From NCBI GenBank assembly GCA_963711835.1, contig CAVQFQ010000004.1, forward strand, positions 128,001 through 192,000: a DNA stretch of 64,000 bases. The letters are read 5' to 3'. Shown here piece after piece: positions 1 to 64,000 of this stretch. Source of the stretch: an uncultured delta proteobacterium (lineage in GTDB: Bacteria > Desulfobacterota > RBG-13-43-22). A model generated the notes under the pieces. The model ran no database searches and had not been told where the DNA came from. It saw only the letters and a list, made by a program, of their open reading frames with translations. Made by a program: the position numbers and the translations under genes. Each line of letters begins with the position of its first letter. Positions within the stretch are counted from its first letter, which is position 1.

Positions 1-1568
1 CAGATCTGGGGAAGAACGGTATACGACCCCTGCCCCATTTCCGTAATGCCGGTAAACAGCAGCACCGAGCCGTCCTCATGCACATAGACATTGGCCCCGC
101 AGCCGTCACCGGCGGTGCCGATGCTCGTCCGGTACCAGCCCATCCCGACGCCGATCCCCCGCCTTTTGGTCTTTTCGGTATCGATATAGCCGGTTTCCCG
201 GGAACGTCTCTCCCAGTCAAATTCCCGGGCGCAGGCCTCCAGGGTCTCCCGGAGTCCGACGCTCTGGTCCAGGATTTGGCCGGTAGCCGTGGCCGAGCCC
301 AGTTTAAAAGCGTTTTTTCGCCGAATCTCCAGGGGGTCCATCCCCAGTTCCAGGGCCAGTTCGTCCAGGATCTGTTCATGGGCGATATGGACCTGGGGAG
401 CCCCGAAGCCCCGCATGGCCCCGCCGTAGGGATGGTTGGTATAGCACAAGTAGGCGTCCACGCTGACGTTGGGGATTTCATACGGTCCGGGCATCATGAT
501 CATGGAATGGATATGGGATCCGCCGGCCGGGGGGATCACCGGCCCCAGGCTGGCGTAAGCCCCCTGCTCGTCGTAGATGGTCCCGGCCAGGGCCGTTAAG
601 GTCCCGTCTTTCCGGGCCCCCAGCTTGATGGTCATAATCATCGGGTGCCGTTTACAGGTTTGAATGGTTATCTCTTCCCGTTCCAGGGCCAGCCGCACCG
701 GCCGCCCCGTATGCCGGGCCAGCACCGCCGCCCGGCAGCCGATGTCGATCGGGGAATCCTCTTTGCCGCCGAAGCCGCCGCCCATGGGCACCTGGCGGAC
801 GCGCACCTGATTGATCGGCAGCCCCAGGACGGCCGCCAGGTTCCGCCGGGTTGTAAAAGGGGCCTGCATGGGACCTTCCACCAGCATGGTTCCGTCGGCC
901 TGGGGTACGGCCATGGTTACGTCCGGCTCGATATAGGCGTGCTCCAGGAAGGGCACCTGATAGGTCCGTTCGATGATGACTTCCGCTTCGCTCCAGCCCT
1001 TTTCCAGATCTCCTTTACGGAGTTTGTTTGAGGAGAGCAGGTTCCCCTTTTCATGAATCTTCGGGGCGTCATCCTTCAGGGCCTCACGGGGATCCAGCAC
1101 GGCCGGCAGGGATTCATACTCTACCTCGATGAGTTCCAGGGCCTGATGTGCGATCCTCTCCGTTTCGGCCGCCACCAGGGCCACGGCGTCCCCGACATAG
1201 CGGACCTTGTCTCCGCAGATCACCGGCTGGTCGGGGATGATGGCCCCGAAGCCGTTCCTTCCGGGCACATCCCGGGCGGTCAGGACCGCCGCTACCCCGG
1301 GGAGCGCTTTCGCTTTTTCGGTCCGGATCGACCGGATCAAAGCGTGGGGAAGAGGACTTCGCAGAATTTTTCCGTGAAGAAACCCCGCCTGCCCGTAATC
1401 CGCCCCATACATTAATTTCCCGGTGACCTTGAGCCGGGCATCGGTCCGCTGAACGGATTGGCCGGCCACCGCCAATTCAGCCTGGGGAGTTTGCAGGAGC
1501 CGTTGAAAATCCAATCTTTCCCTGGTAAGAACCTGGACTTCTTTTTTACCTTCGTCTTGGTTGCGCAT
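1..1568 (-). CDS. Xanthine dehydrogenase/aldehyde oxidoreductase family molybdopterin-binding subunit (runs off window start; absent from ORF track)
   Basis: Manual translation from ATG at 1568 gives RTDARLKVTGKLMYGADY, LRSPLPHALI, LEHAYIEP, MGGGFGGKE, AMRGFGAPQ, EMGQG motifs; open to position 1. Confidence 0.92.
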   Translation of the reverse strand, partial: MRNQDEGKKEVQVLTRERLDFQRLLQTPQAELAVAGQSVQRTDARLKVTGKLMYGADYGQAGFLHGKILRSPLPHALIRSIRTEKAKALPGVAAVLTARDVPGRNGFGAIIPDQPVICGDKVRYVGDAVALVAAETERIAHQALELIEVEYESLPAVLDPREALKDDAPKIHEKGNLLSSNKLRKGDLEKGWSEAEVIIERTYQVPFLEHAYIEPDVTMAVPQADGTMLVEGPMQAPFTTRRNLAAVLGLPINQVRVRQVPMGGGFGGKEDSPIDIGCRAAVLARHTGRPVRLALEREEITIQTCKRHPMIMTIKLGARKDGTLTALAGTIYDEQGAYASLGPVIPPAGGSHIHSMIMMPGPYEIPNVSVDAYLCYTNHPYGGAMRGFGAPQVHIAHEQILDELALELGMDPLEIRRKNAFKLGSATATGQILDQSVGLRETLEACAREFDWERRSRETGYIDTEKTKRRGIGVGMGWYRTSIGTAGDGCGANVYVHEDGSVLLFTGITEMGQGSYTVLPQI

Positions 1569-1610
1569 GCCTTCTACCCTTCGCTATCCCATCAAGGAAT
1601 AGACCAGCTC

Positions 1611-2084
1611 TTATTCCGTGGTTCCGGCAGCCGCCTGAACCGCCTGGACGATCTTCTGATAGCCGGTGCAGCGGCAGAGGACCCCGGAAAGGGCCTTTCG
1701 GGTTTCCTCTTTGCCCGGATTCGGATTTCTGCTCAGCAAGGCTTTGGCGTTCAGAATCATTCCCGGGGTGCAAAACCCGCATTGAACGGCCCCGGCTTCA
1801 ATAAAGGCCTGCTGGACCGGATCCAGGGAGCCGTCCGGCCGGGCCAGACCCTCGATAGTCGTTACGGACCGGCCGTGGACTTTCAGGGCCGGCAGGATGC
1901 AGGAATTCACCGGTTCGCTGTCCAGCAGGACCGTGCAGGCCCCGCATTCCCCCTCCCGGCAGCCGATCTTGGTGCCCTTCAGTCCCAAAACATCCCGGAG
2001 CAGGTCAACCAGCAGGGTGTCGGGGGATATCTTCAGGTTTACGACCCGGCCGTTTAATTGAAAATGGAGATCAAGGTTGCTCAT
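1611..2084 (-). CDS. Molybdenum hydroxylase (2Fe-2S) small subunit, CoxS-like
   Basis: GCREGECGACTV, QCGFCTPG, LCRCTGY motifs. Confidence 0.95.
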   Translation of the reverse strand: MSNLDLHFQLNGRVVNLKISPDTLLVDLLRDVLGLKGTKIGCREGECGACTVLLDSEPVNSCILPALKVHGRSVTTIEGLARPDGSLDPVQQAFIEAGAVQCGFCTPGMILNAKALLSRNPNPGKEETRKALSGVLCRCTGYQKIVQAVQAAAGTTE

Positions 2085-2097
2085 GGAACCCCTCTAT

Positions 2098-3021
2098 TTA
2101 TACAATGGAAAAACCGGCCTGATCCAGGGCCCTCTGAATGGACCGGCGAACCAGGACCTGGATCATTTCCTGCCGGTAATCGCAGGACCCCCGCAACAGA
2201 CTGTCCCGGGGACTGCATTCCTGGACCGCCGCCGCAGCCGCTTCCCGAATGACCTCCCGGGTAAGGGCGGCACCCGTCAGGCGGACCTCGGTCGACCGGG
2301 CCCGGTAGGGAGTCGGGGCCACCGGACCCAGGGCTACGGCGGTCTCGGCAAAACACTTTTTCTCCGGGTCCACTTTGACCACGGCCGCGGCCACCAGCAT
2401 GGGCAGGGTCAGGGCTTTGCGTTTGCTCAAACGGATGTAGCTGCCTCCCTGGTTGGGCTGGAGTCCTTTAAAACGAATTCCCGTGAGTATTTCCCGGGCG
2501 CCGTCCAGCACGGTTTTTCCCAGGGAAAGAAAAAAATCGGTCAGCGGGACCATCCTTTCTCCGGTCTTGGAGGCCAGGATGACCGAGGCCTGCAGGGCCA
2601 GCAGCGGGATACTGGTATCGGCGGCCGGCCGGGCGCTGATCAGGTTACCGGCTACGGTGGCGATGTTCCGGATCTGGGGAGAGCCCACGGCAGCGGCGCC
2701 GTCGGCCAGCAGGCCGGCCTTTTCCCGGATCAAGGGGGAAGCGGCGGTCTGGGCGTGGGTGACCAGGGCCCCCAGGCGGATTTCCTCCCCTACCTGGGTG
2801 ATGGTGTTCAGTCCCGGGAGGCGGCTGATGTCCACCAGGACCTCCGCCTCGATATCCCGCCGGCGCAGTCCGGGAATGATATCCGTTCCCCCGGCCAGGA
2901 CCCGGGCCTTTCCCTGAAAGCGCTCCAGGAGTTCCAGGGCTTCCGGCAGAGACTCCGGGAGGTGGTAGGCCTTTACCGGGATATCGTGGGACCAATGCAG
3001 TTCTTTAAAGGCAGTTGCCAT
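2098..3021 (-). CDS. Molybdenum hydroxylase FAD-binding medium subunit, CoxM-like
   Basis: LAGGTD, VGSPQIRNIATVAGNL motifs; operon context. Confidence 0.93.
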   Translation of the reverse strand: MATAFKELHWSHDIPVKAYHLPESLPEALELLERFQGKARVLAGGTDIIPGLRRRDIEAEVLVDISRLPGLNTITQVGEEIRLGALVTHAQTAASPLIREKAGLLADGAAAVGSPQIRNIATVAGNLISARPAADTSIPLLALQASVILASKTGERMVPLTDFFLSLGKTVLDGAREILTGIRFKGLQPNQGGSYIRLSKRKALTLPMLVAAAVVKVDPEKKCFAETAVALGPVAPTPYRARSTEVRLTGAALTREVIREAAAAAVQECSPRDSLLRGSCDYRQEMIQVLVRRSIQRALDQAGFSIV

Positions 3022-3030
3022 ATCACCCTC

Positions 3031-3744
3031 TCAGGTTTGAAGAGATTTTCCGGCCCGGATCCCCTTTTCCCGGGGTCCCGGGGCTTCCGTCCGGCCGGTC
3101 CTTTCGGAGGTCTCGGCAATGGCCTCCTGCATCCGGCGGTTATGCCGCCGCATCACCTGCTCCGCCTGCAGCGGATTTCGCTTACCGAAGGCTTCTACCA
3201 CTTGTTGATGATCGGAATACAGGTCGGGAAGAATGGGGGTAACGTCGCAGACCAAAGGACGGGACCGGCTTTTAATGATGTCCAGTTGTTCTTTGAGCAT
3301 CCAGTTGCCGCAGGAATCATACATAAGCTGGTGAAACTTGAAATCCGAAACGGAATAAGCGAGCAGGTCTTTTTTCCGGATGATCGCCGCCTGTTCAGCC
3401 AGGATATGCTTCATCTGGCTGACCGTTTCCGGATCCATCTTTTGAGAGGCCAGGGCGGCGGCCAGTCCTTCCAGGACCTCGCGGACCTGGTAGAGGTCCT
3501 GGGCCATCTCCAGGGTCATTACCGCCATCCGGATCCCTTGATTGGGGAGATGGGTGACCAATCCTTCTTTCTCCAACTGCTTCATGGCCTGGTGGATGGG
3601 AGTCCGGCTGACGCCGAGTTCTTTGGACAACTGTTCCAGGTTGATCCATTTCCCCGAAGAGAAACGGTGCGAGGCGATCATGTCCCTTAAGGACCGATAG
3701 GCCTGTTCCTTCAGGGTAAGCCGTTGGAGTCTGGAATCGGACAT
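3031..3744 (-). CDS. GntR family transcriptional regulator (FCD domain)
   Basis: LSKELGVSRTPI wHTH; YQVREVLE and DFKFHQ FCD motifs; ATG at 3744 preferred. Confidence 0.92.
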   Translation of the reverse strand: MSDSRLQRLTLKEQAYRSLRDMIASHRFSSGKWINLEQLSKELGVSRTPIHQAMKQLEKEGLVTHLPNQGIRMAVMTLEMAQDLYQVREVLEGLAAALASQKMDPETVSQMKHILAEQAAIIRKKDLLAYSVSDFKFHQLMYDSCGNWMLKEQLDIIKSRSRPLVCDVTPILPDLYSDHQQVVEAFGKRNPLQAEQVMRRHNRRMQEAIAETSERTGRTEAPGPREKGIRAGKSLQT

Positions 3745-3966
3745 GGGCAAGATTCTCTTAGGAGCAGCCTGCCTCGATATCCGATATAAGTCAACATAAA
3801 TTTAATTTTTAGTAAAATTTTAATTAGATTTTCCAAAAATCAAGACAGGAGAAGACTTCCCGCTTGACCGTCCCGGTCACCGGCAGTCCCGGCCTGAAAC
3901 CCCCTGCTTTCGGGAAAGGCCAACCTGTCCTATTATCCTGGCCATTTCCCCCGGACAGGCATCGGT

Positions 3967-4006
3967 TTTCAACTTGACTCTCCTTTTCCGCCTATTTTAT
4001 ACTCTC
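3967..4006 (+). promoter_or_regulatory. Sigma70-like promoter, copy 1 of a 40-bp direct repeat
   Basis: TTGACT (3974-3979), 18 nt, TATACT (3998-4003); 38/40 identical to 5107-5146. Confidence 0.7.
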
Positions 4007-4074
4007 TTATTAAGGGTCTCAAAATAATAGTGACCACCAGGGACCGAAATAGAACGCTCGATAAGGAGAAGATC

Positions 4075-4950
4075 ATGAAGGAAGACTGGCTGGCCAATGC
4101 CTATGAAGGGATGTCCCGACGGCAGTTTCTCGCGCGGATGAGCCTGGCGGGTTTCAGCCTCGCGGGCTTTGCGGCCGCAGCCGATCCGCTGGAGGGCGAA
4201 GTCATCACCACCCCCGCCCGGGGGCTTGTAGAGGGGGAAGGAAAAGTTCCCTGCGGCGATTTCCAGATCCCGATCTACGAGGCCCGTCCGGCAGCCCCCG
4301 GACGTTATCCGGTGGTGCTGGTAGTTCCCGAGATTTTTGGGATGCATGCCCACATCAAGGATGTCACCCGCCGATTTGCCCGGGAAGGCTTCCTGGGCAT
4401 CACTTTTGAGCCTTATGCGCGGGAAGGCGGCGTCCTGCACCTTCCCGACATAGCATCCGTGCGCAAGGTAGCGGACCAGGTTCCTGACGCACAGGTCATG
4501 GGGGACATAGACGCCATCGTGGCTTATGCCAAGGGGCATCCGGCAGGGCAGGCGGATCGGATCGGCCTGACGGGTTTCTGCCGGGGAGGGATGTACACCC
4601 TGCTCTTCGCGGCCCACAGCCGCGAGCTGAAGGCCGCCGTCGCCTGGTACGGGCAACTCCGGCCCCCCAAAACGCCAGGTGTCCGTTCGGCCGGACCCCT
4701 CGATCTGACCGCACAATTTAAAGCGCCCATCCTCGGCCTTTATGGAGAGGCGGACCTGGGCATTCCTGCAACCGACGTCAGGGAAATGGAAGCGGCCCTC
4801 AAGGCCGCCGGCCGGACGGCGGAATTCGTCCTTTATCCGGGGGCGCCGCATGCTTTTTATGCGGATTACCGCCCCAGTTATCGGGCGGAAGCCGCCGGGG
4901 ACGCCTGGCGACGCTGCCTGGCCTGGTTCAATAAATACCTGAAAGGGTAA
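4075..4950 (+). CDS. Dienelactone hydrolase family protein with Tat signal peptide
   Basis: SRRQFL twin-arginine motif, PEIFG, GFCRGG nucleophile, HAF; AAGGAG RBS before ATG 4075. Confidence 0.92.
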   Translation: MKEDWLANAYEGMSRRQFLARMSLAGFSLAGFAAAADPLEGEVITTPARGLVEGEGKVPCGDFQIPIYEARPAAPGRYPVVLVVPEIFGMHAHIKDVTRRFAREGFLGITFEPYAREGGVLHLPDIASVRKVADQVPDAQVMGDIDAIVAYAKGHPAGQADRIGLTGFCRGGMYTLLFAAHSRELKAAVAWYGQLRPPKTPGVRSAGPLDLTAQFKAPILGLYGEADLGIPATDVREMEAALKAAGRTAEFVLYPGAPHAFYADYRPSYRAEAAGDAWRRCLAWFNKYLKG

Positions 4951-5106
4951 AACAATAATTGCGCCGTGGTTAACCCGCCGTCAAGTTCTCACCGGGTTGG
5001 CGAAAGTGCTGGGTGGGGCTGTTTTGGCTTTTGTGCGCCATTGGATCGGGATGCCGGCAGTCCAAGCCCAGAATCCGCCAGCGTCCCGGATTTTTTTGCC
5101 CTCTGA

Positions 5107-5146
5107 TTTCAACTTGACTCTCCTTTTCTCCCTATTTTATACTCTC
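5107..5146 (+). promoter_or_regulatory. Sigma70-like promoter, copy 2 of the 40-bp direct repeat
   Basis: TTGACT (5114-5119) and TATACT (5138-5143) upstream of the MerB-like gene. Confidence 0.7.
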
Positions 5147-5236
5147 GCCATCAAAACCAACCTCTGAATAAGATCGGGATCATCGGAACAGAGCGCAGCT
5201 TTTCCAAACATAAAAACAAAAAAGGAGGACCAAGCC

Positions 5237-5944
5237 ATGAGTAATCCCACACTATTGGATCAGGCTTTTCAGACCATCATGAAGCGCATGGTGGAAACCG
5301 GCCAGGCCCCTTTCTACACGGAACTGGCTTCCGAACTCGGTCTTTCGGTGGAAGAAGGCAGAAAGACCCTCCACGATCTCTTCTCCTCCGGTATACCGGG
5401 ATGGCTTTACCCCCGAAGCGACCTCATCGTTTCCTTTGCGCCTTTTAACAACCTGCCCACTCAGTACCGCATCACCATTGAAGGCCATCAGAAATGGTTC
5501 GGGCAGTGAGCCTTTGAATCGCTGGCGGTCTGCTGGCTCTTCCCCGGTAAGAAAGTGACCATAGATTTTCCCTGTCTCGATTGCGGCGAATCCCTCCGGG
5601 TCGTGCTTCAGGATGGCCGGATACTGAATGACCGGGAATCGGCGGGTTATATGACTTACGTCTCCGTGCCTTTCTGGAAATGGGTTGAGGATCCAAGCTA
5701 TGCCTGAAGCACCATGAATCTCTTCCGGTCGGAAGAGCATGTGCGCAACTGGGCCTCCTATGTCGCAGGAACCGAGGAAGGGATAACGCCGCTGCCCGAT
5801 ATGCTAAAGCTTTTTTCCGGTCCCTATTTCAAACGGCGGATGGATGAGGACTATGTCTCCCATATCTTTGAATACGTCCGCGAGATGATCCCAACTATGA
5901 AAGAGATTAATAAGACGGGACCCTTCTGGAAGCGACCGAAATAG
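5237..5944 (+). CDS. MerB-like (organomercurial lyase fold) selenoprotein, 235 aa, two Sec residues (U91, U157)
   Basis: Single frame from ATG 5237 to TAG 5942 interrupted only by TGA 5507 (WFGQ-U-AFESL) and TGA 5705 (YA-U-STMNLF); N-terminal HTH, PF..PTQYRI and PCLDCGE motifs; SECIS-like hairpin after each TGA. Confidence 0.85.
5521..5537 (+). promoter_or_regulatory. Bacterial SECIS-like hairpin 1
   Basis: GCUGGC-GGUCU-GCUGGC stem with two G.U pairs; loop begins 17 nt after UGA 5507. Confidence 0.65.
5709..5744 (+). promoter_or_regulatory. Bacterial SECIS-like hairpin 2
   Basis: CUCUUCC-GGUC-GGAAGAG perfect 7-bp stem (5720-5737) on a lower CAUG/CAUG stem; loop begins 19 nt after UGA 5705. 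Confidence 0.8.
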
Positions 5945-6317
5945 GTCGGCTTGGCACTGGCAAAGAAAGGAACAAACCGACGAAAGGATTCGATAGACTG
6001 GCTTTCCTGGATGCCCTGGCCCGGCCAGGCTGATAAGTAGAAATTTTGGGATAGTGATGGAAATTAACCTGATCTAATTTAGAATGGTTCATCTTATGTC
6101 TTTACCATTCAATCCTTAAAAGCCGCCTGGTGGAATGGGAGCGGTGAGAGTTCAAAAAGGAGGGAAACTCGAAAGCGGTTCCTAATGCCCTCTCGCCTTG
6201 CCCAACGATTTCCATAATTATGGTGAGTGAGGAAAAGAATGCTGAAAACTTGCTGATTATAGAATCAAAGGAAATTGGAATGGCCGAGATCATAGATCAG
6301 GCCTTTAGGGATTGTGA

Positions 6318-7709
6318 TTGACCATGTCACCCTCTTACGATGTCATCATTATCGGTACCGGGCCTGCGGGGATATTCGCCGCCCTGGAGCTTATTAAGAA
6401 TCCCCGCCTGAAAATCCTCATGATCGAGAAAGGCAGCGACATCAAGGCCAGAAGTTGTCCCATAGCCGGGACGTCCGTTGCCTGTGTCCAGTGCGACCTC
6501 TGCAGCATCCTCTGCGGCTGGGGAGGGGCTGGGGCCTATAGCGATGGGAAACTCACCCTGACCTCGGAATTCGGGGGATGGCTTAAAGAGTATCTTTCCG
6601 AGGAAGATCTGGCCGCTCTGATCGAATATGTGGATTCGGTTTACCGCTTTTTCGGGGCCGGAGGAGATATTCACGGCCAGGACAAAGAGGGTCTGGCCCG
6701 TCTGAAGAAAAAAGCCGCCGGGTATAACCTGGAGCTTATTCCGGCATTGATACGGCATATCGGCACAGAGGTCTGCGGAGAAGTGTTGCGCAAAATCCGA
6801 GACACGCTGGAGGGCAAGGTTGAGCTGGTATTCGATTCGCCGGTACAGCAGATCCGGACCGTCGACGGCTTTGTTTCCGGGGTCATGACCGAAGACGGGC
6901 GGACCTTTGAGTCCCGGTTTGTTATCACCGCCGTTGGCCGGGAAGGGTCGACCTGGCTTTCCGGAGAAGCCAAACGGTTGGACCTTTCGGTCCAGAAGAA
7001 TCCGGTTGATATCGGGGTCAGGGTTGAACTTCCGGCAGCTATTCTGAAAGATATAACCGATGTGGCCTATGAGGGAAAGTTCATCTATTTCTCAAAAAAA
7101 TTTCACGACAAAATCAGAACTTTCTGCATGAATCCCTATGGAGAGGTGGTCAAGGAATACAGCGAAGGCATATTCAGCGTCAACGGGCACAGCTACAAAA
7201 ACAAAAAGACGGAAAATACGAACTTCGCCCTCCTGGTGAGTACCGATTTCACCAGACCCTTTAATGATCCTATATCCTATGGGAAAACCATCGCCGGCCT
7301 GGCCAACCTGCTCGGCGGGGGTGTCATCGTCCAACGGCTCGGGGATCTGAAGATGGGCAGACGGTCAACACCGGAGAGAATAGCCGAAGGCTCTGTGCGC
7401 CCCACCCTGGAAGACGCCACACCCGGAGACCTGAGCTTCGTGCTGCCCTACCGGCATCTCAGCAACCTTATGGAGATGCTCGAGGTGCTCGATAACGTGG
7501 CCCCCGGGGTGAACTCGGGTGATACGCTCCTTTACGGCGTAGAAGTCAAGTTCTACTCCATGAAGCTCAAGCTCACCCCTGGCCTTGAGACGGAAGTCAG
7601 GAATCTTTTCGCCGTCGGGGACGGTGCGGGAGTAACCCGCGGGTTGATCCAAGCCTCGATTTCAGGAGTCGTGGCGGCGCGTGAGGTTTTAAAAAGCGGC
7701 CAGGAGTAA
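6318..7709 (+). CDS. NAD(P)/FAD-dependent oxidoreductase with N-terminal Cys cluster
   Basis: IIGTGPAG Rossmann motif, GWGGAGAYSDGKL, RTFCMNPYG, GDGAGVTRGL. Confidence 0.9.
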   Translation: MTMSPSYDVIIIGTGPAGIFAALELIKNPRLKILMIEKGSDIKARSCPIAGTSVACVQCDLCSILCGWGGAGAYSDGKLTLTSEFGGWLKEYLSEEDLAALIEYVDSVYRFFGAGGDIHGQDKEGLARLKKKAAGYNLELIPALIRHIGTEVCGEVLRKIRDTLEGKVELVFDSPVQQIRTVDGFVSGVMTEDGRTFESRFVITAVGREGSTWLSGEAKRLDLSVQKNPVDIGVRVELPAAILKDITDVAYEGKFIYFSKKFHDKIRTFCMNPYGEVVKEYSEGIFSVNGHSYKNKKTENTNFALLVSTDFTRPFNDPISYGKTIAGLANLLGGGVIVQRLGDLKMGRRSTPERIAEGSVRPTLEDATPGDLSFVLPYRHLSNLMEMLEVLDNVAPGVNSGDTLLYGVEVKFYSMKLKLTPGLETEVRNLFAVGDGAGVTRGLIQASISGVVAAREVLKSGQE

Positions 7710-7838
7710 CCTGCGACGTCTCCTACCGGGGGGAAGGGTTGAGGGATATATCATGTAAAAGGGGACGTTCGTTCCGAAAGTGCAGAAAAAATTAGCATGG
7801 GGACTGGGACGTCCTTAAATTCCGGGAATTAAATTGAT

Positions 7839-8010
7839 ATGGCCCGCATGCACCCCGAGGATATCGAAGGGCTGGAAAGCCCCACTGAGGGCGAACGGAA
7901 GGTCTTTCCTTTCCTGCGGTAGGCGGCCCGGCCGGACCAGGATTTTATCGGCTGGTATGCGCCTGCCCTCGAAGTAGAGGGGAAAGAGCCCGACTTCGTC
8001 CCCTTCGGTA
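7839..8010 (+). pseudogene. 5' fragment of NERD-domain nuclease gene, copy 1
   Basis: MARMHPEDIEGLESPTEGERKVF, in-frame TAG at 7920; visibly homologous to 10396-10570. Confidence 0.75.
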
Positions 8011-8165
8011 GACTTCCCCGATATAAAAAAAAGAAAAGGTCAAAAGAAAAAATTTTTTTAAATGGCTCTTTCGGGCCCTTTTTTATTCCCGGAGACTCCT
8101 ATGAAACGGGTATTGACAATCATCCTGATTTTTTTGATGCCCACCCTCGGATTTCCCTAATAAAT

Positions 8166-8210
8166 AATGTTTGCAAAAAGGATTATTATATGATCCAATC
8201 TGCAAAGATT
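8166..8210. promoter_or_regulatory. Imperfect inverted repeat, candidate AbiEi autoregulatory operator
   Basis: AATGTTTGCA...GGATTAT/ATGATCC...TGCAAAGATT directly upstream of abiEi. Confidence 0.55.
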
Positions 8211-8232
8211 ACTTTGAGCAGGTTTTTGGATA

Positions 8233-9042
8233 ATGGCCAAGGGGAAATCACAATATACCGATTTGCCAAGCTGGGTAGATGCCCGGCAGACTCAGGGTCT
8301 CTATTTCTTTACCAGGGAGGAGGCCCTGAAGGCCATAGGGTTCAGCGAGGATGCCTTTAAACAATCGGCGGCCCGGTTGGCCAAGAAGGGTAGAATCGTC
8401 CGGGTCCGTGGAGGCTTTTTCGTTATCGTTCCTTTGGAGTATGCCGCCACTGGCATGGTTCCCCCGGAATGGTTTGTTGGTGACCTGATGGAATATATCG
8501 GGCAACCTTTCTATGTGGGTTTGCTCAGTGCCGCGGTTTTCCATGGAGCGGCCCACCAGCAACCGCAGCAGTTCCAGGTAGTGACCACCGGACCTTTACG
8601 AGAGATCCGGATAAAAAGTCAGTCGATGCGATTTTTCGTGAAGACTGGGTTCGAGAAAACCCCCAGGACTCAATTCAAGGTCCAGACCGGGTTCATTCCT
8701 GTTTCCACACCTGAGGTTACTGTCTTTGATCTGCTGCGTTATGCCAGATCAATCGGAGGTCTTGACCGGATTTATACTGTGCTCCAGGAGTTGGGTGAAA
8801 AAATGGACCCTTCTAATCTCGTGGCCGCGGCCAAAGCGGATGGAAATCTGACCTATGCCCAGCGGGCCGGATGGTTATTGGAAAAGGCCGGTTTTTCGAA
8901 GGCTGTTGAAAAATTGGCCGACTGGTTGGTGAAAAAACATCCGGTTCTGGTCAAGCTGGATCCTGGTGTGAATATGAAGGATGCCCCAAGGGATAATCGT
9001 TGGGGTATTATAGCCAACACCACCGTGGAGGGGGACCTGTGA
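8233..9042 (+). CDS. Type IV toxin-antitoxin antitoxin, AbiEi family
   Basis: YVGLLSAAVFHGAAHQQPQQFQV, VSTPEVTVFDL motifs; GTGA overlap with toxin. Confidence 0.9.
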   Translation: MAKGKSQYTDLPSWVDARQTQGLYFFTREEALKAIGFSEDAFKQSAARLAKKGRIVRVRGGFFVIVPLEYAATGMVPPEWFVGDLMEYIGQPFYVGLLSAAVFHGAAHQQPQQFQVVTTGPLREIRIKSQSMRFFVKTGFEKTPRTQFKVQTGFIPVSTPEVTVFDLLRYARSIGGLDRIYTVLQELGEKMDPSNLVAAAKADGNLTYAQRAGWLLEKAGFSKAVEKLADWLVKKHPVLVKLDPGVNMKDAPRDNRWGIIANTTVEGDL

Positions 9043-9827
9043 TCCCCAAAGCACATATCGTGGCCTGGCGGCAGGTGGCGCCCTGGGTGTCCGATGCCCA
9101 GGTGGAACAGGATCTGATCATGAGCCGGGCCTTGGTTTGCATCTTTCAAAATTCAACATTAGCCCCCAGCCTGGCCTTCCGGGGTGGGACGGCCCTGCAC
9201 AAACTTCATTTCAAGAAGGCCAGGAGGTATTCCGAGGACATCGATCTGGTTCAGATTACTCCCGGTCCCATAGGGCCGGTCCTGGACGCCCTGAGGGGTG
9301 TATTGAACTCCTTCCTCGGGGAACCAAAAAGAAAGCTGGCGGAAGGGACGGTTACCTTAACCTATCGGATGGACTCGGAAGGCCCGCCAGTCATACCGAT
9401 GCGTCTTAAAATCGAAATCAATACCCGAGAGCACTTTTCTGTCATGGGGTTCGAGCACCGGCCCTATGAGGTCCGATCCCGCTGGTTTCAGGGGTCCTGC
9501 CGGATTACCACCTTCTCTCTCGAGGAATTGCTCGGCACCAAAGTGCGGGCCCTCTACCAGAGACGTAAGGGGCGGGATCTTTTCGACCTGTGGCTGGGAT
9601 TGACAGAGGGAAAGGCCAAGGCCGCGACGGTCGTTGAAATTTTCAAGGAGTATATGAAGGCCCAGGGTTTTAAGGTTAGACAGGAAGATTACGAAAAAAA
9701 TATTTTGGAGAAACTAAACCACCGTGGGTTTATCAGCGATTTGAAACCTCTGCTTCCTGTCGATCTGAATTATAACATTCAGGAAGCCTTTGGGTTAATG
9801 AGGAGGGAACTTGTCTTAAAAATATAA
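9039..9827 (+). CDS. Type IV toxin-antitoxin toxin, AbiEii nucleotidyltransferase
   Basis: QVEQDL, FRGGTALHK, RYSEDIDL, KGRDLFDL; GTG start at 9039 coupled to abiEi stop. Confidence 0.92.
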   Translation: MIPKAHIVAWRQVAPWVSDAQVEQDLIMSRALVCIFQNSTLAPSLAFRGGTALHKLHFKKARRYSEDIDLVQITPGPIGPVLDALRGVLNSFLGEPKRKLAEGTVTLTYRMDSEGPPVIPMRLKIEINTREHFSVMGFEHRPYEVRSRWFQGSCRITTFSLEELLGTKVRALYQRRKGRDLFDLWLGLTEGKAKAATVVEIFKEYMKAQGFKVRQEDYEKNILEKLNHRGFISDLKPLLPVDLNYNIQEAFGLMRRELVLKI

Positions 9828-9832
9828 GTTAA

Positions 9833-10152
9833 ATGACCCCCGGCAAAGCCGGGGGCTTATCTTTGTTAGCCCCCCAAGGGGGCCGTTTCATGAGTCCCAT
9901 GAAGGGGACATACTTCATATTCAGACTTGGGAAGGTGGAGACGCCCATCTTTCTTTGTTTGTTCAGGAGTATATTTCTTAACGATTTTTATTCCTAACCA
10001 ATGGACATTTCCAGAATATTTAAACTCTTAAAAGATTTTTGGTTTAATCTCCGAGTGCAAAATTCAGCGATTTATATTGGTGGTTTTTACTATTCTATTG
10101 CCTCACACGGTCAAACCTTTCGGAGTCCCCCGGCAAAGCCGGGGGTTTACCT
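9833..10152 (-). mobile_element. Decayed, internally deleted IS200/IS605-type element (MITE-like)
   Basis: Identical CCCCCGGCAAAGCCGGGGG hairpins at 9837-9855 and 10127-10145; AT-rich interior with broken TnpA-like C-terminus (SIG*E*KIVKKY) on minus strand. Confidence 0.7.
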
Positions 10153-10395
10153 GTTAGAAATTAAGATGCTCGGGCATGCCCCTTGCTTTTGAGGGCAAGG
10201 GTCCCGCCCTCGCTGGTCCCTGACGCCCTGACCCCGCTTTGAGCAGGGACCGGGCGACAGGGGACTGGCGGTGGTCGCTGGTCGCCGCCTCGGGAAGCAA
10301 AGGCCACGCCAGAAAAACATCTGTCACGGCCTTTGCATCCCTCGGAGAGATCGGCTACCTTCTGAGGTCAGGGTGCTTGAATTAGATGAATTAAA

Positions 10396-10692
10396 ATAGC
10401 CCGCATGCACCCTGAGGATATCGAAGGACTGGAAGGCCCCATCGAGGGCGAAAGGAAGGTCTTTCGTTTCCTCCGGGAAGCGTCCCGGCCGGACCAGGAT
10501 TTTATCGGTTGGTATGAGCCTGCCATCGGGGGAAAAGGTAAAGAACCCGACTTCGTCCTTTTCAGCAAACAGCAGGGCCTGCTGGTCCTTGAAGTCAAGG
10601 ACTGGCTGATCGATCAGATCGAGGAGGCCGGCCCCCGGACCTTCGACCTGAATGGAAGGCATGAGATTCCCTTTGAATTGGGTCATAAATAG
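10396..10692 (+). pseudogene. Truncated NERD-domain nuclease, copy 2
   Basis: EPDFVLFSKQQGLLVLEVKDW PD-(D/E)xK motif; only about 95 aa; start codon of copy 1 (ATG) is ATA here. Confidence 0.75.
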
Positions 10693-10734
10693 ATGTATGA
10701 TGTTTTAAAGATTAAATGAAATGGAGGTTGAGGC

Positions 10735-10944
10735 ATGAAGGGTAAGGCTAAACGGAATGCTCCTGGGATTGTTCTCAGAGAGGGTAAACCCTCAGCCGTG
10801 ATCCTTGACATTGATGACTATCGAGAAATGTTGGAACGTTTGGAGAACCTCGATGATTTAACTATGCTCAAAGAAATGAGGAAGAAGCCCCTTAAATTCA
10901 GAAAGTTAGAAGACTTCTTAACGGAGTATCAGCCCGGTGTATGA
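10735..10944 (+). CDS. Type II antitoxin, Phd/YefM-like
   Basis: REGKPSAVILDIDDYREMLERLE motif; overlaps downstream relE-like gene. Confidence 0.8.
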   Translation: MKGKAKRNAPGIVLREGKPSAVILDIDDYREMLERLENLDDLTMLKEMRKKPLKFRKLEDFLTEYQPGV

Positions 10945-11195
10945 AGTCTATATCGAGCGATCTGCGGAGAATGATCTCAAGAGTCTGACAACATCCATCT
11001 TCCACCGTATCATCCCCCATATTGAAAACCTTGGCTGGAAACCCAAGACCTTCCGGGTGCATTAAAATTACCGGTTCCAGAAGCGATTGGCGCATTAGAA
11101 TCGGCGACTATCGTATCATTTATGAAATCGACGAGGAGGCAAAGGCTGTGAGGATTATGCGAGTGCGCCATCGCCGGGAGGTATATCGAAGATAA
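10937..11195 (+). CDS. RelE/ParE family toxin with a +1 frameshift near 11030 (absent from ORF track)
   Basis: MYEVYIERSAENDLKSL then, in shifted frame, NPRPSGCIKITGSRSDWRIRIGDYRIIYEID...RHRREVYRR. Confidence 0.85.
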
Positions 11196-11368
11196 AAATA
11201 AGTTGGGAGGCACCGGAGGGGCGTAGTTGCGGAGTGAACTTATTATCTTTGAAAAACCTGCTCTTGGAGAAGAGGTAAAGGGACGGTGACCTGGGGAATG
11301 CCGTCACGCATCTCCAAACACCATATTCAGGATAAGGGGCGATAACGGCTTCCAGATGGACACCAGAC

Positions 11369-11403
11369 GAAAAAAGGGCTGCAGCCGAACGCTGCAACCC
11401 TTT
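11369..11403 (-). terminator. Intrinsic terminator after tRNA-fMet
   Basis: AAAGGGCTGCAGC/GCTGCAACCCTTT hairpin followed by a U-run on the minus strand. Confidence 0.65.
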
Positions 11404-11411
11404 GAATTCTT

Positions 11412-11488
<77 letters not shown>

Positions 11489-11582
11489 ATAAGAACCCTT
11501 ATAATAACTTTTTTTACTCCTTTGTCAACTTTTTTATTTTTTCTATCCCGGCCGGGTTACCGGTTTAGGCCGGGGCGCCTTA

Positions 11583-13339
11583 TCAGACTTTTTGACCTTG
11601 CCCAGGCCGCCTGGGCAAGCCGACCATCACGGTGGTCCCCTGGGCCAAGACACTTCGGACTTCCAGGGTCCCGCCGTGGGCCTGGACCATTTTCCGGGTA
11701 ATGGCCAATCCCAGCCCCACCCCTTTTTCCTTGGTGGTATAGTAATAGGCAAAAATCTTTTTCAGATCTTCCGGGGCAATTCCCCGGCCGCTGTCCCGAA
11801 TGATGAGTTCGATCTTATTATCCTCTTTGGGTCGGACCGAAACTGAAATCTCCCCCCTTCCGGCATGGCCTCCAGGGCATTATTAAATATATTCAAGAAG
11901 GCCTGGGTAAGCTGAAAACGGTCGCAAAAAATCAGCGGCAGGTCGGGACTCCAGGTTTTGGAGAGACGAATCTTTTTCAGCCGCAACTCCTCGGCCAAGA
12001 CCTCCAGGACATAATCCAGGATGGCGGTCAGGGATTGTTCCTCCAACCTGGAGGCTAAGGGCCTGGCCACCATAAGGAATTGGCCGATAATCTGATTGAC
12101 CCGGCTGATCTCATCGCGGACAATCCGGGTAAAGCGTTCATATTCCTGTTGCGCCTCTGGTTCAGGCCAGTGAAACTCCTGCTGCAGCCGCTGGACGACC
12201 AGGCTGATGGCATTGAGGGGGTTTTTTATTTCATGGGCTACCCCGGCTGCCAGTTGCCCCATGGCCGAGAGTTCCTCCTTGAGCCGGATCTGCTCCTCCA
12301 TCTCCTTCATTTTCCGGAAATGACGTCCCTGGAGATGGAAAATAAAATAAAGACTCAGGATCCCCAGCCCGATCAGGACCAGACTCATCAAGAGAATGTT
12401 CCTCCCCGCCTGATGCAGGATGGGGTTCACCTCTTTTAAGGAAAGTCCCAGCCGAATCCGGCCGATGGCTCTCCCGGCCGGAGCAAAAGGCCTGAGGATC
12501 TCGAGAACTTCCTGATCCTTGAATCCGATCCAATAGAGGTCTTGTCCCTTGGCGCCGACCTCTTTCTTAAAATTTTCCCGGCCGGGCCTGAAGGAAAATT
12601 CGCCGGCCGTTTGAGCGATAAATTGCCCGTCCGGTCCCTCCACAGTAATATAGGCGATATTCCCTTTTCCTGAAAATTCTTCCAGAAACCCCTGGATGAT
12701 GATCTGCCTGGTCAGAAAGCGGTATTCATCGGGAGAAACTGAAATCAGGATAATGCCCGGTCCAAACCTTCTGGCCACGGCCACGGCCAGAGGGGTCGAT
12801 TCCCGCCAAGTCCCCTCCCCTCTCAAAACCGCCAGCCGTGTTTTCCCAATCAGGACCTCCTGGAAAAAGGGAGGCTCTTTTTTTAAATTTTCAGGCAACT
12901 GCCGCCGGATCGGGTCGGATGATCCCCCGGATAGAAAATAAATGTGCTTTAAACCCATGGTTTCGGAAGGTGCCTTGGAGGCCTTTCCCCCAGAACGTTG
13001 AGCTGCTTCCTGGTCCAGCCTCAAGGCCAGGCTGACTAACCGTTCGATGAGCAGGTCTTCGATACTCAAACTATCTTCCGTACTTTCGATAATCCCCGAG
13101 CCCGGGGAATAGGAGCGGGCCTGCTCCAGAGAAGACATGAGGTTGGCGGAATTGGTTTCTATCCCTTTTATGATAATCCGGCCTTCGGTTTCCAGAACCC
13201 TGAACAATTGGCTTCGGGTGCGCTGGATCTCAACATAGCCGTTGACCAAAACGATCAGGATCAGGACGGATAGGACCAAAAACAGATAGAGGGGATAACT
13301 GAGAGGAGCTTTTCCGAAAAAACGGGAGGGGAATGCCAT
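11583..13339 (-). CDS. Membrane sensor histidine kinase, ZraS/NtrB-like (frameshift in G-run near 11853)
   Basis: AHEIKNPL H-box, N-box; DSGRGI and TTKEKGVGLGL continue in another frame to TGA at 11583. Confidence 0.88.
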
Positions 13340-13352
13340 TACCGGCCGCAGG

Positions 13353-13955
13353 TCAGGGTTGCGGGGTCTGAAGTTCCGTCGGCGATTTGGTCGGTGCTCT
13401 TCCATGACCCATCCCCTTGCGCATTCCCGGGCCGGGACCCATTCCAAATCGACCGTGGAAGCCCAAATCCGCTCCCGGGGGCAGGTTTTCCTGCTGTTCC
13501 GGGCTCAAGACTTTTAGGGCTTCCTGCTGATAAAAGAGGGATCTTTCCCGGATTTGAAGCATCAGGGTCTGCATTTCCCGGCGCAACGGATCCCCTTGTT
13601 GACCCTTATATTCCTCCGGAGAAAGGGTCCTTAATTCCAGGCGTTTGATGGACATCTGTTTCCGCAACAGGCCCATTTCCTGAAGAAACCGGCTCCTTAG
13701 TTCCTGGATCGTTCTGGTCTGTTCGGGAAGGAGATTTAATTTGTCGGCCCAGGAATCAGAGGGCTGTTCGGGAGAAAAGCCCTCTACCAGGGAGCAGGAC
13801 CAAAGAAGGCAAAGGGCCAGGCCTAATAACAGGCCGGCCGGGAATGGCCGCAAGGAGCGCCCCTTCCTAAACCCCCGCCGGTTTGGCTGCTGCCGTCTTT
13901 GGCTGAAAAAGGTTGAAAGCAGAATCGGATTACTCCTGATAATCCTGCCGAACAA
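13353..13955 (-). CDS. Spy/CpxP/ZraP-like periplasmic (lipo)protein; true start probably downstream of 13955
   Basis: LNLLPEQ and VLSPEQ (LTxEQ-type) motifs, lipobox-like LWSC, Gly/Met-rich tail. Confidence 0.7.
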   Translation of the reverse strand: MFGRIIRSNPILLSTFFSQRRQQPNRRGFRKGRSLRPFPAGLLLGLALCLLWSCSLVEGFSPEQPSDSWADKLNLLPEQTRTIQELRSRFLQEMGLLRKQMSIKRLELRTLSPEEYKGQQGDPLRREMQTLMLQIRERSLFYQQEALKVLSPEQQENLPPGADLGFHGRFGMGPGPGMRKGMGHGRAPTKSPTELQTPQP

Positions 13956-13967
13956 ATGGGGCCCGGG

Positions 13968-15443
13968 TTAACCCAGCCTCTCCTGGGCCAGGTGATAGAG
14001 GCGGATGTATTCCCGGGCCGAGGCCTCCCAGGAAAAATCCGCGGCCATGCCATTGCGCATCAATTGCTCCCAGTGCACCCGGTTTTGGTAGACGGTCAGG
14101 GCCTCGGAAATGGCCGTCCATAGTTCGCCGGGCTGGTACTGGTTGAATTTGAATCCTGTCCCCAGGCCGGTATAGCCGTCAAAGGGAATAATGGTGTCGT
14201 CCAGACCGCCGGTGGCCCGAACCACCGGGATGGTGCCGTACTTCAGGCTGTAGATCTGATTTAAGCCGCAGGGTTCGTAGCGGGAAGGCATCAGGAACAT
14301 ATCGCTGCCAGCCTCGATTTTATGGGCCAGGGCATTATCGAAGCCCAATCGGACCCCGAGTTTCCGGGGATGGCGTTCCGCCAATTCCGAAAAGAGGCGA
14401 TGGTATTTTTCTTCTCCGGTTCCCAGGACCACCAGGGTGACCTCTTCCTGAAGCAGTTGATCCTTGATCGCCGCCAGGAGATCAAACCCTTTTTGATCCG
14501 CCAGGCGGGAGATGACTCCTAAGAGGGGAAAATCCAGCCGGTCTTCGGGGAGATTAAACTGGCTGAGCAGGTCTTTTTTGCAGGCCTTTTTGCCGGATAG
14601 GTCCTGCCGATTGTAATGGGCCGCCAAATAGGGATCCGTTTCCGGGTTCCAGACCTCATAGTCCACCCCGTTTACGATGCCGAAGAGGTCGTCCTTCCGG
14701 TAACGGAGAATCCCCTCGAGACCACATCCGTATTCTTCGGTTTGGATCTCCTGGCCGTATTTTCGACTGACCGTATTGATAATCTGGCTGTAGACGATGC
14801 CCGACTTCAACAGATTGGCTTCTCCCCAGAACTCCAACCCCGCGGGGCTGAAGCATTCCCAGGGCAGACCCGCCAGTTCCATAATTTCCCTGGGGAAGGT
14901 TCCCTGGTAGGCGATGTTGTGGATGGTAAAAATAGAAGCCGTCTTTTTCCAGAAGGGTTCCCCCTGGCGGCGGAAATGGAGATAGGCCGGGATCAGTCCG
15001 GTCTGCCAGTCATGGCCGTGGATGATGTCCGGTTGAAAGCCCAGGGTCTGGGCCAGGGCCAGGGTGCCTTGGCTGAAATAGACGAATCGCTGGTCATTAT
15101 CGAAATAGTCCCCTTTGGGGGTGCCGTAGAGATTTATCCGGTCGTAGAACTCGTCCCGTTCAATCAAATAAATGGGCAGGTCTTCCTCCACTTCGCCCTG
15201 ATAAATATCAGCCGGGATCCGGCGATTTCCCAGGGGGATGGGCAGATCCTCCAAGACCTTCTTTAAGGGGAACTTGCCCTGGCGAACCAGGTGATAGAGC
15301 GGCATGACCACCCGGACATCACAGCCCAATTTTTTTAAAGCCTTGGGCAAAGAACCGGCTACGTCGGCCAACCCGCCGGTCTTGGCAAAGGGAACCACCT
15401 CAGGGGAAACAAAAAGAACTTTCAGTTGTTCCATGACGGACAC
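13968..15443 (-). CDS. glgA: Glycogen synthase
   Basis: KTGGLADV, HDWQTG, TIHNIAYQG, PSRYEPCGL. Confidence 0.97.
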   Translation of the reverse strand: MSVMEQLKVLFVSPEVVPFAKTGGLADVAGSLPKALKKLGCDVRVVMPLYHLVRQGKFPLKKVLEDLPIPLGNRRIPADIYQGEVEEDLPIYLIERDEFYDRINLYGTPKGDYFDNDQRFVYFSQGTLALAQTLGFQPDIIHGHDWQTGLIPAYLHFRRQGEPFWKKTASIFTIHNIAYQGTFPREIMELAGLPWECFSPAGLEFWGEANLLKSGIVYSQIINTVSRKYGQEIQTEEYGCGLEGILRYRKDDLFGIVNGVDYEVWNPETDPYLAAHYNRQDLSGKKACKKDLLSQFNLPEDRLDFPLLGVISRLADQKGFDLLAAIKDQLLQEEVTLVVLGTGEEKYHRLFSELAERHPRKLGVRLGFDNALAHKIEAGSDMFLMPSRYEPCGLNQIYSLKYGTIPVVRATGGLDDTIIPFDGYTGLGTGFKFNQYQPGELWTAISEALTVYQNRVHWEQLMRNGMAADFSWEASAREYIRLYHLAQERLG

Positions 15444-15446
15444 CTT

Positions 15447-16748
15447 TCATTTCATGATTAAATTGGGGAGCCAGAGGGCGATTTGAGGAAAGAACAGAAA
15501 AATAAAAAGACATATATACATACCCACTATAAAGGGATATATCCCCTTGTAAATGGTTCCAATCGGCACTTTGGTAACACCGGCCACTACGAAGACATTG
15601 ATGGCCATGGGAGGCAGAATAATCCCGATCATGGTTATGACGCAGACAATGACCCCGAACCAGACCGGATCATAGCCCAATTTCATGACCAAGGGGAGAA
15701 AAATAGGGGTGGCCAGGATAAGAAAGGCCAGGTCTTCGATGAAGGATCCCCCAATCAGGTAAATGGCAAAGATGATGATCATAATGATATTGCGATCCAA
15801 TGGGAGGGTGCCGAGCCATTCAGCCACGAGATAAGGGGTGCGGGTCACGGCAAAAAAATGACCCAAGATAGTAGCCCCGGCAATGAGGGTAATGACCATG
15901 CAGGCAATGCGCAGGGTGTCGCTAAGGGCCTTGGTGAATTTTTTCAGACTCATATCTCTTTTGAGGAGGGTCAGCACCAGGACGGCAAAGGTCCCGACGC
16001 TGCCCGCCTCGGTAGGCGTGAAGAATCCTTTCATTAGACCCCCGACTACTAAAATAAAAATTACCAGGACCCATAATACCGGCGGCAAGGATCTGATCCG
16101 TTCGCCCCAGGTAGATCTTATCCCCTTAGGTCCCATCTTGGGATTAATTTTACACCAGCCAAATAAGGTGATTACAAAAGAAAGGGCAATAATAAGTCCC
16201 GGGATGATCCCGGCCAGGAACAATTTGCCGATGGAGGTCTCGGTCAGGATGCCATAGACTATCAAGGTCACGCTGGGTGGAATCAATACCCCCAGGGTGC
16301 CCACGGTGGCCACGGTGCCGCAGGAAAGCCGCTTGTCATAGCCGTAACGGTCCATTTCCGGAACGGCGATGGTGGCAAAGGTGGCGGCTGTAGCCGGAGA
16401 GGAGCCGCAGATGGCCTTGAAGGCTGTAGCCGCAGCGACCGTGCCGATCGCCAACCCTCCGGGGATGTGTCCCATAAATTTATAGGCCGAGTCATAGAGA
16501 TTACGGGCTACCCCGCCGCTGGCGCCCACCTGGCCCATGAGGACAAATAGGGGAATGACCGTAAATCCATAGGAAGAAAAGACCTGAAAGATATCTTTGG
16601 CCACCAGGTTCAGGGCCGCCGGGACGTTGACAATGGCCGCAAAACCTATAAAACCGGCCAAAGCCATGGCAAAGCCAATCTCCAAACCCAAGGCGAATAG
16701 GACGAAAGGAAAATGACCGTCAACCAGTACGACCATTTCGAAACTCAT
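15447..16748 (-). CDS. TRAP transporter large permease (DctM)
   Basis: IPLFVLMG, GSSPAT, LIPPS, FTPTEAG motifs. Confidence 0.95.
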   Translation of the reverse strand: MSFEMVVLVDGHFPFVLFALGLEIGFAMALAGFIGFAAIVNVPAALNLVAKDIFQVFSSYGFTVIPLFVLMGQVGASGGVARNLYDSAYKFMGHIPGGLAIGTVAAATAFKAICGSSPATAATFATIAVPEMDRYGYDKRLSCGTVATVGTLGVLIPPSVTLIVYGILTETSIGKLFLAGIIPGLIIALSFVITLFGWCKINPKMGPKGIRSTWGERIRSLPPVLWVLVIFILVVGGLMKGFFTPTEAGSVGTFAVLVLTLLKRDMSLKKFTKALSDTLRIACMVITLIAGATILGHFFAVTRTPYLVAEWLGTLPLDRNIIMIIIFAIYLIGGSFIEDLAFLILATPIFLPLVMKLGYDPVWFGVIVCVITMIGIILPPMAINVFVVAGVTKVPIGTIYKGIYPFIVGMYICLFIFLFFPQIALWLPNLIMK

Positions 16749-16749
16749 G

Positions 16750-17224
16750 ATTAGCCTCCTTCTTCTTGATCAGGTCGGCAATAGGACCAGACATTCGATC
16801 AGACAGCAGATGGCCACACCATAGGCTACCGGATATTCCGGTATATTTAGGGTCAGACGAAACTTGGCCCGTCTGTCGAAATCATTTCCCATTTTGACAA
16901 AGGTTCCAGCCGATGATATAAAAGGTTACAATGGCCAACAGGCGGGTAGACAAATGAAAAGACTTCTGCCCTCTGAAGGACAAGCCGTCCGGTTAAAAAA
17001 TCCATCAGGACATGACCCCGGTCGATGGTCGTCTGGGGGATGGCGAACCCAATCACGATGGCACCCAGCAGAGATACGATCTCGTACGTTCCTAAGATGG
17101 GCATCTTCAAGTAACGGAGAAAGACATCGGCCACGGTCAAGAACATGATGCCTGTCAAGGCCGCCCCGGCAATCCAATACATAAACCGCGAAAGTCCTTT
17201 AATAATGACATTAAATGTGCTCAT
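16750..17224 (-). CDS. TRAP transporter small permease (DctQ), several indels; 3' end approximate
   Basis: LTVADVFLRY...PILGTYEIV, RGHV; C-terminal TLNIPEYPVAYGVAI in another frame. Confidence 0.8.
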
Positions 17225-17329
17225 CAGATGCTCCAGGGTATTTCTTCAGGTATAACCGTTGCCCCTCTAACATCCAGAGGGGCAACGGTCCTTGATTGTC
17301 CTGCCGTATATATGTTGTTTTAAAGACTA

Positions 17330-18343
17330 TTAATTTTTCTTCAACCAGTCCTGACAGAACTTGAGGGCCTCTTCGCCCGGCAGCCCCTTGGCCTTCATGG
17401 CTACCACATATTCGTCCAGTATGGGGAAAACCAGTTTGGCCCAACGCTCATCTTCCGCCTTGGACAGGGTGATAATTTGGTTTCCCTTGGACTTGGTGTA
17501 TTCCATTCCTTCCTTGTCGACGTATTCCCAGGACCGGGCGCTCTTTTCAATCCATTCAGCATTGATTTTTTCGATGGTCGCCTGGACATCCTTGGGCAGG
17601 GCATTCCATTTCTGTTTATTCATGACTACAAAAAAACCTATCGAATAGGCCGAACCATAGTTCAGGGTGTGGTATTTGATCACCTCGGCGAATTTCCAGC
17701 CTTTGGCGGTTTCAATGGGGGACATGACCCCGTCTACGACTCCTTTCTGCAGGGCGTCATAGGTCTCTGTCTGGGGCATGGCCACCGGCGTTGCGCCCAG
17801 GTGGCTGACGATCTTGGAACTGGTCCCGGTGCAACGGATTTTCATCCCCTTCAAATCCTCAAGTTTGTTCACCGGTTTTTTGTTGGTGTTCAGGATCCCC
17901 GGGCCGTGGCCCATCAGGTACATGACCTTGGTATCATCCAGTTCTTTGGGCTGAAACTTGTTATAGAAGGCATTGATCAATCGGGTGACCTGCGCCCCGC
18001 TTTTATAGCCCAAGGGCATGTCGATTACTTCCATCAAGGGGAATCGGCCGGCGGTATAGCTGAGGACGGACATGCCGACATCGGAAATGCCCTTGACCAC
18101 ACCGTCGTAGCACTGGTTGGCCGGGGTCAGGGTGCCCCCGGGGAACACGGTGACCTTGACCGCCCCGTTGGTCCTTTTTTCAACCTCCTTGCTCCATTCA
18201 ACGGCTAAAATGGCTTGAGCGTGGGGAGCGGGGAAAAAGGTAGAATAAGTGAGATCAACGGCCTGAACCCTTCCCGTTGAAACGAAAATAAATGAAAACA
18301 TCACACAAACACCCACCAATAACACTAATCCCTTTTTAAACAT
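17330..18343 (-). CDS. TRAP transporter substrate-binding protein (DctP)
   Basis: Signal peptide, DLKGMKIR, ETYDALQKGVVDG. Confidence 0.95.
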   Translation of the reverse strand: MFKKGLVLLVGVCVMFSFIFVSTGRVQAVDLTYSTFFPAPHAQAILAVEWSKEVEKRTNGAVKVTVFPGGTLTPANQCYDGVVKGISDVGMSVLSYTAGRFPLMEVIDMPLGYKSGAQVTRLINAFYNKFQPKELDDTKVMYLMGHGPGILNTNKKPVNKLEDLKGMKIRCTGTSSKIVSHLGATPVAMPQTETYDALQKGVVDGVMSPIETAKGWKFAEVIKYHTLNYGSAYSIGFFVVMNKQKWNALPKDVQATIEKINAEWIEKSARSWEYVDKEGMEYTKSKGNQIITLSKAEDERWAKLVFPILDEYVVAMKAKGLPGEEALKFCQDWLKKN

Positions 18344-18487
18344 GTCTTACCTCCTTTGGAGTCCTTTTATGAACTGAGCAGATGATACAGATTGTGAACG
18401 TTGAACATTCTTTAGAAAATCTTTGGCCGTCCACCTCCTTCCAATCCTGACATTAAGCCCTTTATGGTTTTATTTTCATTTTATTGT

Positions 18488-18613
18488 GATGGACACGCAA
18501 AAAGTCACTAAAGCCGTCACCCCGGCGGAAGCCGGGAACCAGACCAAAGAACCTGGATTCCGACTTTCGTCGGAATGACCAAAAGGAGCGGTTTTTGACT
18601 TTTTGCGTCCATC
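18488..18613. repeat. Nested palindromic MITE/REP-like element
   Basis: Outer IR GATGGAC..GCAAAAAGTC / GACTTTTTGCGTCCATC around inner GTCACCCCGGCGGAAGCCGGG...TTCCGACTTTCGTCGGAATGAC. Confidence 0.75.
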
Positions 18614-18712
18614 TAATTGAAGCATTTCCTGATGTTTTTTAAATCCCTCCCGACCTCCCTTTACCAAAGGAAGGAGAAACCTCCTCCTTATGAAAAGGAG
18701 GATTGAGGGGGA

Positions 18713-18756
18713 ATTGTCAAACTCCGGGAGTCCCCGGCAAAGCCGGGGGGTTACCT
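18713..18756 (-). mobile_element. Solo IS200-type end hairpin
   Basis: GTCAAAC..GGAGTCCCCGGCAAAGCCGGGGG.TTACC, nearly identical to 10110-10151. Confidence 0.7.
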
Positions 18757-18810
18757 TAAAGAAATCAATAGTTATAATTTAATCATTTTATAGTTAAATT
18801 ATAATTACTT

Positions 18811-18840
18811 AGTATAATTTTTTTAAAGAAAATCTGTCAA
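18811..18840 (-). promoter_or_regulatory. Sigma70-like promoter facing the TRAP operon
   Basis: TTGACA (18840-18835), 18 nt, TATACT (18816-18811). Confidence 0.55.
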
Positions 18841-18885
18841 GGAAAAAAACGATCTGGGGTGGTTAACCGGTTCATTCCCCTATCT

Positions 18886-21567
18886 TTATTTCAACTCGGC
18901 CCAATTCCGGCCTGTGGAGAGATTGACCTTCAAAGGAACCCGGAGCGTCATGACCGATTCCATGTGGTGTTTGACCAGTTTTTTCAGGGCCTCGATTTCC
19001 TTTTCGGGCGTCTCGAATACCAGTTCGTCATGGACCTGAAGGATCATGCGCGCCTTTAGCTTCTGATTTTTCATTTCCTGATTGATAACGATCATGGCCA
19101 TTTTAATCAAGTCGGCGGCGCTGCCCTGGATAGGGGTATTGACGGCCGTCCGCTCGGCAAACTGTCGCACCACCCGATTGGAGCTGTTTATCTCTTCCAT
19201 ATGGCGCCGGCGATTGAAGAGGGTGGTAACAATCCTGGTTCGACGGGCCTCTTCCAGGGTCTGGTCAATGTATTTTTTAACGCCCTGGTACTGTAAAAAA
19301 TAATGATCAATCAGGGTCTGGGCCTCCCGGACAGCGATACCCAATTCCTTGGAAAGCCCGAAGGCGCTCATACCGTAGATGATCCCGAAATTGATCACCT
19401 TGGCCTGGCTGCGCATTTCGGAAGGTACCTCTTCGGGAGCAACATGAAAAATATCGGCGGCCGTGCGGCGGTGGATATCCTGACCGGTTTGAAAAGCCTC
19501 CATCAGGTTGGCATCCTGGCTGTAATGGGCCAGAATGCGCAGCTCGATCTGAGAATAGTCCGCTGACAGCATCATCCAGCCCGGTTCGGGAACAAAGGCC
19601 TGGCGGAGCCTCCGGCCTTCCTCGGTTCGAACCGGTATATTCTGCAGATTGGGTTCGCTGCTGCTTAATCGGCCGGTAGCGGTAATGGTCTGGTTGAATG
19701 AGGTATGCAGCCGTCCCGTCTGGGGATGAACCAGTTTGGGCAGGGCATCCACATAGGTGGATTTAAGTTTGCTGAGGCTGCGGAAATTCCAGATTTCCGC
19801 AGCGATCGGATAATGAACGGCCAGTTCCCGGAGCACCTCGGCGTCGGTGGAGCTGTGGCTTTTCCCTTTGGTTTTCTTGGCCGCTGGCAGTTGGAGTTTT
19901 TCAAAAAGGATGCGGCTTAACTGCTGCGGGGAATTGATATTAAAAGGCTCCCCGGCCAAGTGATAAATCTGTTCCTCCAGGCCGGATAGTTTGATCTCCA
20001 GTTCCCTGGAAAAAAGGGCCAGGGCCTGGGAATCAATCCGTACCCCCTGCATCTCCATCTCCGCCAGGACCGGGATTAAGGGCATCTCCATCCCATAAAA
20101 CAAGTCTTCCAGTCCTTCGGTTTTAAGGATGGCCTCCAGGCGGTTGGCGCAGGCCAGGGCCGCTTCGGCATCTTCAGCGGCGTAGATTACGGCCTGGTCC
20201 ACTTCCACCTCGCTGAATTTTTTGGCCTTGGAACCGGTTCCGACCACTTCTTTGAAGCTGATCAGTTTCCGGCTCAGAAAATCCAGGGCGATCTGATTCA
20301 GGTTATGGGTTCGACGGGAGGGATTCAGGAGATAAGAGGCGATCATGGTATCAAAGGCCAGGCCCCGGTAGGGAAGACCGTAGCGCTTCAGTATAACCCA
20401 TTCGTATTTGATGTTCTGGCCGATCTTCCTGATTCCGGGATCTTCCAGGACCGTCTCCAGGGAGTGCAAGACCTCAGCCAGGGGCAACTGCTCTGGGGCC
20501 CCGATATACCTATGCCCCACAGGGACATAGACAGCCGATCCCTCTTCATAGCTCAAAGCGACCCCCACAATCTCGGCCCACATCGGGTCCGGGGAGGTAG
20601 TTTCCAGGTCCAGGGAAACCCGGCCGCGCTTTCTTATTCGTGTTAAAATGGCGGCCAGTTCTTCACGATCAGTAACCATCCGGAAATCCAGTCCCATGGT
20701 TTCAACCGTCTGGATCTCTCCTAATTCATCCAGGAATTTTTTGAATTCCAATTCCTGAAAGAGTTCTTTTAAGCGGACCTCATTTTCAGGCCGGACCTTC
20801 AGTTCATTTACCGTGAGGTCGAGGGGGACCTGCTTATCCAGGGTGACCAGTTCCCGGGAAAGGAGGGCCTGTTCTTTATAACAGCTTAATTTTTCCTTTA
20901 ATTTAGCTGGAGAAACCGATTCCAGCTGCTCGAGGAGTTTTTCCAGAGAGCCATAGGTTTGGATCAATTTGCTGGCTGTTTTTTCCCCGATACCGGGCAC
21001 CCCCGGTACATTATCGCTGCTGTCCCCGGCCAACCCCATAATATCAATGAGTTTGGAGGGTGAGGTGCCGAACCGGGCCTTAACGGACTCCAGGTCGAAA
21101 ACCTGGTCCTTCATGGTATCCCACATACTGGTGCGGGTCGAAATCAACTGCATTAAGTCTTTGTCCCCGGAGATAATGACGATTTCAAAGCCTCCGGCTT
21201 CCCCTTCTTCCGTCAGAGTGGCAATGATGTCATCGGCTTCGAAGCCGGTTTTCTCCAAAACCGCAAGGCCATAGGATTGGCTGATCGCTTTGATGTAGGG
21301 CAACTGGGCTATCAGACCTTCCGGGACCGGAGGCCGATGGGCTTTATACTCGCGATAGCGTTCATGCCTGAAGGTCGGTCCTTTGGTGTCGAAAACCACA
21401 GCCATAAACTCGGGTTTTTCCTGGTCCAGGAGCTTGCGGACCATCTGGGTAAAGCCGAAAACAGCCTGGGTGGGCAGGCCTTTGGAATTCGACAGGTGTC
21501 CCAGGGCAAAAAAGGCCCGGTAAACATAGGAACTGCCGTCAATGAGATAAAGCCGGGGATGAGGCAT
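18886..21567 (-). CDS. polA: DNA polymerase I
   Basis: LIDGSSYVYRAF, DLETT, TGRLSSSEPNLQNIP, ADYSQIELR, LQVHDELVFE. Confidence 0.98.
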   Translation of the reverse strand: MPHPRLYLIDGSSYVYRAFFALGHLSNSKGLPTQAVFGFTQMVRKLLDQEKPEFMAVVFDTKGPTFRHERYREYKAHRPPVPEGLIAQLPYIKAISQSYGLAVLEKTGFEADDIIATLTEEGEAGGFEIVIISGDKDLMQLISTRTSMWDTMKDQVFDLESVKARFGTSPSKLIDIMGLAGDSSDNVPGVPGIGEKTASKLIQTYGSLEKLLEQLESVSPAKLKEKLSCYKEQALLSRELVTLDKQVPLDLTVNELKVRPENEVRLKELFQELEFKKFLDELGEIQTVETMGLDFRMVTDREELAAILTRIRKRGRVSLDLETTSPDPMWAEIVGVALSYEEGSAVYVPVGHRYIGAPEQLPLAEVLHSLETVLEDPGIRKIGQNIKYEWVILKRYGLPYRGLAFDTMIASYLLNPSRRTHNLNQIALDFLSRKLISFKEVVGTGSKAKKFSEVEVDQAVIYAAEDAEAALACANRLEAILKTEGLEDLFYGMEMPLIPVLAEMEMQGVRIDSQALALFSRELEIKLSGLEEQIYHLAGEPFNINSPQQLSRILFEKLQLPAAKKTKGKSHSSTDAEVLRELAVHYPIAAEIWNFRSLSKLKSTYVDALPKLVHPQTGRLHTSFNQTITATGRLSSSEPNLQNIPVRTEEGRRLRQAFVPEPGWMMLSADYSQIELRILAHYSQDANLMEAFQTGQDIHRRTAADIFHVAPEEVPSEMRSQAKVINFGIIYGMSAFGLSKELGIAVREAQTLIDHYFLQYQGVKKYIDQTLEEARRTRIVTTLFNRRRHMEEINSSNRVVRQFAERTAVNTPIQGSAADLIKMAMIVINQEMKNQKLKARMILQVHDELVFETPEKEIEALKKLVKHHMESVMTLRVPLKVNLSTGRNWAELK

Positions 21568-21677
21568 CGGGGTCCCTTTCTAAATTAGAGCCGGTTCGAA
21601 GAATTACTATAGACAAATGATCGTAAAAGATATAATATAAAGATTTTTATAGCTAATTTAGCTAAAGGGACCTCCTC

Positions 21678-22940
21678 ATGACCATTCCGGCCTTAAAAGG
21701 GTTTAAAGATATCCTCCCCGGTGAAACGGAAAAATGGGCTTTTATTGAAAAGACGGCCCGAAGAATCTTTCAGATCTACTGTTATGCTGAAATCAAGACG
21801 CCCATCCTGGAAAAAACCGAGTTGTTTGCCAGGACGATCGGATCCTTTACCGACATCGTCGAAAAGGAAATGTACACCTTTACGGATCGGAACGGCGACT
21901 CGGTAACCCTGCGCCCGGAAGCCACGGCTTCCATTTTAAGGGCCTTTATCGAACACCATCTCGAAGGGCAGCAGCCCGTCCAGCGCCTTTTTTCTTTAGG
22001 ACCCATGTTCCGCCATGAACGCCCGCAAAAAGGGCGGCTGCGCCAGTTTCACCAGATCAACGCCGAGTGCATCGGTTCCGGGCGTCCCCAGGTCGATGCC
22101 GAGACCATTGCCCTGCTGACCCAACTCCTGATGAATCTCGGCTTAACCCAATTTCGTTTACGCATCAATTCCCTGGGCTGTCCGGACTGCCGCCCTTCCT
22201 TTTCTTCGGCTATCCAGGATTTTCTGGAAGGGAAAAAATGGGCCCTATGCCCGGACTGCCAAAGACGTCTGCTGACCAACCCCTTGCGGGTTATGGACTG
22301 CAAAGTGGAACGGTGCCAGGAAGAGCTGACTGAAGCCCCGACCATATTATCGTTTAACTGTCCGGATTGTCAAAACCATTTCGATCAGGTCCGGGAACTC
22401 TTATCCGGGCTGGCGGTTGAAATTTCCGTTGACCCCAGGCTGGTCCGGGGATTGGATTATTACTGCCGGACCACCTTTGAGGTAACCGCCGCCCATCTTG
22501 GGGCCCAGGATGCCGTTGCCGGCGGAGGGCGTTATGACGGGCTCCTGAAAAACCTGGGGGGGCCCGACCTGCCGGCCATCGGCTTTGCCATCGGGTTGGA
22601 ACGGCTGGCCCTTCTATTGCCTTCTCCCGCGGCGGCCAGCAACCGTCCCTTTGTCTTTCTGGCCCCGATGGGAAAGGAATCCCGGGAGCGGGCTTTCGAA
22701 CTGTTGAGGACCCTCCACAAAAAAGAGATCTCCGGCCTCATGGAATACGAGGATAAAAGTCTGAAAAGTCTATTGCGGCGGGCCGGCAAGAGCGGAAGCG
22801 TCTATGCCGCCATACTGGGAAACGAAGAGCTGAGCCGGAATCAGATTATAATCCGCGATCTCGACCGGCAGCAGCAGGAGGAAATCCCCCTGTCTAAATT
22901 CCTGGATTATTTTTTGGAAAGGTACCCAAAAATAACCTGA
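21678..22940 (+). CDS. hisS: Histidine--tRNA ligase
   Basis: LRPEATAS, FRHERPQKGRLRQFHQ, LVRGLDYY, GGGRYDGL. Confidence 0.97.
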   Translation: MTIPALKGFKDILPGETEKWAFIEKTARRIFQIYCYAEIKTPILEKTELFARTIGSFTDIVEKEMYTFTDRNGDSVTLRPEATASILRAFIEHHLEGQQPVQRLFSLGPMFRHERPQKGRLRQFHQINAECIGSGRPQVDAETIALLTQLLMNLGLTQFRLRINSLGCPDCRPSFSSAIQDFLEGKKWALCPDCQRRLLTNPLRVMDCKVERCQEELTEAPTILSFNCPDCQNHFDQVRELLSGLAVEISVDPRLVRGLDYYCRTTFEVTAAHLGAQDAVAGGGRYDGLLKNLGGPDLPAIGFAIGLERLALLLPSPAAASNRPFVFLAPMGKESRERAFELLRTLHKKEISGLMEYEDKSLKSLLRRAGKSGSVYAAILGNEELSRNQIIIRDLDRQQQEEIPLSKFLDYFLERYPKIT

Positions 22941-23013
22941 CCACTTCCGGTCCGAGGGATCTCGACCGGTCCTCGCCCCTTAGGCCTGCAGGCGATTTTT
23001 AAAGGAGAACCCA

Positions 23014-24796
23014 TTGACTGAACCAACCTTAAACTGGAAACGGACCCACGATTGCGGGTCCCTGAACCCGGAACACATCGGCCGGACGGTCTCCTTAGCC
23101 GGTTGGGTCGATACCCGCCGCGATCATGGCGGACTTATCTTTATCGACCTTCGGGATCGAGCCGGTATTACCCAGGTGGTCTTTAATCCTGAAATCAACA
23201 GCCAGGCCCACCAGCAGGCCCATCAATTGCGCAGCGAATATGTCTTAAGCATTCAGGGCCTGGTCCGGGCCCGGCCTGAGGGCATGGCCAACCCCAATTT
23301 GAAAACCGGCGCAATTGAAGTCCTGGTTCAGGAGTACCGGCTGCTCAACACCGCCAAAACCCCCCCCTTCAATCTGGACGGCACCGGCGAGGTCTCTGAA
23401 GCCGTCCGTTTGCGTTACCGTTACCTGGACCTTCGCCGCCCGCTTCTTCAGGAGAATTTTTTCATCCGCCATCGGGTCATTTCCCTGATTCGGTCTTTCC
23501 TGGACCAGAAGGGGTTCTGCGATATCGAAACCCCCTTTCTGACCAAAAGCACCCCCGAAGGGGCCCGTGATTACCTGGTCCCCAGCCGGATCCAGGAAGG
23601 GAAATTCTATGCCCTGCCCCAGTCCCCGCAACTGTTCAAACAACTGCTGATGGTCGCGGGTTTTGACCGCTATTACCAGATCGTCCGCTGCTTCCGGGAT
23701 GAAGATCTCCGGGCGGACCGCCAACCCGAATTCACGCAACTGGATATGGAACTTTCCTTCATAGATGAAGAGGACATCCGTGAGCTGATCGAGGAACTCA
23801 TCTCCAACTTGTTCAGCCGTATCCTGGGCCAGGAGATCCCCAGACCTTTCCGGAGCCTGACCTATGAGCAGGCCATGAGCCGCTACGGCACCGACCGGCC
23901 GGACCTGCGCTTCGGGTTGGAAATAAAGGACCTGACCTCGTTAGTTCGCCATTCCGGCGTCAAAGTCTTCGCCGAATGCGCTGAAAAAGGCGGTTGTATC
24001 AAAGCCCTGGGTGTCCCCCAGGGGGCCGCTTTCTCCCGGAAAGGACCTGGATGACCTGACCGCCTTAGCCCAGAATTGGGGAGCCAAGGGGCTGGCCTGG
24101 GCCAAGCTTAACCCGGAGGGTTGGCAATCCCCTTTGGCCAAATTCCTCAAGGAGGAGGAACGCAAGGCCATGGAAGAGGCCCTGGGCCTTTGTCCCGGAG
24201 ATTTGATCCTTTTCCAGGCCGACAGCCCTTCCCTGGTCCATGAAGTCCTGGGCAAGATCCGGCTCCACCTGGGCCTGGCCAAGCCTTTCCCCAAAGATCA
24301 GTTTGAGTTTACCTGGATTACGGAATTCCCTCTTTTCGAATACCGCCTGGAGGAAGGCCGCTTCGGGGCCGTTCATCATCCCTTTACCGCCCCCTTGGAA
24401 GCGGATATCCCTTTCCTGGAATCCCAGCCCGATAAGGTGCGCTCCCGGGCTTACGATCTGGTCTTAAATGGAAACGAGATCGGGGGAGGCAGTATCCGTA
24501 TTCACCAGCGCAGCCTTCAGGAACAGATCTTTCGGGTCTTAGGGATTTCCGCCGAGGAGGCCGATGAAAAATTCGGATTTTTGCTGGAGGCCCTGGAGAT
24601 GGGCGCCCCGCCCCACGGAGGCCTGGCCTTCGGCCTGGACCGCCTGGTCATGCTCATGACCGGGGCTGCATCCCTGAGAGAGGTCATCGCCTTTCCCAAA
24701 ACTCAAAAGGCGGTCTGCCCCCTGACCAATGCCCCGACCAGCGTCAGCCGGGCCCAATTGAATGAATTGGGCTTGCGGCTGGAGGTGAAAAAATAG
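23014..24796 (+). CDS. aspS: Aspartate--tRNA ligase (one extra A near 24040)
   Basis: [46 protein letters not shown]; ...FSRK/DLDDL join restores one protein. Confidence 0.95.
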
Positions 24797-24851
24797 GGTT
24801 CCAGGATTCAACTTAAACCCTTGAACCCTTCCGTCTTAGAGGAGATTTATT

Positions 24852-26681
24852 ATGGCCCGCTGGAATCCCAACAAAAAGGTGCTCGACCACGAGCACACCC
24901 ATTTCTGGAAATACGAACTGATCGACATCCCGGAACCCAATCTCCAGAGGGATATTTTTCCCTACGACCAGGTCTGCCGGATCGATTTTGACCATAAGCT
25001 CATCCCCATCGATCCCAGCGATGAATTCTGGATAACCGATACCACCTTCAGGGACGGCCAGCAGGCCCGGCCCCCTTATACGCTGGACCAGATCCTTAAA
25101 ATTTTTGATTTTCTCCATCGTCTGGGCGGCCCCTACGGGGTCATCCGCCAGAGCGAGTTTTTTCTCTACAGCCGGCGGGATAAAGAGGCGGTAACTAAAT
25201 GTCTGGAACTCGGCTACCCCTACCCTGAGATAACCGGCTGGATTCGGGCCCACCCCGATGACCTCCCTCTGGTCAAGGAGATGGGCCTGAAGGAAACCGG
25301 CATCCTGACCTCCGTTTCCGATTATCATATCTTTTATAAATTGAACCTGACCCGGGCCCAGGCCTTTAACCAATATCTCGATATCGTCCGGAAGGCCTTG
25401 GACTTGGGGATCTTGCCCCGCTGCCATTTTGAGGATATCACCCGAGCCGACATCTACGGATTCTGCGTCCCTCTGGCCATTGAATTGATGAAACTCAGAG
25501 AGACCTCGGGGATCGATATTAAAATCCGGCTCTGCGATACCCTCGGCTTCGGAGTCACCTACCCGGGGGCGGCCCTGCCCCGAAGCGTGCCCAGGCTGGT
25601 GCGGGCCATGATCGACGATGCCGGGGTCCCGGGCCGGCTTCTGGAATGGCACGGTCATAATGACTTTCATAAAGGTTTTATCAATGCCGCCACCTCCTGG
25701 CTTTACGGCTGCGCGGCGGCCAACGGCACCCTGTTGGGTTTCGGCGAAAGGACCGGCAATACTCCGCTGGAAGGACTGCTGGTCGAATATATCAACCTTT
25801 TAGGGCAGGACAACGGCATCGACACCCGGGTGATCACCGAAATGGCCGACTACTTTAAACAGGAAATCCATTATGCCATCCCGGCCAATTTTCCCTTCGT
25901 CGGCGAAGATTTTAATGCCACCAGCGCCGGGATTCATGCCGACGGTCTGATCAAAAACGAAGAGATTTATAATATTTTTGATACCGGAAAAGTTCTGAAC
26001 CGGCCGATCAGCATCATCATTACCGACAAATCGGGAACGGCCGGCATTGTCCACTGGCTCAATAAACAGCTGTCCCTGAAAGGCGATAAGCTCCTGGACA
26101 AACAGCACCCCGGCGTTCTGAAGGTCTACAAATGGGTGCTGAAGCAGTACGAAGAGGGACGGGTGACCTCCATTTCCTCCCAGGAAATGGAGCGGGTCAG
26201 CCGGAAATACCTGCCGGAGTACTTTGTGTCCGAGTTTGACGCCCTCAAACAAAAGGCCTATCATCTGGCCTATCACATCGTCGAAGAAATCCTGGAACGG
26301 GAAGAGATCCGCAGCATGAGTCCGGTCCTCCAGGAACCGGTTCTGGAAAACTTTATCGAGTTGAACCCTTTTATCCAGTTTATTTATATCACCAACCTGG
26401 AAGGTCAAAAAATTACCAAGAATATCACCCGGATCGTGGACCGGGCCAAGTACCAGGTCTTTAAGCTGGATGAGGACTTTTCCGGCCGCTCCTGGTTCAC
26501 GGAACCGATCAATAACGGCAAGATCCATGTGACCGATTTTTACACCTCCAGGATTACCGGGGCCCTCTGTATCAGCGTTTCCGGACCGATTCGGAATTGG
26601 GCCGACGAGATCATCGGGGTCCTGGGAATTGATATCAAGTTCGAAGACCTGGTTAAGATGGAAAAGGATGGGGAAATATAA
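24852..26681 (+). CDS. Re-citrate synthase-like DRE-TIM metallolyase with C-terminal Cache/PDC-like domain
   Basis: TDTTFRDGQQ, YPEITGWIRA, EWHGHND, GERTGN, AGIHADG; C-terminal RSWF...TDFYTSRITGALCISVS...GVLGIDI. Confidence 0.78.
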   Translation: MARWNPNKKVLDHEHTHFWKYELIDIPEPNLQRDIFPYDQVCRIDFDHKLIPIDPSDEFWITDTTFRDGQQARPPYTLDQILKIFDFLHRLGGPYGVIRQSEFFLYSRRDKEAVTKCLELGYPYPEITGWIRAHPDDLPLVKEMGLKETGILTSVSDYHIFYKLNLTRAQAFNQYLDIVRKALDLGILPRCHFEDITRADIYGFCVPLAIELMKLRETSGIDIKIRLCDTLGFGVTYPGAALPRSVPRLVRAMIDDAGVPGRLLEWHGHNDFHKGFINAATSWLYGCAAANGTLLGFGERTGNTPLEGLLVEYINLLGQDNGIDTRVITEMADYFKQEIHYAIPANFPFVGEDFNATSAGIHADGLIKNEEIYNIFDTGKVLNRPISIIITDKSGTAGIVHWLNKQLSLKGDKLLDKQHPGVLKVYKWVLKQYEEGRVTSISSQEMERVSRKYLPEYFVSEFDALKQKAYHLAYHIVEEILEREEIRSMSPVLQEPVLENFIELNPFIQFIYITNLEGQKITKNITRIVDRAKYQVFKLDEDFSGRSWFTEPINNGKIHVTDFYTSRITGALCISVSGPIRNWADEIIGVLGIDIKFEDLVKMEKDGEI

Positions 26682-26810
26682 TCCCCGGCAGCCGAATAAA
26701 AATGGAGTCCCAAAAACCTTTGGGCTTGACAAAACCGCACCCTATTGGTAAAGGATTGACATTCTTTTCTTTATTCAAAAAATATCATTCATTTAAAAGG
26801 AGGAGTTACC

Positions 26811-27023
26811 GTGGCAGAGGTTCTATCACCCATGGCCGGAAAGGTCATCGAGATCAAAGTGAATGTCGGAGATACCGTCAAGGAAGATGATGAAGTGGCC
26901 GTTATTGAAGCCATGAAAATGGAAATGCCTATCGTGACCTATTCCGAAGGAACGGTGAAGGAAATCAAGGTGGCTAAAGGCGATTCGGTTGAAGCCGATC
27001 AGGTCCTTTTGATCATAGCCTAA
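26811..27023 (+). CDS. Biotin carboxyl carrier protein
   Basis: EAMKME motif; AGGAGGAG RBS. Confidence 0.95.
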   Translation: MAEVLSPMAGKVIEIKVNVGDTVKEDDEVAVIEAMKMEMPIVTYSEGTVKEIKVAKGDSVEADQVLLIIA

Positions 27024-27172
27024 CGTCCTTTCCGAAGATTATCGGTTTAAATGCCCCGCCCTAACCGGGCGGGGGATTTAACCTGACGATTTTAAAAAAG
27101 CTTCTCCAGCTAATTCCGAAGAATCCAACACATTCCAATGCAGATAAATTATTTCTTGCCAGCAGGTGAACT

Positions 27173-28726
27173 ATGACTAATGAAGAGCGTATCAGGGAAT
27201 TAATCGAATTGAACGCCCAGGCCGAGTTGGGCGGGGGCCAGGATAAGATTGACAGCCAGCATCAAAAGGGCAAATTAACCGCCCGGGAACGCGTCCAATA
27301 TCTCCTGGACCCCGGGACCTTTGAGGAATTTGACCGGTTTGTCGTCCACCGCTGTTATGATTTCGACATGGAAAAACAGAAGATCTCCGGCGACGGGGTT
27401 GTTACCGGCTATGGGCGTATCAACGGCCGGCTGGTCTATGTCTTTTCCCAGGATTTTACCGTTTTCGGCGGAAGCCTGAGTGGTCCCTTCGGAGAAAAGG
27501 TCTGCAAAGTCATGGACCTGGCCTTACGGAACGGCGCCCCGGTGATCGGATTAAATGACTCGGGAGGAGCCCGGATCCAGGAAGGGGTGGTCAGCCTGGG
27601 CAGCTATGGGGATATCTTCAGAAGGAATGTCCAGTGTTCCGGAATTATCCCCCAGATCTCGGCCATCATGGGCCCCTGTGCCGGGGGAGCCGTCTATTCG
27701 CCGGCCATTACCGATTTTATCATCATGGTTGAAAAGACCAGCCATATGTTTATCACCGGACCTCAGGTCATTAAAGCGATCACCCATGAAGACGTGGAAC
27801 CGGAGGCCCTGGGCGGAGCTATTCGGCACAACACCACCAGTGGGGTGGCCCATTTGGCGGCCAAAACCGACCAGCAGGCCCTGGATATGATCCGGGAGCT
27901 GCTTTCCTTCCTTCCCTCGAACTGCAACGAAAAACCGCCCCTCAAGGAAACGCAGGACGACCCCGACCGGCTGGATATGAACCTCCGCACCATAATCCCG
28001 GATAACCCCCGTGTCCCTTACGACATGAAAAAAATCATCCTTTCAGTAGTCGACGACCACTACTTTTTTGAAACCCAGAAACTATACGCCACCAACATGA
28101 TTGTCGGCTTTGCCCGTCTGAACGGCATGCCGGTCGGGATCGTGGCCAACCAGCCCCGGTCTCTGGCCGGCTGCCTGGACATCAATGCTTCCGATAAGTG
28201 CGCCCGATTTGTCCGCTTTTGCGATTGTTTCAATATTCCCGTTGTCACCTTTGTGGATGTGCCCGGGTTCCTGCCCGGGGTAGCCCAGGAGTACGGCGGG
28301 ATCATCCGCCACGGGGCTAAAATTATTTATGCCTATTGCGATGCCTCGGTCCCCAAGGTTACCGTCATTACCCGCAAGGGCTACGGCGGGGCTTACGATG
28401 TGATGGGCAGCAAACACCACGGCGGGGACATCAATTATGCCTATCCCATGGCTGAAATCGCGGTCATGGGTCCTGAAGGGGCGGTCCCGATTGTCTTCCG
28501 GAACCAGATCAAGGAAGCGGCCGATCCGGAAAAAACCCGGCAGGAATTGATCGAGGAGTACCGGCGGACCTTTGCCAGCCCTTACAAGGCCGCCGAATTG
28601 GGATATATCGACGAAATTATCCTGCCCGAATACACCCGTCCCAAATTGATCCGGGCCCTGGAATCCCTGAAAACCAAGGTCGATGTCCGCAGTCTCCCGC
28701 GGCGGCATGGGAATATACCACTTTAA
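27173..28726 (+). CDS. Methylmalonyl-CoA/propionyl-CoA carboxyltransferase subunit
   Basis: [33 protein letters not shown]. Confidence 0.95.
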
Positions 28727-28791
28727 AACCGATACGGATTACTGGAACCTTGATACCAGCAACAAAATGAAAATAACCTCAAGCGGTTTTT

Positions 28792-28820
28792 TATCCAGTA
28801 TCCAGTATCCAGCATCCAGC
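28792..28820. repeat. 7-bp tandem repeat (ATCCAGY)x4
   Basis: tatccagtatccagtatccagcatccagc just upstream of the mutase RBS. Confidence 0.8.
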
Positions 28821-28834
28821 CAAGGAGTTGATTA

Positions 28835-30513
28835 ATGTTCGATCCAGAAAAAATCCTTCGTCTAAAAAAGCAGCAATCGGAATGGGAAGAAAAAACCGGG
28901 GCCAAGCTGGCCAAGACTCCGGAAAGGAAAAAAGAATTTACCACTATTTCGGAAATCCCGGTCAAAAGTCTTTATACTCCGGCTGACCTCGACGGCCTGG
29001 ACTATGAAGAGGCCTTGGGATTTCCCGGGGAGTACCCTTTCACCCGGGGCGTCCAGCCCACCATGTACCGGGGCCGGTTCTGGACCATGCGCCAGTATGC
29101 CGGGTTTGCCAGCGCCGAAGAATCCAACCGGCGTTACAAATACCTTTTGGAACAGGGGCAAACCGGATTGTCGGTGGCCTTTGATCTGCCCACCCAGATT
29201 GGTTATGATTCCGATCACCCCCTGTCCCAGGGAGAAGTCGGCAAGGTGGGGGTGGCCATCGATTCCCTTCAGGATATGGAGACCCTGTTTAACGGTATCC
29301 CGCTCGATAAGGTCAGTACCTCTATGACCATTAATGCCCCGGCAGCTATCCTGCTGGCCATGTATATCGGGGTGGCTGAGAAGCAGGGGGTGTCTTCCAA
29401 GACCTTGAACGGGACTATTCAGAATGATATCTTGAAGGAATATTCCTCGCGCGGGACATACATCTTCCCCCCGCTGCCTTCCCTGCGTATCATCACCAAC
29501 ATCTTCGCCTTTTGCTCCCAGGAAGTCCCCAAATGGAATACCATCAGCATCAGCGGCTACCACATCCGCGAGGCCGGTTCTACGGCCGTCCAGGAGGTGG
29601 CCTTTACCTTGGCCAACGGTATCGCCTATGTGGAGGCCGCCTTGAAGGCCGGTCTCTCCGTAGACACCATCGGCCCCCGGCTGTCTTTTTTCTTCAATGC
29701 CCATCTCGATTTCCTGGAAGAGATCGCTAAATATCGGGCGGCCCGCCGTCTCTGGGCCATGATCATGAAAGAACGCTTCGGCGCCCGGGACCCCCGTTCC
29801 TTGATGGTCCGCTTCCATACCCAGACCGCCGGCTGCTCCCTGACCGCCCAGCAGCCCAAAAACAATATCGTCCGGGTAGCCTTCCAAGCCATGGCCGCAG
29901 TTTTGGGGGGGACCCAATCCCTCCATACCAATTCCATGGACGAGGCCCTTTCCCTGCCTACCGAGGAAGCGGTCCAGGTTGCCTTGCGCACCCAGCAACT
30001 GATTGCTTATGAGACCGGGGTTACGGAATCGGTGGATCCTCTGGGCGGGTCCTATTACATCGAACACCTGACTAAAACCATTGAAGAAAAGGCCCTGGAC
30101 TATATCAGGCAGATCGATGAGCTGGGGGGAGCCGCGGCCGCCATCGAAAAGGGTTTTGTCCAAAGGGAGATCCAGGAGAGCGCCTACCGCTTTCAAAAAG
30201 CAGTCGAGTCGGGCGACCGGATCGTGGTGGGTTTGAACAAGTTCCAGGTCAAGGAACCTAAGCCGACTAATCTGCTTCGGGTGGATCCTCAGGTCCAGGA
30301 ACTTCAGGTCCGGAAAATTGCCCGGCTTAAGGAATCGCGGGACAAGAGCCAAGGTCAAAGCGTGTCTTTTAAATCTAAAAAAAGCGGCCCATAGGACCGG
30401 ATAATCTGATGCCCCTTATCCTGGAAGCCGTTCGGGCCTACGCCACCCTGGGGGAAATCTGTGATACCCTGCGGTCTGTTTTTGGCGAATATACGGCCGT
30501 TTCAACTCTATAG
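28835..30513 (+). CDS. Methylmalonyl-CoA mutase family, substrate-binding subunit (two +1 indels near 30350-30390)
   Basis: [25 protein letters not shown]; C-terminus [30 protein letters not shown] in shifted frame. Confidence 0.93.
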
Positions 30514-30526
30514 GAGGTCTTGACTC

Positions 30527-30934
30527 ATGAAAGAGCAAAGAAAGATTCGCGTTTTAGCCGCCAAACCCGGTCTGGACGGACACGACCGGGGCATTAAAGT
30601 GATTTGCCATGCCTTGCGGGATGCCGGCATGGAGGTGATCTATACCGGACTGCGCCAGACCCCGGAGCAGATCGTGGCCACGGCCATGCAGGAGGATGTG
30701 GATGTCATTGCCATGAGCGTTCTTTCCGGGGCCCACGACTACCTCTTTCCCCGGGTCATGGACCTGATGAAGGAGAAAGGCCTGAAGGATGTCCTGGTCC
30801 TGGGCGGCGGGATAATACCTGAAGAGGATATCCCGGGCTTAAAGGAAAAGGGGATCAGCGCGATTTTCGGACCAGGGACCTACACCACCGAAATCATCAC
30901 CTATATCCAGGAAGGGGTTAAAAAAGCCGCTTAA
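30527..30934 (+). CDS. Cobalamin-binding mutase small subunit
   Basis: [15 protein letters not shown]. Confidence 0.96.
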
Positions 30935-31065
30935 AGGGGAGATAACCCTCCGAATACCACGAAACTAACAATCAAGCCTAGCCCATGGCAACCTCCCCGA
31001 CCCGAGTTGAAGTCCTGGTGAAAAAGTGTTAGGCTTTTTGAAAGCCAAAAACCGAAGGAGGCATC

Positions 31066-31479
31066 ATGGAGGTTATTCATTGGAAGGATTGCCAAGATCA
31101 AAAAATTGAAAAGTTTCCCTATAAGGAAAAGATAAATGAGGTGATCGGCACCAGTGTCCGCTGGCTCTCAAAACATGGGGATGACGGCAACGGCTACCCG
31201 GAGTACGGTCTGCGTTTTTTCACCATTCAACCGGGAGGCCACATCCCCATCCATAATCACTTTTATCATCAAACCATGTTCATTCTTTCCGGAGAATTTG
31301 AATGCTGGGATTTTGATTCTGAAACCGAACAAATCAAGGAAAAATTCATCTGCGGTCCGGGAACCTCGGTCTATATCCCCAGCCTGGCCCCCCATGGCAT
31401 GAAGAACATCGGCCCTGAAGCCGGCACCTTCCTTTGCTGTATATGCAATGTGTATGAAGATTCGGAGGACGTCGTCTAA
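31066..31479 (+). CDS. Cupin domain protein
   Basis: PGGHIPIHNH and PHGMKN metal-binding motifs. Confidence 0.85.
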   Translation: MEVIHWKDCQDQKIEKFPYKEKINEVIGTSVRWLSKHGDDGNGYPEYGLRFFTIQPGGHIPIHNHFYHQTMFILSGEFECWDFDSETEQIKEKFICGPGTSVYIPSLAPHGMKNIGPEAGTFLCCICNVYEDSEDVV

Positions 31480-31486
31480 AAAAGCT

Positions 31487-32521
31487 TTATTGGATTACCC
31501 GCTTGAAGCCATCCAGAGCCTTCTCAATATCCTCCTGAGAGACATCCAGGTGGGTGACCAGGCGGATCCCGTTTTTACTGAAGGCATGAACCAGGACGCC
31601 CAGCTCCTTCATGGCCTCGGCTACCTGATGGGCCGTCAGTCCGCTTCCGGCCACATCCATAATAATAATATTGGTCTCCACCTGGTCGGGATCAAGGGAG
31701 ACTCCTCGGAGTTCCGAGAGACCTTGGGCCAGATATTTTGCCTGCCGCTGGTCTTCTTCCAGCCTATCCAGGTGATGGTCCAGGGCATAGATTCCGGCCG
31801 CTGCCAGGATTCCGGCCTGGCGCATCCCGCCGCCGAACATCTTTCGAAAACGATGGGCCCGATCTATAAAGGCTGCCGAACCAGCCAAGAGAGAGCCGAC
31901 GGGGGCGCCTAAACCCTTCGATAGACAAACCGATACCGAATCGGCCCATTGCGCATATTCACTTGGTTTGATGCCGGAGGCTACCGAGGCGTTCCAGAGC
32001 CTTGCTCCGTCGAGATGGACCGAAAGCCCCTTTGACCTGGCCAAGCGGGAGATCTCGACGATGTTTTCTATCGGATAGATGCTACCGCCCCCTCGGTTAT
32101 GGGTATTTTCCAGACAGACCAGCCTTGACACCGGGAAGTGGTGATCAAACGGCCTGAGCGCCTCTTCGACCTGGGAGGCCTCCAGAATTCCTCGAACGCC
32201 AGGGAGGCAAAAAAACTGAACACCGGAGAGGGCGGCGCCGGCCCCGCCTTCAAAATTGTAAGGATGGGAAGAAGCCTCGAGGATGACCTCATCGCCGGAC
32301 TGGGTCTGGGACTTGATGGCCAACTGATTAGCCATAGTCCCGGAAGGCACGAAAAGTGCCTTCTCCTTACCGAGCATCCGGGCTACTTTTTCCTGAAGGG
32401 CATTGATGGTCGGATCTTCCCCAAAGACGTCGTCGCCAACTTCAGCCTCGGCCATGGCTTGGCGCATGGCCGGTGTGGGTTTGGTGACCGTGTCGCTTCT
32501 AAGATCGATAAATTCTTTCAT
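31487..32521 (-). CDS. ltaE: Low-specificity L-threonine aldolase
   Basis: [36 protein letters not shown]. Confidence 0.95.
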
Positions 32522-32572
32522 GCTATCTCCGGGTTGGAACTATGGGGACAAATAACTAAACCCTCTGATGCC

Positions 32573-33406
32573 CTACAATCTGGCATTCATCCATTCTATT
32601 ATGCAGGTCAAAACCTGCTTTTTCTCCGGTTCATTGTGAACTTCGTGGTAAAAGCCCTCCCAGATTTTTAGGGTGCAGTATTCCCCCGCTTTTAAAGCAA
32701 ATTCACGGCTTGCTTGAACAGAAGTCAACAGGTCGGCGCTGCCGTGCATGAGGAGCAAAGGCAGGGGGAACTCAGCGGCGTGATCTAAGGCCCATTTGCC
32801 GGTCCTTAGAAGATCGATCCCCAATCGCGCCGAAATGCGGTCGTGGACCAGGGGATCGCTGGTGTAGAGCCGTACCACCTCCGGATCACGGGAGAGGCCC
32901 TGTAAATCAAGCCCGTTGGGCATGGAAAAGGCAGGCCACAGGACAGCCATGGTTTTTCCGACCGCCACCTTCAAGACCGGCGGGTCGAAGGCCGGCTTGA
33001 GGGCCGGGGCGGTGGCAATAACTCCGGCTAACCGGGGTTTACGGCGCAGAACGAAATTAATGACGAAATTTCCCCCCAGGCTGTGGCCGTATAGAAAGCA
33101 AGGCCGGTTGGGGTATTGCCGGGCGGCCTCCTCGAGCAGGCGAGCAATGTCATCCATAAAGGCCTCGTAAGAAGGTCCATACCCGCGCTGCCCGGGCGTC
33201 TTGCCGTGCCCGCGCTGGTCGTAGGCCAGGGTGACATACCCGGCCTGTTCAAAGGCCTCTGAAACGTGCCCATAGCGCCCGCTGTGCTCGCCCAGACCAT
33301 GCACCAGGCAAACAACGGCCTTCGTCGGGTCAACCTCCGGCTCCCATCCCTGAGCATAGATGGGTATTCTGTCCCCTGTTTTCCATTCGAATTCAAAGTG
33401 TCTGAT
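32573..33406 (-). CDS. Lysophospholipase/monoacylglycerol lipase (alpha/beta hydrolase); apparent ATC start
   Basis: VHGLGEHSGRY, DQRGHG, GHSLGG; frame open to ATC 33406 behind GAGGAGG RBS. Confidence 0.88.
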   Translation of the reverse strand: MRHFEFEWKTGDRIPIYAQGWEPEVDPTKAVVCLVHGLGEHSGRYGHVSEAFEQAGYVTLAYDQRGHGKTPGQRGYGPSYEAFMDDIARLLEEAARQYPNRPCFLYGHSLGGNFVINFVLRRKPRLAGVIATAPALKPAFDPPVLKVAVGKTMAVLWPAFSMPNGLDLQGLSRDPEVVRLYTSDPLVHDRISARLGIDLLRTGKWALDHAAEFPLPLLLMHGSADLLTSVQASREFALKAGEYCTLKIWEGFYHEVHNEPEKKQVLTCIIEWMNARL

Positions 33407-33643
33407 AGGGCCCTCCTCGGTTGCGCATCCCTTTTTAAAATTCGCAGTCTTGTTTCAAGAAGATTTCATTCGAGAGGGACAGTATAAAATAGGGACTACG
33501 CCAGGGGCAAGGAGAAAACGATAAAAGCCCTTTTCCTGTGGCCGGCACAACTGTTCTCCCGCTGCCCAAGAATCAGGTAACTTGACAAGCAAGCTTCAAC
33601 ACCATAAAATAAAGCTACTTTTTTAATTCTTGAGGAAAATAAT

Positions 33644-33856
33644 ATGGATATGAAATTAACGGCTGTTTTTCAAAAAGTTCCGGAGGGATATATTGGCTTC
33701 GTTGAAGAACTCCCGAGAGCGAATACTCAAGGAAATACCCTTGAAGAAGCCCGGGCAAACCTTCGTGAAGCTGTTCGTCTTGTATTGGGAGCCAACCGCC
33801 TTCTCGCAGAGGGGTCAGTTCAAGGGTCACGAAAAATCTCAAAAGAGGAGGTTTAA
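33644..33856 (+). CDS. HicB-like antitoxin (orphan)
   Basis: EELPRANTQGNTLEEARANLREAV. Confidence 0.85.
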   Translation: MDMKLTAVFQKVPEGYIGFVEELPRANTQGNTLEEARANLREAVRLVLGANRLLAEGSVQGSRKISKEEV

Positions 33857-34093
33857 TTGCAAGTTGAAAATCTAATAAATCGAATAACAGCAAGCCCCGA
33901 GGTGTTGGTCGGCAAACCGATCATTCGGGGGTTGAGAATCTCAGTTGATCAGATCTTAAAAGCACTGGCAGGAGGAATTACGGTTGAGGAATTACTGGAG
34001 GATTATCCTGAATTGGGAAAAGAAGACATCCAGGCAGCTTTGCTTTATGCTTCAAACCTAATAAATGAAGAACGGGGGTTTGCCATCAGCTAA
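33857..34093 (+). CDS. DUF433 family antitoxin
   Basis: GKPIIRGLRISV...EELLEDYPEL..EDIQAALLYA. Confidence 0.9.
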   Translation: MQVENLINRITASPEVLVGKPIIRGLRISVDQILKALAGGITVEELLEDYPELGKEDIQAALLYASNLINEERGFAIS

Positions 34094-34112
34094 GATTCCC
34101 GAAGGATTGAGC

Positions 34113-34169
34113 GTGAAATTTTTAGTCGAGGTCGGGGTTGGCAAGAAGGTTGATGAGTTCATAAATTAA
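34113..34169 (+). pseudogene. 5' stub of DUF5615 PIN-like toxin
   Basis: MKFLVEVGVGKKVDEFIN* directly after DUF433, its usual partner. Confidence 0.6.
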
Positions 34170-34205
34170 TCGGTTTTTAGTTCATAGTAAAAGGGGTGAA
34201 ACTTT

Positions 34206-34415
34206 ATGATTTACCGGATCGTTATTGAAAAAGGGGAAGACTTCGGATATGTGGCCCATTGCCCTGCCATACCGGGATGCCATTCCCAAGGTGAGACAAT
34301 GGATGAGGCCATAGAAAATATAAAAGATGCGATTCGGGGCTGTGTCGAAGCTTTGGATGAAGCCTTGATTCCCCCCACGACCCAACAACTTACCTTCGTT
34401 GAAGTTTCCGTGTAA
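34206..34415 (+). CDS. HicB family antitoxin
   Basis: YVAHCPAIPGCHSQGETMDEAIENIKDAI. Confidence 0.9.
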   Translation: MIYRIVIEKGEDFGYVAHCPAIPGCHSQGETMDEAIENIKDAIRGCVEALDEALIPPTTQQLTFVEVSV

Positions 34416-34645
34416 TGTCTCCTTTGCCTTCGATATCAGGTAAAGCCGCTATAAGGGCCTTCCAAAAAGCCGGTTGGGAAATTAAAAGAATTGGCAGTTC
34501 GCGGCATGTAATCATGAAAAAAGAAGGATCAATAATAACCCTGTCCATCCCGGATCATAGAGTCCTCGATCGAGGTTTGCTGAGATCCCTTATTCGAGAC
34601 GCCTTTCTTTCAGTGGAAGAATTTTGTGAGTTCTTGCAGGATTAA
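34415..34645 (+). CDS. HicA family toxin
   Basis: AFQKAGW..RHVIMKK..LSIPDH..LDRGLLRSLIRDA; TAATG coupling to hicB. Confidence 0.9.
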   Translation: MSPLPSISGKAAIRAFQKAGWEIKRIGSSRHVIMKKEGSIITLSIPDHRVLDRGLLRSLIRDAFLSVEEFCEFLQD

Positions 34646-34713
34646 TTGATCGACTACATCCTCCTGACGATCACCTCAAACTCCCCATCCTCTTCATTCT
34701 CCGGCAAAAAAGA

Positions 34714-34766
34714 AGCGCAGCAAGGGATCCCGCCCTGATAGCCCCGCGGAAAGGCCGGCCAGGCCC
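34714..34766. repeat. 53-bp direct repeat, copy 1
   Basis: 48/53 identical to 35607-35659; followed by TTGACT at 34772. Confidence 0.85.
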
Positions 34767-34879
34767 TGGCCTTGACTCCCTGGGAGTATGCTGATAAGAG
34801 GAGGGGTAAGGGCAATTCGTCCCAGGTGGATCGCTGAGCCTTTTTCAGCAACCTCTTAAGAAATCGATTGAGCCTTATC

Positions 34880-35566
34880 ATGACCGAACCTCAATTTGAA
34901 TCCTTAGATCAGATGGCCGAGACCACGGCCTCGGCCTTGTCTCAGACCTGTGCCCATTTCGCTTTCGAACTGTTTCAAAAGGCACCCTTCCGGCGGGAGG
35001 CCCGGTTCGAGAAGCTAAATCAGGTGGAGCAGGACCGGATCTTTAATGAGTTGGTTGTGGCCCACCTGGTTCTCACCATGCTCATCCTGGAGGCCCCGGA
35101 TCTCCGAGTTGCCCAGGAGTTCCACGGTTATCTCAGGAATCTGAACCAGAAAATCCCCAAGAGCTATGTGGAACAGTTAAGTACCCTGGGGGTGGAAGCC
35201 GAATATCTTAAGGACTGGGATAAGCTGATTGCCCTGCGCTACGAAGAATACGCCCGGGACCGGCATGAGGTGCGGGCCGCGGCCATGGAGCTTGAATCGG
35301 CGGAAAAACCTCTTGATCTGGAGGATCTGTCCAAGATCCAACTGCTCGTTCCGGTTCAAGCCGTGGCCATTGGCTGTCACCACCATATCTGCCGGGGAGA
35401 GACCCAGGGGCGGGATGACTTATTCAAGGTAATCCTGGAATCGTTGTCGCAGTTCTATGTCCAATTCCGAGTTCGATTCGAGGGCGGCAAGATCACCCCC
35501 TTGACCCGGGCCAAAGTGGCCTTGAAAAAAGCCATCCGCCGGAAAAAGAAGAAAAAGAAAAAATAG
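34880..35566 (+). CDS. Hypothetical protein with poly-Lys C-terminus
   Basis: Long ORF with host-like codon use; IGCHHHICRG motif; ends RRKKKKKKK. Confidence 0.75.
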   Translation: MTEPQFESLDQMAETTASALSQTCAHFAFELFQKAPFRREARFEKLNQVEQDRIFNELVVAHLVLTMLILEAPDLRVAQEFHGYLRNLNQKIPKSYVEQLSTLGVEAEYLKDWDKLIALRYEEYARDRHEVRAAAMELESAEKPLDLEDLSKIQLLVPVQAVAIGCHHHICRGETQGRDDLFKVILESLSQFYVQFRVRFEGGKITPLTRAKVALKKAIRRKKKKKKK

Positions 35567-35606
35567 GCGTCATTGGTAAGATCCTTTCCTTTGTCTACAG
35601 ACCCAT

Positions 35607-35659
35607 AGCGCAGCAGGGAATCCCGCCCTGGTAGCCCCGGGGAAAAGCCGGCCAGGCCC
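35607..35659. repeat. 53-bp direct repeat, copy 2
   Basis: See copy 1; followed by TTGACC at 35668. Confidence 0.85.
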
Positions 35660-35785
35660 GGATCTGCTTGACCTTGCAAATTCTTGCCTAAGCCTGTGGA
35701 CCTTGTAAGGGGATTAAAGTAAAGGTTCACTTAAGGCCCATTTTATAATAGGATTAAGTTAAAATTTTGAAGGGAGGAATTAACC

Positions 35786-37284
<1,499 letters not shown>

Positions 37285-37484
37285 TCAAAGGATACCCATT
37301 TCTTAGAGGTATAGAGCATTATAGCCGTAACCAAAGCAGCGAGTCACTACCAGCCTGTCGAATCTTGTCAGTTACAAAGAAGATTTGAAAGTCTTTTTGC
37401 CACGGACCCACGCAGACAAAAGTGGACGATTATTTTTGCCTGTTCGACATATTTCTTGGAAAAAAGTCAAACCAAGCCAAATGG

Positions 37485-37676
37485 TTATAGGGTTGGTTCG
37501 GACTTCCCGGTAAAAAAGTGGATCAAAAAGTCGCAGTCTTTGGGGGAGAGATCAAAATTTTTACCGGCCTCCTCTATCAGCGTGACCAGGGATGCCCCAG
37601 GGGCGGATTCCCGCTGTTCGCTGATCCAGCGGACGGCCTTGCGCAGGATGGAGCCTTCAGGCAACTTAACGGTCAT
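37485..37676 (-). CDS. Small hypothetical protein
   Basis: 63 aa with AAGGAG RBS; LRKAVRWISE...FDLSPKD. Confidence 0.7.
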   Translation of the reverse strand: MTVKLPEGSILRKAVRWISEQRESAPGASLVTLIEEAGKNFDLSPKDCDFLIHFFTGKSEPTL

Positions 37677-37792
37677 AAGCTATTCGGGTTCTCCTTTACC
37701 AAGAATGGGCCGGATCCCAAGACCCGGATAGGTTTCAACAACATGGGAATCCTTGGACCTTCAGGCCATCGGCCTTAGCCGATGGCCTGTGA

Positions 37793-38557
37793 TTAGGCTT
37801 CCTTCCAAACCGGTTTCCTCTTATCCAAAAAGGCCCTCAGGCCTTCTTCGGCATCCCGGGTCTTCATCAATTCTTTCAGATAGATCTTCTCGATGGCCTG
37901 CAGCCCCTGTTCAGCCGGGTCCATCAACCCGGCCAGGAAGGCCTTTTTGGTCAGGGCCAGGACCAAACCGCTTAAGGGTAAAAATTTTTCTAAAAATTTT
38001 TGGAGCTCTTCTTCCAGTTGGTCAGCCGGGACGACTTTATTGATCAGCCCCAGTGAAAGGGCCTCCTGGGCCTTAATGGTTTCTCCGGAGAGGACCAGCT
38101 CCAGGGCCTTCTTTCGAGCCGTCAGCCGGGGAAAAATTAAAGCGGCTATAGGCGGGAAGACGCCCACCTGAATTTCGGGCTGTCCGAATTTGGCCTTTTC
38201 CGAGGCAATCACCAGGTCGCAATACAAGGCCAGTTCACAGCCCCCCCCCAGGGCCGCGCCCTGGACCGAGGCCACGGAGACAGCCGGTAAGGCATCCATA
38301 CGCCGGAAGATGCCGTGGAAGACTTCAATCATTTCCTCCACCTGGTCCCCCAAATGCTCGCCCACATCCACCCCGGCGGAAAAGGCCCTGCCGGCAGCCT
38401 TAAAGAGCAAGAGTTTTATTTTTTCATTTTTTAAACCATCCAAGGCCTGGTTGATTTCTTTCATCATGGCGATGTTAAGTACATTGAGCGGTTCCCGGTT
38501 CAAGGTAATAACGGCCAAGCCGTCTTTCAAATCGGTTTGAATGTGCTGATACGACAT
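37793..38557 (-). CDS. Enoyl-CoA hydratase, cyclohexadienoyl-CoA hydratase-like
   Basis: PLNVL, FSAGVDV, GGGCEL, GQPEIQVGVFPP. Confidence 0.85.
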   Translation of the reverse strand: MSYQHIQTDLKDGLAVITLNREPLNVLNIAMMKEINQALDGLKNEKIKLLLFKAAGRAFSAGVDVGEHLGDQVEEMIEVFHGIFRRMDALPAVSVASVQGAALGGGCELALYCDLVIASEKAKFGQPEIQVGVFPPIAALIFPRLTARKKALELVLSGETIKAQEALSLGLINKVVPADQLEEELQKFLEKFLPLSGLVLALTKKAFLAGLMDPAEQGLQAIEKIYLKELMKTRDAEEGLRAFLDKRKPVWKEA

Positions 38558-38603
38558 GTGCTCCTCCTTATGAATTCTTTTTTCTTTTCTCTTCGATCCC
38601 GGA

Positions 38604-39690
38604 TTACTTATTTTTCAACCATAAAAAGGCTTCGATAAAGGGATCAAGGCCGCCGTTGAGGACCTCGTCCACATTCCCTATTTCCAACTGGGTCCTGTGG
38701 TCCTTGACCAGGCGATAAGGGGCCAGGGTATAGGAACGGATCTGGCTTCCCCAGGCAATCTCGGCCTGGCCCTCGTGGATGCTCTTCTTCTTTTCCTCTT
38801 TTTTTTCCATTTCCTGCTCGTAAAGCCTGGACTTTAAGACCTTGAAGGCCATATCCTTATTTCGATGCTGGGACTTCTCGTTCTGGCATTGAACCACAAT
38901 GCCCGTCGGAAGATGGGTCAGCCGTACGGCCGAACTGGTTTTGTTGACATGCTGCCCCCCGGCACCGCTGGCCCGGAAGGTATCTACCCGGACATCGGCT
39001 TCGTTTATTTCGATCAGGATATCGTCTTCTATCTCGGGATAGACAAAAACCGAAGCAAACGAGGTATGCCGCCGCCCTCCGGCGTCAAAGGGAGAGATGC
39101 GGACCAGGCGATGGATCCCGGTCTCGGAACGCAGATAGCCGAAGGCATATTTCCCTTCCACGGTAAAGGTCACGCTTTTAAGACCGGCTTCATCCCCGGG
39201 CAGGCTGTCAATGATCTCGGCCTTAAACCCTCGCCGCTCGGCCCAACGCAGGTACATGCGCAGCAGCATTTCAGCCCAGTCCTGAGCCTCGGTCCCTCCG
39301 GCGCCGGCATGGATGGCCATGATGGCATTATTGATATCCTCTTCCCCGGAGAGCAGTTTATTGAATTCCATCCGGGATAAAAGCTTTCCCAGTTCCTGCA
39401 AGCGGACCTGGACCTCTTTCAAGGTTTCCTGGTCCTCTTCAGCCACAGCCAAATCATGCAGGATCTCGGCCTCTTCCAATCGGGTCCGGGTCTGCTCCCA
39501 TTCCCCCAGAATTTGATTTAGTTTTCCCCGTTCCTTCAACAGCACCCTGGCCTGGTCGGGATTCTCCCAGAAATTTTCCTGGCCGACCGCCTTTTCCAGG
39601 GCCATCAATCGCTCCCGTTTGGCGGACAGGTCAAAGATAGTCCCCCAATTTCAACAATTTCTCTTTGGAGCGGTTGATTTCTTCTCTCAT
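38604..39690 (-). CDS. prfB: Peptide chain release factor 2 with programmed +1 frameshift
   Basis: GGGGG ACTAT CTT TGA C shift site at about 39630-39636; SPF and GGQ motifs. Confidence 0.97.
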
Positions 39691-39764
39691 TTTAATAATC
39701 CTTTCTCTTGAAATGGCATCGCGGGACACCTTACTGGAAGCAAGGGGCTGTTTCTGGATGACCT

Positions 39765-41318
39765 CTACTTGTTGGCGAGCCGCTTCCTTCGCTTGATCCA
39801 GCGCCAAGCCCCCCAAAAATAGATCAGGGTGCAGAACAGGAGGATAAGATCTCCGTAACGGGTATAAAAGCTGAGCCCCGGACGCAGGGGAATTATAGCA
39901 TGAATCCCTCCCCTTTGAAACAGGGGATAGGTCTGGCGAATACTTCCGGTTGAATCAATAAAGGCGCTTATTCCGGTGTTGGCGGCCCGGGCCACCCAGA
40001 CCCGGTTTTCAACGGCTCTGAAGGTCAGCATGGAAAGGTGCTGAAAAGGGGCGGAAGTCCTGCCGAACCAGGCATCGTTGGTCAGGTTGACCAGCAGGGT
40101 GCAGCCCTCCTGTTTTAAAGCCCGGCTCAGTTCAGGGAAAATGGTTTCAAAACAGATCAAAACCCCTACCTTCCCCTTGGGAAAGGATAGTCCGTAGCAC
40201 CCTTCCCCCGGACTGAAATCCCCAATGGCCTGGACCATTTTTCCCACAAAAGGCAAAAACCTTTTCAAAGGGACATATTCCCCAAAGGGAACCAGGTGGA
40301 CCTTGTCATAAAAACTTATTCGTCCTTCCGGGCTTAAAAGATAGGCCCGGTTATAATACTGGATTTGTCCCTGCCGATGCCCGAAAGCCGGACTCCCGAA
40401 TAAAAGATGACTCCCGGTTTCTCGGGTCAGATCAAAGAGCCGGGGAGTAAGACGATTTTCATTTAAAAAATAAAAGGGAACGGCTGTTTCCGGCCAGATC
40501 ATAAGGTCTGAATCAAGATCGTCCTTTAGAGAAAGGGCCCGGTAAATCCGGATGGTTTGTTCCTGAAAGGCCGGATCCCACTTCAGAGACTGGTCGATAT
40601 TGCCCTGGAGAACCGCTACCTTGGCGGTCTCGGCGCCCTTATCCTTTTCTTTTTGCAGGGTCATGGACTGGAACCCAAAACCAAGGACCAGGACTACCAG
40701 CCCCCCGGTAAAAAGAATTTCTCTCCATTTTTGGGACCAGGACCGAGAGGCAGAGCCGGCCAAAAAACATTGAAACAGGGTTTGGTTAACCAGGACAATC
40801 AAGAAAGAAATACCTAAAACACCGGTTATTTCAGTTATCTGAATGATAGGCAACCAATTATATTGAGAATACCCCAATAAGGCCCAGGGAAAACCGGTCA
40901 GCAGTTTAGCCCTGAGACCCTCCAAACCCACCCAGACGGCCGGGGCCCAGAGCAGGGAAAAGAAGCTGTTGGCCGGGAACAAACCCCAGAGCCAAGCGAA
41001 GGCTCCCAGATAAAGGGCCAGGTAAAAAACCATCAAACATAAAATGGATAAACTGGTCAGGGTATTCAGGCCCCCGTAGTAGCGCATGGAATGGGTGACC
41101 CAGTAAAAAATCCCGAACCCGGAAACCAGGCCGGCCAGAGTACCCAGCCGAAACCGTCTTGGGCCAGATTCCTGTTCTATGGCTTTAAAAAATGGAAGGA
41201 AGGCGAACCAGGCCAGGAAAGACCAGGAGATTTTCGGAAAGGAAAGGATCAATAAAAGGGAGCCGGCCAGCAACAGACCGCAGGCTCGGAGATCTTTATT
41301 CCGTAAAGAAAGGGCCAT
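39765..41318 (-). CDS. lnt: Apolipoprotein N-acyltransferase
   Basis: GFPW, QGNI, WPETA, KVHLVPFGEY, ICFE, TNDAWF, ANTGIS. Confidence 0.96.
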   Translation of the reverse strand: MALSLRNKDLRACGLLLAGSLLLILSFPKISWSFLAWFAFLPFFKAIEQESGPRRFRLGTLAGLVSGFGIFYWVTHSMRYYGGLNTLTSLSILCLMVFYLALYLGAFAWLWGLFPANSFFSLLWAPAVWVGLEGLRAKLLTGFPWALLGYSQYNWLPIIQITEITGVLGISFLIVLVNQTLFQCFLAGSASRSWSQKWREILFTGGLVVLVLGFGFQSMTLQKEKDKGAETAKVAVLQGNIDQSLKWDPAFQEQTIRIYRALSLKDDLDSDLMIWPETAVPFYFLNENRLTPRLFDLTRETGSHLLFGSPAFGHRQGQIQYYNRAYLLSPEGRISFYDKVHLVPFGEYVPLKRFLPFVGKMVQAIGDFSPGEGCYGLSFPKGKVGVLICFETIFPELSRALKQEGCTLLVNLTNDAWFGRTSAPFQHLSMLTFRAVENRVWVARAANTGISAFIDSTGSIRQTYPLFQRGGIHAIIPLRPGLSFYTRYGDLILLFCTLIYFWGAWRWIKRRKRLANK

Positions 41319-41391
41319 CAGGTTGAGTTATTCTCGGTTCAGGTTCGATTGGCTCCCTTGGGAGGCCCCTTTTATATCCGCAGAATGGCGT

Positions 41392-42003
41392 CTAACCGAC
41401 CCGATCTTTCTGGTAATAGGCCAAATAACGAAAAACCCGGGCCAGGTAGTTACGGGTGTCCTTGAAAGGGGGGATTCCTTTATGGCGGGAAACCCGGCCG
41501 GGTCCCGCATTATAGGCTGCCAGGGCCAAGTGCTGGTCGCCTTCAAAATTTTTCAGCAGGTCCCGCAGATATCGAACTCCCCCGTCGATATTATACTTGG
41601 GATTAAAAGGATCCTTGACCCCTAATTCTCTGGCGGTGATAGGATCTAACTGCATCAGTCCTATGGCCCCCTTGGGGGAAATGGCCCAGGGATCGAACTG
41701 CGATTCGGCATGAATCACAGCCTTGACCAGGGCCGGATCTAAGGAATACTTGCGGCAGGCGACCTTGATCCAGTGATCATACGTGGAAACAGAATCTTGT
41801 AGTTCCTGGTAGGTGAGGGCTGGAGAAGCAGCCTTCTCTTCCTTTTGAATGGTCTCCCGGATGGTTCCATCCAGGCCCGGGCTGTTCTCCAGTTGGGCCT
41901 GGGCCGGACGGAAAAAGAAAGACCCGACTAAGCTCATGACCGCCAAAATAAAAATCCCGATATAGGGATATCTTTTTTTTAAGTACCACATAACAACCAC
42001 CAC
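41392..42003 (-). CDS. Lytic transglycosylase (SLT domain)
   Basis: AVIHAES, GAIGLMQL, ALAAYNAG. Confidence 0.93.
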   Translation of the reverse strand: MVVVMWYLKKRYPYIGIFILAVMSLVGSFFFRPAQAQLENSPGLDGTIRETIQKEEKAASPALTYQELQDSVSTYDHWIKVACRKYSLDPALVKAVIHAESQFDPWAISPKGAIGLMQLDPITARELGVKDPFNPKYNIDGGVRYLRDLLKNFEGDQHLALAAYNAGPGRVSRHKGIPPFKDTRNYLARVFRYLAYYQKDRVG

Positions 42004-42312
42004 CCTCTTTACTTCTTTGTCTGCTTAGCCTGCTCCTCCGGATAGGCGGGCAGGGCAACCAATCAAAGGAGAGCAGACCAAGGATCAGGGGAAACATCAG
42101 GTTTTGTACCAGACTCAGGTAGGTTCGCTGGCTATTCATTAGGAATCCCCAAAAGGTTTTTTTGAAGGGTTAATTATACCCCATTAGTCAGAAAAAAGTC
42201 AATCCTTATTTACCTATTTTTCACAAGTTCACTAATACATGTACCCATATTTATTTGGATCTATTCGGAAAAACGGACTGATGGCGGAAAGGATAAGTCG
42301 GCTGAACCGGTC

Positions 42313-42990
42313 CTAACGGGTCCGGTAACCGCAGCGTTTATCGGCTTTAAGCATAAGTTCCGTCAATCGTTGCTCCAGTTCCAGACGCAAGGCCTCCAAC
42401 TCCGCTTTGGAACAATCCTCAGGAACTTCCAGAGGGGGGGCATAAGAAACCTGGACCTCAGAGAAGGGTAAAGGGATCATGGTCTTATCCCAGCTTTTTT
42501 CCAGGGTCAGGCAATGCCTGGCGGACCAGATGGCCGGCAGGATAGGGAGGCCGGTTTTTTGGGCCAGGATGAGCAGACCTTTCTGTGCCCGGTAACGGGG
42601 ACCTTGAGGTCCATCCAGGACGGTGGAACACAACCGGGTCCCGCCCTTGATGTCTTTTATCATTTGAAGCAAGGCCCTTTCCCCTCCCCGGGTGGATGAA
42701 CCCCTGACCGTCTTAGCCCCGCATTTCTCGGCAAACCGGGCCAGGTAATCGCCGTCACGGCTTTGACTGAACATAATCAGGGGATGAAAAGAGCCGTAAA
42801 AATAAGAAAAGAATATGGCGGCCCGGTGCCAGGAGGTCCCGATAAATGAGCGGGTACCCAAAAAAAATTCCCGATGAAGATCCGGTTCAAGGATTTTAAT
42901 TCGACAGCTACCGAACCAGGTTTTTAGGATGAGATGGGCGGCGGCAACCAGGCTTTGCAGACCGATCTCTCCCAGCCCGGCTGAATTCAT
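42313..42990 (-). CDS. DUF374/lysophospholipid acyltransferase family protein
   Basis: SWH, SRDG, VRGSS, DGPQGP, SWD..IPLPF. Confidence 0.88.
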   Translation of the reverse strand: MNSAGLGEIGLQSLVAAAHLILKTWFGSCRIKILEPDLHREFFLGTRSFIGTSWHRAAIFFSYFYGSFHPLIMFSQSRDGDYLARFAEKCGAKTVRGSSTRGGERALLQMIKDIKGGTRLCSTVLDGPQGPRYRAQKGLLILAQKTGLPILPAIWSARHCLTLEKSWDKTMIPLPFSEVQVSYAPPLEVPEDCSKAELEALRLELEQRLTELMLKADKRCGYRTR

Positions 42991-42996
42991 GGGGAT

Positions 42997-43407
42997 TTAT
43001 TGTTCTCCTTTTGGAAAGGGGATCTTATAAAACTCCACCCCTTCTCGTTTTAAAACCTCTTCCTCATCGGCGGTGGAAGTGCCGCGGATATTCCTTTTAT
43101 CATTTACGCCGTAATGCATCTTTAAAGCCTCTTTGGCGAAATCGGTTCCGACTTCCTCGAACTGCTCTTCGATAATCTTTTGTATTTGTTTCCATTTATT
43201 TTGAGGGGTTTCGCCCTCTTCAACCTTTTCAGGAACCCGGGAACGGCGTTTAATGGTCACCGGGGACAACAACTGGCTGATTTGGTTATCCTCACACAGC
43301 GGGCAATGAATCTCCCCGGCCGCCCTTTGTTTTTGAAAGGCCTCGCTGTTGGCAAACCAGCCCTCAAATGAATGCTCCCGGGAACATCGTAACTCCAACA
43401 CCATCAT
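42997..43407 (-). CDS. DUF1178 family protein
   Basis: C..EHSFEGWF, CPLC, FAKEALKMHYG. Confidence 0.9.
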   Translation of the reverse strand: MMVLELRCSREHSFEGWFANSEAFQKQRAAGEIHCPLCEDNQISQLLSPVTIKRRSRVPEKVEEGETPQNKWKQIQKIIEEQFEEVGTDFAKEALKMHYGVNDKRNIRGTSTADEEEVLKREGVEFYKIPFPKGEQ

Positions 43408-43469
43408 AGGGTTGACTTACCTCTTATGGTAGACCTAAAATCAAAGGAATAATCCTTGTTCTCTGAAGA

Positions 43470-44249
43470 TCAGATGAACCCTTCTTCGAACAACTCCCGC
43501 AAGACCTGGCGGATGGGCAATCCTTTTTCCACCAAAGCCTGCTGGCCGTAATTCATATTGGCTTCCAGGACCAGCCAGCCTTTATCAGGACTATGGCACA
43601 GATCAAGGCCGACGTCATCAAAATTGCAGAGCCGGGTCAAACGGCCGGCAAATTCCAGGGCGGCTTTGGGAATATTTTCAAAAGCCACGGAAGCCCCCTG
43701 GGCCAGATTACTCCGGAACTCCCCGGTCCGGGCGATCTTCCAATAGGCTAAAATGATTCGATGTTGGATCAGGATAACCCGCAGGTCTTTCACCAGGGGA
43801 ATATATTCCTGGATATAGGCTACGGCTGAAAGGCGCAGGTAGTGATTCAACTCCTCTTCGTTATGGACCAAATAAACACCCTTTCCCATGGAAGAGCCCC
43901 TGGGGATCTTGGCAATAAATGGAAACGGAAACTCCTCCGGGATAGCCTTTTTCTGGTGTCCGAAAAAAATCTTGGTCCTGGGATGGGGGATACCCAAAAG
44001 CTGGAAAAGGGCCGTCTGTCTGATCTTGTCTCCTGAATAGACATAACTTTCCCGGCTGGGAAATATTTTCTTTCCCAGGGTTATAAAAAGATCCACATAG
44101 AATTTCGTGGGGTAATAGACCTTTTCAGCCTCCCGGATAAGCCTTTTTTCTTCCTCGTCATAGTCGTCAAAGTTGGGCAGGGCCCGCAGGACCCGGACCC
44201 CCGGACATTCCCGGAATCGATGGCTGAAAGCTATGCGTTGTCCTTTCAT
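43470..44249 (-). CDS. RimK-like ATP-grasp protein
   Basis: FPFIAK, SMGKGV, QEYIP, DLRV, LEAN. Confidence 0.88.
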   Translation of the reverse strand: MKGQRIAFSHRFRECPGVRVLRALPNFDDYDEEEKRLIREAEKVYYPTKFYVDLFITLGKKIFPSRESYVYSGDKIRQTALFQLLGIPHPRTKIFFGHQKKAIPEEFPFPFIAKIPRGSSMGKGVYLVHNEEELNHYLRLSAVAYIQEYIPLVKDLRVILIQHRIILAYWKIARTGEFRSNLAQGASVAFENIPKAALEFAGRLTRLCNFDDVGLDLCHSPDKGWLVLEANMNYGQQALVEKGLPIRQVLRELFEEGFI

Positions 44250-44271
44250 AGGCAGCGGAGCCTGACCCTAA

Positions 44272-45066
44272 TTACCGTATGATGGAACGACCGGGATAAT
44301 AACCCGCTTTAACAGTCACATTCGGACCCACCAGACATCCCGGACCCAAGAGGGTCCCGGGATTGGTAACCGAATTGCAGCCGGTTTCCGTCCTATCACC
44401 CATGATGACTCCCAATTTCCTCAGGCCCGTGTCAACTTGTTTTTTCTGGTAGATAATTTTAATGGAACCCCTGATCATCTTTAAGTTGGCCAACTTGGTT
44501 CCGGCCCCCAGATTGCAGTCTTTTCCCAAGACGCTATCCCCGATATAGGCAAAATGGCCCGCCTTGGCCCCGGAAAGCATTACGGCGTTTTTCATTTCCG
44601 TAACATGGCCTACCACACACCCGTCGCCTACCAGACAACCTCCTCTTAAATAAGCCCCTTGACGGACCTCGGTCTGCCTTCCGATAAGGGTTGGACCTTG
44701 AATAAAGGCCCCGGGCTCCACCACGGACCCTTCACCGATAAAGATCTCTTTCCCAGCCAGGGTAACGCCGCCATAGATGACCGTGGCCCCGACTAATTCC
44801 TGATTCTCGAAAACCACCTTGCTCGTCCCCTTGGTAGCTTCTCCGGGAATGAAGGTGAATCCGTCCTCCAGGACCTTCCCCTTATAAAGGACCACCATCT
44901 TGGATAGGTAAGGGCCTTGCTGAAGGATTTGCCCCACATTGGGTACCAGTCGTTCCCCAAGGTAGGATTTAATCCGGGGCAAGACTTCCCAGACCGATTC
45001 CACCCCTTTAAAGATCTCGGCATGCTCCCAATCTACAATATCAAAAAAAAGTCCCGGTTGAAACAT
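44272..45066 (-). CDS. Hexapeptide-repeat acyltransferase, GlmU C-terminal-like
   Basis: VRQGAYLRG, GHFAYIGDSVLG, NLGAGTKLAN, TGLRKLG. Confidence 0.85.
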   Translation of the reverse strand: MFQPGLFFDIVDWEHAEIFKGVESVWEVLPRIKSYLGERLVPNVGQILQQGPYLSKMVVLYKGKVLEDGFTFIPGEATKGTSKVVFENQELVGATVIYGGVTLAGKEIFIGEGSVVEPGAFIQGPTLIGRQTEVRQGAYLRGGCLVGDGCVVGHVTEMKNAVMLSGAKAGHFAYIGDSVLGKDCNLGAGTKLANLKMIRGSIKIIYQKKQVDTGLRKLGVIMGDRTETGCNSVTNPGTLLGPGCLVGPNVTVKAGYYPGRSIIR

Positions 45067-45100
45067 AGTGGCTTACGACCTCGATTGTAAAAATTTGTCT

Positions 45101-45883
45101 TTACCAGAGATAGCGGACCGGAACCCCCCGGTCCTTTAAATAGGCCTTTATTTGACGGATGGTATAGGTCCCGTAATGGGTCATGGAGGCGATCAGGGCC
45201 GCATCGGCTTTAGCCTCCTTAAGAACTTGGCCAAGGTGCTCGGGGGCCCCGGCCCCGCCGGAGGCAATGACCGGGATGGTCACCGCCTCGGAAATGAGCC
45301 GGGTCAAGGCCATTTCGTAGCCTTCCCGGGTTCCATCGGCATCTATGGAGTTCAAACAGATTTCACCGGCGCCCAAACGCTCGGCCTCCTGGGCCCACCA
45401 AAGGGCATCGATACCGGTAAAAGTCCGGCCGCCCTGAATGACCATTTCATACCCGGAAGGGATGGCCCTGGAAACCGCCACCTTTTTGACGTCCATACCC
45501 AACACAACGCACTGACTCCCAAAGGCCTTGGCCCCTTCCTGGATGAGGGCCGGGTTCCTGATGGCGGCTGAATTGACGCTGATCTTTTCCGCCCCGGCCA
45601 GGAGCACCTGGCGCATCTCTTCCACACTGGCAATGCCTCCCCCCACCGAAAAGGGGATAAAGATCTCTTCGGCCACCCGGCCAACCACCTCAATCATGAT
45701 GCCCCGCTGCTCAGCCGAGGCGGTGATATCATAAAAAACCAGTTCGTCGGCCCCTTCCTCGTAATAGAACCGGGCCATCTCCACCGGGTCCCCGATGTCG
45801 ATATTATTCTTAAACCGGATGCCCTTGGTGGTCTTGCCTTCGCGGACGTCCAGACAGGGAATGATGCGCTTACTCAGCATCAC
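45101..45883 (-). CDS. hisF: Imidazole glycerol phosphate synthase cyclase subunit
   Basis: [32 protein letters not shown]. Confidence 0.97.
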
Positions 45884-46508
45884 GGCCTTCCCATTCCGAA
45901 AAGGCTTTCAACAGTCCCAGGCCCGGCGGTCCGCTTTTTTCCGGGTGGAATTGAAGAGCGATGAGGTTCTTATAGGCCAGGGCCGATGGAAAATCGATCC
46001 CGTAATCGGTCTTACCCAAAATCATACTTTCCTCTCCGGGCGAGGGAAAATAAGAATGGACAAAATAAAAAGCCATTTGGAGGAATCGTTCCGGGACCGC
46101 CGGATGTTTCCGGGTCCAGTCCACAGTGTTCCAGCCCATATGAGGTATTTTTAAAGGCCGCCCTTCCCGATCCGAAAGAGGATCGGGGAAGCGAAGGACC
46201 TGCCCGGGAACAAGGCCCAGACAAGGGGTCCGGTTTTCCCGGCTGAACTCCAGAATCACCTGGGTGCCCAAACAAATGCCCAGAAGAGGCCGGCCGGAAA
46301 GGAAAAAGTCCTTTATGGCCCGGTCCAGGCCGGTGCTCTTCAGGTTTTTCATAGCTTCACCGGCTGCCCCCACACCGGGGAAGATGACTCTTTCCGAGGC
46401 CCGGATCAGGGCCGGATCGCCGGTAACTCGGCAGGGGATCCCCAACTTCTTCAGAGCCCGCTCCACGCTGGTGAGGTTCCCGGCTTTATAATCTATGATA
46501 CTGATCAT
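45870..46508 (-). CDS. hisH: Imidazole glycerol phosphate synthase glutaminase subunit
   Basis: PGVGA, GICLG, PHMGWN, QFHPEKS. Confidence 0.97.
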
Positions 46509-46541
46509 GATCTGGTTGTTATCAGTTCCCTTTTCTATTTC

Positions 46542-48287
46542 CTAACCTGTTAGGCCTGCCGAACCGCGGCCCTTATCAGAAACAGGTCCTGACCGGTTTT
46601 CCTCAATCCCCGGAAAGAGCAGGATGAATTCAGCTCCTTTCCCGGGATGGCTTTCCACCCTGATCAATCCCCCATGATCGGAGACTATTTTTTGGACAAC
46701 GCTTAACCCTAAACCCGTTCCCTTTTCCTTGGTAGTAAAGAAGGGCTCAAATACCTTGGCTAACTCGTTGGGGGGAATGCCGGGGCCGTTGTCTCGAACG
46801 GTGAGCTCTACCCACCCCCGGTAAGGGTCGGTGTCCTGTTTCCGGGCCCCTATCCGAATAAGACCGTCGTCCGGAACGGCCTGGAGGGCGTTGATCAGGA
46901 GATTCCATAATACCTGGGAGAATTCCCCTTTGGCAATCTTTAAATGAAGAGGCGGTTCCACGGCCACCTCCCATTGAATGGAGGCCGGAAATTTTTTATT
47001 TTTTTTAATCAGGGTGATCGTATCATGAATGAGTTCTATCAGGTCGAAGGAGGCCACCGGGGTCTGGGCCGGCCGGGCAAAGGTTAGAAAGTCAGCCAGC
47101 AGGGTGTCCAGTTTGTTGACTTCCCGGGAGACGATTTTTAAAAGCCGTTCTCCGCTTTCACTGCCTTTGATTTCATCGGTCAGGACTTGGATGGAACCGC
47201 TGATGGAAGCCAGGGGATTACGGACTTCGTGGGCAAATCCGGCCACCATTTGCCCCATCAAAGCCAGTCGGTCCACTTGGCGGAATCGTTCCTCCATGGC
47301 TTTAATCTGAGTAATATCCTTAAAAGACAGGATGCCGCCGACCCCTTGGGAGCGGAAGTCGTTGACCCGGATCATCGAAAACCCCAACCGCAGCGATTGG
47401 CCCCGGGGGTTCCGATAGAGGATCTCAAAACGTTCCGGTTCAGAAGCCCCATTCTTCTCGAGAGGCCTTTCCAGTTCCGCTGCAATCTTCCCCACCGGCT
47501 GTTGAATTATCTCAGGGGAAGACAGGCCCAGAACCTTCTCTCCGGCCGGATTAATGCTCAGGACCAGGCCTTTTTGATTCAGGGTAATGATGCCGAAATC
47601 CAGATTTTCAAAGATAACCTTGTTTCTCTCCTCCAAGTCATTCAGATCCCTTTTCTGGGATTCGATCTGACTGGATTGCTTCCGGGATTCCTCGGAAAAA
47701 AGGCTGGCCAGATAACCGACGAAAAAAAATCCGGCCCCATTCAAACCCAGTTGATAAAGATAATAATGGAAGGAATAGGGCGAAACCTTGAAGGTCGTGC
47801 CGGGATAAAAGGGGATCAACCCCCGACCTTGCAGCAGCAGGAGGAGCGCATACCAGAGGCTGACGTATAAGGCGGTCAGGAGACCGCCCCGGCGGTAGAA
47901 AAGCGTACAGGCCCCCAGGATAACGAGGAAATAAAGATAGGAGAAAAAGCTCTCAATGCCCCCGGTAAGGTACACCGCAGCAGTTACAAAAAAGCCGTCC
48001 ATGAGGACCTGGAAGATAGCCAGCCTCCTGACCGATCGGCTCCGGAAGAGGATGACCAGATAGAGAAGGGAGAAAAAATATTGCAGGGCAATCCAAAAAT
48101 ACAGTTTGGGGAAGGAAATGGAAGACAGGGGGCTGGTTTCCTTTTGCTGCAAAAACACGGTCAGCAAAAGGATAAAGGAAACGAAAACCAGTCTCCACAA
48201 GATAAGTCCATTCGTTTTTTGGAACAACCCCGGATCGGATCGGGAGCCGGTTTCCAGCCGCTCCGGGGGCCGACCGTTTCCTGTCAC
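46542..48287 (-). CDS. pilS: PAS sensor histidine kinase, PilS-like
   Basis: Multi-TM N-terminus with TGGIES, PAS domain, AHEVRNPL; follows pilC. Confidence 0.85.
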   Translation of the reverse strand: MTGNGRPPERLETGSRSDPGLFQKTNGLILWRLVFVSFILLLTVFLQQKETSPLSSISFPKLYFWIALQYFFSLLYLVILFRSRSVRRLAIFQVLMDGFFVTAAVYLTGGIESFFSYLYFLVILGACTLFYRRGGLLTALYVSLWYALLLLLQGRGLIPFYPGTTFKVSPYSFHYYLYQLGLNGAGFFFVGYLASLFSEESRKQSSQIESQKRDLNDLEERNKVIFENLDFGIITLNQKGLVLSINPAGEKVLGLSSPEIIQQPVGKIAAELERPLEKNGASEPERFEILYRNPRGQSLRLGFSMIRVNDFRSQGVGGILSFKDITQIKAMEERFRQVDRLALMGQMVAGFAHEVRNPLASISGSIQVLTDEIKGSESGERLLKIVSREVNKLDTLLADFLTFARPAQTPVASFDLIELIHDTITLIKKNKKFPASIQWEVAVEPPLHLKIAKGEFSQVLWNLLINALQAVPDDGLIRIGARKQDTDPYRGWVELTVRDNGPGIPPNELAKVFEPFFTTKEKGTGLGLSVVQKIVSDHGGLIRVESHPGKGAEFILLFPGIEENRSGPVSDKGRGSAGLTG

Positions 48288-48314
48288 TGGCTGATCCTCC
48301 TTTTTAGGGCCGAT

Positions 48315-49523
48315 TTATCCGCTGATGGCCTCGGCCATTTTAAAGATGGGCAGGTACATGGCAATAACCAGACCCCCCACCAAGCCTCCCAGAATGACCA
48401 TTAAAATGGGTTCCATCATGGAGGTCAAGGTGTTAACAGCGGCATCCACATCATCATCGTAAAAATCAGCGATCTTATTGAGCATGGTATCCAATTCCCC
48501 GGAAGCCTCCCCGACCTGGATCATCTGGGTTACCATGGGCGGGAAGACCCCGCTTTCGGCCAGGGGCTCCGAAATGGTTTTCCCCTGGCTGATGCTCCCC
48601 CGGGCCTTGATAATGGCTTTTTCGACCACCTTGTTGCCGGACGACTTGGCCACAATGTCCATGGCTTCCAGGATCGGAACCCCGCTGCTGACCATGGTCC
48701 CGAAGGTCCGGGTGAATTTGGCCACGGCCACTTTGCGCATCAAGGGGCCGAAGATGGGAACCCGCAGCGTCAAATCATCCAGGATATGCTTTCCTCTCTC
48801 GGTGCGGTAAAACCGCCGCAGGAGAAACAGCATCACCCCAAAGCCGGCCACCAGGAAAAAAAAGTTTTCGGTCACCAAGCGGCTTAAGCCGATGACAAAT
48901 CGAGTCGGGGCCGGTAAGGCGTGGCCGAATTCGGCAAACATTTTTTCAAAAACGGGTATAACGAAGATCAGAATAATAGCCATTACAATAATGGCCACGC
49001 TGATGATTACCGCGGGATAGACCAGGGCGCCCTTGACCTTTTTTTTAAGCTTGAGGGTTTTTTCAATGTAGCTCGACAGACGGGTGAGAATAACATCCAG
49101 AACCCCGCCCATCTCACCGGCTTCAACCATATTGGTATACAATTCATTGAATATTTTTGGGTGTTTTTTCAGGGCTTCCCCCAGGGACTGCCCGCTTTCC
49201 ACATCTCCTTTTATCCGGGAAATGACCTTATGAAAAGCCGGGTTTTCCTGTTGTGCGGCCAGGATATTTAAACATTGGACCAACGGCAGGCCGGCATTGA
49301 TCATGGTGGCAAACTGGCGGGTAAAAATGACCACGGTTTTTTCAGGGATTTTGCGCCGGAAGGAGAATTTGGTTAAGGGTTTATCCCGTTTTTCCTGAAT
49401 CCGGACCGGAAATATCTGTTGTCTCCGAAGCTGGAGCCGGGCTACGGCCACATTTTCAGCCACCAATTCCCCTCTTTTTACTTCACCCAACTTTGACTTC
49501 CCTTCCCAGGTATAAGTCGGCAT
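48315..49523 (-). CDS. pilC: Type IV pilus platform protein
   Basis: FTRQFATMINAGLPL, AGEMGG, GEASGELD, MYLPIF. Confidence 0.95.
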   Translation of the reverse strand: MPTYTWEGKSKLGEVKRGELVAENVAVARLQLRRQQIFPVRIQEKRDKPLTKFSFRRKIPEKTVVIFTRQFATMINAGLPLVQCLNILAAQQENPAFHKVISRIKGDVESGQSLGEALKKHPKIFNELYTNMVEAGEMGGVLDVILTRLSSYIEKTLKLKKKVKGALVYPAVIISVAIIVMAIILIFVIPVFEKMFAEFGHALPAPTRFVIGLSRLVTENFFFLVAGFGVMLFLLRRFYRTERGKHILDDLTLRVPIFGPLMRKVAVAKFTRTFGTMVSSGVPILEAMDIVAKSSGNKVVEKAIIKARGSISQGKTISEPLAESGVFPPMVTQMIQVGEASGELDTMLNKIADFYDDDVDAAVNTLTSMMEPILMVILGGLVGGLVIAMYLPIFKMAEAISG

Positions 49524-49597
49524 ATCCTAACCCTTATCTTCTCCGTTTTGGTTCCAGCGAAGTCCTTTTCGAATTCCTGTCTTCGGGACCCGGCCTT

Positions 49598-51304
49598 TTA
49601 TTGGTCCTCATCCTTATCGGTAACCCGCAAAATTTCTTCCAGGGTCGTAACGCCATTTCTGACCTTCTGGATTCCGGCCTCCCTCAAGGTAACCATCCCA
49701 TCGGCTCGGGCCGTTTTTTTGATTTTCGCGGCCGAGGCCCTTTCAAAGACCATTTCTTTCAGGTTGGTGAAAAAAGGCAGGACCTCATAGATGGCCAGGC
49801 GGCCCCGGAAGCCGGAAAAATTACAGCTTGGACACCCGGTCCCCTCCCAAATTTCATGCTGGGCTGGATCCAGATGGAATTCATTTAAAAGATCCGAAGT
49901 CTTTTCCACCCTTCTTCGGCACTGGGGGCAAATCTTTCGCACCAGCCTCTGGGCCACCACTAAGTTGATGGAGGAGGAGACTAAGAAGGGCTCTATGCCC
50001 ATATCCAGCAGACGGGTGACCGAAGCCGGGGCATCATTGGTATGAAGGGTGCTCAAAACCAAGTGCCCCGTCAGGGCGGCCTTAATGGAGATCTCAGCCG
50101 TTATGGCATCTCGAATTTCTCCTACCATAATAATATCAGGGTCTTGGCGCAGAAAAGCCCGGAGGACATTGGAAAAACTCAGGCCGATTTCCTCATGGGC
50201 CTGAACCTGATTGATGCCGTACATATAGAGTTCCACCGGGTCCTCCACGGTGGAGATGTTTTGAGTCGTTTTATTCAGCTCCTGTAACGTGGAATAGAGG
50301 GTCGTGGTCTTGCCGCTTCCGGTCGGCCCGGTGACCAGAATCATGCCGTAAGGTTTATGAATCGCCTCCGAATAGATCTGCAGGGCCTCGGCCTCAAAAC
50401 CCAACAATTCCAGATTGACCTGAAGGGTGGATTTGTCTAAGAGCCGCAAAACGACCTTTTCCCCAAACAGGGTCGGCAAGACCGAAACCCGAAAGTCCAT
50501 TTCGCTGTCCTGCCCGAAGCGCAATCTTAAACGGCCGTCCTGAGGCAGCCTTCTCTCGGCGATATTCAGATTGGACATGATCTTTAATCGGGAAATGATG
50601 GCATTTTTGAGGGCCGTAGGCGGCGTCATGATTTCATAGAGGACCCCGTCGATGCGGTATCGAACCCGGAAAGAGCGTTCGTAGGTCTCAAAATGGATAT
50701 CGCTGGCACCCCGCTTGATGGCATCGATCAGGAGCAGATTGGTCAGCTTGACCACCGGGGCCTCTTTTGCAGCCACCTCCAGGTTTATTTCATCCAGTTC
50801 CTCTTCGGGCGGGATGAAATCCACCTCCAGTTCTTTAAAATCTTCAAGGGCTTGGCTTAAACTGGAGGTATGCTGGTAATGGCTGTCAATGGCTTCTTTC
50901 AGGCTTTTGTCCGGGGCCAAAAAGAGCTGGATGTTGCTGCCGGTCAGGAATTTAAGATCGTCCAGGGCATAGATATTGGAGGGATCGGAAATAGCCACCT
51001 TTAAGTGGGGACCGTCTTTTGAAATCGGCAGGATCTCATATTTTCTGGCAATGTGGGCCGGAATCAGTTCCAGCAGGGTCGGATCCGGTATGATGCTGGA
51101 AAGGTCAATCATGGGCAACCCGAAGTGCTTGGATAAAAAGTAACTCAGTGTTTTCTCGTCTATAAATCCTTTTTGGACCAAGAGGGCGCCGATTTTTTGC
51201 CTGCCCCCCATGCGCTTTTGCTCGGCCAGGGCCTCCTCCAGCTGTTGGGAGGTAATTTTTCTCTCCTGAAGCAATAATTCCCCGATCCGGCGGCTTTTAA
51301 ACAT
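49598..51304 (-). CDS. pilB: Type IV pilus assembly ATPase
   Basis: N-terminal RIGELL (MshEN-like), GPTGSGKTTT, TGHLVLSTLHTN, Cys zinc motif. Confidence 0.95.
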   Translation of the reverse strand: MFKSRRIGELLLQERKITSQQLEEALAEQKRMGGRQKIGALLVQKGFIDEKTLSYFLSKHFGLPMIDLSSIIPDPTLLELIPAHIARKYEILPISKDGPHLKVAISDPSNIYALDDLKFLTGSNIQLFLAPDKSLKEAIDSHYQHTSSLSQALEDFKELEVDFIPPEEELDEINLEVAAKEAPVVKLTNLLLIDAIKRGASDIHFETYERSFRVRYRIDGVLYEIMTPPTALKNAIISRLKIMSNLNIAERRLPQDGRLRLRFGQDSEMDFRVSVLPTLFGEKVVLRLLDKSTLQVNLELLGFEAEALQIYSEAIHKPYGMILVTGPTGSGKTTTLYSTLQELNKTTQNISTVEDPVELYMYGINQVQAHEEIGLSFSNVLRAFLRQDPDIIMVGEIRDAITAEISIKAALTGHLVLSTLHTNDAPASVTRLLDMGIEPFLVSSSINLVVAQRLVRKICPQCRRRVEKTSDLLNEFHLDPAQHEIWEGTGCPSCNFSGFRGRLAIYEVLPFFTNLKEMVFERASAAKIKKTARADGMVTLREAGIQKVRNGVTTLEEILRVTDKDEDQ

Positions 51305-51434
51305 AAGAGGTCACTTTCAGTAAAATAGTGATGGAGTCCCGCTTCAGCGGTCTTAGCGCCTGCATATTATTCTTTAAAATAACTTGACATTTTAAAATAA
51401 AATATTATAAATTAAAAAATTTTAAAGAAAGGGG

Positions 51435-51725
51435 GTGATACCCATGGACTGTACCACGGTAAAAACCGGAACCGCTTGCACCTTCATGAGCCCCAACGGG
51501 TGCTCGTTTAATGGAGGATCCTGCTATCCCATTGTCGAAAAATGTCAGGGCTGCGACCGGGTAAAGGATTTCAGCAGCGGGCCCTTTTGCCTTTCCTATC
51601 CCGACCCTTCCCTTAAATGGAAGCTGGGCAACTGCAATTTGGCCACCAACCTGAAACCCAAGGCCCCGGCGCAAAATACCGCCAAGATCAATCCGCTGAA
51701 GGCCTCCAAGCGTAGTGCCCGATAG
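51435..51725 (+). CDS. PxxKW family cysteine-rich protein
   Basis: YPDPSLKW, multiple Cys, KINPLKASKR tail; TTGACA promoter at 51384. Confidence 0.9.
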   Translation: MIPMDCTTVKTGTACTFMSPNGCSFNGGSCYPIVEKCQGCDRVKDFSSGPFCLSYPDPSLKWKLGNCNLATNLKPKAPAQNTAKINPLKASKRSAR

Positions 51726-51756
51726 CCTTTTTTCCCCCTCCGAAATCTCAACCCGA

Positions 51757-51802
51757 TGCTGCTGTGAGCCTTCCTGCATGCGCAGGAAGGCTCACAGCAG
51801 CA
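51757..51802. repeat. Perfect 21-bp inverted repeat between convergent genes
   Basis: TGCTGCTGTGAGCCTTCCTGC-ATGC-GCAGGAAGGCTCACAGCAGCA. Confidence 0.9.
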
Positions 51803-51806
51803 GGGC

Positions 51807-52997
51807 TTACCATTCCTTCAAGGTCTTTTCCAAACGATCCATCCCCTTTTCAATTAAAGGGAAGGCGGTGGCATAAGAAAAACGGAGACAACCGTCTTCT
51901 CCGAAGGCCACCCCGGGGACCACGGCCACCAGGGCTTTTTCAAGCAAATATTCGGATAGATCCAGAGAATTTGAGATAGTCCGATCTCCCGCTCGACGCC
52001 CGAAGAAGTTCGAAAAATTCGGGAAGATATAAAAGGCCCCCTGGGGCAGAGAAGCCTTGACACCCGGCAGGGCCCCTAACCGCCGGGCGATATAGTTCCG
52101 GCGCCGGTCAAATTCCAGGTTCATTTCCTGGATGAAATCCTGAGGCCCTTTCAAGGCCGCCAGGCTGGCTTTTTGAGCGATGGAAGTCGGATTGGAGGTG
52201 CTGTGGCTCTGAATGGTGGTGATGGCCCCGATAACCGCTTTAGGGCCGGCGACATAGCCTATCCGCCAACCGGTCATGGCATAGGCCTTGGAAACCCCGT
52301 TCACGATCAGGGTACGCTCCTTGAATTCAGGTCCCAGCATGGCCATGTTCCAGAAAGGCAGCCCATCAAAACGTATTTTATCATAAATATCATCGCTGAT
52401 GACCGTTAGGTCCTTTTCCAGGATAATCTTCCCCAGGGCCTTTAATTCCCCCTGGGAATAGACCGAACCCGTAGGATTGGAAGGACTGTTGAGAATAAGG
52501 GCTTTGGTCCGGGGGGTAACGGCTGAAGCCAAATCCTCAGGCGTTAACTTGAAACCGTTTTCTTCTCTGGTGGCAATGACCACCGGATCAGCCCCGGCCA
52601 GTTCGATCATGGGCGGATAGGAAACCCAGTAGGGGGCCGGTACCAGGACCTCGTCACCGGGGCCCCAAAGGGCCTGGGCAATATTATACAGGGCGTGTTT
52701 CCCGCCGCAATTAACGACCACTTCATTCAGGGTAAAGGTCAGGCCCAAGTCTTCCTGGAATCTGAAAATAACCGCTTCCTTGAGTTCATCGAACCCCCCG
52801 ACCGGGGTATACTTGGTAAACCCATCCCGCAGGGCTTGAATGGCAGCCTCTTTGATATGTTCGGGGGTATCAAAATCGGGCTCCCCCACCCCGAAGCTGA
52901 CAATATCGATGCCCGCCCGTATCATGGCCTTGGCCTTGGCATCCACGGCCAGGGTCAAGGAAGGTTTTATTTGCCGCACCCGTTCGGCTAATTCCAT
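51807..52997 (-). CDS. PLP-dependent aminotransferase class I (aspartate aminotransferase-like)
   Basis: GEPDF, NSPSNPTG, SDDIY, SKAYAMTGWRIG. Confidence 0.95.
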   Translation of the reverse strand: MELAERVRQIKPSLTLAVDAKAKAMIRAGIDIVSFGVGEPDFDTPEHIKEAAIQALRDGFTKYTPVGGFDELKEAVIFRFQEDLGLTFTLNEVVVNCGGKHALYNIAQALWGPGDEVLVPAPYWVSYPPMIELAGADPVVIATREENGFKLTPEDLASAVTPRTKALILNSPSNPTGSVYSQGELKALGKIILEKDLTVISDDIYDKIRFDGLPFWNMAMLGPEFKERTLIVNGVSKAYAMTGWRIGYVAGPKAVIGAITTIQSHSTSNPTSIAQKASLAALKGPQDFIQEMNLEFDRRRNYIARRLGALPGVKASLPQGAFYIFPNFSNFFGRRAGDRTISNSLDLSEYLLEKALVAVVPGVAFGEDGCLRFSYATAFPLIEKGMDRLEKTLKEW

Positions 52998-53061
52998 ACA
53001 GCCGCACCTCCTTTATTTTTCTCCAACCAAACGTCGCCTTAATACCAACCTGTATTATAAT

Positions 53062-53826
53062 CTAATCGGAATCCAATTGGGTTCCTTTTTTCAGATGAAT
53101 AAAAAATTCTTTATTCCCTTTGGCCCCCAGAAGAGGGGACTCGACCAACCCGAGAACCTCCAAACCCAGGTCTTTAAAAAAAACGGTTAACTCCTCGACC
53201 ACCTGGGCCTGATCCTCCGGATTTCGAACAATCCCCCCTTTACCCACTTTGCCTTTGCCCACTTCGAATTGGGGTTTTATCAGGGCCACGATGGATCCGG
53301 TGGACCTGATGAGCGGAAGCAAGGCCGGGATCACCAGTTTCAAAGAAATGAAGGAGGTATCCACTACCGCCAGGTCCGCCGTCTCACCAACCTCCTGCGC
53401 CTCCAAAAAGCGGACATTTTTCCGTTCCAGGACTCGAACCCGGGGATCCTGCCGGACCTCCCAGGCCAGTTGTCCGTATCCCACATCAACGGCATGGACC
53501 CGCTTGATACCCTTCGTAAGAAGGCAGTGGCTAAATCCTCCGGTAGAGGCCCCGATATCAAGGGCCACCTTACCGCTGACCGCCAGGTTAAAGGCCTCCA
53601 GGGCCTTTTCCAATTTTACCCCGCCCCGGCTGACATAAGGGGATTCCGGTCCCTTCACCTCCAGCGCCGCTTGAGGATCCACCGCCCGACCGGGTTTATC
53701 CATGGCCTGCCGGTTGACCAATACCTTTCCGGCATAAATCAAGGCCTTGGCCTTCTCCTGACTGGAGGCCAAGCCTCTTTCGACTAACAATCGATCCAGG
53801 CGAATTTTAGGACTTTTTATGGGCAG
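53062..53826 (-). CDS. tlyA: TlyA family rRNA methyltransferase; start approximate
   Basis: RLDRLLV S4 domain, YVSRGGVKL, DIGASTGGF, IKPQFE. Confidence 0.93.
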   Translation of the reverse strand: MPIKSPKIRLDRLLVERGLASSQEKAKALIYAGKVLVNRQAMDKPGRAVDPQAALEVKGPESPYVSRGGVKLEKALEAFNLAVSGKVALDIGASTGGFSHCLLTKGIKRVHAVDVGYGQLAWEVRQDPRVRVLERKNVRFLEAQEVGETADLAVVDTSFISLKLVIPALLPLIRSTGSIVALIKPQFEVGKGKVGKGGIVRNPEDQAQVVEELTVFFKDLGLEVLGLVESPLLGAKGNKEFFIHLKKGTQLDSD

Positions 53827-55735
53827 CCACCTCTTCCTGTAAGACGTGGAAAATTCCCTCCCCATCCAGGCCATAGAGGTTCCGGATCTTTTTAGGAGGT
53901 CCCTGCTCCACAAAATGATCCGGGATACCCAGAGAACGAACCCGGATCCCCCGGCAGCCCAATTGATGCAAGCGCTCCATTACCCCGCTTCCAAAACCAC
54001 CTTGGATCATATTTTCCTCAACGGTAACCAGCAGGGAAAATTTTTCATTCAAGGAAGCCAGCATAGCATCATCCATGGGTTTAATAAATCGGGCATTGAT
54101 GACTGAGGCCGTTTGACCTTGAAGGGCCAGGCGTTCGGCAGCCTCCAGGGCCGGATACACGCTCTGGCCTACGGCCAGGATGGCCAGGTCCTCCCCTTCC
54201 CGAAGCCGCTCCCATTGGCCTAAAGGGACCGGTTGAGGATCCCCAAGGAGTGAGACCCCCAACCCGGGGCCCCGAGGGTACCTGATGGCCACCGGTCGAT
54301 TATAGGCCAGGGCGGAAAAAAGCATATCCCGCAATTCCTTTTCATCTTTCGGGGCCAGGATGGCCAGATTCGGCAGGGGTCTGAGATAAGACAGGTCGAA
54401 AAGCCCCTGGTGCGTGGGACCGTCTTCGCCCACGATACCGGCCCGGTCCAGGGCCAGGATAACCGGCAGATTGGGCAGACAGACATCCTGGATAATCTGG
54501 TCATAGGCCCTTTGAAGAAAGGTGGAATAAACGGCCAGCACCGGTTTCAATCCTTCCAGGGCCAGGCCGGCGGCAAAGGTAACGGCATGTTGTTCGGCGA
54601 TCCCCACGTCAAAAAACCGCTGGGGAAACCGCCGGGCAAAGGCGGTCAGGCCGGTCCCTTCCCGCATGGCGGCGGTAATGGCCACCACCCGAAAATCCTT
54701 CTCCGCCAACTGAACCAGGGTCCGGCCGAAGACCTCGGTATACGAAGGAGGGCCGCTGGTTTTGGTGAGGCTGGGGTCCTCGGCCTTGACGTCAAAAGGG
54801 CCCACCCCGTGGAAAAAAGTCGGGTTTTTCTCCGCCGGCGGAAACCCCTGGCCTTTACGGGTCAGGACATGGACCAGGACCGGGGCCTCTATGTGGCGGA
54901 TATTTTCCAGGGTCTCAATCAGGGCCTCCAGGCGATGGCCCTTGATGGGTCCGACGTAATCAAAGCGCAAGGCAGCGAAAAGCATCCCCGGGGTAAAAAA
55001 ACCGGTAAAGGAGTCCTCGCTCTTTTTGGCCCACTGCAGGATATTTTCACCGATCCCCGGGATCGATTTAAAGAAGGATTCCATCTCCCGCTTAAACTGG
55101 ATAAATCCCTTGCCGGTCAGGCGTTTGCTCATAAAGGAAGATAAGGCCCCCACATTGGGGGAAATGGACATCTCGTTGTCGTTTAAAACCACGATCAAAT
55201 CCTTGTTAAGATGGCCGGCCTGGTTCAATCCTTCAAAGGCCTCCCCGGAAGTCAGGGAGCCGTCTCCGATAACGGCGATGATCTTGGCCTTTTCGCGCAT
55301 CAGCTCTTTGGCCGCGGCCAGCCCCACCCCTACGGAGATGGAATTTCCGCTGTGGCCGGTGTCGAAGACATCATGGGGACTTTCTGCCCGCTTCGGGAAA
55401 CCGCTTAAGCCTCCAAAAGTCCTCAGGGTGGGGAACTGCTCCCTCCGGCCGGTTAAGAGTTTATGGGTATAACATTGGTGGCCCACGTCCCAGATAATCT
55501 TATCCTGAGGGCTGTTGAAGACATAATGAAGGGCAATGGTTAATTCCACCACTCCCAGGTTGGGGGCCAGGTGCCCTCCGTTCTTAGCCACCGTCTCAAT
55601 GATTACCGAGCGGACCTCCTGAGCCAGTTCCTTGAGTTCCAGGATGGAAAGGTTCTTCAGGTCAGCCGGCCCTAAGATCCGGTTCAGTATTTTTATCGGT
55701 TGGTTAACGACGGACAATTTATCTTCCTGAATCAT
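53807..55735 (-). CDS. dxs: 1-deoxy-D-xylulose-5-phosphate synthase
   Basis: WDVGHQCY, GDGSLT, DVGIAEQHAV, YSTFLQRAYDQ. Confidence 0.97.
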   Translation of the reverse strand: MIQEDKLSVVNQPIKILNRILGPADLKNLSILELKELAQEVRSVIIETVAKNGGHLAPNLGVVELTIALHYVFNSPQDKIIWDVGHQCYTHKLLTGRREQFPTLRTFGGLSGFPKRAESPHDVFDTGHSGNSISVGVGLAAAKELMREKAKIIAVIGDGSLTSGEAFEGLNQAGHLNKDLIVVLNDNEMSISPNVGALSSFMSKRLTGKGFIQFKREMESFFKSIPGIGENILQWAKKSEDSFTGFFTPGMLFAALRFDYVGPIKGHRLEALIETLENIRHIEAPVLVHVLTRKGQGFPPAEKNPTFFHGVGPFDVKAEDPSLTKTSGPPSYTEVFGRTLVQLAEKDFRVVAITAAMREGTGLTAFARRFPQRFFDVGIAEQHAVTFAAGLALEGLKPVLAVYSTFLQRAYDQIIQDVCLPNLPVILALDRAGIVGEDGPTHQGLFDLSYLRPLPNLAILAPKDEKELRDMLFSALAYNRPVAIRYPRGPGLGVSLLGDPQPVPLGQWERLREGEDLAILAVGQSVYPALEAAERLALQGQTASVINARFIKPMDDAMLASLNEKFSLLVTVEENMIQGGFGSGVMERLHQLGCRGIRVRSLGIPDHFVEQGPPKKIRNLYGLDGEGIFHVLQEEVAAHKKS

Positions 55736-55737
55736 GG

Positions 55738-56652
55738 CTAACGATCACGGGTTAGGACGTAAGAACCCACCTCCATTAAGGGGATGGCCCTTGGGCCGAA
55801 AGGGCTCAAGGCCTGGTTGGCCTGGGTCAGCAATCGTTCCGCCGCCTTCCGGGAACCATCCAAACCGACCAGGGCCGGGTAGGTGGCCTTTTTCCGCCGG
55901 GCATCGGTCCCGATGCCTTTACCCATCAGGTGGGCCTGGCCTTCCACGTTCAAGAGATCGTCTTTGATCTGGAAAGCCAGCCCAATTCTTTGGCCGAATT
56001 GCCTCAAGGCCCGCAGGTCCCCGGCCTTCCCTCCTCCCAGGATCCCGCCGCAAACCACTGCGGCCGCTATCAGGGCGCCGGTTTTATGCTGATGGATAAA
56101 ATTAAGAAAGGGGAAAGCCACCTTTTTCTTTTCCCCTTTAAGGTCCGCCTCCTGTCCGGCCACCATGCCTTGGATGCCGGCCGCCCGGGCGATTTCCCGG
56201 ATGACGGCTATCCGCTTTTCAGCCGGGACCGTCTTCATCACCTCCCGGCGGCTTAAAAGGGCAAAGGCTTCGGTCAGCAAGGCATCTCCGGCCAGGATGG
56301 CCGTAGCCTGGCCGAATTTTTTATGGCAGCTCTGCTGGCCTCTCCTGAAATCGTCGTTATCCAGGGCCGGGAGGTCGTCATGGATCAGAGAATAGGTATG
56401 GATATATTCAAAAGCGCAGGCCGCCGGCAGGGCCGTGACCCAGCGCCCGCCCACCGCCTGGCAGGCCAGGAGGCACAGGAGCGGCCTCAGCCGTTTCCCT
56501 CCGGCGAAGAGGCTGTATTCCATGGCCCAATGAACCCGGTCAGCGTATGGGCCGGGTTTCGGAAAGTACCGGCGCAAAGCCTCATCAACCCGTTTCTGAT
56601 AAAGAGCCATTTTGGGGGGTGCGGCACCAGCCAAGTTATTCCTCTTCCTCAT
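55738..56652 (-). CDS. ispA: Polyprenyl (farnesyl) diphosphate synthase
   Basis: GGKRLRP, SLIHDDLP..RRG, FQIKDD; xseB-ispA-dxs synteny. Confidence 0.93.
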   Translation of the reverse strand: MRKRNNLAGAAPPKMALYQKRVDEALRRYFPKPGPYADRVHWAMEYSLFAGGKRLRPLLCLLACQAVGGRWVTALPAACAFEYIHTYSLIHDDLPALDNDDFRRGQQSCHKKFGQATAILAGDALLTEAFALLSRREVMKTVPAEKRIAVIREIARAAGIQGMVAGQEADLKGEKKKVAFPFLNFIHQHKTGALIAAAVVCGGILGGGKAGDLRALRQFGQRIGLAFQIKDDLLNVEGQAHLMGKGIGTDARRKKATYPALVGLDGSRKAAERLLTQANQALSPFGPRAIPLMEVGSYVLTRDR

Positions 56653-56872
56653 CCAAAGGAAAGGGCTGGGTTTTCAGACTCCCGTCCTCGGACTTGATCA
56701 GCAACTCCACCTTCTTCTGGACCTCGGTCAACTTCTGGGAACAGAGTTTCGAAAGACGCATCCCCTCTTCAAAAAGTTTGAGAGACTCCTCCAGGGAGAG
56801 ATCCCCGCCTTCCATCTTGTTGACAATGGCTTCCAGTTTCTTGAAGGCCTCTTCAAATCGTTCCTTTGACAA
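56636..56872 (-). CDS. xseB: Exodeoxyribonuclease VII small subunit
   Basis: FEEAFKKLEAIV..LSLEESLKLFEEG. Confidence 0.95.
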   Translation of the reverse strand: MSKERFEEAFKKLEAIVNKMEGGDLSLEESLKLFEEGMRLSKLCSQKLTEVQKKVELLIKSEDGSLKTQPFPLDEEEE

Positions 56873-58232
56873 AATCCAACTCCTCCTTCTTGTGGGTCTT
56901 CTCTACCCGGCAATCCATTTCGCCACGGGCCAGGATTACCCGGATGGCCTGTCCGGGCTGGACCGCCTCGGCATCTTTTACTAGTTTCAAACCGGGCAGG
57001 GTTTGGGTCAAGGCATAGCCCCGCTCCAAAACATTCCAGGGACTAAGGGCCTGAAGGGCCTTTCCCTGGGTCTGGAGACCCATCCCCAGTTTGTTGATTT
57101 GCTGGGCCATGAGATGCTTCAACCTGGTTGTGGTCAGCTCCAGATGGCTTTGGTTTGTCCGGACCTGAACCAGAGGATTCAGTCCCAGGATCCTTTCCCG
57201 GACCCAGCGAAGTCCATCGGTTCGGTTCCTTAGATGGATGACCAATCCTCTTCGAAGTCGTTCTGAATGATCATCCAGCCGCAGGGCCAGGTCGGCCAGA
57301 CGCCGTCTGGGATCCCCCAACCGTCTTTGGAAATAGTGCAGTTTTTCCCAGCGAAAACGCAGGGCCTGTTTCAATCGATAGGCCAGCCGGTTTTCAAGGT
57401 CTTCAATTTTTTCCTCCCATTCGGCCTGGGGACGTATCAATAATTCAGCGGCCGCTGAGGGCGTGGAGGCCCTGAGATCGGCTGCGAAATCAGCTATCGT
57501 AAAATCCACCTCATGGCCGATAGCTGAAATAACCGGAATGGCCGATGCCGCAATGGCCCGGGCCACCCGTTCTTCGTTGAAGGCCCAAAGATCCTCGAGT
57601 GAGCCGCCTCCCCTGGTCAGGACAACCACCTCAAGGCCCAGGGAAGACCGGTTCAACATGGATAGGGCCTGGGCAATCTCATGAGAGGCCGTCTCCCCCT
57701 GAACCAGGACCGGAAAAATGAAGACCTGAATGTTCTGAAACCGGCGGTAGAGGACCCTCAAAAAATCCCGGATGGCCGCCCCGCTGGGCGAGGTGACCAC
57801 GGCTACGGTGCGGGGAAGTTCGGGGATCGGTTTTTTCCGGGCCTCATCAAACAGCCCCTCATCCAGGAGGCGTTGTTTCAGTTTTTCAAAGGCCAGCTGA
57901 AGGGCCCCCCAGCCTTTCAACTCCATCCTCTCCAGTATGATCTGGTATTCTCCCCGGCCGGCATAGACGCTCAAGCGGCCCTGGCAAAGGACCTGAAGGC
58001 CATCTTCCGGCAGGAAACTCAAAGAACCCTGGCTGGACTTGAAAAAAACGACCCGGATCTGGCTGTTGGCGTCCTTTAAAGAGAAATAATAGTGGCCGCT
58101 GGGGGGGACCCGAAAATTGGAGATCTCCCCCTCTAACCAGACCAGGGGAAACTCCTCTTCAAGCAGGTCCTTGATCTCCCGGGTCAGTTCGGAGACCGTA
58201 TAGATTTTTTGCTCGTAGTCCGTCCGGGTCAC
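56853..58232 (-). CDS. xseA: Exodeoxyribonuclease VII large subunit
   Basis: GEISNF, SGHYYFSLKD, RGGGSLEDLWAFN, GHEVD, TPSAAAE. Confidence 0.97.
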   Translation of the reverse strand: MTRTDYEQKIYTVSELTREIKDLLEEEFPLVWLEGEISNFRVPPSGHYYFSLKDANSQIRVVFFKSSQGSLSFLPEDGLQVLCQGRLSVYAGRGEYQIILERMELKGWGALQLAFEKLKQRLLDEGLFDEARKKPIPELPRTVAVVTSPSGAAIRDFLRVLYRRFQNIQVFIFPVLVQGETASHEIAQALSMLNRSSLGLEVVVLTRGGGSLEDLWAFNEERVARAIAASAIPVISAIGHEVDFTIADFAADLRASTPSAAAELLIRPQAEWEEKIEDLENRLAYRLKQALRFRWEKLHYFQRRLGDPRRRLADLALRLDDHSERLRRGLVIHLRNRTDGLRWVRERILGLNPLVQVRTNQSHLELTTTRLKHLMAQQINKLGMGLQTQGKALQALSPWNVLERGYALTQTLPGLKLVKDAEAVQPGQAIRVILARGEMDCRVEKTHKKEELDFVKGTI

Positions 58233-58586
58233 TTTATCAGCCGCTTTCAGAACTCAAATCCCCCCTGAAACCGTTCCTAATCCCAATCGGTTGGGGGGAT
58301 TAACCTGATATATCGGTCCGTTTGGCCGATTCCTAAACTAATAAAGTATTATAACTGGAAAGGCGCCAAAATTCAAATGATTTCGCTTTATGAAGTGACC
58401 TCAGTGTTTCACAAAGTTTGCACGCTGGGGCAGATACAAGAACAGAATTCTGGACAGCCGACAAGCCCCTTTGACAGACCGCCCTTCAAGCCAATGCCTC
58501 CTGGGTGAAATGGATCGGTGAGTTCAACTGACTGGAATACTACGGAGATTTTTTGGGTTCGGTTTTGAGGAATCGAGAGTCGACAA

Positions 58587-59567
58587 TCAGGATGCAAAGA
58601 AAATAAATCCCAAATTCCGGAATTGAGAATCCTGTCCATTGCTTTCAACTTCCCGACAATCAAAAATTACCGGGACATTCTGTTCACCGGCCAGGGCCTT
58701 TATCCTTTCGAAAATTCCCGGGGACAGGCGTTCCATTGAGAACCTCCGCCTGCAAACGCCGCAGGTATAGCTTAAGTTGAGTACATAGGCATCGACGACC
58801 CCTTCCAGCAGGCTCAGAGCCGAGGGAGAGGCCAGGTACGGGTAATTCCAAGCCAGAGGGACCTGCCAATCATCCGGCGCCTGCCTCAAGAATGTAAAAA
58901 TGGACGGCAAGGATCCTTCAAGGTTTCCGCCATTAAAATACAGGAAGCGGACTTCTCCCCTATTGAGCTTTTTCCAAAGATGATGATCCAGGATGGCCTC
59001 AAAATCCGCTTCCCGATCAGGCACTGTTTCTTTTTGACAGGAACGACAGATAGCTACTGAACCGGCCAGGTTGATAATCCAGGCCGGGGACAACGGCGAA
59101 TCCGGGCTCTTGGATATGGAAACGTCCGATATTTTTGCCTGCCAGCCTGCACCGCAAATGCTTGATTCCCACCGGGTCCGGTCCGACCAGCATAGCCGCC
59201 AACACAAAGAACAGTTCTTCAAAAAGTGATGGAGGATCTCGATTTTCAAGTCCAGGAGCGAGGCCTCCCCCTTCCTGCAGGAGGTCAAACCTATTTCCGA
59301 ACGAAATAAGGTCATCAACTCATCATGAAGGTCCAAAAGCACATGCAGCGATTTACTTTTAATTTTTTTCAGACCGAGGCCGCAGGTTATTCTCTTGATT
59401 TCTTGGAATCGGGGCAGATTTTTAAAAGGCGCTCCATTTTTCAGGCAGCGCCTGGAAAACGGTCGGAGTAGGTCAATCTCTGCTGACTTCTTCATGGGTT
59501 CCTTCCCCCGGATAAAAAGGGAAGGCAGGGCCGAGATGGCCCTGCCTGGTGAGTCGCCAGATAACAC
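58587..59567 (-). CDS. Divergent PflX-like radical SAM homolog with degenerate cluster motif
   Basis: CSLCWRLC..R...ICG, SVAICRSCQ in place of CxxxCxxC, LLEGVVDAY; start uncertain. Confidence 0.55.
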   Translation of the reverse strand: MLSGDSPGRAISALPSLFIRGKEPMKKSAEIDLLRPFSRRCLKNGAPFKNLPRFQEIKRITCGLGLKKIKSKSLHVLLDLHDELMTLFRSEIGLTSCRKGEASLLDLKIEILHHFLKNCSLCWRLCWSDRTRWESSICGAGWQAKISDVSISKSPDSPLSPAWIINLAGSVAICRSCQKETVPDREADFEAILDHHLWKKLNRGEVRFLYFNGGNLEGSLPSIFTFLRQAPDDWQVPLAWNYPYLASPSALSLLEGVVDAYVLNLSYTCGVCRRRFSMERLSPGIFERIKALAGEQNVPVIFDCREVESNGQDSQFRNLGFIFFAS

Positions 59568-59589
59568 TATTTTTTAATCTTCAGCCCGA

Positions 59590-60303
59590 TCACTTGCTTC
59601 TTTCATTCGGGTTAAAAAACCATCTGGGCCCTACAATCTTCATGTTAGTACCCGAACTGCTGCAGATTCTCTCCAACACTTTAACTGGACCTGGAACAAT
59701 TCCAATACCTGGATAAGGAAAATTATAAAAATCGACCGTCTCCACGTTCGTCTCCGTGTCGCTTCTAAGCGCTAAGATATTACCCATGGTGCCGAGAAGT
59801 TGGCCCTTCGAGCGAACACCATTTATCACCATATAAAATTCGGGGGGGTAAGGAGGTAAAGTGAAAGGGCCCGCTGATGGATCAATTCTACAGTCGCCCT
59901 CGCCTTCAGTCGACAGATCATGGTTGACCTTGTAGGTTCCCCGGCATTCCATGTCGTACTGGGACACGGGGGATTTCAAAGGGGCCGTACTACCGACGGG
60001 ATCGTGGGTCAAGGACAGAACCTGCCCCCGAAAGGTATATCCTCCGTGGCCGTCATAGGAAGTGACTCCCTGGGATGAGCCACTGACCATAACCGAGGTC
60101 AAACCCGGTGGGTCAGGGTTGCGGTTTAGGTCCTGATCAAAATTCCCGTAGGCCGAGGCACAGACGAAGGACATATTCGACGCGTAGTCCCCGGTGAGCA
60201 GTCTGTTCAAGTCCCACGCCCCGGCCGGGGCGGCAATAAACACAGCCAAGAGCGCGATGGCGGCGGTAATAAAGCAAACCTTTATTCCTTTTATTTTATT
60301 CAT
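59590..60303 (-). CDS. Secreted hypothetical protein
   Basis: Sec-type signal ending AGA-W; four mature Cys; AGGAG RBS. Confidence 0.8.
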   Translation of the reverse strand: MNKIKGIKVCFITAAIALLAVFIAAPAGAWDLNRLLTGDYASNMSFVCASAYGNFDQDLNRNPDPPGLTSVMVSGSSQGVTSYDGHGGYTFRGQVLSLTHDPVGSTAPLKSPVSQYDMECRGTYKVNHDLSTEGEGDCRIDPSAGPFTLPPYPPEFYMVINGVRSKGQLLGTMGNILALRSDTETNVETVDFYNFPYPGIGIVPGPVKVLERICSSSGTNMKIVGPRWFFNPNERSK

Positions 60304-60376
60304 GATGCTCTCCTTTCATAAGTCCATCTAAGGTTACTGGTATCCAACAACTCCCCTGCCGACACAACCAAGCCCC

Positions 60377-60616
60377 TCACCTCCTTTCCTCTTCCCTCCG
60401 AGGGTGCGTCATATTGTCATTTATAAATGTCCCTTTTTCTGGAGAATCGGCATCTGCCGATTCCCCGGGTGAATTTAAGATTTCCCAGAGCTCATCATAA
60501 CTCTGGAAGGCTTTTTTCCCCTTTTTCCCTGTCTCAAGCACGACCCCTACCAGACTTTTGGGATGGTCCTTCTCAAAGCGGTAGATCCGGATGATGTAAC
60601 TGGCGACAAAGTTCAT
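60377..60616 (-). CDS. Small hypothetical protein downstream of BTAD regulator
   Basis: SYIIRIYR...LVGVV...KKAF..YDELWEIL. Confidence 0.75.
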   Translation of the reverse strand: MNFVASYIIRIYRFEKDHPKSLVGVVLETGKKGKKAFQSYDELWEILNSPGESADADSPEKGTFINDNMTHPRREEERR

Positions 60617-60752
60617 ACTGTGCCCCCAAGAAAAGAACCAACAGGCCTTCTTCGCCTAAATCTGCGGATCCCCGGAAGACCTGACGGATGATATTTTTGG
60701 TTTTAAATATAGAATGAATTATTCTTTTGTTTCTTGAATAACACGGGGGTTG

Positions 60753-60770
60753 TTACAGATATGGTACGGA
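60753..60770 (-). promoter_or_regulatory. Candidate SARP-type operator (heptamer direct repeat, 11-bp period)
   Basis: TCCGTAC-N4-TCTGTAA on the minus strand between regulator and downstream genes. Confidence 0.4.
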
Positions 60771-60823
60771 TTGGGGGGGGATAAAAATTTTGGAGGGGGT
60801 TCGAAAGAGTTATTTTACCGTTC

Positions 60824-63800
60824 TTATGGCGCAGAAGCCAGCAGGCTGTCCCGTATGGCCCTGGTTTTAGCGGCGGGTGCGATATCCAGTTCCTTTTTGA
60901 GCCTTTTCTCAAAACTTTTGTATAACGACAGGGCCTCGGCCTTCAAATCCAGGTTCCGGCAGCAGACCATGGCTCCCTGGCAGAACTCCTCGGCCAGGTT
61001 GTCGACCTCGAGGCCTTTCTGATAACATTCCCGGGCCTTTTCCCACTCTCCGTCTTTGCTCCAGTAGGAACCCAACTTTTCCACCCCGCGCAGGAACTTG
61101 CTGCGCAGCCTTTCACCGGCAGCCAACAGCCAGGATTCCTCCATCTCCCGGCCCATAAAATAGCCCTGGTAAAAACCGACGGCTTTTTCCAGAAGCGGAA
61201 CAGCGGCCCCGGGATCGCATCCATCGGCCTCTCCCAAAAGCCGTTCAAAGGCCCAGGCATCGATCCAGCAAAGGCGATCGTCAAGAGACACCCGCCTTTC
61301 CCTGACCTTAACCGTATCCTCCCTCCCGGCGAGGCTACGGAGACGGTGCAGGGTGGTCCTCAGCGACTGGAGTGCCGCATCGCCATCGGCCTCCGGCCAG
61401 AGGGCATCGGCCAGTTCCTCATCCCGGGTGCCTCTGACCCCGGCGGCAATCAGGGCCTGGAGCAGTTCGAGGGGCTTTTTCTGGGCCTTGCGGGAAAAGC
61501 GGAGGGGCTGCCCATCTTTATAAATGACGAATTGCCCCAAGGTAGTCACCTTCAGCGGCCAGGGCCAATTTTCCAGATGGACCGGAGGATTTTCCGGCAC
61601 CAGTCTTCTCCGGCGGATGATTTCCTGGACGTATTCCACCTCGATCCCCTCTTCCAGCGCCTTCTGGCAGAGAAAGGCGGTATCGGCCGGACAATCAATG
61701 AAGGTATTCAATAACCTCGCTTCTTTCCCCAGGGCCAACGCCTCCCGGAGAGACCTGAGGCCCTTGTTTTCCTCCCGGTTCTTGAAGGCCAGATGGGCCT
61801 GCTGCAGCCGGGCGTTGAATTCCAGGAATAGGCTCTTGATCTGCCGGGAGGAGGCCAGGCCCTGGGAAAGGTATTCCCGGGCCTTGTCATCCTTCCCGCA
61901 ATGATTCAGGATGGCGGCATTCAACAGATAGGCGGACCCGATAATGAACGGAGCGCCGGTGTCGATCGCGAACGCGAAGGGCTTGTTCCCCATGGATAGC
62001 CGCCTGATCGTATTTCCCGAGAATAAGTTCTTCTCTGGCTAAACCGACATAATATATGTTTTGATCACGGGTGGCCATTGCCTTGTTTTCCATTCCCGGG
62101 CTGGTCATGGAAGTGGATAACCGGTTAATGAAAAGGCCCGCCTTTTCGGTGTCATTCATATTCAGTGAATTCTGAATGGCGTGGAACAGTATAAAATCGT
62201 CCAGAGAATGAAACCCCAAGGCTCGAAAAAACTCGAGACCCTCGTGAACGGACTTCTGGCATTTTTCAGGGAAACCCGCCACCTCAAAAAACAATGCCTC
62301 TCCCGAGTAGCCCCAACCACGAATGGGCGACCGAATTTCCAGGGTCTGCGTCAGTGCGCTGAGCATTTCCAGCGCCAGGGTGGCCTTATCAAAACGGCCG
62401 GTGTAGACTCCATAAAGCACCAGATGGAATAGAAGCATCATTCTTTCAGTTTTAAATTCAGGGGCCTCCGTCAGGGCCAGAGCGCGATCCGCCCATTGTT
62501 CTATCTCCGGATGACCCGACTGTCTCTGGGCCAACGCCGAAAACATGGACGTTGAAACCAGAGCCCCTATCCAGGGAGAAGGAAATTCCTGGAAGGGATC
62601 CCGGATATGAAGTTTAAGTTCATCAATCCAACGGTCCAATTGATCATACCCTTTAATGCAGTGAATGATGACCCGAATGACACTGCTCCAGGCCAGCAGC
62701 ATCCCTGCTATCTCCCCCTCTTGCTTGAATTTTTCATAAGACCGCTCCAGGAAATCACGGCTTAAAAGCAGATCAAGAAAACTCCCCGCTGCCCCTTTCC
62801 AGAAAAGAAGCCAGGCATCCTGTTCAATCAGATCGCTTGGCAGCCCGTCCAACCATTCGGCCAGCAGATTGAGCCTTCCCTGCAACGACAGGGTCGAAGC
62901 CTGTTGGAGGATGATCCGTTTCATCATTTCCCGGTCCTCGGCTTCCCGGGCCAAAATAAAGGCTTCTTCGATCTGTCCGGCTGTTTCCAGCAGATGAACG
63001 GCCCTCCGGTTTAAGTCCATGAACATATCCGGAGAGAAATGCACCTTAGCCTGCTTTCGCAAAAAGGTCCTGAACAGGGGGTGATACTGGTAAACCGGCT
63101 CTTTTAGGGATCGCTGATCGATGAAATAATTGTTCCGCATTAACCCGGCCAGGATGGAACCGGCCTGGGCAAGGCCGCTCAGCGTTTCCGCCATTCCGAC
63201 GGTCATTTGAGGCAGGATAGCCGTCCGGAGGAGAAAATCTTTTGTCTCCGGACTGGTTCGGTCGAAAATCTCCTTTCCAAAATATTGGATGATCCCCTCC
63301 TGGGAGGTATCACCAACTTTCCCGGGGAAGATCCCCTGCCTGAGGCCTTGCAGTATCAGGATCAACCCGGCCGCCCAGCCGTCAACCAAAGCGTGCAGCT
63401 GCCGAATCGTTTCCCCTGGAAGATCCCGATCGGGTCTCAATCTGACGATCTCCACCGATTCTTCCAAGGTCAGGCGCAGATCTTCCCAGGTCAATAGAGC
63501 CAATTGTTGATTCGCCTGGAGCCTGATCCATGATGGAGGGGGGGCGCCCCGGCTGATCAGCACCAGGTGCATGCCCGGGGGGAGTTCATTCACCCCCAGC
63601 AGAATGACCTCCTGGACTATCGAATCCTCCGGAATGAACTGGAAATTGTCTAAAACCAGAACCGTGCCGGGTTTTAAGCTGCTGAAGGCTTCCTTGAAAA
63701 AACGCCGGGCAAAGGCAGGTATGTCCTGGAGATATTCCGGAGTTAACAGGGACAGGGGTTTTTTTCGACGGGGATAGGCCTCGTTAAAAGAGGACCCCAG

Positions 63801-64000
63801 GTGGTAGAAAAAGGTGGCCGGGTCCTTATCGGCCTCTGCTACCTGGTACCAGAGGTTGGGAATTCTCCGGTCTTGCAGATAGGAACTGACCAGGGTCGTC
63901 TTGCCGCTGCCTGCCGGCCCGGAGACCCAGATGACCGGCCCGTCTTGAAAACGGTCCAGTCGCTCAAACAACCGCTCCCGGAGAACGGCTTTCCGGATGA
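60824..64000 (-). CDS. MalT-like STAND NTPase with TPRs and C-terminal wHTH-BTAD (SARP) domain; frameshift near 61975; start lies beyond the window
   Basis: GPAGSGKTT, LVLDNF, GWAAGL, YQYHPLF; WPWPLKVTTLG, LWPEADGD, LHRLR, YQGYF BTAD. Confidence 0.9.

Follow-up and report, generated by a model that had tools for sequence, protein, structure and literature searches.

A MerB-like gene family of uncultured Desulfobacterota with predicted selenocysteine at both catalytic cysteine positions

In this study, we describe a gene of an uncultured delta proteobacterium (Desulfobacterota, RBG-13-43-22) in which two in-frame TGA codons occupy the positions of the two catalytic cysteines of the organomercury lyase MerB. 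Selenocysteine (Sec, U) is almost certainly inserted at both of them, codons 91 and 157. This was the central claim of a preliminary description of the DNA, and it is borne out by the alignment with MerB and by TGA in 160 of 160 best-match loci, recoding being predicted from these. Sec-containing homologues of MerB (SaoL) are already published; the double-Sec family is uncatalogued in the accessible parts of the selenoprotein lists searched. The selenoprotein catalogue hereby gains one or two families.

Gene structure and predicted recoding of the two TGA codons

The window, that is the whole stretch of DNA analysed, comprises 64,000 nucleotides (assembly GCA_963711835.1, contig CAVQFQ010000004.1, positions 128,001 to 192,000), and coordinates refer to it unless a locus is named. 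Two ORFs, 5237-5509 (90 aa) and 5714-5944 (76 aa), lie in the same reading frame. With TGA read as U, 5237-5944 of the plus strand forms a single open frame of 235 aa with TAG as stop, in which 65 codons separate U91 (5507-5509) from U157 (5705-5707); the stop-free junction of both ORFs, proposed earlier, is seen in this reading. The residue contexts are Q-U-A-F-E at U91 and YA-U-STMNLF at U157. The two short 'hypothetical' ORFs are very likely a single gene for a MerB relative. Its features are as follows.

5114..5143 (+), candidate sigma-70-type promoter, TTGACT-18 nt-TATACT (consensus match only, 10 of 12)
5223..5228 (+), Shine-Dalgarno sequence AGGAGG, 8 nt upstream of the ATG (from sequence)
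5237..5944 (+), 235-codon MerB-fold gene with two in-frame TGA and a TAG end (PF03243, predicted structure, structure matches)
5507..5509 (+), TGA codon 91, predicted Sec, MerB Cys96 position (TGA in 160 of 160 loci, MerB alignment)
5516..5518 (+), Glu94 at the position of the MerB catalytic Asp99 (Glu in 160 of 160, MerB alignment)
5521..5537 (+), SECIS-like hairpin 1, stem 5521-5526/5532-5537, loop GGUCU (pairing, codon freeze, loop as in the fdh SECIS)
5573..5584 (+), Cys113-Leu-Asp-Cys116, Cys113 equivalent to MerB Cys117 (alignment; putative metal binding)
5705..5707 (+), TGA codon 157, predicted Sec, position of MerB Cys159 and of the SaoL Sec (160 of 160 loci, alignment)
5720..5737 (+), SECIS-like hairpin 2, 7-bp stem, GGUC loop (pairing, compensatory changes in relatives)

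Shine-Dalgarno-like sites also precede most relatives of the gene. Its neighbours encode a dienelactone-hydrolase family protein and an FAD-dependent oxidoreductase at distances of 287 and 376 nt, and the gene looks like a transcription unit of its own. The putative promoter shows no dyad of the type which we take to be a MerR operator. Rfam gave no matches over 4900-6400, and none of the public sequencing runs contained half of the words of the gene. In three RNA libraries of one sediment study, contigs of relatives run across both TGA regions; these were not counted as expression, since they belong to other organisms and carry-over of DNA is possible. Elsewhere in the window, 1-3750 (-) encodes a GntR regulator followed by FAD and 2Fe-2S subunits of the xanthine-dehydrogenase family, while 8233-9827 (+) and 10405-10944 (+) hold an AbiEi/AbiEii type IV toxin-antitoxin pair, a short NERD-domain ORF and a Phd/YefM-like antitoxin.

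The comparison of relatives rests on 160 loci, composed of the best 80 of 186 relatives from a scan of genome collections (at 61-88% identity and, going by record titles, mostly MAGs of Desulfobacterota) and the best 80 of 560 from a metagenome scan; these are best-match sets and not a random sample. Both sites are TGA, with no further stop, in 80 of the 80 genome loci, and likewise in all 80 metagenome loci. The codons of five invariant Trp residues (56, 87, 100, 149 and 231) are TGG in 80/80 genome loci, with the same outcome in 80/80 from metagenomes. A search for Sec machinery in the organism's own genome found selA, selB and selD above profile cut-offs, selD with an in-frame TGA of its own, and a tRNA-Sec(UCA) (selC) in addition to a normal tRNA-Trp(CCA). 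Among other carriers, 28 of 30 have selA; both misses have selB and one of them also selD. Since selA occurs in 283 of 301 genomes of the phylum, this co-occurrence carries no information.

Protein databases hold the family in several forms. Among the 120 protein matches listed of 218, 53 have Trp at both sites (W/W), 61 have Cys at site 1 and end exactly at site 2, 3 are Cys/Cys and 3 are of other types; Cys at site 1 thus amounts to 64 of 120. The 61 proteins, of 155 aa, would represent a form in which Cys occupies site 1 and Sec site 2, as judged from their end position. Because Cys/Cys forms occur within the family (3 of the 120 listed), we regard both TGA sites as Cys/Sec sites, in agreement with the expectation that TGA would align with Cys in homologues, as it does with Cys96 and Cys159 of MerB. 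The scattered Cys/Cys forms inside the family are consistent with reversion. Homologues with Trp had been named beforehand as evidence against Sec. Such proteins do exist, as the 53 W/W entries show, and to this extent the objection stands; at the level of DNA it fails, with TGG at these sites in none of the 160 loci, and for this reason the W/W entries most likely stem from gene callers that translated TGA as Trp. Between W/W proteins and DNA loci there were no exact links, the best reaching 91% identity.

Could the TGAs be true stops or Trp codons, so that the locus would yield split peptides, be a pseudogene or follow another genetic code? The databases do contain pieces of 90, 155 and 76 aa besides full-length W/W entries. 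We nevertheless hold this to be highly improbable, as both TGAs persist in all 160 loci with no other stops, Trp is always TGG at the five invariant positions, a normal tRNA-Trp(CCA) occurs beside a tRNA-Sec in the genome, and the codons of the SECIS elements are frozen. Moreover, the middle segment of 65 codons has no listed start of its own, yet holds the invariant residues Cys113 and Trp149.

Concerning the hairpins, the GGUC loops 17-19 nt after the TGAs were seen as first described. The loop of hairpin 1 starts 17 nt after the TGA on a 6-bp stem including two G-U pairs, that of hairpin 2 after 19 nt on a perfect 7-bp stem. At each hairpin the inner five pairs are intact in 157 of 160 loci. 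Two-sided changes occur at three pairs of hairpin 2, in 17, 4 and 1 loci, related loci not being independent; hairpin 1 shows none among the 160. At seven stem-loop codons the majority-codon fraction is 0.77-1.0; for comparison, 60 further degenerate codons that are also conserved have a median of 0.44 (160 loci). Alone the hairpins are weak evidence, because the folding energy of pieces of 64-66 nt is no better than expected by chance (z 0.16 and -1.23) and a loose scan finds 102 SECIS-like sites genome-wide. The Sec codon of a formate dehydrogenase (G000:C19, minus strand, TGA at 27640) served as internal control and has a GGUC-loop SECIS of the same design.

Fold, active-site residues and relation to MerB and SaoL

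The readthrough protein matches Pfam PF03243 with 65.1 bits (gathering threshold 27) over residues 72-192, so that the HMM search suggested in the preliminary description covers both TGAs. An AlphaFold (AF2) model from a 64-row alignment (pLDDT 96) has the MerB/NosL fold with an N-terminal winged helix. The predicted structure resembles only MerB and MerB2, with Foldseek (MerB E 2e-9, TM 0.59-0.62, identity to MerB 16-20%) as well as with VIA (Z 16.4 and 15.1 for MerB/MerB2, next match 4.2). Over its entire length the chain has the fold of canonical MerB (R831b; PDB 3F0O, 3F2F, 1S6L; NF033555, NF009710) and of Bacillus MerB2 (PDB 5C17). When the protein is aligned by profile to solved MerB structures, U91 falls at C96, E94 at D99, C113 at C117 and U157 at C159, so all three catalytic positions and the structural Cys117 are occupied in register. 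Canonical MerB has Cys96, Asp99, Cys159 and Cys117, whereas the window protein has Sec, Glu, Sec and Cys, which is chemically analogous but not identical. U91, E94 and U157 are invariant in 160 of 160 loci, which upholds the earlier proposal of a Glu in place of the catalytic Asp; Glu at position 99 is also found in Cys-only sister clades. The window protein further differs from MerB in having Gln (the invariant Gln90) for Trp95, which precedes Cys96, in lacking Cys160 and in about 30 additional C-terminal residues. The pocket residues Gln90, Asn71, Trp149 and Trp231 are invariant and differ from MerB.

The CLDC motif, previously taken as an extra, is not special, because Cys113 is MerB's own Cys117 and the CxxC is common to SaoL and Cys-only sisters. 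Together with the invariant His168, Cys113 and Cys116 probably represent what is left of a zinc-knuckle site, with putative metal binding. Its fourth ligand, a Cys in SaoL and in several sisters, would correspond here to Arg164, within SECIS 2. The accessible text of PMC4999995 derives the MerB fold from duplicated treble-clef zinc fingers.

Even though its anatomy is MerB-like, the window protein scores far below the cut-offs of the NCBIfam models for MerB (NF009710, 23.2 bits versus 193) and SaoL (NF040728, 31.5 bits versus 140). For NF033555 no match was reported at E 0.01, and none of 24 relatives scored reached the MerB and SaoL cut-offs. The window protein is therefore a member of neither family. 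With SaoL, as described in the accessible part of Haft and Gwadz (bioRxiv 10.1101/2022.07.06.499078), it shares the MerB fold, Sec at the Cys159 position, the CxxC at the Cys117 knuckle and anaerobic hosts. In SaoL a single Sec stands in a CU motif, with Cys/Asp at positions 96/99 and a nine-gene SAO locus, whereas the window protein has two Sec, no CU and Glu, its motifs being U-x-x-E at site 1 and A-U-S at site 2, and its family is without a conserved locus. None of nine window neighbours scanned belongs to the Sao families. In quick trees the window family stands apart from SaoL; score, motifs and tree place support the earlier suggestion of a distinct subfamily.

MerB-like '99Ser' and '117alt' variants (Christakis et al. 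2021, PMC8261052) likewise have altered signature residues, often without merA as here; the accessible part of that work describes no Glu99 or Sec variant. Surveys of merB which require Cys96, Asp99 and Cys159 in called proteins cannot see the window family, and they miss it because databases contain it only in fragments or with Trp called by mistake. In the accessible parts of selenoprotein lists, the sole MerB-like row among 119 families (2026, PMC13188914) is SaoL, with CU and one Sec, and both MerB rows of deep-Sep (PMC12013277) are CU proteins. A double-Sec MerB was not found in the literature searched, including the accessible text of PMC9312934; most subscription journals lay outside this search.

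A second double-Sec clade and other MerB-like relatives

Weak matches to the SaoL model which contained TGA led to a second clade with Sec-x-x-Asp ... Sec, here called clade B (L189:1312-2055 (+); also L179, L181, L182, L185, L186 and L193-L206). It comprises 17 loci in 16 of 301 genomes, with TGA at both sites in 17 of 17, one copy being frameshifted; six genomes carry both clade B and the window family, and the window's own genome has no clade B. Clade B has 94 protein matches. No NCBIfam model scores above its cut-off on the clade. Clade B resembles the window family in its TGAs at both catalytic positions and in a near-identical SECIS at site 2, but it keeps Asp99, shows 22% identity to the window protein and has a site-1 hairpin of its own (loop CGUGC, about 27 nt from the TGA). 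Directly upstream, a MarR-type regulator was found at four of 14 loci, a MerR-type HTH at two and a methyltransferase at two. Clade B is new here and unnamed in the sources searched.

Quick trees place the window family among Cys-only sisters and clade B nearer to MerB and SaoL. A tree uniting both double-Sec clades is modestly rejected (p-AU 0.036; 33 rows, long branches). Two separate origins of the double-Sec state are likely on these trees. Judged by the relatives at hand, Sec appears to have entered MerB-like active sites several times, namely in SaoL, in an L173-type gene and in clade B.

The L173 gene (L173:2946-3563 (+)) is of MerB type with W-C-A-V-D and has, at the Cys159 position, a TGA with a GGUC-loop hairpin (predicted Sec) and no CU motif. 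It lies below the SaoL and MerB cut-offs, with a merE-like ORF about 1.6 kb downstream. L183 / L207 (G156:C50) is another single-Sec MerB-like gene outside SaoL, in which site 1 reads C-A-L-D and site 2 is Sec. Cys-only sister clades of the same phylum (L166-L172) have C-x-x-E and an insertion after the winged helix.

Distribution, genomic context and candidate functions

Among 301 genomes sampled evenly from the host phylum, 36 gave matches, of which 31 were counted as family (29 with both TGAs, 2 with N-terminal fragments) and 5 distant sisters were set aside; SaoL was found in 1 of 301. The gene is carried by 8 of 10 genomes of the host's own family. Three of five genomes checked hold two to three copies, and L050:5121-6702 is a tandem pair of double-TGA paralogues.

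Neighbourhoods were analysed by ORF clustering of 80, later 160 loci, and sets of 94, 69 and 13 selected neighbours were searched with Pfam/NCBIfam. No neighbour is conserved across lineages among the 160 loci, and none occurs in more than 16. The commonest recurrent one, DUF169 (16 of 160), is essentially of one lineage, its proteins being 85-100% identical except one; acr3 was found in 2, copA in 1 and a merE-like gene in 0 of 160. A shared operator was absent across 118 de-duplicated upstream regions. At one locus (L045:4802-7686) the family member lies between an acr3 arsenite exporter and DUF169, with two Fe-S-domain proteins and a thioredoxin-like ORF upstream. The window's own genome (89% complete) differs from the setting of MerB in having no MerA above cut-off, no MerR and no MerT, which extends to the whole genome the preliminary observation that no merA, merR or merT is nearby; it has no hgcA either. 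The gene hgcA is present in 17 of 31 carriers versus 75 of 270 other genomes of the sample. Within the same families, with membership read by hand, the numbers are 17 of 31 versus 17 of 44 (Mantel-Haenszel OR 2.0, p 0.41), and the link was dropped. Since there is no conserved neighbour or operator and the excess of hgcA is lost within families, the context neither supports nor excludes mercury.

By analogy to MerB, we tentatively favour an organomercury lyase or scavenger which acts on its own in anaerobes and relies on selenolates, with a confidence a little short of even. In MerB, R-Hg+ is held between two thiolates and Asp99 protonates the carbon, so that two chalcogenolates and an acid are needed (accessible part of PMC10114901). 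The selenolate of Sec91 would capture R-Hg+ from thiol- or sulfide-bound pools, out-competing those ligands, and Sec157 would form a Se-Hg-Se bridge which weakens the Hg-C bond. Glu94, replacing Asp99, would then donate a proton with release of R-H (methane from methylmercury). Hg(II) would be handed to cellular thiols or sulfide instead of MerA, and on this proposal no mer operon would be needed; turnover may be slow. According to the accessible texts, selone mimics of MerB cleave Hg-C bonds faster than their sulfur analogues (PMC11639659), and selenols are the preferred targets of methylmercury (PMC13664848).

The predicted fold, found in MerB only, and the aligned catalytic positions, invariant in 160 of 160 loci, argue for the lyase; the hosts, mostly Desulfobacterota MAGs, and hgcA in 17 of 31 carriers count for it as well. 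Against it count the low identity to MerB (16-20%), the change of Asp99 to Glu and of Trp95 to an invariant Gln; a literature search found no paper on an Asp99-to-Glu change in MerB. The lack of mer, hgc or other conserved neighbours and of hgcA in the own genome likewise counts against the lyase, and two to three copies per genome are odd for a trace toxin. With at most 32 candidates scored in each genome, just 1 of 30 other carriers has a MerA above cut-off, which leaves the release of the product from a Se-Hg-Se site unexplained.

The level of methylmercury in sediments is set by degradation as much as by formation, and for mer-independent demethylation by anaerobes no strain or pathway has been identified, according to the accessible part of a review (PMC10114901). 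The window family is a concrete candidate enzyme for an assay of carbon-mercury bond cleavage. It is conceivable, if doubtful, that MerA-independent methylmercury demethylases evolved twice in anaerobic sediment bacteria, as Sec-x-x-Glu and as Sec-x-x-Asp, escape all merB surveys through truncation at UGA by gene callers, and account for part of the unexplained loss of methylmercury in anoxic sediments.

The invariant pocket of Gln90, Asn71, Trp149 and Trp231, unlike that of MerB, would also suit a di-Sec lyase for another organometal(loid), such as methylated tin, lead, antimony or arsenic(III), with Glu94 and pocket tuned to the substrate. The paralogues suggest several substrates, acr3 lies directly upstream at one locus, and MerB is reportedly able to bind organotin and organolead compounds, in work attributed to Wahba in 2017. 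We consider such a lyase unlikely, as acr3 occurs in just 2 and copA in 1 of 160 loci and no ars or other metal operon recurs.

The missing acceptor MerA would fit a non-catalytic or single-turnover sink or chaperone for soft metals, in which Hg(II), Cu(I), Ag(I) or R-Hg+ would be caught by the two selenolates, sparing the cell's many selenoenzymes. The fold is common to the copper chaperone NosL (VIA Z 3.9, weak; shared origin in the accessible part of PMC4999995), and Asp99 variants of MerB are inactive and can bind Cu, according to the parts available of PMC8261052 and PMC10114901. The sink is made improbable by the acidic residue at position 94, which persists in 160 of 160 loci and also in Cys-only sisters as a catalytic residue would, and by the cost of two Sec per protein for a sacrificial role.

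The neighbours, among which catabolic and redox enzymes are frequent and a metal-resistance context is absent, bring up metal-free selenium chemistry. The Sec pair would cycle via a diselenide with Glu94 as proton donor, for instance in a deiodinase-like dehalogenation of aryl halides or in the reduction of S/Se substrates. Protonolysis of Hg-C bonds and Sec-mediated dehalogenation are formally alike. Such neighbours are however not recurrent across lineages and common in genomes of this kind, no dedicated reductase is linked, and we know of no MerB-fold protein with metal-free selenium or dehalogenase chemistry; of the functions weighed here we find this one hard to credit. Even if the substrate of the proposed lyase is not mercury, the occurrence of Sec at both ligand positions in two lineages offers a natural test of selenium in soft-metal catalysis.

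About 2,300 metagenome stretches, by estimate, match the patterns of the family. A full-length match of 25% identity, 'hypothetical' or unannotated, was found on megaplasmids of the Ralstonia solanacearum complex (H1-H20), with 98 Ralstonia among 149 records.
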